DNA of 31,206 nt from Betaproteobacteria bacterium (GCA_009925965.1 RFPW01000001.1:1-31206); one strand, 5' to 3'; positions 1-31,206 are shown, counted from the first letter of the stretch. Numbers and translations: made by a program. The notes: a model not told the origin generated them from the sequence alone.

Positions 1-1
1 G

Positions 2-91
2 AGGTTGATGGGTCACCGGAACATCGCTGTGACCGCCACCTACATCGACGCCAATGACGACATGCTGAGGAACGCGGTGGCGCTGCTGTGA
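2..91 (+). CDS. C-terminal end of a tyrosine recombinase/phage integrase (partial; runs off the left edge)
   Basis: Frame 2 reads RLMGHRNIAVTATYIDANDDMLRNAVALL*, i.e. the box II L-x-G-H-x5-T-x-x-Y motif with the catalytic His and Tyr. Stop TGA at 89-91. Only 29 residues are visible, so intactness is unknown. Confidence 0.75.
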   Translation, partial: RLMGHRNIAVTATYIDANDDMLRNAVALL

Positions 92-124
92 TGTGGCATT
101 GGCAAAGGAAGAGTTGGCAGAGCG

Positions 125-523
125 TCAACGCTGCCGATGCTGTGTACCCAAGCTCGCCGTCACGAAGAGCACAGTAGCCGTGTTTTCTAGGTCCGCAGCG
201 TGCCAGATACCCTGTTGATTAATCACACAGCGACCCTAGGGCAGATGCGTGAACATTCACTCGCCGCTCAGGTCCTGCTGGATAAGGGATATCTCTCCCA
301 AAATGCAAATGACGACTTCATTACCATTGGGACGCATCTCCCACGTGTCCCACGACTTCGTGAAAGTGTGAAGGCTCACCAGCCTACCGTTCAGCCCGTC
401 ACCGAGGTGACACTTAATGTTAGCTTCGTACCAAGCCATCCCATCGGTGAACTCGGGTTCGGAGGCCGCCGTCGCGCCGATGCCAAGTTAAACGGGGTGC
501 GAATGAATGTCACTTCCAGTCAT
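125..523 (-). pseudogene. Cupin-domain protein pseudogene (three in-frame stops, no frameshift)
   Basis: One frame from ATG 523 to TGA 125-127 reads MTGSDIHSHPV*LGIGATAASEPEFTDGMAWYEAN...WDTWEMRPNGNEVVICILGEISLIQQDLSGE*MFTHLP*GRCVINQQGIWHAADLENTATVLFVTASLGTQHRQR*. It has cupin-like motif 1 (WEM-x-P-x-G-x-EVV) and motif 2 (IN-xx-G-x-WH-x-AD). Internal stops: TAA 488-490, TGA 257-259, TAG 236-238. Confidence 0.8.
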
Positions 524-615
524 GTTGGGCTTCCACATCGGTGAATAAAAGGGGCAAAAACTTGAATAGACTTTCCCGGTTAACTGAGGCGACTTAGAAA
601 CGCTAATCACAATAA

Positions 616-1083
616 TTGCCGGTAACCACAGGGGTAGAGCGCCATCTATGTGGCCGCAGAGAACATCCCGATGATCGACTGATTCGCCGGATCGAAATCA
701 GCCCTGATCTGAACGATGTGATCGTGTTTATGGTCAATAGCTATATCCGGCCCACGGACCTCAAGCACATGCAGCACCGGCACGTGCAGGTGGTCCGCCG
801 GGAATTCACCTACCTGAGATTGATGCTGCCACCCAGCAAGGGTCACAGCTTTCCCATCACCACAATGCCCTGGGCGGTCAAGGTCTATGAGCGCATTCGT
901 GCAAGACGGCTCAAGGCATCAGGTGGGCGGGACATACCCATCAATGAGTACGTGTTTTATCCCGAGTACCCCAATCGGGACTATGCGCTGAAGCAGATCC
1001 AGCGCCAGTTCGAAGTTCTGCTGGCCGTCACCGGGCTGCGGGTGAAAGGCGTCAAGGACCAGGATAACGACCGCACTCTCTAA
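616..1083 (+). pseudogene. Truncated tyrosine recombinase (integrase catalytic-domain remnant)
   Basis: IVFMVNSYIRPTD resembles box I with the catalytic Arg. The ORF ends RTL*SLP (cgc act ctc TAA agc ctg), where integrases read RTLYSLRH, so the stop replaces the Tyr of the Y-S-L-R-H motif. The N-terminal binding domain and the C-terminal His/Tyr box are absent. Confidence 0.7.
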
Positions 1084-1230
1084 AGCCTGCCGCGCGAACG
1101 TAGAGGTGTTTCGCACGACTTCGACGAACTTGAGGGGCGCAGTCCCTTACGACCACTCAGTGTAAGTACCCAGTGAATTCTTTCGGGGGCCATGATTCAA
1201 TCGGATAAAATTCGGATTGGAGATGGTTCT

Positions 1231-3322
1231 ATGCCCAGCGACATGACCTTACAACTCTCAGCACTTTGCGGACTCGCCGCAGTTGCCTACGGTTTCGTTC
1301 AGCGGCGCTGGATCCTCGGGCTGTCCGCCGGCAATGCCCGGATGCAGGAGATTGCGGACGCAATTCAGCAGGGTGCAGCCGCCTACCTGGCCCGTCAGTA
1401 CCGAACCATCGCCGTGGTGGGGGCCATCCTGTTCATCATCATCGCCTTGATCCCCGCCCTGGGCACGACGACCGCTTTTGCATTCGCCCTCGGCGCGACC
1501 CTCTCTGGCGCCTGTGGCTTCATTGGCATGAATGTTTCGGTGCGCGCCAATGTGCGGACGGCGCACGCAGCGTCTCAGGGTATTCCTGAAGCGCTGAATG
1601 TCGCCTTTCGCGGAGGTGCCATCACCGGCATGCTCGTCGTCGGACTTGGCCTTCTGGGGGTCAGCGGCATGTTCTGGGCGCTCACCCGGGACCTGAACGA
1701 CGCTGTTGGGGCAGCGGCAGGCGCGGAGCTTTCAACAAGACTCAAACCCTTGATGGGGTTCGCGTTCGGGTCTTCGCTGATTTCGATCTTTGCCCGACTG
1801 GGGGGGGGAATCTTCACCAAAGGGGCTGACGTCGGTGCCGATCTCGTCGGCAAAGTCGAAGCGGGTATCCCCGAGGATGATCCCCGCAACCCTGCCGTCA
1901 TCGCAGATAACGTCGGCGATAACGTTGGCGACTGCGCTGGAATGGCGGCGGACCTCTTCGAAACCTATGCCGTCACCCTGATCGCGACCATGGTCCTGGG
2001 CGCCCTAGTCGTCCCGGCTGCGCCAAAAGCTGCCGCCCTGTACCCAATTGCCTTGGGCGGATTTTCGATTCTGGCGTCGATCATCGGATGCCAATTCGTA
2101 AAGGGAACTCCCGGAATGAAAAACGTCATGCCAGCGCTCTACAAGGGCTTGGCTGTCGCCGGGGTGCTGTCTCTGATCGGTTTTTACTTTATCACTCAGG
2201 CCGTGATGCCGGACAACGCCATTCGCGAAACCGGCAGCCAGATCCGATTATTCGCATCGGCCACTGTTGGCCTCGTCCTCACGGCTGCGATGGTCTGGAT
2301 CACGGAGTACTACACCGGGACCGAGTACGCTCCGGTGCGCCATGTGGCGCAAGCGTCCACCACCGGCCATGGGACCAACATCATCGCCGGGCTTGGCGTC
2401 TCGATGCGATCGACCGCCTGGCCGGTTATTTTCGTTTGTCTGGCCATCCTCGCCGCCTATGGATGGGCTTTACGGGATCGCGACTGCGGCGATGTCCATG
2501 CTATCGATGGCCGGCATCATCGTCGCACTGGACGCCTACGGTCCCATCACGGATAACGCGGGCGGAATCGCCGAAATGGCCGACTTACCGGAGAGCGTTC
2601 GCAACGTCACGGACCCCCTGGACGCCGTGGGCAACACGACCAAAGCGGTCACCAAGGGCTATGCAATTGGTTCAGCAGGACTCGCAGCCCTCGTTCTGTT
2701 TGCCGACTACACCCACGCGCTGGAGGCGATCGGCAGGCACATTGTTTTTGATTTATCAAACCATCTGGTGATCGTCGGCCTGTTCATTGGCGGACTGATC
2801 CCCTATCTGTTTGGCGCGATGGCGATGGAGGCCGTTGGCCGGGCCGCTGGCGCAGTGGTCGAAGAGGTGCGTCGCCAGTTTCGCGACATCAAGGGCATCA
2901 TGGACGGGACGGGCAAACCGGAATACGGGCGCGCCGTCGACATGCTGACCACGGCAGCCATCCGCGAAATGATCATTCCGTCGCTGCTACCGGTCGTCGT
3001 TCCGGTAGCCGTCGGCTTGCTACTCGGCCCGGAGGCGCTGGGCGGACTTTTGATGGGCACGATCGTGACCGGTCTCTTTGTCGCCATCTCGATGTGTACT
3101 GGCGGTGGCGCCTGGGACAATGCCAAAAAATATATCGAAGAGGGTAATTTTGGCGGTAAAGGGTCCGAGGCTCACAAGGCCGCTGTGACCGGAGACACCG
3201 TTGGCGACCCCTACAAGGACACTGCTGGCCCGGCGATTAACCCCTTGATCAAGATCATCAACATCGTGGCGTTGCTGATTGTCCCCCTGTTGGGCACTGG
3301 ACTGTTGAACGTGGGCGGCTAG
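1231..3322 (+). pseudogene. hppA: K+-independent membrane H+-translocating pyrophosphatase, split by a frameshift near 2461-2467 (pseudogene or assembly error)
   Basis: The 5' ORF (1192..2556) has [46 protein letters not shown]. The 3' ORF (to 3322) has [39 protein letters not shown] and [20 protein letters not shown] (Lys) is the established marker of K+-independent M-PPases. The frame switches +1 at ...GCC TAT GGA T GGG CTT TAC. Start chosen at ATG 1231 (GGAG upstream); ATG 1243 is also possible. Confidence 0.88.
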
Positions 3323-3369
3323 CGGAGCACTCTACCGGGGGCCCCCTGGTCATGCGCTTCATGCGTGGG

Positions 3370-3909
3370 TCACTGGGGGTTCTCTTGGTTAAATCGGCGC
3401 ACGCCTTCCAGAATTTCCTGTTTGGCGGAGTCCGGTCCCTCCCAACCTTGCACCTTGACCCATTTCCCGGCCTCGAGATCCTTGTAGTGCTCAAAAAAGT
3501 GCTGAATGGCCTTCAGACGCAAGGGGTTCATGTCTTCGGGTTTCTGCCAGTGGGTATAAATGGGCAGGATCCTGTCCTCAGGCACCGCGAGTAACTTCGC
3601 GTCACCGCCGGCCTCATCATCCATCTTGAGCACGCCAATCGGACGGCAACTGACCACCACCCCAGGAATCAGTGGAAACGGCGTAATCACCAACACATCA
3701 ACCGGATCGCCATCATCGGCGATGGTCTTCGGTACATACCCGTAGTTGCAGGGATAGTGCATCGACGTGCTCATGAACCGGTCGACGAAGATCGCTCTTG
3801 TCTTTTTGTCGACCTCGTATTTGATCGGATCAGAATTCATCGGGATTTCGATAATCACGTTGAAATGCTCAGGGGCTCGTTTCCCTGGTCCGACTCGATC
3901 AAGATTCAT
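3370..3909 (-). CDS. ppa: Soluble inorganic pyrophosphatase, family I
   Basis: [30 protein letters not shown] signature, [10 protein letters not shown]; GGAG RBS upstream; 179 aa. Confidence 0.97.
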
Positions 3910-3960
3910 GCGGTGCTCCGATACGGCGATAGATTTGAAGCGCGAGATGATAACAAGTCG

Positions 3961-5253
3961 TCAGGCGTCGATCGCCGGCGGCGCCACCGGTGCGGCGGTT
4001 TTTACGCCGATTTGTGCGCCGATCTGCGTACCGATCGGGGACGACATACTCAAGCCCAAACCCCTAGTCCCGTGCGCCGATTCAGCGCTCGCCATCGCAC
4101 TCGCACGCCAGTGTTCCGCAGCCTGTGTTGACTCGCCCAAGGCCTCATGCAAACGCGCCAATGCCCCATGAATCGGCGCCGATCCGGGGGCGAAGCGTAA
4201 CGCCTGCGTCAGATATTCACGCGCTTTGCCCCACAACTTTTCGAGGAGACAAAGTTCGCCAAGAAGCAGGAGCAATTCGCTCTCCGTTGGATATCGTGCC
4301 CGCCATTGCTCGGCGCGCGCGAGACGATCGCGAGGCGCCACCCCTTCGATCCGCGCATATTGAGCGCCGAGGCGGGACGACCATTCCTGTTCGAGTACGG
4401 CTTCGATGATCCGGCAGGAGGCTTCACGATCACCTGCCCGAACAAACGCTCGGGCGGCCGCATCGGCAATCGGAATCACTTGTCGATCGCGTTCAGCTAC
4501 TTCATTCCAGGATCGACGCACCGAGACCAAATCATCGGTTGCTGCATCAAAGAGCGCTGTATGGGCCGTGATTCGCAACCGCATTGAAACCGTCGGGTGC
4601 AGCGCATCGCGCTTATCTAACGAACGCAGGGTGCGCAAGACCGCTGACCAATTTCCGGCCTGCTCATAAGCCCGCAATGCCACACGTTGAGCGTAGAGAT
4701 GCCGCGCACCACCAGCCTGCATCGCCGTCAGCGCCTCGATCGCAGATTCGGCCCGACGCTCCTCCACCGCCAATTCCGCCCGGGTCATTAGCAGGGCCTG
4801 CTGCAAACGGGCGTCGTCGGTCACCCGATTGAGCCAAGCATCACGCCGACCGAATTCCTGCAGACGATGCGCCGCGCGTGCCGCAACCAATGCCGCCGTT
4901 CCAGCCAACGCCGGCACCTCCTGAGCCGTTTGTGCCATGCGCTCGCTACGACCGAACCGTCCCTCAAAAAACGCCAACACCGCATCGCGCAGCGCATCTG
5001 TGGCCAACTGAGCGCGGCGACGTTCTCGGTACTCGCGCACCCGACCGGGTAACTCCAGGGCACGGCGGATCCCAATCAGAAACAGATGAAAAAAAACAAA
5101 TCCTAAGGTCAGAATCAGCGCCACCAAATTGACCGATGCATCGATCCGATAAGGGGGCCAGAGGATCGACACGTTGCCGATGTTGACGCGTGCGAGCAAA
5201 GCGACCGCCACAGCGACTGCGAATAGCAAAATCGACCAGATTAACCAGCGCAT
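3961..5253 (-). CDS. hemY: HemY N-terminal-domain/TPR membrane protein of the hemCDXY cluster (not the flavoprotein oxidase)
   Basis: MRWLIW.ILLFAVAVAVALL..N.GNV.I.WPPYRIDAS.N N-terminus with two hydrophobic helices, followed by an Ala/Leu/Arg-rich TPR-like body; lies directly downstream of hemX. Confidence 0.85.
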   Translation of the reverse strand: MRWLIWSILLFAVAVAVALLARVNIGNVSILWPPYRIDASVNLVALILTLGFVFFHLFLIGIRRALELPGRVREYRERRRAQLATDALRDAVLAFFEGRFGRSERMAQTAQEVPALAGTAALVAARAAHRLQEFGRRDAWLNRVTDDARLQQALLMTRAELAVEERRAESAIEALTAMQAGGARHLYAQRVALRAYEQAGNWSAVLRTLRSLDKRDALHPTVSMRLRITAHTALFDAATDDLVSVRRSWNEVAERDRQVIPIADAAARAFVRAGDREASCRIIEAVLEQEWSSRLGAQYARIEGVAPRDRLARAEQWRARYPTESELLLLLGELCLLEKLWGKAREYLTQALRFAPGSAPIHGALARLHEALGESTQAAEHWRASAMASAESAHGTRGLGLSMSSPIGTQIGAQIGVKTAAPVAPPAIDA

Positions 5254-5260
5254 CGCGAAC

Positions 5261-6529
5261 CTAGCCTGGCTCGCGGGCAGCCCGCACCAATCGGATCGCG
5301 GAGAGACTCTGATGGATCGAGGGCAACGGGACGTTACTACTGACCGAACGAATCTGATCTAAGGTCAGGATGGCCTGCGCAACTAAACGCTGATCGCGGT
5401 CAAACCAGTGCTCGAGCGTTTCGACAGCCTGCTCGATATCAAACCGGAGGATGGCATCGTTTCGGGTCAATAACGCCCAACGTGCCTGGGCAAGCCGCAG
5501 CTTCAGGTTTTCACGGACGAACCAGGCCTGCTCGGGCGCCAGCAACATCGCATCTGGCCGGTCAATTCGCCGCACGCGCACCCAATGGCCGAGTTCCTGA
5601 AAGACCAGCGACCAATCGGCCAGACGTCGCGTCCAACCCTCGGGGCCCAGACCGAGTAATGCAGCGAGCCGAGCGGGGCTCAGGAGGCTATCCGACGTTG
5701 CTCCCGAAGTTGCTCCCGACGATTCACGCGACGATTCAATCGATGGCGCCGCGGGCTTATTAATCTTAGGGTTTGTGCGGTCATCGGGCTTGCCCGGCAA
5801 CCGAGGCTCCGATAACAGGGGCATCTTGTCTATGCCCTCAGAGATCGTTTCTAGTTTTGCGGCAAGCGCACCCACGTCAACCGCCTCGGCCTGCCGCAAG
5901 AGCACCAGATCCGCTGCCACGGCCCGCCGTATCGGGGATTGCAAGGGTAGTCTGATTCGGTCGAGCCTTGCGTCCGCCTCCTGCAGCGCGAGCAATGCCG
6001 CGCGCACATTCCCACCCAATTGCAATTGTTGAGATGCAGAAACCAAGGTTGATTCCACCTCGGCCAACACCGCATCGTTGCGGGATTGCGCTAGCTCCTG
6101 ATAGAGCCGCTCGAGTTGCGCCTGCTGCGCCACCGAATCACTCAGTTTGGCCTCAAGTGCCGCAAGCCGATTTTGGGAATCACGCAAAGCGTCAGTGGCT
6201 TGCCGCAACTGCGAGCCCGTATCCGCGAGATTCCTTTCTGCCCCTTGTAATCGACGCACCACCTCACGCTCGACTACATCGGCACGCTTCGCAATCCACC
6301 ATCCCCCAAACAACGTCAAGGCGATCGCAAGCACGGACAAAACGAGCGGCCGGTCAATCGCTGGCAGAGACCAACGCCAACGCCACGGATTCGGGCGAGG
6401 TGGTTCCTCCAGCATCACCACCGACTCAAGGCCAGACTCCGCTGCAGACGCTCCGGCGAGTCCTTCCGGCCCCGCCATTGCGGGCGCAGCGCTGCCTTCA
6501 GTCAGGGGTATTGTCGAGGGATTGACCAC
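5261..6529 (-). CDS. hemX: HemX-family membrane-anchored coiled-coil protein
   Basis: One TM segment (LVLSVLAIALTLFGGWWIA), then a coiled coil, LAEVESTLVSASQQLQL.GNVRAALLALQEAD and LLAPEQAWFVRENLKLRL. Start uncertain: GTG 6529, ATG 6478 or ORF-track 6661. Confidence 0.8.
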   Translation of the reverse strand: MVNPSTIPLTEGSAAPAMAGPEGLAGASAAESGLESVVMLEEPPRPNPWRWRWSLPAIDRPLVLSVLAIALTLFGGWWIAKRADVVEREVVRRLQGAERNLADTGSQLRQATDALRDSQNRLAALEAKLSDSVAQQAQLERLYQELAQSRNDAVLAEVESTLVSASQQLQLGGNVRAALLALQEADARLDRIRLPLQSPIRRAVAADLVLLRQAEAVDVGALAAKLETISEGIDKMPLLSEPRLPGKPDDRTNPKINKPAAPSIESSRESSGATSGATSDSLLSPARLAALLGLGPEGWTRRLADWSLVFQELGHWVRVRRIDRPDAMLLAPEQAWFVRENLKLRLAQARWALLTRNDAILRFDIEQAVETLEHWFDRDQRLVAQAILTLDQIRSVSSNVPLPSIHQSLSAIRLVRAAREPG

Positions 6530-7350
6530 AGGTCTGATGATAACGCGGCGTCCAGAGCAGACGCCCCCGGTGGGATTCGCTGAATCGAATGAAAACCCGC
6601 ATTGATCAATGATTGTTCGATTCGGGGATGGATTGTCAAAAAGGGCTGCGCGTGCATCCACCTCTGGGCTGTTAACGGCCAGTCCGCAGCAATGCGATTC
6701 AGGGCCTCAGCCGTTGATGATTGAGTTACGACCCCCACCCAGGCCGCCCGTCGTGAACAAAGCACGTTTAATCGGTCGATCGCTCCACTATCGGGCTCGC
6801 AGCGTTGATTGCGGTACGCCGTTAACCAATCACATGCGATGCCCATCGGCTGGAATTCTGCTGCCCAATCGGTCCCGCTCGTAGCGCCGCCAACCACCAG
6901 TATCCGACCGGCTCTGACGCCCTCCTCCCGGATTGAGTCCAGCAATGAACGGGCGTCCCAGGGTGCTCGCTTCGGAGCCATGCAGCGCACCGACGGCGGC
7001 AACCCAGCCGACGTCAAAGCCTCGAACGTCCCCGGGCCAACCGTGGCAACCGCGATGGCGTCGGGCCATTCGCTCAGGTCGGACGATTGAGCCTCGCCCT
7101 GAAAAGCCAGCACTGCGCTTGGACTTACGAAGACGACGACATCCCAACCCGGGTCCTCTCCTGCGAAGGGATCGCCAGCACGAAAAATATGCGATCGAGC
7201 AACCGCGACGGCATCGGCAAAAGGAGCGATCTCCAGGATCGAAAACGGGAGTACGAGAGGATCATAGCCTTGCCTGGACAGACCTACAGCGATGGTCGTC
7301 ACCCTCGGAGCCGGCTGAGTTAACAAGACTACTCTGGCGCTGGAAGTCAC
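6502..7350 (-). CDS. hemD: Uroporphyrinogen-III synthase (divergent)
   Basis: VLLTQP..., DVVVFVSPSAV, ATVGPGT..AL, AYRN, TIHPRI motifs; position between hemC and hemX. Confidence 0.8.
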   Translation of the reverse strand: MTSSARVVLLTQPAPRVTTIAVGLSRQGYDPLVLPFSILEIAPFADAVAVARSHIFRAGDPFAGEDPGWDVVVFVSPSAVLAFQGEAQSSDLSEWPDAIAVATVGPGTFEALTSAGLPPSVRCMAPKRAPWDARSLLDSIREEGVRAGRILVVGGATSGTDWAAEFQPMGIACDWLTAYRNQRCEPDSGAIDRLNVLCSRRAAWVGVVTQSSTAEALNRIAADWPLTAQRWMHAQPFLTIHPRIEQSLINAGFHSIQRIPPGASALDAALSSDLWSIPRQYP

Positions 7351-7396
7351 CGCTTAGGCTCGGACACGCGCAAAAAGCGCGGCACTGCAATACCGA

Positions 7397-8338
7397 TCAA
7401 GACGCCAAAATCGCTTCGGCGCCCTGGTCGCGTAGTGCAAGCGCGGCCTGCTCGCCGAGGGCTTCTGCTGCCGCCAAGGTTTCCTCGCGGGTCTCAAGCA
7501 CCACGCGGGCGATTCTTGCTCCGTTGATCGACGCAACTAAAGCTTCAAGCCGCAACCCACCTGACGCCTCTCGAGTCGCGAAGGCAGCCAGCGGAACCCG
7601 GCAACTTCCGCCCAAGGCCCGCGAAACGGCGCGTTCAGCCGTGACAGCCAATCGGGTATCGCGATCTTCAAGCGTGGACAGCATGGCAGCCATGTCGTGT
7701 CGATCCGACCGAATCTCGATCCCCAACGCCCCCTGACCAGGCGCTGGCAGACTGTCAACTGGCGGAATCACTGCCCGAATTCGCTCGGCAAGACCAAGGC
7801 GCTTTAACCCTGCGGCCGCGAGCACAATCGCATCAAATTCACCCCGATCAAGTTTCGCCAGACGAGTATCCAGGTTTCCTCGAAGCGGGAGTACTTCACA
7901 GTGCGGAAAGCGCGCTCGCAGCAAAGACGCGCGACGCAAGCTCGAGGTCCCGATCTTTGCCCCTGCCGGCAGAGCCTCGAAGGAGGCATAGGCGGGTGAA
8001 ACGAAGGCGTCGCGCGGATCTTCACGAGGCAAAATCGCCGCCAGCGAGAAGCCGTCGGGCAACTGCATCGGAACATCCTTGAGGGAATGCACCGCAAGAT
8101 CGGCGCGACCATCCATCAACGCCGTTTCAAGTTCTTTTGTGAACAGGCCCTTGCCGCCCACCTCGTGAAGTGCGCGATCTAGAATTTGGTCGCCTTGCGT
8201 CGTCATCCCGAGCAAGGTAACCGCACCCTCAGGCAAACCGGCCGACAATAACGACCGAACATGCTCGGCCTGCCAAAGTGCCAGCCGACTCTCGCGGGTG
8301 GCGATGACCACTCGCTTCGTGGAAGACTCCTGCACCAC
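7397..8338 (-). CDS. hemC: Porphobilinogen deaminase (hydroxymethylbilane synthase)
   Basis: [51 protein letters not shown], cofactor Cys in GGSCRVP. Confidence 0.97.
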
Positions 8339-8393
8339 GATCCCCTTCTTGTCGTAAGGGAAACGATGTTACACCGCCCCCGGCGAACGAGGT

Positions 8394-9185
8394 CTAGGAC
8401 ACCAGCCCCTTCACCATGGACCATTGTCGGCGCGAGACTGGTAGGCGCTCGGTGATTTCACGTAATACAACCTGCCAGTAAGGATCCCCCCCCTCGCTCT
8501 CGCCCTGCGCCACCCGCTCAAACCCGCCGATAGAGTCTCTTGCCACCAACGCATTGCGATGGATCCGAACGAAGCGTTCGCCGAACTCTTCCTCAAGTGC
8601 GGTGAGAGATTCCTCAATGAGGTACTCACGCTCGACCGTGCGGACGGTAATGTATTTCAGCTCAGCCTTGAGATAAATCACCTGCTCAACCGGCACCAGA
8701 ATCACACGTCCGCGTTCATGGACCGAGAGATGGCGGCGGCGGGTCAACGTCGCGCGAGCCAATTGATCGATCGCGTGCCAGTGCTCGGCGGGGCGAATCG
8801 TGAGGGCCCTGCGCAGCGCGGCCAGCAGGCGCTGCGCTCGCACGGGTTTCAGGAGATAGTCCACCGCATTCAGTTCGAACGCCTCGACCGCAAATTCATC
8901 GTGTGCCGTCACGAAAACCACGAGTGGCTGGCTGCGATCAGGTTCAGCATGCACTCGGGCGGACATATGGCGCGCGAGTTCAAGCCCTGACATCCCTGGC
9001 ATCTGGACGTCGAGCAGGACGATGCCCGGCCTCTGTGAATCAATCAACGCCAACGCGTCTGGTGCATTACCCGCCTCTCCGACGATGCGATGCGGGAATT
9101 CATCTACGAGATCTGCCAAGAGTTCACGAAGGCGCCTGCAGGCCGGCTCTTCGTCATCAACGATCAAGATGCTGGTTTCAGTCAT
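8394..9185 (-). CDS. algR: LytTR-family response regulator (AlgR-like)
   Basis: Receiver ILIVDDE...LLDVQMPG...FVTAHD..A..AF...AVDYLLKP has all catalytic residues; C-terminal LytTR domain (IYLKAELKYITVRT, FVRIHRNALV, LPVSRR). ATG 9185 overlaps the sensor's stop; ORF-track start 9221 is an alternative. Confidence 0.9.
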   Translation of the reverse strand: MTETSILIVDDEEPACRRLRELLADLVDEFPHRIVGEAGNAPDALALIDSQRPGIVLLDVQMPGMSGLELARHMSARVHAEPDRSQPLVVFVTAHDEFAVEAFELNAVDYLLKPVRAQRLLAALRRALTIRPAEHWHAIDQLARATLTRRRHLSVHERGRVILVPVEQVIYLKAELKYITVRTVEREYLIEESLTALEEEFGERFVRIHRNALVARDSIGGFERVAQGESEGGDPYWQVVLREITERLPVSRRQWSMVKGLVS

Positions 9186-10362
9186 GGCGCCCCCGGCGTT
9201 CGGATCGGTAGGGAAAATCAAGGGTGAGGCGGAACCGATCCCCTTCGGTGTCCATTCGGAGTTCGGCTTCCATGTCGAACAGCAGCATTAATCGTTCTCG
9301 CACATTGGACAGCGCCATTTGGTTGCCCATTCGGCCGGATCCCAACCCTTTCGGGGGCAAGGGATTGATAATTTCGATACGAATCCGGTCAACCCTCAAT
9401 CGGCCCGAAATCTCGATCTGACCAGCGACCGCCAAGGGTTCAATGCCGTGGTGTACCGCGTTCTCAATCAGCGGTTGAATCAGCAAGGAAGGCACCAGGG
9501 CGTCCATTGGAAGGTTGTCTAAAGCCCACCTGACATGAAGACGAGGATTGAGCCTTAGGGTTTCGATCGCGAGGTACTGGCGACAGGTCTCAATCTCAGC
9601 TGATAAGGGGACGAGTTCGCGGGTGTCGCGCATGAAAACCCGGAACAACTCAGCCAGATCCTGCAGGGTGGACTCGGCCTGCCGCGGATCGGAGCGCAAG
9701 AGGCCGAGCACCGTATTGAGACTATTGAATAAAAAGTGCGGTCGGATCCTGGCCTGTAAGGCGATCAGTCTGGCTTCTGACAACGAAGGGGAGTAGGCCC
9801 TTGCCCGTAACTGAAAGTGGTTCAGGATGGCAAAACTCGCGACCACGCTGGCCAGCACGCGTAGACCAACCCACAGCCAGGGTTCAAGCGGCGTTGCCGC
9901 CCCAAGGACGATAGACACCGTGCCAACCAGCCCCATGAAAGCCGCAGGAACCCCGAGCCCAACCGACCACTGAAGCACTCGGGACCGACCGACAACGAAA
10001 GGGCGCAGGAAGCAAAGGGACGTCAGCGCTCCCCCAGCAGTAACCGATGCAAGGCTAAGATTTGCGACCATCAGCGTCGACCACGCCGCCAGATGCTCGG
10101 CAACCAACAAGGCGCCCATCGTGATGCCGGCCAGAAGCAGGAGAACCACACGCAGGGCCACCCCAGGGTTGCAGCAGTCCGGCAACACCGGCACCTCAGC
10201 ACCATCCACGAGTCGACGAAGCGGGTGAACCGTTCGCGAAGAGTCCAAGATTGGCGGGGGCGGCGACCAGAGCGCGGCGCCTACGAGGATTCCAGACTCC
10301 GATTGTTGCCGACGCTCAGGCGGCTTGGGTGTTTCGAATCGGGGGTGGGCGCGCGAGAACAA
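9178..10362 (-). CDS. algZ: LytS/AlgZ(FimS)-type sensor histidine kinase
   Basis: Four N-terminal hydrophobic segments; H-box [15 protein letters not shown]; L..EI.....YL.IE..R; N-box [13 protein letters not shown]; [13 protein letters not shown]. True start uncertain (may be downstream of 10362). Confidence 0.85.
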
Positions 10363-10408
10363 TGGGCTGCACCGGAAGTTGCCCTATATCATCCGGTCAG
10401 GAGCCACT

Positions 10409-11848
10409 ATGACAGACCAACTTTCGCACAAAGCCGACGCTTGGTCGGGGCGTTTTTCGGAGCCCATCACCGAGCGGGTGAAGCGTTACACCGCTTCGGT
10501 CCAATTTGACCAGCGACTCGCCCTACAAGACATTGCGGGGTCACTCGCACACGCCAGCATGCTTCATTCGTGCGGGATTCTGACCAGCGGTGATCTGGCA
10601 GATATTCAGCGCGGAATGGCCCTGATCCGCGAAGAGATCGCCGGGGGACAGTTCAAGTGGTCGATCGATCTTGAGGATGTTCATCTCAACATCGAAGCCC
10701 GTTTGACCGCTCTGGTGGGTGATGCAGGCAAGCGCCTTCATACGGGTCGTTCGCGTAATGACCAGGTAGCCACCGACCTCCGACTATGGCTGCGTGAGCG
10801 CATTGATGAGATACAACACTGGCTCGTCCGACTACAAACTGCTCTTGTTGACCTGGCCGAGCAGCACGCCAATACCGTCATGCCAGGATTTACGCACTTG
10901 CAGGTCGCGCAACCTGTGACTTTTGGACACCACCTCATGGCCTATGTCGAGCAATTGCGCCGGGACGCCGAACGCATGCATGACTGCCGCGCAAGGGTCA
11001 ACCGCCTCCCACTCGGAGCAGCGGCTCTGGCAGGAACCCCTTACCCGATTGATCGCGAGCTGGTCGCCAAGCTGTTGGGATTTGAAGAAATCTGCGAGAA
11101 CTCGCTCGATGCCGTCAGCGACCGCGATTTCGCGATCGAATTTTGTGCCGGCGCCGCGTTGATCATGACCCATATTTCACGATTTAGTGAGGAACTCGTG
11201 CTTTGGTCAAGTCCAGCCTTTGGGTTCATTGAACTGGCGGACCGATTCTGTACTGGCAGCTCAATCATGCCGCAAAAGAAAAACCCAGACGTACCAGAAC
11301 TCGCGCGGGGCAAAACTGGTCGGGTCACTGGAAGCTTGGTTAGTCTGCTAATGCTCATGAAAGGGCAACCCCTTGCGTATAACAAGGACAACCAGGAGGA
11401 CAAAGAACCCTTGTTCGATGCGGCAGACACCGTGATCGATACCCTCGCGATTTTTGCTGAACTCGTTCCGGGGATATCTGTCCATGCGGCCCGCATGCGC
11501 GAAGCGGCGACCCGTGGATACTCAACTGCCACCGATTTAGCCGATTATCTGGTTCGACTCGGACTCCCGTTTCGGGAAGCCCATGAGGCGGTCGCTTTGG
11601 CCGTGCGTGCGGCAATTGATTCGGATCGGGATCTCACCGCACTAAAACTCAATGAAATTAAACAGTTCGCACCCAAGGTCGCTCATCTGATCAGCGAGGA
11701 TGTCTTTGCGGTGCTTGCCCTGGAGGGATCAGTCCGTTCACGGCAGCACCTGGGGGGAACGGCGCCTACTCAAGTCCGGGCGGCAATTTCAAAGGCCCGT
11801 CTCCGACTGAGCGAATCACCACACCAAACCCTCCAAAACCGAGGGTAA
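10409..11848 (+). CDS. argH: Argininosuccinate lyase
   Basis: [31 protein letters not shown], fumarase-superfamily signature [12 protein letters not shown]; AGGAG RBS upstream of ATG 10409. Confidence 0.97.
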
Positions 11849-11968
11849 ACACGGGCCTCGAAAATCCCCATGCGCCGTCAGTTACGGGCGGAACAGGTCG
11901 ACAAACCCACTACAATCCCGAGAAGAAGTTCGCTTAAATCTTCATCTTTAAGTTAAAGGAAGTTAGTG

Positions 11969-13051
11969 ATGGATCGACGTCAAATTATTAAGAACACGGG
12001 TCTCGCGGGGATCCTTGCGACCGGTGTTGCTCCCGGCATTGTCGGCGCCCAGGCACAAGTCCGGTGGCGCATGACTTCAAGTTTCCCAAAGGCGCTCGAC
12101 ACCCTGTTTGGAGTCGCTGATGTGTTCTCCAAAAAGGTCAGCGACATGACCGGCGGAAAATTCGTCATCTCAACCCATGCCCCGGGCGAAATAGTTCCTG
12201 CATTCGGAACAGTCGATGCCGTCCAGCAAGGGACGGTAGAGTGCGCAGGGACGGCTAGTTACTACTACTTCGGCAAAGACCCTGTCTTTGCTCTGGGGTG
12301 CACCATCCCGTTTGGCCTCAACGCGCGTCAAATGACGGCCTGGCTTTACGAGGGCAATGGCCTGACCCTCATGCGCGAGTTTTTCCGGCAATACAACATC
12401 ATGATGTTCCCGATGGGGAATACCGGTTCCCAAATGGGCGGATGGTGGCGTAAAGAAATTAAATCGGTAGCCGATGTCAAGGGCGTCAAGTTTCGTACGG
12501 GTGGGTTCCCAGGAAGGGTTTGGGAGCGACTCGGTGGTATTGCAGCCAATATCCCCGGCGGCGAAATTTATTCGGCCCTTGAAAAAGGAACAGTCGATGC
12601 GGCCGAATGGGTGGGGCCGTACGACGACGAGCGACTTGGTCTACACAAAGTGGCCCCCCTTTACGCCTACCCAGGCTGGTGGGAGCCCGGTCCGAACATC
12701 GATCTGCACGTCAACATCAAAGCGTATGAGGCCTTGTCTCCAGAATATCGGGCGATCATTGAAAACGCTGCCGCCTACGCGCACACGGACATGCTGGCCA
12801 AGTATGACTCCCGTAACCCGGCCGCGCTGAAGCGTCTGGTGGCCGGTGGCACCAAGCTCTACAAATTCCCGAAAGACATGATGGATGCCGCCTTCAAGGA
12901 GGCAATGGGTCTGTACAGCGAACTATCCGATACCAACCCGAACTGGAAAAAGATCTACACGGATCTTTCGAATTTCCGTCGGGACTCAAACCTCTGGTTC
13001 CGTCTGACCGAAGCCGCCAATGACGACTTCATGCAAGCTGCCCGACTGTAA
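11969..13051 (+). CDS. dctP: TRAP transporter substrate-binding protein (DctP, TakP-like subfamily)
   Basis: Twin-arginine-like leader MDRRQIIK..GLAG; WRMTSSFPK.LD, GNTGSQMGGWWRKEI, KFR, ALEKGTVDAAEWVGPYDD, YPGWWEPG. AAAGGA RBS precedes ATG 11969. Substrate cannot be read from the sequence. Confidence 0.92.
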   Translation: MDRRQIIKNTGLAGILATGVAPGIVGAQAQVRWRMTSSFPKALDTLFGVADVFSKKVSDMTGGKFVISTHAPGEIVPAFGTVDAVQQGTVECAGTASYYYFGKDPVFALGCTIPFGLNARQMTAWLYEGNGLTLMREFFRQYNIMMFPMGNTGSQMGGWWRKEIKSVADVKGVKFRTGGFPGRVWERLGGIAANIPGGEIYSALEKGTVDAAEWVGPYDDERLGLHKVAPLYAYPGWWEPGPNIDLHVNIKAYEALSPEYRAIIENAAAYAHTDMLAKYDSRNPAALKRLVAGGTKLYKFPKDMMDAAFKEAMGLYSELSDTNPNWKKIYTDLSNFRRDSNLWFRLTEAANDDFMQAARL

Positions 13052-13079
13052 ATAGCCCGGGTCAATAGCCCAATCGATC

Positions 13080-13120
13080 AACGCGCCAGCGAGGAAAACT
13101 TCCCTGGCGCGTTTTTTATT
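13080..13120 (+). terminator. Rho-independent terminator after dctP
   Basis: Stem AACGCGCCAG (13080-13089) / CTGGCGCGTT (13104-13113) followed by TTTTATT; lies between the converging dctP and dctM stops. Confidence 0.8.
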
Positions 13121-14734
13121 CTACTTTTTGAGCTTATCCTGCTCGATCGAACGACGCAGGGCCTCCATCGCATCGTCAGCAGACGAATCCGCTGGCTTAT
13201 CGCCCGACGCGTTTCCTGATGGGCCCCCAGCCGCATCGCCGGAGGCGCCGGGAGGCGCAAGCGGGTCGCTCAAGACATTCGACGAGTTCGAGCTACCGGT
13301 CTCGTCCGGTTTGTTCTGAATATCCTGCAACTGCTCGATCGCTTTATCAAGGTCGAGCACTTTTTCCTTATCCAGGAAGACCGTCACAGTCTGCGGGAAG
13401 AAAATCACCACCGCCACCAGGATCAACTGGATGATGATGAAAGGGATCGCGCCGAGATAAATGTCCCTCGATTCCACTTTGCGGGGTAACGATCCATTTC
13501 GATGTAGCGTATCCGAAATGCCGCGCAAATAGAACAATGCGAAACCAAACGGCGGGTGCATGAAACTGGTTTGCATGTTCACGCAAATCATCACACCAAA
13601 CCAAACAAGGTCAATCCCGAGCTTGGCTGCGACGGGGGCCAGAAAAGGGATGATGATGAAGGCGATCTCGAAGAAATCGAGAAAGAACGCCAGGAAGAAA
13701 ATAAAAATGTTGACGACGATCAGGAAGCCCAACTGACCACCAGGCAGCCCTGACAAAAGGTGTTCGATCCAGATACCTCCATCAACGCCCTGGAACACAA
13801 GCGAGAAGACCCGCGAACCGATCAGAATGAAGACCACCATGGCGGTAATTCGCATGGTGTTGAGCAAGGCCTGCTTAAACAGGTCGTAACTCAATCGGTT
13901 GTGCATCGCCGCCAGAATAAAGGCGCCAACGGCACCCATCGCTCCTGCCTCAGTCGGCGTTGCGACGGCCGTATTCAGACCCGGCAAACCGCCCATGCTA
14001 CCGAGAACGGTAATGATTAGAACGGCCGAAGGGATAATGCCGCGCAAGCATTTTTTCCAGAGGGCCCAACCGTCGAGCGTACGCGCTTCCTTCGGCAGCC
14101 CAGGGACGTGCGAGGGACTGATCCTGGACAACAGGAAAGTGTAAAGCGCGAACAAGAGAACCTGCAGAATGGATGGCCCCCAGGCTCCCTTGTACATATC
14201 GCCAACCGGCTTCCCAAGTTGGTCAGCCAGCACGATCAGAACCAGCGACGGCGGAACCAGCTGGGTGATCGTCCCCGATGCAGCCAGAACGCCAGTGGCG
14301 TAGCGCATGTTGTAGCCCCATCGCATCATGACGGGCAAAGAAATCATTGCCATTGCAATGACTTGCCCGGCGACGGTACCCGTAATGGCCCCAAGAATGA
14401 ATCCAACGATAATCACGGAATAGCCAAGGCCGCCGCGAATCGGACCAAACAGCTGTCCCATCGAGTCCAACATGTCCTCAGCCAGACCGCAACGCTCAAG
14501 GATGGTCCCCATGAGCGTAAAAAAGGGAATGGCCAGCAACAGCTCATTGGACAGAATGCCGAAAACATTCAATGGCAGCGCGGTCATGAAGGACGCCGGA
14601 AACCACCCCATATGAACCGCGAAAAACCCGCAACTGAGTCCAAGCGCCGTCAATGAGAAGGAGACGGGAAACCCAATCAGCAAGACAACGATGAGCGCCG
14701 CAAACATCAACGGAGCGAAAGTATCCATCGTCAT
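13121..14734 (-). CDS. dctM: TRAP transporter large permease (DctM)
   Basis: LLAIPFF.LMG..LER.GLA, GTITQLVPPS.VLIVL, FFLDFFEIAFIIIP, MQTSFMHPPFGFALFYLRG; about 12 TM segments; hydrophilic low-complexity C-terminal tail; ATGA overlap with dctQ. Confidence 0.93.
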   Translation of the reverse strand: MTMDTFAPLMFAALIVVLLIGFPVSFSLTALGLSCGFFAVHMGWFPASFMTALPLNVFGILSNELLLAIPFFTLMGTILERCGLAEDMLDSMGQLFGPIRGGLGYSVIIVGFILGAITGTVAGQVIAMAMISLPVMMRWGYNMRYATGVLAASGTITQLVPPSLVLIVLADQLGKPVGDMYKGAWGPSILQVLLFALYTFLLSRISPSHVPGLPKEARTLDGWALWKKCLRGIIPSAVLIITVLGSMGGLPGLNTAVATPTEAGAMGAVGAFILAAMHNRLSYDLFKQALLNTMRITAMVVFILIGSRVFSLVFQGVDGGIWIEHLLSGLPGGQLGFLIVVNIFIFFLAFFLDFFEIAFIIIPFLAPVAAKLGIDLVWFGVMICVNMQTSFMHPPFGFALFYLRGISDTLHRNGSLPRKVESRDIYLGAIPFIIIQLILVAVVIFFPQTVTVFLDKEKVLDLDKAIEQLQDIQNKPDETGSSNSSNVLSDPLAPPGASGDAAGGPSGNASGDKPADSSADDAMEALRRSIEQDKLKK

Positions 14735-15270
14735 TGGAGAGGCCTCTCATAATGAAACTCTGACTCATACCGGTTCATCAACCAGGCATACCGCTTGATT
14801 GCTTCAGAGACGCCCTGAGCAAACAACAGGCTAAAACCGAGTGGCAACATCAGCATCGCTGGCCAACGGATCAGACCACCGGCGTTACTGGAGACCTCAC
14901 CGCTTGCGTACATCTTCAAGAACAACGGAAACGCGAAGTAAATCATGACAGCTGTCGACGGCAGCATGAAAAGGAGAAAACCCAGCAAATCAATCCAAGC
15001 CTGAACCCGGCCGGAGTACTGTCCATAAAGCACGTCTACGCGAACGTGTTCATTAACGCGGAGCACCTGTGACGCGCCGAGCATCACGCATGCCGCGAAC
15101 AGGTACCACTGAATCTCCAGGTAGGCGTTTGAGCTGTAGTTGAAGCCATATCGCACCAACGCATTGAGCGCACTGATAAAACAGGACACGCCCATCGCCC
15201 ACTTCGCAATCACCGCAAAACGGTCGGTCACCCGATCAATGAGTTTCGTCAAGCCCAACAACGCGTCCAT
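14731..15270 (-). CDS. dctQ: TRAP transporter small permease (DctQ)
   Basis: Four TM segments; NALVRY.FNYSSNAYLEIQWYLFA, NEHVRVDV.Y, SSNAGGLIRWP; GGAGA RBS. Confidence 0.9.
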   Translation of the reverse strand: MDALLGLTKLIDRVTDRFAVIAKWAMGVSCFISALNALVRYGFNYSSNAYLEIQWYLFAACVMLGASQVLRVNEHVRVDVLYGQYSGRVQAWIDLLGFLLFMLPSTAVMIYFAFPLFLKMYASGEVSSNAGGLIRWPAMLMLPLGFSLLFAQGVSEAIKRYAWLMNRYESEFHYERPLQ

Positions 15271-15368
15271 GTAGTTCTCCCGTCAACAGCGCAACAAGGC
15301 ACCGGAAATCAACGTGGAGAGGCTTGAGCGGCGAGGCCAAAGCCCATGGTGAGCCGATACGTGACGAG

Positions 15369-15383
15369 AATCGCTCAGCGATT
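15369..15383. promoter_or_regulatory. Perfect palindrome, candidate transcription-factor operator upstream of dctQ
   Basis: AATCGCT-C-AGCGATT, flanked by GACG (15363-15366) and CGTC (15385-15388); about 100 bp upstream of the dctQ ATG. Function is inferred only. Confidence 0.35.
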
Positions 15384-15410
15384 ACGTCCGTGGAACGCAA
15401 CACCATCGTG

Positions 15411-15636
15411 AAAGGGCACGGATCTCAGACTGGGGGCCAACCGGTGGACCCAATCAATGATTCCGTGCCCAGATGAAGAGGGTTTTCACCGCTCCGTTCA
15501 TCTGTCCGGGTTGTGGAGTTTACCAAGCCCTGAGAGAAAGTGGCGGTCTCAGGACAAACAGCACAACCAGCGGGTGGTGTTCTACAACAACATCACAACA
15601 ACATCCAAACGACAGCACAACAACACGCGCAGAAAA
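15411..15636 (-). ncRNA. Candidate structured small RNA or leader: G/U-rich tract followed by three hairpins (strand uncertain)
   Basis: No credible ORF. G/U-rich tract on the minus strand (15554-15630). Inverted repeats: CCTGAGA/TCTCAGG (15529-15553), CAGATGAA/TTCATCTG (15470-15504) and GGGCACGGA/TCCGTGCCC (15414-15470), the last followed by TTT on the minus strand. Confidence 0.35.
15584..15627. repeat. 11-bp-period CA-rich direct-repeat array
   Basis: ACAACAACATC (15584), ACAACAACATC (15595), CAAACGACAGC (15606, degenerate), ACAACAACACG (15617); CAGCACAAC also recurs at about 15559 and 15613. Confidence 0.85.
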
Positions 15637-15930
15637 CTACCGCATCAATCTGCTCATCAAGAAACCCACGGCAATTGCAATGCCGACAATCGCCAATGGT
15701 CGCTGGCGAACCCGCTCGCGCGTTTGTGATACCAACCGATCTTGTACTGCCTGCCAGGCCTCACCGCGAGCCACGAATTGATCGGTGGCCTCGTGGACAA
15801 CTGTTGCAAGACGATCGACCGTGCGGTGTGACCGGTGCTGTCTAGGCTGAGCGGAGCCATTGGCATGCTCGGGACGGCCGTCGGCGGACACGAGTAATTT
15901 GGCGGACGCCTGCGGTGTGTTCGTTTCCAT
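15637..15930 (-). CDS. DUF883 / ElaB-YqjD-like small tail-anchored membrane protein
   Basis: 97 aa with a hydrophilic helical body and the C-terminal VRQRPLAIVGIAIAVGFLMSRLMR tail anchor typical of ElaB/YqjD/YgaM. Confidence 0.75.
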   Translation of the reverse strand: METNTPQASAKLLVSADGRPEHANGSAQPRQHRSHRTVDRLATVVHEATDQFVARGEAWQAVQDRLVSQTRERVRQRPLAIVGIAIAVGFLMSRLMR

Positions 15931-15971
15931 GGATAGGATCTCGTAAAAGTGGATTGCTCCAACCCATCGGG

Positions 15972-15988
15972 AGCAAGCGGCGTTCCCC
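15972..15988 (-). promoter_or_regulatory. Candidate sigma54 (-24/-12) promoter for the DUF883 gene
   Basis: Minus strand GGGGAACGCCGCTTGCT: GG (15986-15985)-N10-GC (15974-15973) with TTGC; 42 nt from ATG 15930. Confidence 0.6.
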
Positions 15989-15995
15989 GCGGGGA

Positions 15996-17420
15996 CTATC
16001 GATTCGGCTGATTCAGGCGGCTGTCGCCGGCCAGTTTGGCGAGATGCTCGAGCGAAATCCCCAGCATGGCTGCCGCGCGATCCTCAACCCATGCGCACTG
16101 GACCAGTGTCGCAAGCGCCAACTGACGCTGAGCCGAATCAATCGACGTTCCGATGCGGATAACAACGCCTCGCCGGTCGCTCGGAAAACGACTCCCCGCT
16201 TCAGGCCCTAGCGAACCCCCAACCGCAGGCCCCACGTATAACGAAGTCCGTTCGGTACCTGTCTCGTCGTCGAATGGCAGTTCCTCTGCAGTGAGTAACT
16301 GATCAGCCAGGATGAAGGCCCTTTGAACCGCGTTTCTCAATTGCCGGACGTTGCCCGGCCATGGGGCGATTTTCCAACGAGCGAGAACCCCATCTCCAAA
16401 GCGTTTCTGCGCCCCCTCGCTTCGGTTTAGTTCAAGAAGAAAATGCGTTGCAAGTAGCTCAATATCGTCAATTCGCTCGCGAAGCGGCGGCAACCGAACC
16501 GGAAATGCATTTAACCGGTGGTACAAATCCTCGCGGAGCTTTCCGGCCTGGACAGCCTGCTCGGGAATTCGGTTGGTGGCCGAAATGAGTCGTACATTGG
16601 TCTGAATTGGCTGGACACTGCCGACCCGGGTAAATGCACCAGTTTCGAGAACTCGCAGTAGTTTGACCTGCAACTCGAGCGGCATCTCGGTGACTTCATC
16701 CAAGAAAATGGTACCGCCATCCGCGCGTTCAAAAAAACCTTTGTGCTGACTATCGGCCCCAGTGAAACTGCCCCGCTCATGACCAAAGAGTTCACTCTCG
16801 ATCAGCTGCGCTGAAACCGCTCCGCAGTTGAGCGGGAAGAAGGGTTGCCGCGCGCGTCGGCTCAAACGGTGGATGGTTTGCGCCGCGAGTTCTTTACCAG
16901 TCCCGCTCTCGCCGACCAGTAACACGGTCGCCGAGGTCGGTGCCACCCTTGCCAACTGATCATATAGTGCCGTCATGGCCGGACATCGCCCCAACAAACT
17001 ACCGAACCAACCAGGCTCGGCCGAGAAGTCGGTGCCAATGCCAGCCCCTAGCGGGGGCGCCTCTGGGGAAACACCCAACGAGGCCAGCGCCTGATGCACC
17101 CGCTTCAACTCGAGCGGCAACGGTAAAAAATCGAACACGCCAGCCCGCAAAGCCAATAAGGCGGTTTCTACTGATGGTTTTGCAGCCATCAGGACCGTTG
17201 CAGTCTGTTCCCGGCCCGGCAGATCAGAAATCAATGTCAGCCCCTCCCCATCGGGAAGGCTCTGATTAATAAATGCGATGTTGGGACGGTGTCGGCCAAT
17301 TTCGATACGGCCCTTACGAACGGAATCTGCGAGGCTAAGCGTCATGCCCTCGCCGCGAACGATGTCAGACAGACAACGCTGAATCTCGAGATCTGCGTCA
17401 ACAACCAACGCATGGGCCAT
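15996..17420 (-). CDS. sigma54-dependent enhancer-binding protein (NtrC family) with pseudo-receiver and degenerate Fis-type HTH
   Basis: AAA+ core: GESGTGKE (Walker A), LNCGA, ESELFGHERGSFTGA, IFLDEV (Walker B), QVKLLRVLE, ISATN, REDLYHRL, WPGNVRQLRN. The receiver lacks the phospho-Asp (FINQSLPDG). Start chosen at ATG 17420 (AAGGA RBS, MAHALVVD); ORF-track start is 17489. Confidence 0.92.
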   Translation of the reverse strand: MAHALVVDADLEIQRCLSDIVRGEGMTLSLADSVRKGRIEIGRHRPNIAFINQSLPDGEGLTLISDLPGREQTATVLMAAKPSVETALLALRAGVFDFLPLPLELKRVHQALASLGVSPEAPPLGAGIGTDFSAEPGWFGSLLGRCPAMTALYDQLARVAPTSATVLLVGESGTGKELAAQTIHRLSRRARQPFFPLNCGAVSAQLIESELFGHERGSFTGADSQHKGFFERADGGTIFLDEVTEMPLELQVKLLRVLETGAFTRVGSVQPIQTNVRLISATNRIPEQAVQAGKLREDLYHRLNAFPVRLPPLRERIDDIELLATHFLLELNRSEGAQKRFGDGVLARWKIAPWPGNVRQLRNAVQRAFILADQLLTAEELPFDDETGTERTSLYVGPAVGGSLGPEAGSRFPSDRRGVVIRIGTSIDSAQRQLALATLVQCAWVEDRAAAMLGISLEHLAKLAGDSRLNQPNR

Positions 17421-17548
17421 CGGGATCCTTGTAGTGAATGCGCCGCGGGGTAGCCCGTCGACAAGAGTGTTCAACTGGAAGCTCGACATGATCGGTCAGC
17501 AACCCCCTGTTGGAGGGTGACGGAATTGACATTCGAATCAAGCGTGGC

Positions 17549-17565
17549 CGGGAATGCCAGTTGCT
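17549..17565 (+). promoter_or_regulatory. Candidate sigma54 (-24/-12) promoter for rpoN itself
   Basis: CGGGAATGCCAGTTGCT: GG (17551-17552)-N10-GC (17563-17564) with TTGC; 35 nt upstream of ATG 17600; near-identical to the motif at 15972-15988. Confidence 0.55.
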
Positions 17566-17599
17566 CTAGTCCTCTTCGCGCAACCGACGGAGACCCCAT

Positions 17600-19051
17600 A
17601 TGGGCATGATTGGAATGGACTTACGGGCCCGTCAACAACTGGCCCTGACACCTCGACTACAGCAGTCTGTCAAACTCCTGCAACTCTCCGCAATGGAGTT
17701 CGAGCAGGCGCTCCAACAGGCCATCGGGACCAACCCGTTTCTCGAAGAAGACGATCCCCATAGCGACTCGGCACCCGGGCTTGACGCTGAAGAATCCGAT
17801 CGTTCAGCGACGCCCCTCGATGCGTCAACCGAGGGCCCTGATGACGCTGTCGAAATGATCCCAAGTGCTGGCGAAGGCCTCGAAGAACGCTTTGATTTCG
17901 ATGTTCAATCCGAGCGCGCCGGCAACGGCCAGGATTCTGAAGACAGTGACTGGACCGAATGGGCGGAAACGACGACCTCGCTGCGCGATCATTTGCAGCA
18001 ACAGCTCTTGACCGTCAGGCTAAATTCGCGGGACCTCGAAATGGCAGGCCTAATTATTGAGGCGCTCGACGAAGATGGTTACCTGCGGCAGACCCTTGAG
18101 GAACTCGCTGAGGTCTCCACACTCATTCCTCAAACTGAGCCCGAGGAGTTCCTCACGCCCCTCAAGCTGATCCAGAATATGGATCCAGTGGGGGTCGGTG
18201 CCAGAGATCTTTCCGAGTGTCTGGCAATACAACTTCGTGAGCAACCCCCCAGCCCAGAGCGCGAAATCGCACTCGCAATCGTTCTTCACCACTTGGGCGC
18301 ACTTGCCCGTCGTGAATTCGCCCGCCTCCAACATGCCGTCGGCTGCAATGAGACCGCTTTGCGTTCGGCCCACGCGAAGATTCGTCGCTTGAACCCACGC
18401 CCCGGTGCCGCTTTTTCCAAAGCCGATGCCCGCTATGTGGTGCCCGATGTCATCGTCAGGCGTCATCGTCAGCAATGGGTGGCGACTATTAATCCAGCGG
18501 TTCTCCCGACCATCCGCGTCAACCGGCGCTATGCGGAAATTTTCCGGCGGGCCCGCGACGCCAGTCACGCACAGCTCGGGCAGCAGCTTCAGGAGGCTCG
18601 ATGGCTAGTGCGCAATACCGAGCAACGATTTGCCACGATTCTTCGAGTCGCCGAAACCATCGTCGCTCGCCAAAAGAATTTCTTCGATTACGGCGACGTT
18701 GCCATGAAGCCACTCGGACTGCGTCACATTGCGATCGAGCTCGACCTCCACGAATCAACGATCTCCCGGGCTACCGGCAACAAATACATGTCGACCCCCC
18801 GAGGCATGTTTGAGTTCCGCCATTTCTTCTCGCGTGAACTTGATACCGATACCGGTGGGACCTGCTCCGCCACCGCAATTCGGGCACTTCTGCGCGAAAT
18901 GATTACCGCTGAAGATCACGCAGCGCCATTATCGGACGTCCGTCTGGCTGACCAGCTTGCGTCGCAGGGCATCAAGGTCGCCCGTCGAACTGTCACGAAG
19001 TACCGCCGTCTAATGCAGGTCCCACCCGTTGAGCTAAGGCGCCTGAATTGA
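17600..19051 (+). CDS. rpoN: RNA polymerase sigma54 factor (probable paralogue, RpoN2-like)
   Basis: Region I QQLALTPRLQQSVKLLQLS...NPFLE; LIQNMDPVGVGARDLSECL; MKPL.LRHIA.EL.LHESTISRA.GNKYM.TPRG; RpoN box variant ARRTVTKYR; GGAGA RBS. Confidence 0.96.
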   Translation: MGMIGMDLRARQQLALTPRLQQSVKLLQLSAMEFEQALQQAIGTNPFLEEDDPHSDSAPGLDAEESDRSATPLDASTEGPDDAVEMIPSAGEGLEERFDFDVQSERAGNGQDSEDSDWTEWAETTTSLRDHLQQQLLTVRLNSRDLEMAGLIIEALDEDGYLRQTLEELAEVSTLIPQTEPEEFLTPLKLIQNMDPVGVGARDLSECLAIQLREQPPSPEREIALAIVLHHLGALARREFARLQHAVGCNETALRSAHAKIRRLNPRPGAAFSKADARYVVPDVIVRRHRQQWVATINPAVLPTIRVNRRYAEIFRRARDASHAQLGQQLQEARWLVRNTEQRFATILRVAETIVARQKNFFDYGDVAMKPLGLRHIAIELDLHESTISRATGNKYMSTPRGMFEFRHFFSRELDTDTGGTCSATAIRALLREMITAEDHAAPLSDVRLADQLASQGIKVARRTVTKYRRLMQVPPVELRRLN

Positions 19052-19768
19052 GCGCCGTCGAAACGACTCATAAAGGACGATTCCCGATGCAACCGCCACA
19101 TTGAGACTCTCAATTTGACCAGCCATCGGGATCGATACCACCTCATCACATCGATCGCGTACCAGTCGCCGGAGCCCCGATCCCTCGGCGCCCAACACCC
19201 ATGCGGTTGCGGGCGTCAATTCCACCTCCCACAAATTCACTTCAGACTGATCGGCCGTTCCAATCACACGAATATCCCGCTCCTGAAGTTCGACGACCGT
19301 CCTTGCCAGGTTGGTAACCATGACATAAGGGACGTTCTCTGCGGCACCCGCTGCGGTACGCACAGCCACATCCGTTAGCGAGCAGGCTCTGTCTTTGGGT
19401 GCGATGACGGCATGAGCGCCCGCCCCATCCGCTACTCTCAGGCACGCGCCGAGATTGCGGGGATCGGTAACGCCATCCAACAGCAGAAGCAGGGGTGGAC
19501 CCTGCAATCCATCAAGCAACGCGTCGAGGTCAGTGATCGGTTCGGGCGCACTGGCCATGGCAACTACGCCCTGATGTCGCCCGTCGGGGCACAGGGCGTC
19601 AAGCCTCGCAGCCGGTACCGGGCGAGCGACCACCCCGACAGAGGCGGCCAGCGTAATGAGATCGCGGATTCGCCCGTCGTCTCGACGAGCGTCCACATAG
19701 AGTTCGCTCACGCCGCCCGGATCCCGCCGCAATCGCGAGCCGACCGAATGAAATCCGTAAATCAGCAT
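19034..19768 (-). CDS. rlmB: 23S rRNA (Gm2251) 2'-O-methyltransferase
   Basis: IYGFHSV, HQGVVA, LLLDGVTDPRNLGACLRVA, VLGAEG.GLR, IPMAGQIESLNVAVA (SpoU motifs); downstream of rnr. Confidence 0.95.
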   Translation of the reverse strand: MLIYGFHSVGSRLRRDPGGVSELYVDARRDDGRIRDLITLAASVGVVARPVPAARLDALCPDGRHQGVVAMASAPEPITDLDALLDGLQGPPLLLLLDGVTDPRNLGACLRVADGAGAHAVIAPKDRACSLTDVAVRTAAGAAENVPYVMVTNLARTVVELQERDIRVIGTADQSEVNLWEVELTPATAWVLGAEGSGLRRLVRDRCDEVVSIPMAGQIESLNVAVASGIVLYESFRRRSIQAP

Positions 19769-19804
19769 CCGTGCTTGATCATATGAAAGGAAAAACGGCG
19801 CTAG

Positions 19805-22363
19805 TCACTTTGCCCTGCGCGCGTTTCGCCGCGCCTTGCGCTCACCCGAGGCGGCCACCCGTCGCTCAGCCTGAACCTTCGCAACCGCCGCCGGCTTTCC
19901 CTTGACCCGCTTGACCGCGCTCTTGGCGACGCGCTCTGGCGCAACATCCGGCGGCTTCGCGACGCCCTCACGCGCGGAACGGGGCATCGCGCCCTCAATG
20001 ACTGAGCGGACAGTCTCGCGTTTGGGGACCAATCGAAATTCAATCCGGCGAGCTTCAAGATCAACCCTTGCGACCTGGACCTCGATTGGATCCGTCAGCC
20101 GATAGCGCACGCCCGTTCGCTCACCGCGGAGTTCGTGCGAAGTTTCGCTATATTGGAAATAATCAGTCCCAAGTTCCGAAACGTGAACCAAGCCCTCGAC
20201 ATACATCGAATCGAGGGTTACAAAAACACCAAAGGTTGCAACTCCCGTAATGCGTCCAGAAAACTGCTCGCCGACGTGATTGCGCATGTACTGGCTCTTG
20301 AGCCACGCCTCAACATCTCTCGAAGCGTCATCGGCGCGGCGCTCGTTCGCTGAACAAATTAAGCCAAGCCGTTGCCAGCGATCGGTAACGGCTGGCCGAT
20401 CGGGACGCGCGGAACTTCCGGGCGCGTCCAATGCGACGGCCTCCCGCTTGGCTTTCGTCGCGTTTTCGGCACTTCGGCGTCCGCGCGACAGAGGGAGTAA
20501 GGAATCGCTGTCTTGTGCAATGAAGGGTTCATGGCGCTCCCCGCGAATCAGCGCTTTGATCGCGCGGTGCGTCACCAGATCGGGATAGCGCCGGATCGGG
20601 GATGTGAAATGAGCATAGGCAGCATAGGCCAGGCCAAAGTGCCCAGCGTTATCAGGCGAATAAATCGCCTGCTGCATTGATCGCAACAACATGGTCTGCA
20701 GGAGAGACGCGTCCGGGCGGTCTCGGATCTTCTCGGTCAGGCGCGCGTAATCACCTGGCTCTGGCTCGCCGGATACACCCAGTGACAATCCGAGATTTCG
20801 CAGAAATTCGCGCAGGGTGGCCAGCTTCTCGGGCGTCGGGCCCTCGTGGACCCGATAGAGACAGGGGTGTTTGCCGCGATGAACAAAATCTGCGGCACTC
20901 ACGTTCGCGGCCAGCATGCACTCTTCGATGAGCTTATGGGCGTCGTTGCGGGTACGGGGCACGATCTTTTCGATCCGACCTGCTGAGTCGACCACAATTT
21001 TGGTCTCAACCGTATCGAAATCAATTGCCCCGCGACCAACCCGCGCTTTCGAGAGGACTCGATACAACGCATAGAGATTGTTGAGATGGGGTACCAGTTC
21101 AGCCCGGCGACGGCTGGCCTGAGCATCTCGGCCTGACAGAATATTCCAGACCTCATCGTAGGTAAGTCGCGCGGCGGAGAGCATGACCGCTTCATAGAAC
21201 TGATAGCCGCGGCAGACCCCCTCCTCGTCGATGACCATGTCACAGACCAACACGAGGCGTTCGACCTGCGGATTGATCGAGCAAAGGCCGTTGGAGAGTT
21301 TCTCCGGCAGCATCGGAATAACCCGACGGGGAAAATAAACCGAGGTGGAGCGGGACAACGCCTCACGGTCAAGCGCATCACCAGGTCGCACATAGTGCGA
21401 GACGTCGGCGATTGCCACCAGCAATCGCCAACCGGGCTTGCGCCGAGTCTTCCCTGCGCCGATCTCGCAGGGTTCGCAGTAGACGGCATCATCGAAATCG
21501 CGAGCATCTTCGCCGTCGATTGTCACAAGGGGGACGTCACGCAGATCGACTCGATCACGAAGGTCGGCTGGGCGAACCGAATCTGGAAGGCTCTCAGCTA
21601 GCGCCAACACGTCGGTGGGGAATTGATGCGGCACATCGAACTTGCGCACCGCGATTTCGATTTCCATTCCGGGGTCGTCGATTTCGCCGAGCACTTCGAC
21701 AATCCGCCCGATGGGCTGGGTATATCCCGAGGGCTGCTCAAGAATTTCGACTGTGACCACCTGCCCTGGTTGGGCGGCGGTCGGCTCACCTGGCGGAATC
21801 AGAATGTCGTGCTTGATCCGTTGGTCTTCAGGTACGACAACGGTAATACCGCGCTCGGAAAGCAGGCGGCCAACCAGACGTCGGTTTGCCCGCTCCGTGA
21901 CCTCAACAATGGTGCCCTCGGGCTTGCCACGCCGATCGAACCCAGTGCGTTTGACCAACACTCGATCGCCGTGCATCGCTTTCTGCATCTCGCGAGGGGT
22001 CAAAAAGATATCAGGACCACCGTCGTCGGGAATCAAGAAGCCAAAGCCATCCCGATGTCCCGAAACCCTGCCAGGTACAAAGTCCAGCTTGCTGGCAAGC
22101 AAAAGGACGCCTTTGCGATTCGGCAACAGTTGCCCGTCACGTTCCATCGCAGCTAACCGTTTGCCGAGGACGTCGAGCGCAACCTCGGAGACGGAAAGCC
22201 GCTCACCCAGCTCTTGTGCGGTCAAAGGGGTATCCGCTTCGCGCAGGCAGGCAAGAATCGCTTCGCGGGTCGGGACCGAGGATGGCATCACTGCCGACGG
22301 TGGCGATGCGCGGCGACTGGAGATGGGGCGGTTTGACAAAGGCGTTCCAGACCGTAAACTCAT
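19805..22363 (-). CDS. rnr: Ribonuclease R
   Basis: GHRDGFGFL cold-shock domain, TIDGEDARDFDDAV catalytic motif, HFTSPIRRYPDL, C-terminal S1 domain and basic tail. True start uncertain (TTG 22339 or ATG 22288 are plausible). Confidence 0.96.
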   Translation of the reverse strand: MSLRSGTPLSNRPISSRRASPPSAVMPSSVPTREAILACLREADTPLTAQELGERLSVSEVALDVLGKRLAAMERDGQLLPNRKGVLLLASKLDFVPGRVSGHRDGFGFLIPDDGGPDIFLTPREMQKAMHGDRVLVKRTGFDRRGKPEGTIVEVTERANRRLVGRLLSERGITVVVPEDQRIKHDILIPPGEPTAAQPGQVVTVEILEQPSGYTQPIGRIVEVLGEIDDPGMEIEIAVRKFDVPHQFPTDVLALAESLPDSVRPADLRDRVDLRDVPLVTIDGEDARDFDDAVYCEPCEIGAGKTRRKPGWRLLVAIADVSHYVRPGDALDREALSRSTSVYFPRRVIPMLPEKLSNGLCSINPQVERLVLVCDMVIDEEGVCRGYQFYEAVMLSAARLTYDEVWNILSGRDAQASRRRAELVPHLNNLYALYRVLSKARVGRGAIDFDTVETKIVVDSAGRIEKIVPRTRNDAHKLIEECMLAANVSAADFVHRGKHPCLYRVHEGPTPEKLATLREFLRNLGLSLGVSGEPEPGDYARLTEKIRDRPDASLLQTMLLRSMQQAIYSPDNAGHFGLAYAAYAHFTSPIRRYPDLVTHRAIKALIRGERHEPFIAQDSDSLLPLSRGRRSAENATKAKREAVALDAPGSSARPDRPAVTDRWQRLGLICSANERRADDASRDVEAWLKSQYMRNHVGEQFSGRITGVATFGVFVTLDSMYVEGLVHVSELGTDYFQYSETSHELRGERTGVRYRLTDPIEVQVARVDLEARRIEFRLVPKRETVRSVIEGAMPRSAREGVAKPPDVAPERVAKSAVKRVKGKPAAVAKVQAERRVAASGERKARRNARRAK

Positions 22364-22440
22364 GGGCTTGGCGCGATGATTTGAATCTCGCGGACGTCCC
22401 TAGGATAGCCGACTTAGGTTGCAATTCTAGTTACGTCATT

Positions 22441-22526
<86 letters not shown>

Positions 22527-22720
22527 AGAAAGCCTTCGAACCGTGGGGGCTCAAACCCGTGATGATCTCAGGCGCACGACTTTGACGCGCGAGGTGCAAA
22601 ACTCAGTCGCTGGCCGCACTGCATCGCTTGAATTCACGGCGATTATCATCGGGACTACTCCGCTTTTGTGATCAAACGGTTATTCAGCCACCGGATTGAT
22701 TTCAACAAAAAACCGAAAGA

Positions 22721-23083
22721 ATGAGAGAACGAATAACCATTTTTTTTCGCCGACTCCTGGACGTCATGCCTGCCTGCCTGATGGTAATGACGCAAGGCAA
22801 CTTCGCTGCGATCACGTTGGTCCATTGGGAGAAGGCATTAGGCACTGGCACCATGGCAGGTGCGGTCTTGGTGCTCTTGTCGTTCTATGAACAAAAGAAG
22901 TGGCTACACAATCAATATGTCACCGCTGCACTGACGGGACTGGCAACTGCGATTGTGGATGGAATCTCGCATCCAGCTAGTTTCAAAGGTGAAGCCATCC
23001 TGACCGGGATTGCAGCCGCAGGGTTATGCCTGTTGTTCTCGATCGCCTTTAAGCGCCTTGAAACGAGCACAAATTCAAAATGA
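22721..23083 (+). CDS. Small hypothetical integral membrane protein (120 aa, about 4 hydrophobic segments)
   Basis: Clean ORF with alternating hydrophobic stretches; ATGA overlap with the next gene implies translational coupling. No family recognised. Confidence 0.65.
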   Translation: MRERITIFFRRLLDVMPACLMVMTQGNFAAITLVHWEKALGTGTMAGAVLVLLSFYEQKKWLHNQYVTAALTGLATAIVDGISHPASFKGEAILTGIAAAGLCLLFSIAFKRLETSTNSK

Positions 23084-23661
23084 CACCCGAAGAAACCTTA
23101 GCTCTATGGAATCAGCAGCTGGAAAACGTTCGCGCAACGATGCTTCAAGGCGGAGGAAAACCGGGTGTCGCCTCGCCAGCAGTGGCCGCGGGAATGACGG
23201 GGCTGCAGTTGATGCAAGCCATGCTTGCCGGTCGTCTTCCTTATCCGCACATCGCTGATACGCTGGACTTTTCGCTGGTCGAGGTCGATGTCGGCCGGGC
23301 TGTCTTCCAGGGGATACCGCAGGTCAAGCATTTCAACCCGATGGGCGGCGTGCATGGCGGATGGTATGCAACCTTGCTCGATTCGGCGCTTGGTTGCGCT
23401 GTACACACGATGATGCCCGCCGGGCGCGCGTACACCACAGCAGAGTTGGGCGTGAACATTGTGCGAGCCGCCACCGCACAGACCGGACCATTACGTGCCA
23501 TCGGCAATGTCATCCATTGCGGCCGACAGCTGGCCACGGCCGAGGCACGCATCATCGGACCCGACAACAAGCTCTACGCTCATGCCACAACGACGTGTCT
23601 CGTATTCGAAATACCGACACCCAGGGAAACCAAGACCGAATCAAGATCGGCGCCAGAATAA
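23080..23661 (+). CDS. PaaI-family hotdog-fold thioesterase
   Basis: HFNPMGGVHGGWYATLLDSALGCAV, YTTAELGVNIVRA, G.VIHCGRQLATAEARI..PD.KLYAHATTTCLVF. Confidence 0.9.
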   Translation: MTPEETLALWNQQLENVRATMLQGGGKPGVASPAVAAGMTGLQLMQAMLAGRLPYPHIADTLDFSLVEVDVGRAVFQGIPQVKHFNPMGGVHGGWYATLLDSALGCAVHTMMPAGRAYTTAELGVNIVRAATAQTGPLRAIGNVIHCGRQLATAEARIIGPDNKLYAHATTTCLVFEIPTPRETKTESRSAPE

Positions 23662-24308
23662 TGAGGATGAGGTGTTAAAGCCTCAAACGGCAGGCCTTGG
23701 CGATTGACCCAGTGGGTTGTGAAGCCAAACCAGGTCGCTCCCAGCGCGTCCCAGGCATTACTGGAGACAAAAAGTACTTCGTCCTTGTTGACCGGAACAA
23801 ATTTCTGGACCAAGCCGTAACTTTCGGGAGAAGTCTTAAACAGGCGAATTTCATCGACTGAAATGACGTGGTCGAGATCGCCTGCCATCCCTGCGCTGCG
23901 GACGGCTGAAGCGAGCATATCGGCACTGCCATTTGAGAGGATGGCAGTCGTCAGGCCGAGGCCTTTGATCTTTCTTAGCACGGCCAAATTTTCTGCAAAA
24001 GGCCGGAGATGCTCATATTCCCGCATCAGCATTTCAACCTGCCCGGATTTGCGGTCAAGTTTGAGTCGGTCCAATGTGTATTCGAGGGACAAGCGCGTTA
24101 ACTCCCAGAACGGTCGAAAATATTGACTGCCGAATGGGTTGTGCGGGTCTGACTGTGTAATGAGTCGAGTGTATTCAATCTGTTTGTCGCGCCACTTCAC
24201 CGCGATCTCAACCCCCTTGCCGGGGTAAAAGTTGTCAGCCACTACCTGGATGGAGTACACGTCAAACAATGTTCCGTAGGCATCGAAAACGACCGCCTTG
24301 ATTTTCAC
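23580..24308 (-). CDS. (S)-2-haloacid dehalogenase-like HAD hydrolase (type II)
   Basis: GTG 24308 with GAGAGGG RBS gives MKIKAVVFDAYGTLFDV (nucleophile Asp), WRDKQIEYT, ILSNG, FK.SP..Y, FVSSNAWDALGA. The longer ORF-track N-terminus is antisense shadow of the crotonase. Confidence 0.9.
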   Translation of the reverse strand: MKIKAVVFDAYGTLFDVYSIQVVADNFYPGKGVEIAVKWRDKQIEYTRLITQSDPHNPFGSQYFRPFWELTRLSLEYTLDRLKLDRKSGQVEMLMREYEHLRPFAENLAVLRKIKGLGLTTAILSNGSADMLASAVRSAGMAGDLDHVISVDEIRLFKTSPESYGLVQKFVPVNKDEVLFVSSNAWDALGATWFGFTTHWVNRQGLPFEALTPHPHYSGADLDSVLVSLGVGISNTRHVVVA

Positions 24309-24395
24309 AAAAACCCTCTCGGTGCGAGTTATTAACTGCCCTACATTGCAGCTTACCGTCTGGCGACGGCCGCTCAAAGGCGATACTGTCGGTTG

Positions 24396-24410
24396 GGTGG
24401 CGTCGCCACC
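24396..24410. promoter_or_regulatory. Perfect palindrome in the divergent HAD/crotonase intergenic region
   Basis: GGTGGCG-T-CGCCACC, 18 nt upstream of the crotonase ATG; GC-rich, so it could be chance. Confidence 0.25.
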
Positions 24411-24428
24411 GCGCTCAGGAGTAACGGC

Positions 24429-25328
24429 ATGACCCACGAAACTCTCGACTGCACGCTCGACAGTGGCGTGCTCACCATTACCCTCAACCGGCCCGACAAG
24501 CTCAACGCGTTCAACCGCGCAATGATGGAAGAGCTCATCGCGGCGTTCGACCGCGCCGACGCCGACGATGCCGTGCGGGCGGTGATCGTTACGGGGGCCG
24601 GCAGGGCCTTCTGCGCGGGCGCCGATCTTTCGCAAGGCGCCAAGACCTTTGACTATGCGGCCCGCAACGACCGCCCGGAAGTCGGCCGGGCCGTGGCCGG
24701 CGAGAATGTCGACTGGGGTGACGAATCCGTGCGCGACGGCGGTGGGCGGGTAACTTTACGCATCTTCAACTGCCTGAAACCGGTGATCGCGGCCATCAAC
24801 GGACCGGCGGTGGGCATCGGGGCGACGATGCTGCTGCCGATGGACATCCGCCTGGCTAGCGAGCACGCGCGCATCGGTTTCGTGTTCAACCGGCGCGGCA
24901 TCACGCCCGAGGCCTGCTCAAGCTGGTTTTTGCCGCGCGTTGTAGGCATCAGCCGGGCTCTGGAATGGTCAATGACCGGCCGCATCTTTCCTGCCAGCGA
25001 GGCACTGGAAGGCGGGTTGGTACGTCAGGTCCTACCCGCCTCCGAGCTCCTGCCCGCAGCCCGGGCCCTGGCGGTGGAGATTGCGCAAAATTGCGCGCCT
25101 GTCTCGGTGGCGCTCAACCGCCAGATGATGTGGCGCATGCTGGGTGCGGCGCATCCAATGGAAGCCCATCGGGTCGACAGCCGGGCCATCTTCTCGCGCG
25201 GGGCATCTGCCGACGCCAAAGAAGGCGTGGTGTCATTCCTTGAAAAGCGACCAGCACACTTTGCCAACACCGTTTCGGTCGACATGCCGCCGTGGTTCCC
25301 GTGGTGGCAGGAACCTGGCTACGAGTGA
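24429..25328 (+). CDS. Crotonase-superfamily enoyl-CoA hydratase/isomerase
   Basis: ITLNRPDKLNAF, GAGRAFCAGADL, VIAAINGPAVGIG, GITPEACSSWFLPR, EGVVSFLEKRP; AGGAG RBS before ATG 24429. Only the second catalytic Glu (PE) is present; the first position reads GIGAT. Confidence 0.92.
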   Translation: MTHETLDCTLDSGVLTITLNRPDKLNAFNRAMMEELIAAFDRADADDAVRAVIVTGAGRAFCAGADLSQGAKTFDYAARNDRPEVGRAVAGENVDWGDESVRDGGGRVTLRIFNCLKPVIAAINGPAVGIGATMLLPMDIRLASEHARIGFVFNRRGITPEACSSWFLPRVVGISRALEWSMTGRIFPASEALEGGLVRQVLPASELLPAARALAVEIAQNCAPVSVALNRQMMWRMLGAAHPMEAHRVDSRAIFSRGASADAKEGVVSFLEKRPAHFANTVSVDMPPWFPWWQEPGYE

Positions 25329-25342
25329 ATCAGCGTCTTGCG

Positions 25343-25861
25343 TCAGTTCGACCTGGGCAGATCAGATCTGGGCAGATCCGTCGGTAGCGTACGGTCGTAT
25401 TTTTCGAAAGGCTGATGCACCCAGGGGTCGCCCAGCAACTGCTCCGCGACATAGTCTGGATGAAATTGCGAACTGGCCTTCTGCCACAGGACGGCAGTCC
25501 GTACCTCAGTGAACTGAGGAAACCGGCGCTTGAGTTCCGGCAAGAGCCCTACGAAAGTCGAACCGGTGTCGACCAGATCATCGACCAGCAAGAGACGCGG
25601 ACCCTTTAAGGCCCCAGTCGAGGCAATCTGTTCGCCGATCCGAAGGGCCCCTTGCTCAGTTCCGCCTTGCTCGCGATAAGAACTGGTGAACAAGACGCCA
25701 AGAGGCTTTCGAAAGATCCGCGAGAGCACATCCCCGACGCGCATCCCGCCGCGCGCTAGACAGAGAATCTCATCAAATTCCCAACCCGATCGATGTACCT
25801 GCTCGGCCAGGCGCTCGCACAACAAATCGTAGTCGTGCCATTCACAATAAAGGTGTTCCAT
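25343..25861 (-). CDS. Type I phosphoribosyltransferase (purine-salvage-like)
   Basis: ILCLARGG, PRPP-binding loop LLVDDLVDTGST, WVHQPFE; directly downstream of purA. Confidence 0.88.
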   Translation of the reverse strand: MEHLYCEWHDYDLLCERLAEQVHRSGWEFDEILCLARGGMRVGDVLSRIFRKPLGVLFTSSYREQGGTEQGALRIGEQIASTGALKGPRLLLVDDLVDTGSTFVGLLPELKRRFPQFTEVRTAVLWQKASSQFHPDYVAEQLLGDPWVHQPFEKYDRTLPTDLPRSDLPRSN

Positions 25862-25898
25862 CAGGGTCGAAACAATGAGCGAAAATCAGGGGCAAAAA

Positions 25899-27215
<1,317 letters not shown>

Positions 27216-27219
27216 TTAC

Positions 27220-28416
27220 TCATTCGAAGGGGGAAGGACCGATCAGGCGCTGAACTTCCCACGCCCCATCCCTGAAAACCAACTCACGGTCAAACCGGTA
27301 TTCTTCCTGTTCGGTGGTCGACCCGACCACTTGTACAACGATTTCGCCAGCGGTGCGCAATTCAACAATCGCCGAAGCAAGCGCGGGGTCATCCAGCCAG
27401 GGGGCGCGGACGGCTGAACTGGGTTTGACGGTTTCAGCAAGCGCAGCGAGAGCGGCGAGGTCGCGAAGTTCAAGTGAAAACCCCGTCGCTGGTCGACCGC
27501 GACCAAACACAGCCCCGATATTGTCATATCGTCCGCCTCGCGCGATAGATCCCGAGCGTCCGGTGACGTAAGCGGCGAAGGTGATTCCCGTGTGGTAACG
27601 GTAGCCGCGCAGATCTCCGAGGTCAATGGTGAGGGATGCCCCGACACTGCGGGCCAGCAAAGGGGACTGAACCAGACGCTCGAGTTCATCCAGAGCCTGC
27701 TGAACAGCGGCCACCTTGGGTAACAAAGCGCGTGCACGTGACAGCACATCTGCAGGATCCGAGCCATAGAGCGTTGGCAGGGCAAGCAGCGCGGAATGTA
27801 CCTCCAGTGCCAGTCCAGGCAATTGGCTTAGGACAGCCGACAAGCCGGGCAAATCTTTACGCTGGAAGAACGGGAACAGGACTTCTTCGTCGAGTCGGGC
27901 GTCCAGAGCGAGCATGGCCCGAACCAGCCCAAGGTGACACAGATCGACTCTGACCGTCTGCACGCCGCCCCGGCGCAGTGAGGCGAGCATGAGGTCAATC
28001 ACTTCAAGGTCGGCCTCAAGTCCTTCGTGTCCGTAAATTTCGGCACCGACCTGGATTGGTTCACGCGTCGAACCAAGATTGCCCGGACGGGCGTGCAGGA
28101 CACTCCCACAATAGGCCAGACGGACTACTCCCTGCCGGTCAAGGCGCTGCGCATCGATGCGAGCGACCTGAGGCGTCATATCGGGGCGCAGGCCCAATGT
28201 CCGCCCGGAGAGTTGGTCGACGAGTTTGAACGTGCGCAGGTCGAGGTCACTACCGCGTCCAATCGCGAGCGAATCCAGATGCTCGACCAAAGGAGGCTGA
28301 ACCAGCTCGTAACCATAGGACCGAGCCAGATCAAGCAAATGACGACGCAACTCTTCTAGCTGGCGCGCTTCGGTCGGCAGCACATCGGAGAAGGCTTCAG
28401 GCAACAGCCAGCGCAT
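27220..28416 (-). CDS. hisZ: ATP phosphoribosyltransferase regulatory subunit
   Basis: WLLPE...DVLP.EAR, FKLVDQLSGRTLGLRPDMTPQVARID, REPIQVGAEIYG, DLRGYRYHTG, GGRYD; HisRS-like fold upstream of purA. Confidence 0.93.
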   Translation of the reverse strand: MRWLLPEAFSDVLPTEARQLEELRRHLLDLARSYGYELVQPPLVEHLDSLAIGRGSDLDLRTFKLVDQLSGRTLGLRPDMTPQVARIDAQRLDRQGVVRLAYCGSVLHARPGNLGSTREPIQVGAEIYGHEGLEADLEVIDLMLASLRRGGVQTVRVDLCHLGLVRAMLALDARLDEEVLFPFFQRKDLPGLSAVLSQLPGLALEVHSALLALPTLYGSDPADVLSRARALLPKVAAVQQALDELERLVQSPLLARSVGASLTIDLGDLRGYRYHTGITFAAYVTGRSGSIARGGRYDNIGAVFGRGRPATGFSLELRDLAALAALAETVKPSSAVRAPWLDDPALASAIVELRTAGEIVVQVVGSTTEQEEYRFDRELVFRDGAWEVQRLIGPSPFE

Positions 28417-28443
28417 TATAGAAACATCACAGGAATGGATTGC

Positions 28444-28620
28444 TCAGCCAAACGCGACGAGCAGTCCTCCTACGACAATACCACCGAGCCCGATAAATCG
28501 AATCTGCCCATCCTGCATCTGGGCGATTCGTAGCATGGTTTCGCGCCACATCTTCGGTGCTAAAAAGGGCAACGCACCTTCAAGCAACAAAACCATCCCG
28601 GCAATCGCCAAAATCGACAT
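28444..28620 (-). CDS. yjeT: DUF2065 (YjeT-like) small membrane protein, 58 aa, absent from the ORF track
   Basis: ATG 28620 (TGATG overlap with the hflC stop) to TGA 28444-28446: MSILAIAGMVLLLEGALPFLAPKMWRETMLRIAQMQDGQIRFIGLGGIVVGGLLVAFG*. Has the LxxEG.LPF..P..WR and GQIRF.GL motifs in the usual hflC-downstream position. Confidence 0.88.
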   Translation of the reverse strand: MSILAIAGMVLLLEGALPFLAPKMWRETMLRIAQMQDGQIRFIGLGGIVVGGLLVAFG

Positions 28621-29534
28621 CAGCGACGTGCCGCCGACCCCGCACTGGCTGGCTCTGCGGCGTTCGCTCGGCCGCCACTGGAGCGGAAGTAACGGAAAAA
28701 ATCGGACGAAGGATCGAGCACCATGACGTCGGATCGGTTGCGGAAGGAAGCTCTGTAAGCTTCAAGTGATCGATAAAACTGTGCGAACTGAGGGTCCTGA
28801 CCAAAGGACTTGGCATAGATCGCCGACGCCGTTCCGTCACCCTCCCCTTTGGTTGCCTGCGCGTCGCGATAGGCCTCGGCGAGAATCACCTCACGCTGGC
28901 GATCGGCGTCGGCGCGGATTTTTTCGCTTTCTGCTGACCCCGTCGCCCGACGTTCGTTTGCGACCCGCTTCCGTTCCGCCTGCATACGGTCGAAAACGCG
29001 CTCGCTGACTTCGGGTGCAAAATCGACCCGCTTCATCCGCACGTCAATGATCTCGGCGCCGATCTGTTTGGCATCTTCGGCCACCTTGCTTCGAACGCTC
29101 GCCATCATGAGCTCGCGTTCACCCGAAATCATGTCGGAAACAGTGCGTTTAGCGATCTCATTGTTCATGGCGTCGCGAACACTGCGCGAGATCCGGTCAG
29201 CGCCGATCAGTTCGCTACCACCCACCGAAACCACGAATTTTTTTGGATCGGCAATCCGCCATTTGACAAAGGAATCCACCTGGACGTTCAGTTTTTCACT
29301 CGTGATAAACCGATCGACGTCGGCCGTGTCGATCGTGAGAATGCGCTTGTCAAAATACGTGATGCTCTGGATCAGAGGGACCTTCACATAGAGGCCCGGT
29401 TGATCAATCACGCGACGGATTTCTCCGATTTGACGAACCACCGCGTACTCGCGCTGGTCAACCATAAACAAGCTGGCGCTACCCACCACAAACAGGGTCA
29501 GAACGGCCAAGGCTCCAAACAAAATTCGCTGCAT
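28620..29534 (-). CDS. hflC: FtsH modulator HflC (SPFH domain)
   Basis: N-terminal TM, PGLYVKVPLIQ, DKRILTID, VDSFVKWRI.DP, RM.AERKRVAN..R..G, FYRSLEAYRASF. Confidence 0.96.
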   Translation of the reverse strand: MQRILFGALAVLTLFVVGSASLFMVDQREYAVVRQIGEIRRVIDQPGLYVKVPLIQSITYFDKRILTIDTADVDRFITSEKLNVQVDSFVKWRIADPKKFVVSVGGSELIGADRISRSVRDAMNNEIAKRTVSDMISGERELMMASVRSKVAEDAKQIGAEIIDVRMKRVDFAPEVSERVFDRMQAERKRVANERRATGSAESEKIRADADRQREVILAEAYRDAQATKGEGDGTASAIYAKSFGQDPQFAQFYRSLEAYRASFRNRSDVMVLDPSSDFFRYFRSSGGRANAAEPASAGSAARR

Positions 29535-29551
29535 GTCAGTGCTCCAGCCGA

Positions 29552-30865
29552 TTACGGTCGCTCGCGGTTACGCAGATTTTCGCGCGGATCGACTCTGGGT
29601 CGTGATTCGGTCTCGTTGGATGCCGGGGTGCCCGCTGGCGCAGCGGGTGTGCCGCCACTAGAAGCTGCAGGTGGGAAAGTCCCATTGCCGCTAGCCGACG
29701 AGGAAGGCCCCGACCCAGACCCTGCGCCGACCTGCTGAATCAGCTTGTCGAGCGGGAGATAGAGGAGATTGTTAGCACTGCGGGAGTCCACATACACCTT
29801 GCTGGTGTTCTGGAATACTTGCTGCATGGTGTCAAGGTAGAGACGATCACGCGTGACCTGCGGCGCCTTTGCATACTCTTTGAGCACAGACTCAAACCGG
29901 CTCGCGTCACCGGTTGCCACGGCAATAACACGCTGCTTGTGTCCATCCGCTTCCTGCAAAAGGCGCGCTGCAGTGCCTCGGGCCTTCGGGATTACGTCAT
30001 TCGCGTAAGCACGGCCTTCGTTGATGAGGCGCTCGCGATCTTGCGCGGCCTTGTTTGCGTCTTCAAATGCGGTCTGTACCTGCTCTGGGGGTTGAACCTG
30101 CTGGACCGTCACGTCCACGACCGACACGCCCGCCTTGTAAAGATCCAGGACGTCCTGCATCAGCTTCTGGGCGATCTTGGCAACCTGCTCCTTTTCTTCG
30201 TAGAGCACCTGGTCGATCTGACGGCGACCGACTGTTTCGCGCATCGCAGTCTCGGCGCTCTGCCGGATGAGTTCCTCGGGCTGAGGACCGGGGTTGTTGT
30301 TAAACAGCCAGGCTTTAGGATCGACGATTCGGTATTGCACTGCGTATTGCATGTCAACGATGCTCTGATCACCGGTCAGGATCAGCGACTCTTTAAGCAC
30401 CTTGTTCTTGACGTTGCTGCGGTAACCAACTTCGAGCTGACGCAGTTGCTGCACGTTGACCAGCTCGTGCGTCTCGACCGGCGATGGAAAGCGCCACGTG
30501 AAACCGGCCCGGCTGTTGAGTTCACGGAACTCACCAAAACGCATGACAACCGCGGCTTGCCCCTCCTGGACGATGTAGAACCCGCTACCGAGCCACAACA
30601 AAACCGACGCGCCCAGGAGAACGCCGAGGCCGATGCCGACATTCAGGTTCGACCCAAAAGGGTTGCCAAACGGTGTCCCAGGTCGGTTGCCACCGCTGTT
30701 GCCGGAGTCTCCGCCGCCGCCAAAAAGCGACGAAAGACGCCGATTGAAATCGCGCCAGAGTTCGTCGAGGTCGGGTGGGCCGTCATTCTTCGGCCGACGT
30801 GAACCTTGATCACTGTCAGATTTTTGGCCGGCATTGCGGCCCCAATTCGGGTCATTCAGGCTCAT
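29552..30865 (-). CDS. hflK: FtsH modulator HflK (SPFH domain)
   Basis: MSLNDPNWG..., GPPDLDELWRDFNRRL, WLGSGFYIVQEG, VQPPEQVQ.AFED..KA.QD.ER..NEG.AYAN, AP.VTR.RLYLDTM. Confidence 0.96.
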   Translation of the reverse strand: MSLNDPNWGRNAGQKSDSDQGSRRPKNDGPPDLDELWRDFNRRLSSLFGGGGDSGNSGGNRPGTPFGNPFGSNLNVGIGLGVLLGASVLLWLGSGFYIVQEGQAAVVMRFGEFRELNSRAGFTWRFPSPVETHELVNVQQLRQLEVGYRSNVKNKVLKESLILTGDQSIVDMQYAVQYRIVDPKAWLFNNNPGPQPEELIRQSAETAMRETVGRRQIDQVLYEEKEQVAKIAQKLMQDVLDLYKAGVSVVDVTVQQVQPPEQVQTAFEDANKAAQDRERLINEGRAYANDVIPKARGTAARLLQEADGHKQRVIAVATGDASRFESVLKEYAKAPQVTRDRLYLDTMQQVFQNTSKVYVDSRSANNLLYLPLDKLIQQVGAGSGSGPSSSASGNGTFPPAASSGGTPAAPAGTPASNETESRPRVDPRENLRNRERP

Positions 30866-31206
30866 AGGGCCGTTGTCCAGTCGGGAGGATCCAACGAGGC
30901 AGGTTTGTTGCCAAGCCCTGGGATCAGGATCGGTTCTTTGGGGTCTTGAAGGTCGCCGTCGAAGTCGGCGCCGGACAGCTGGCCACGGCTCAATTCGGCC
31001 AATGCAACCCGCAAACCATCCAGGCCCGAACCCGTACGGGCACTGACAAAAACGCGACGGATCGTACCACGGTCGTCCCGCTCAACGCCCGGCGCCGTAT
31101 GAGTCTCATCGATCTTGTTGCAAATGACGAGCAACGGCACCTCCGCGGCACCGATCTCGGCCAATACCCGATCCACTTCGGCGGACTGTTCGTCACGCTC
31201 GGGCGA
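30862..31206 (-). CDS. hflX: GTPase HflX, C-terminal part (5' end beyond the window)
   Basis: V..VLAEIGA..VP.L.ICNKID (G4) and VFVSARTG.GL (G5); ATGA overlap with hflK. Confidence 0.92.
   Translation of the reverse strand, partial: SPERDEQSAEVDRVLAEIGAAEVPLLVICNKIDETHTAPGVERDDRGTIRRVFVSARTGSGLDGLRVALAELSRGQLSGADFDGDLQDPKEPILIPGLGNKPASLDPPDWTTAL

Follow-up and report, generated by a model that had tools for sequence, protein, structure and literature searches.

A Second Sigma-54 Gene With an Atypical Activator in a Freshwater Betaproteobacterium: A Probable Reduced Form of the Burkholderiales RpoN2 Module

Introduction

A sigma-54 gene that lies outside the housekeeping rpoN locus, head-to-head with the gene of an enhancer-binding protein (EBP), raises the question of whether sigma factor, activator and neighboring genes work as a unit with promoters of their own. 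This arrangement is found in a window of 31,206 nt from a freshwater (lake) betaproteobacterium (GCA_009925965.1, RFPW01000001.1), where rpoN2 (+) and the EBP gene (-) are divergent and a DUF883-like gene (-) lies 3' of the EBP gene (Table 1). A preliminary description of the window had proposed a sigma/activator pair with its own promoter dialect, positive autoregulation, a stress-type target gene and a candidate small RNA (sRNA). Its observations were partly confirmed, and its interpretation partly supported, by comparison with 80 related rpoN2 loci and with the other genomes of the genus. The window probably holds a reduced and rewired Burkholderiales RpoN2 module, consisting of rpoN2, a dedicated GSFTGA-containing AAA+ activator and a few stress-type targets.

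Table 1. Features of the locus, with positions counted from the first nucleotide of the window.
Feature	Position	Strand	Basis
Intergenic tract: DUF883 3' region (G/U-rich, 15560-15636) and dctQM upstream leader	15271..15636	-	Synteny, metatranscriptome
DUF883-like small tail-anchored membrane protein, 97 aa	15637..15930	-	PF19029 below cut-off; Ralstonia homologue
Predicted -24/-12 sigma-54-type promoter of the DUF883-like gene, GGGAACG-N4-TTGCT	15972..15987	-	8 nt past EBP stop codon
EBP, 474 aa from conserved start: pseudo-receiver, intact AAA+ with GSFTGA loop, degenerate C-terminal HTH	15996..17420	-	PF00158, alignment
Conserved block 5' of the rpoN2 promoter, divergent intergenic region	17509..17534		Nearly invariant in four genomes
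Predicted -24/-12 sigma-54-type promoter of rpoN2, GGGAATG-N4-TTGCT, no T at -26	17550..17565	+	GG-N10-GC spacing, 34 nt 5' of ATG
rpoN2, 483 aa, second sigma-54 paralogue	17600..19051	+	Pfam AID, CBD and DBD all matched
rlmB	19034-19768	-	Convergent neighbor of rpoN2

A Second Sigma-54 Gene Outside the Housekeeping Locus

The Pfam matches of the rpoN2 product (PF00309, 54.9 bits; PF04963, 194 bits; PF04552, 198.7 bits) place it in the sigma-54 family. The genome also has a canonical rpoN, found on another contig in the order kdsD-kdsC-lptC-lptA-lptB-rpoN-hpf, and the two products share 38% identity. The best NCBIfam model for rpoN2 is NF009118/PRK12469 (623.6 bits, cut-off 396), on which the canonical copy scores 468 bits; the best model of the latter is NF004598. 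Both copies are present in 4/4 genomes of the genus, and lptB or hpf was found near rpoN2 at 0/80 related loci. In a phylogenetic tree, the window copy forms a clade with the rpoN2 of the Ralstonia megaplasmid and of Caballeronia (support 100/100), and the sister of this clade is the lptB-linked one. The view that this rpoN lies outside the housekeeping locus has thus been borne out, and it is not the sole rpoN of the genome.

The rpoN2 product contains HESTISR and an RpoN box that, as had been pointed out, reads ARRTVTKYR rather than ARRTVAKYR. This A-to-T change is not the defining mark of the clade. It is also uncoupled from promoter type, as Caballeronia and Ralstonia have Ala and nevertheless VGG promoters (no T at -26; see below). 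Directly after the box, the window copy has Arg where canonical sigma-54 has Glu, a residue that occupies this position in 12/12 canonical copies and in 0/78 RpoN2 copies. The HTH differs as well, with SRATGNK in RpoN2 against SRVTTQK in the canonical copies.

The synteny DctQM-DUF883-EBP<>rpoN2-rlmB-rnr is kept across the genus, with rpoN2 converging on rlmB, which is followed by rnr, and the open reading frames (ORFs) of the module are unbroken in all four genomes. Beyond the genus, linkage of rpoN2 with a GSFTGA EBP and a DUF883-like gene reaches Ralstonia and Caballeronia, so that conservation of the neighborhood was found at both levels. One detail of the earlier layout requires correction: the DUF883-like gene had been placed downstream of rpoN and is instead 3' of the EBP gene.

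An Activator With Altered Receiver and HTH Domains

The AAA+ domain of the EBP scores 225.9 bits on PF00158 and includes GESGTGKE, GSFTGA and FLDEV; alignment shows no damage to Walker A/B, to the GSFTGA loop or to the region of the Arg finger. The longest ORF spans 15996-17489, and the start was set at M24 (17420) because a stop codon breaks the N-terminal extension in the congeners G002 and G003. Among EBPs encoded at most 9 kb from rpoN2 at the 80 loci, 62/64 have GSFTGA. The EBP scores under every NCBIfam equivalog cut-off and is 52% identical to the Ralstonia EBP adjoining rpoN2.

The two other domains are atypical. The receiver is weakly matched (Response_reg, 40.8 bits) and has Asn for the phospho-acceptor Asp (FINQSLPDG vs. 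LIDLVLPDG), Ala for Thr and Leu for Lys. The HTH_8 profile (PF02954) has no match on this EBP and does match NtrC of the same genome, and the recognition helix is LGISLEHLAKLA as against LGISLKTLYNRL in at least 60 relatives. D54, K104 and the Fis-type residues of the recognition helix are thus all missing, and the receiver departs from the NtrC-family pattern; the description of an EBP facing rpoN and devoid of normal input and DNA-binding residues is accurate. In the EBP alignment, the D-to-N, K-to-L and altered HTH residues are confined to this genus, where dN/dS is 0.02-0.05 for the receiver, 0.04 for AAA+ and 0.03-0.19 for the HTH region. The atypical domains are under strong purifying selection, and dN/dS of rpoN2 is likewise 0.04 (against G001). 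In the 459-contig assembly, this EBP and NtrC are the only two true EBPs, and the congeners have 3-4 each.

The DUF883-Like Gene

The small protein encoded 3' of the EBP scores 24.5 bits on PF19029 (cut-off 27), and the DUF883 N-terminal domain is unmatched. It is 41% identical over 63 aa to a 92-aa Ralstonia protein encoded 3' of the orthologous EBP, and its match to E. coli ElaB is weak (hhalign, probability 27%, E = 6.6e-4). Its language-model (Atlas) neighbors are clusters named DUF883 (0.92), and a 91%-identical protein is named ElaB/YqjD/DUF883 in one source. Assignment to the DUF883 family is thus weak, and the dN/dS of the gene is 0.12. On sequence grounds, EBP and DUF883-like gene are orthologues of the Ralstonia rpoN2 neighbors, which, together with the grouping of rpoN2 itself, makes the locus a member of a known module that has been functionally "enigmatic."

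Two Promoter Classes and a Putative Code at -26

The pattern GGRAAYGNCNNTTGCT has exactly two matches in the window, which are the predicted promoters of rpoN2 and of the DUF883-like gene, the latter 41 nt from its gene. The chance expectation is 0.02, and two matches were obtained in 0/100 shuffles. Both motifs are kept in the three congeners G001-G003, of which G001 is a diverged one, while the flanks have diverged; the rpoN2 motif also recurs in a metagenomic relative with 72% identity. The claim that rpoN and the DUF883 gene have the same variant -24/-12 motif was therefore well founded. Elsewhere in the genome, motifs of the same VGG type precede a DUF378 gene (contig C153) and a gene pair for an unknown 184-aa protein and a PRC-barrel protein (contig C80), and both are kept in G000-G003. 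Candidate target promoters in this genome number only four, all without T at -26, and an upstream element common to them was looked for and not found. The conserved block 5' of the rpoN2 promoter adjoins a 32-nt insertion in G001 and has a similar counterpart in the related locus L039; candidate roles are binding of a regulator and initiation of EBP transcription.

Across the related loci, whose promoters are motif predictions in related, non-independent genomes, a sigma-54-type motif is found 5' of rpoN2 in 61/78 cases, and two classes can be distinguished. Outside the genus, rpoN2's own promoter is TGG-type (T at -26) at 60/67 sites, whereas stress-gene promoters in the rpoN2 islands of the 80 loci have a base other than T at -26 in 102/105 cases, with T avoided in 7/7 gene families. 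The island motifs precede BON, OtsA, DJ-1/PfpI, PRC-barrel, TopoIB and PEBP genes. Singleton motif sites are noisy, since about 116 similar intergenic matches had no properly placed gene. The near-absence of T at -26 from stress-gene promoters suggests a paralogue-specific promoter code at this position. The earlier notions of a stress regulon and a promoter dialect are in this way supported comparatively; what they imply for function is inferred.

According to this reading, RpoN2 holoenzyme would wait as a closed complex on VGG-N10-GC promoters (-24/-12, no T at -26), namely those of rpoN2 itself, the DUF883-like gene, the DUF378 gene and the C80 pair, and the adjacent EBP would open these complexes via ATP hydrolysis. 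The EBP would not be phosphorylatable at the canonical Asp and probably works from solution or via a non-canonical input, since the canonical Asp and the Fis-type recognition residues are lost. Because the rpoN2 promoter is of the same type as those of its presumed targets, the pair may form a positive feedback loop in place of the Ralstonia RpoN1-to-rpoN2 cascade. The autoregulation originally proposed is plausible in this genus only; in other lineages rpoN2 has a TGG-type promoter, and its expression in Ralstonia depends on rpoN1 (PMC4371752). RpoS was sought in the genus (four genomes, G000-G003) and in G016 and G019, and none was found. For this reason, the module may supply part of a stationary-phase or general-stress program.

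An alternative is that the motifs are ordinary sigma-54 promoters read by RpoN1 with NtrC or the window EBP, in which case RpoN2 would be an amplifier, a competitor or redundant, with neither a code of its own nor autoregulation. In R. solanacearum, genetic evidence indicates that rpoN2 expression depends on rpoN1 (Ray et al. 2015, PMC4371752), and RSp1671 (rpoN2) is among the possible NtrC targets, with an antagonistic role suggested (Lundgren et al., PMC4676750). GG and GC, the sole near-invariant sigma-54 positions, are both kept at the window sites. Additionally, rpoN2 of Ralstonia and of B. pseudomallei complements an E. coli rpoN mutant (PMC4676750, PMC4745423), and RpoN2 is therefore able to read canonical promoters. 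Ralstonia rpoN2 is thus rpoN1-dependent and has no known phenotype (PMC4371752, PMC4676750), which keeps a cascade, or reading of VGG promoters by RpoN1, as a less probable alternative. Against it, the rpoN2 promoter of the genus matches the stress-gene type and not the TGG type that prevails elsewhere, T is avoided at -26 in every stress-gene family, and the whole RpoN2 clade differs from canonical sigma-54 next to the RpoN box and within the HTH.

The Intergenic Tract and the Integrity of the Module

The "structured non-coding tract" that follows the DUF883-like gene had been put forward as an sRNA. It does fold better than its shuffles (z = -4.4, three hairpins), its 5' part is G/U-rich, and the stems in G002 show changes of which some give G-U wobbles compatible with the minus strand only. 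However, the covariance models of Rfam 15, including GcvB and CrcZ, gave nothing relevant at E <= 5 in 15200-16050, and the Rfam search of the whole window at gathering score returned one tRNA only. In G001, the tract is not kept after DUF883, where an unrelated strong hairpin is found instead, and the homologous hairpin region (from ~15540 downward), the 3' two-thirds of the tract, is found 5' of dctQ at a distance of 4.3 kb. Two lake metatranscriptome contigs from two runs are unbroken from the dctQ coding sequence to 15495 and no contig covers 15496-15688, with coverage that is low and non-directional. A promoter or strong terminator bracketing the tract was looked for, and none was found. 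An independent GcvB-like or CrcZ-like sRNA of the module at 15411-15636 (-) is accordingly improbable, and most of the tract looks like the dctQM leader.

Decay of the module in a streamlined genome, with a non-functional EBP and with rpoN2 and DUF883 as relics, would fit the loss of D54, K104 and Fis-type residues, the small genome (2.55 Mb) with few EBPs and the lack of a known phenotype for Ralstonia rpoN2 (PMC4371752), but it is very hard to reconcile with ORFs unbroken in four genomes, the low dN/dS of pseudo-receiver, AAA+ domain and RpoN2, the intact AAA+ motifs, promoter motifs kept between diverged flanks and, as weaker evidence, near-identical pieces of all three genes in lake metatranscriptome assemblies.

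Comparison With Known Systems

The preferred reading, a reduced and rewired RpoN2 module, has its closest counterpart in Ralstonia. The combination had been described as not recognizable as a characterized system; this does not hold, as Lundgren et al. 2015 (PMC4676750, Table 3) had already listed R. solanacearum RSp1671 (rpoN2), with an RpoN promoter, together with its neighboring EBPs RSp1667 and RSp1668, which have GSFTGA. The two systems share the rpoN2 clade, a non-lptB locus beside an existing canonical copy, a sigma-54-type promoter and an adjacent GSFTGA EBP. In Ralstonia, the EBP gene is followed by DUF1328 and DUF883-like genes, with CGGTACG-N4-TTGCT right after the EBP stop codon and before this pair; in both systems, a sigma-54 motif thus begins immediately past the EBP stop codon, and a DUF883-like gene follows it. 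Unlike the window, which has one EBP with pseudo-receiver and degenerate HTH, Ralstonia has two, with intact receiver and HTH_8. Its rpoN2 promoter is TGG-type rather than non-T at -26, a DUF1328 gene lies between its EBP and DUF883-like genes, and the rpoN1 dependence of rpoN2 has been tested there; the head-to-head layout is that of the window. Ralstonia also has RpoS, in contrast to the genus of the window, in which none was found.

In B. pseudomallei, the second sigma-54, RpoN2 (chromosome 2), is required for katE expression (PMC4745423). It resembles the window copy in being a second sigma-54, there with no nitrogen phenotype and with a link to a stationary-phase or stress gene; a catalase target is not seen here. 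Homologues in Paraburkholderia and Caballeronia (53-56% identity) lie amid stress genes. As the work of Poggio et al. is cited in PMC4676750, Rhodobacter (Cereibacter) sphaeroides RpoN1-4 are experimentally non-interchangeable paralogues with their own activators and a discriminating promoter position at -11. A sigma-54/EBP pairing and a discriminating position are likewise proposed here. R. sphaeroides differs in lineage, in its nif and flagella regulons and in that -11 has been demonstrated, whereas -26 is a proposal.

Action without DNA binding, or an atypical receiver, is found in other EBPs such as H. pylori FlgR, Chlamydia CtcC and R. sphaeroides FleT. These have no HTH domain at all, and FlgR and CtcC keep a phosphorylatable receiver. 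The window EBP resembles them as an AAA+ sigma-54 activator that appears to lack a functional enhancer-binding HTH, and it differs in that both domains are kept, altered and strongly conserved. The DUF883-like protein, for its part, resembles E. coli ElaB/YqjD/YgaM in its size of about 100 aa, in being tail-anchored in the membrane by a similar C-terminal segment and in its stress-type regulatory setting, although the E. coli proteins are under RpoS, the promoter predicted here is of sigma-54 type and the sequence link is weak. The module of the window thereby gives a hint of what its counterpart in Ralstonia and Burkholderia, itself poorly understood, may do.

A second sigma-54 gene and its neighbourhood

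A three-gene block composed of rpoN2 (the second sigma-54 gene), an enhancer-binding protein (EBP) gene and a DUF883-like gene lies between TRAP transporter genes and rlmB-rnr in the window. The DUF883-like gene, previously described as downstream of rpoN, is in fact found 3' of the EBP gene, on the strand opposite to rpoN2. The conserved EBP start is assigned to M24 because a stop breaks the upstream extension in two congeners (G002 and G003) and the equivalent Met starts the related proteins.

Locations of the features discussed (positions without a contig or locus are those of the window)
Feature	Location	Strand	Remarks
dctP (TRAP)	11966-13051	+	
dctM/dctQ (TRAP)	13121-15270	-	
Block upstream of dctQ	15496-15545	-	~22-nt conserved core
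Block upstream of dctQ, G001	L016:1740-2200	-	
DUF883-like gene	15637-15930	-	97 aa
EBP	15996-17489	-	longest ORF; conserved start M24 at 17420
rpoN2	17600-19051	+	all three Pfam domains
rlmB	19034-19768	-	
rnr	19805-22363	-	
tRNA gene	22441-22523	+	just past rnr 5' end, opposite strand; sole Rfam match in the window at gathering score
RpoN1 gene (L003)	C404:9257-11041		594 aa
ATP-grasp motif (L049)	C13:1446-1461	-	
ATP-grasp motif (L050)	C87:1311-1326	-	
Tandem repeat	C175:1505-1565	-	intergenic
EBP pair, example island	L065:14667-16070 and 17926-19125		

The preliminary description had proposed that rpoN2 is an accessory copy, and another sigma-54 gene was indeed found in the genome assembly (2.55 Mb, 459 contigs), on contig C404 within kdsD-kdsC-lptC-lptA-lptB-rpoN-hpf. 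This canonical copy, RpoN1, carries the RpoN box ARRTVAKYR and shares 38% identity with the window's copy, in which the box reads ARRTVTKYR. Contamination as the source of a second rpoN is rejected, since both copies occur in all four genomes of the genus. In a maximum-likelihood tree the lptB-linked copies form one clade (100/100), and the window's copy falls in the sister clade (100/100) with the Ralstonia solanacearum megaplasmid rpoN2, a Caballeronia copy and copies from Burkholderiales MAGs. Its best NCBIfam model is the PRK12469 subfamily (623.6 bits, cut-off 396). RpoN1 of this genus is unusually long, with a ~100-aa insertion on either side of which Pfam matches part of the core-binding domain. 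G001 and G002 also have frames of ~593-604 aa, and the G003 copy is split across contigs.

Conservation of the neighbourhood, which had been proposed as a check, is evident across the genus, where the order DctQM-DUF883-EBP<>rpoN2-rlmB-rnr is kept at 76-97% protein identity. A scan of species-representative genomes yielded 80 rpoN2-type loci from Caballeronia, Paraburkholderia, Ralstonia, Trinickia, Mycetohabitans, Achromobacter, Verticiella, Pigmentiphaga, Steroidobacteraceae and others, none of which has lptB or hpf adjacent to rpoN2. A DUF883-like gene is present in 13 of these loci, and a word-based homologue search with the DUF883-like protein returned close relatives only. On sequence comparison, the rpoN2-EBP-DUF883 linkage predates the genus.

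Further second rpoN copies occur in the same GTDB family at loci L020, L021, L024, L025 and L028 (genomes G016, G008, G009, G011 and G021), tail-to-tail with a GSFTGA EBP that is 45-49% identical to the window's. Four of the five rpoN copies form a distinct clade. The further copies carry D rather than E after the RpoN box and have a TGG-type promoter (T at -26) upstream. These pairs suggest that rpoN2/EBP pairs have more than one lineage.

An altered but constrained activator

The GSFTGA loop, a variant of GAFTGA, is common to the EBPs linked to rpoN2 and was found in 62 of the 64 that lie within 9 kb of it across the 80 loci. In other genera the receiver domain of these EBPs keeps its acidic pocket, phospho-acceptor Asp and Lys, and the C-terminus (LGISLKTLYNRL) matches HTH_8, the Fis-type HTH. 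In the window's genus, the receiver carries Asp to Asn, Thr to Ala and Lys to Leu changes, and the corresponding helix (LGISLEHLAKLA) has no HTH_8 match. Decay of the activator would account for such losses, yet it is made very unlikely by the low dN/dS of the altered domains relative to congeners (0.02-0.05 in the pseudo-receiver and 0.03-0.19 in the HTH-like end); the AAA+ domain gave 0.04 against G003, with the synonymous rate saturated against the diverged G001. In many rpoN2 islands (L064-L140) two GSFTGA EBPs are encoded divergently; one is full-length and has a receiver, the other is short (~360-390 aa) and has none, like RSp1667/RSp1668 of Ralstonia; the window's genus retains a single EBP. 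The 459-contig assembly encodes only two true EBPs, NtrC (of NtrBC) and that of the window, and congeners have three to four.

No upstream element is common to the four candidate target promoters of this genome, with no 7-mer in all four and no 8-mer in three, consistent with an activator that works without an enhancer. A paired GTAA-N3-TTAC enhancer was likewise absent from these four promoters and from 110 island promoters of the 80 loci, and k-mer enrichment against an unmatched background gave only AT-rich words such as TGTAAA.

Two promoter classes

Sigma-54-type sites precede both rpoN2 (GGGAATG-N4-TTGCT) and the DUF883-like gene (GGGAACG-N4-TTGCT, beginning 8 nt past the EBP stop). As had been noted, the two share a motif: they are the sole matches to their common pattern in the window, where chance would give 0.02, and in both GG-N10-GC is kept in all four genomes, even amid diverged flanks. 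Exact-pattern genome scans with canonical and variant motifs revealed no overall enrichment. The genome-wide scan relied on a home-made gene caller, and sites were kept only if position-filtered and conservation-checked. Further conserved sites of the same type precede a DUF378 gene (C153) and an uncharacterised 184-aa gene followed by a PRC-barrel gene (C80); non-T -26 matches before HtrA-like, HlyD and ZapD genes were judged noise.

Among the other genes, those with TGGCA(C/T)-type sites in front of them include two that encode circularly permuted ATP-grasp proteins. These paralogues carry near-identical TGGCATATC-N-TTTGCT motifs at their 5' ends and are candidate RpoN1/NtrC targets. Four tandem 15-nt units (TGGGACGATGGTGGC-like) on C175 also scored as sigma-54-like and are probably a tandem repeat rather than a promoter set.

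Across the 80 loci, sigma-54 motifs were found upstream of rpoN2 itself (61/78 loci) and of genes for BON-domain proteins (24 loci), OtsA (21), DJ-1/PfpI (19), an uncharacterised 115-aa protein (14), PRC-barrel (14), Topoisomerase IB (7), PEBP (6) and DUF2383 (5). We take these island gene families to correspond to the general-stress genes of RpoS, SigB or EcfG systems. The base at -26 divides the promoters into two classes: T stands there in 60 of 67 sites of the rpoN2 promoter, and seven stress-gene families have non-T (VGG-type) in 102 of 105. The window's lineage, to which a 72%-identical metagenomic relative belongs, differs in that rpoN2 too has a non-T promoter.

The two paralogues also differ in protein sequence. 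The RpoN box is followed by Glu in 12/12 canonical copies and in 0/78 RpoN2 copies, which have His, Asn, Arg, Gly or Gln at this position (the window's copy has Arg), and the HTH reads SRATGNK in RpoN2 as opposed to SRVTTQK in canonical copies; these differences likely fall at DNA-contacting positions. The A-to-T change in the RpoN box had been singled out earlier. It does recur, as T or S, in 18/78 RpoN2 and in no canonical copy, but it does not track promoter type: no clear difference in the -23 or -26 bases was seen (C at -23 in 29/40 sites of T/S loci and 109/178 of A loci), and so it is not the specificity determinant.

The tract 3' of the DUF883-like gene

The structured tract that follows the DUF883-like gene had been put forward as an sRNA. 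It folds well (z = -4.4), but it has no Rfam match at gathering score or E <= 5, and in G001 it is split, with a different strong hairpin after DUF883 and the homologous hairpin region immediately 5' of dctQ, at a distance of 4.3 kb. In two lake metatranscriptome assemblies, whose low, non-directional coverage gives no start sites, contigs run from the dctQ coding sequence up to 15495 and leave 15496-15688 uncovered. The sRNA reading is rejected as the best one, and the tract is taken to combine the 3' region of DUF883 with the leader/promoter of dctQM. G001 shares, almost unchanged, a ~22-nt block (CAGGGCTTGGTAAACTCCAC...) upstream of dctQ amid otherwise diverged intergenic sequence; the block is a candidate promoter or regulator site for the TRAP dctQM operon.

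Discussion

Comparison across loci makes the earlier ideas of a stress regulon and a separate promoter code appear well motivated. It is possible, albeit doubtful, that RpoN2 of Burkholderiales has a code of its own. RpoN2, whose HTH is altered and whose RpoN box is no longer followed by the invariant Glu, would read VGG-N10-GC stress promoters, while RpoN1 would read TGG promoters, among them that of rpoN2 in most taxa. The RpoN2/GSFTGA-EBP pair would then form a previously undescribed switch for general stress that is based on sigma-54. In the main competing explanation, VGG promoters are used by RpoN1 as well. No RpoS-type sigma factor turned up in any of the genus's four genomes or in two relatives from the family, where only RpoD-like and RpoH-like matches were returned; in this genus, a sigma-54 switch of the kind proposed would be a closed, self-activating loop with an activator independent of phosphorylation and enhancer.

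The window's locus is a natural minimal form of this system: a single sigma factor, a single activator and a few candidate targets, in a genome where NtrC is the only other EBP and no RpoS was detected. Together with the 80 loci, it predicts a survival target set (BON/OsmY-like, OtsA, DJ-1/PfpI, PRC-barrel, DUF883 and DUF378), a discriminating promoter position (-26) and candidate specificity determinants in the protein (the HTH and the Glu that follows the RpoN box). If true, this would show how two sigma-54 paralogues are insulated within one cell and that a general-stress programme can be run by sigma-54. Plant and human pathogens are among the relatives.

On the Ralstonia megaplasmid, rpoN2 has next to it an EBP with 52% identity to that of the window. 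After this EBP come DUF1328 and a DUF883-like gene of 92 aa, the latter 41% identical to its counterpart here, and CGGTACG-N4-TTGCT stands at the equivalent place past the EBP. There, rpoN2 transcription depends on rpoN1 (PMC4371752); set against this dependence, the promoter class switch suggests that in the window's lineage the RpoN1 to rpoN2 cascade was rewired into a self-activating loop. The module is of a known kind, since RSp1671 was already listed as rpoN2 behind a predicted RpoN promoter, together with RSp1667/RSp1668 as GSFTGA EBPs (Lundgren et al., 2015; PMC4676750). Its role has been termed enigmatic (PMC4371752), as has the second sigma-54 of Ralstonia and Burkholderia, whose mutants lack a clear phenotype. 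The locus is real and conserved; it represents the RpoN2/GSFTGA-EBP module, known but uncharacterised, in a reduced and rewired form.
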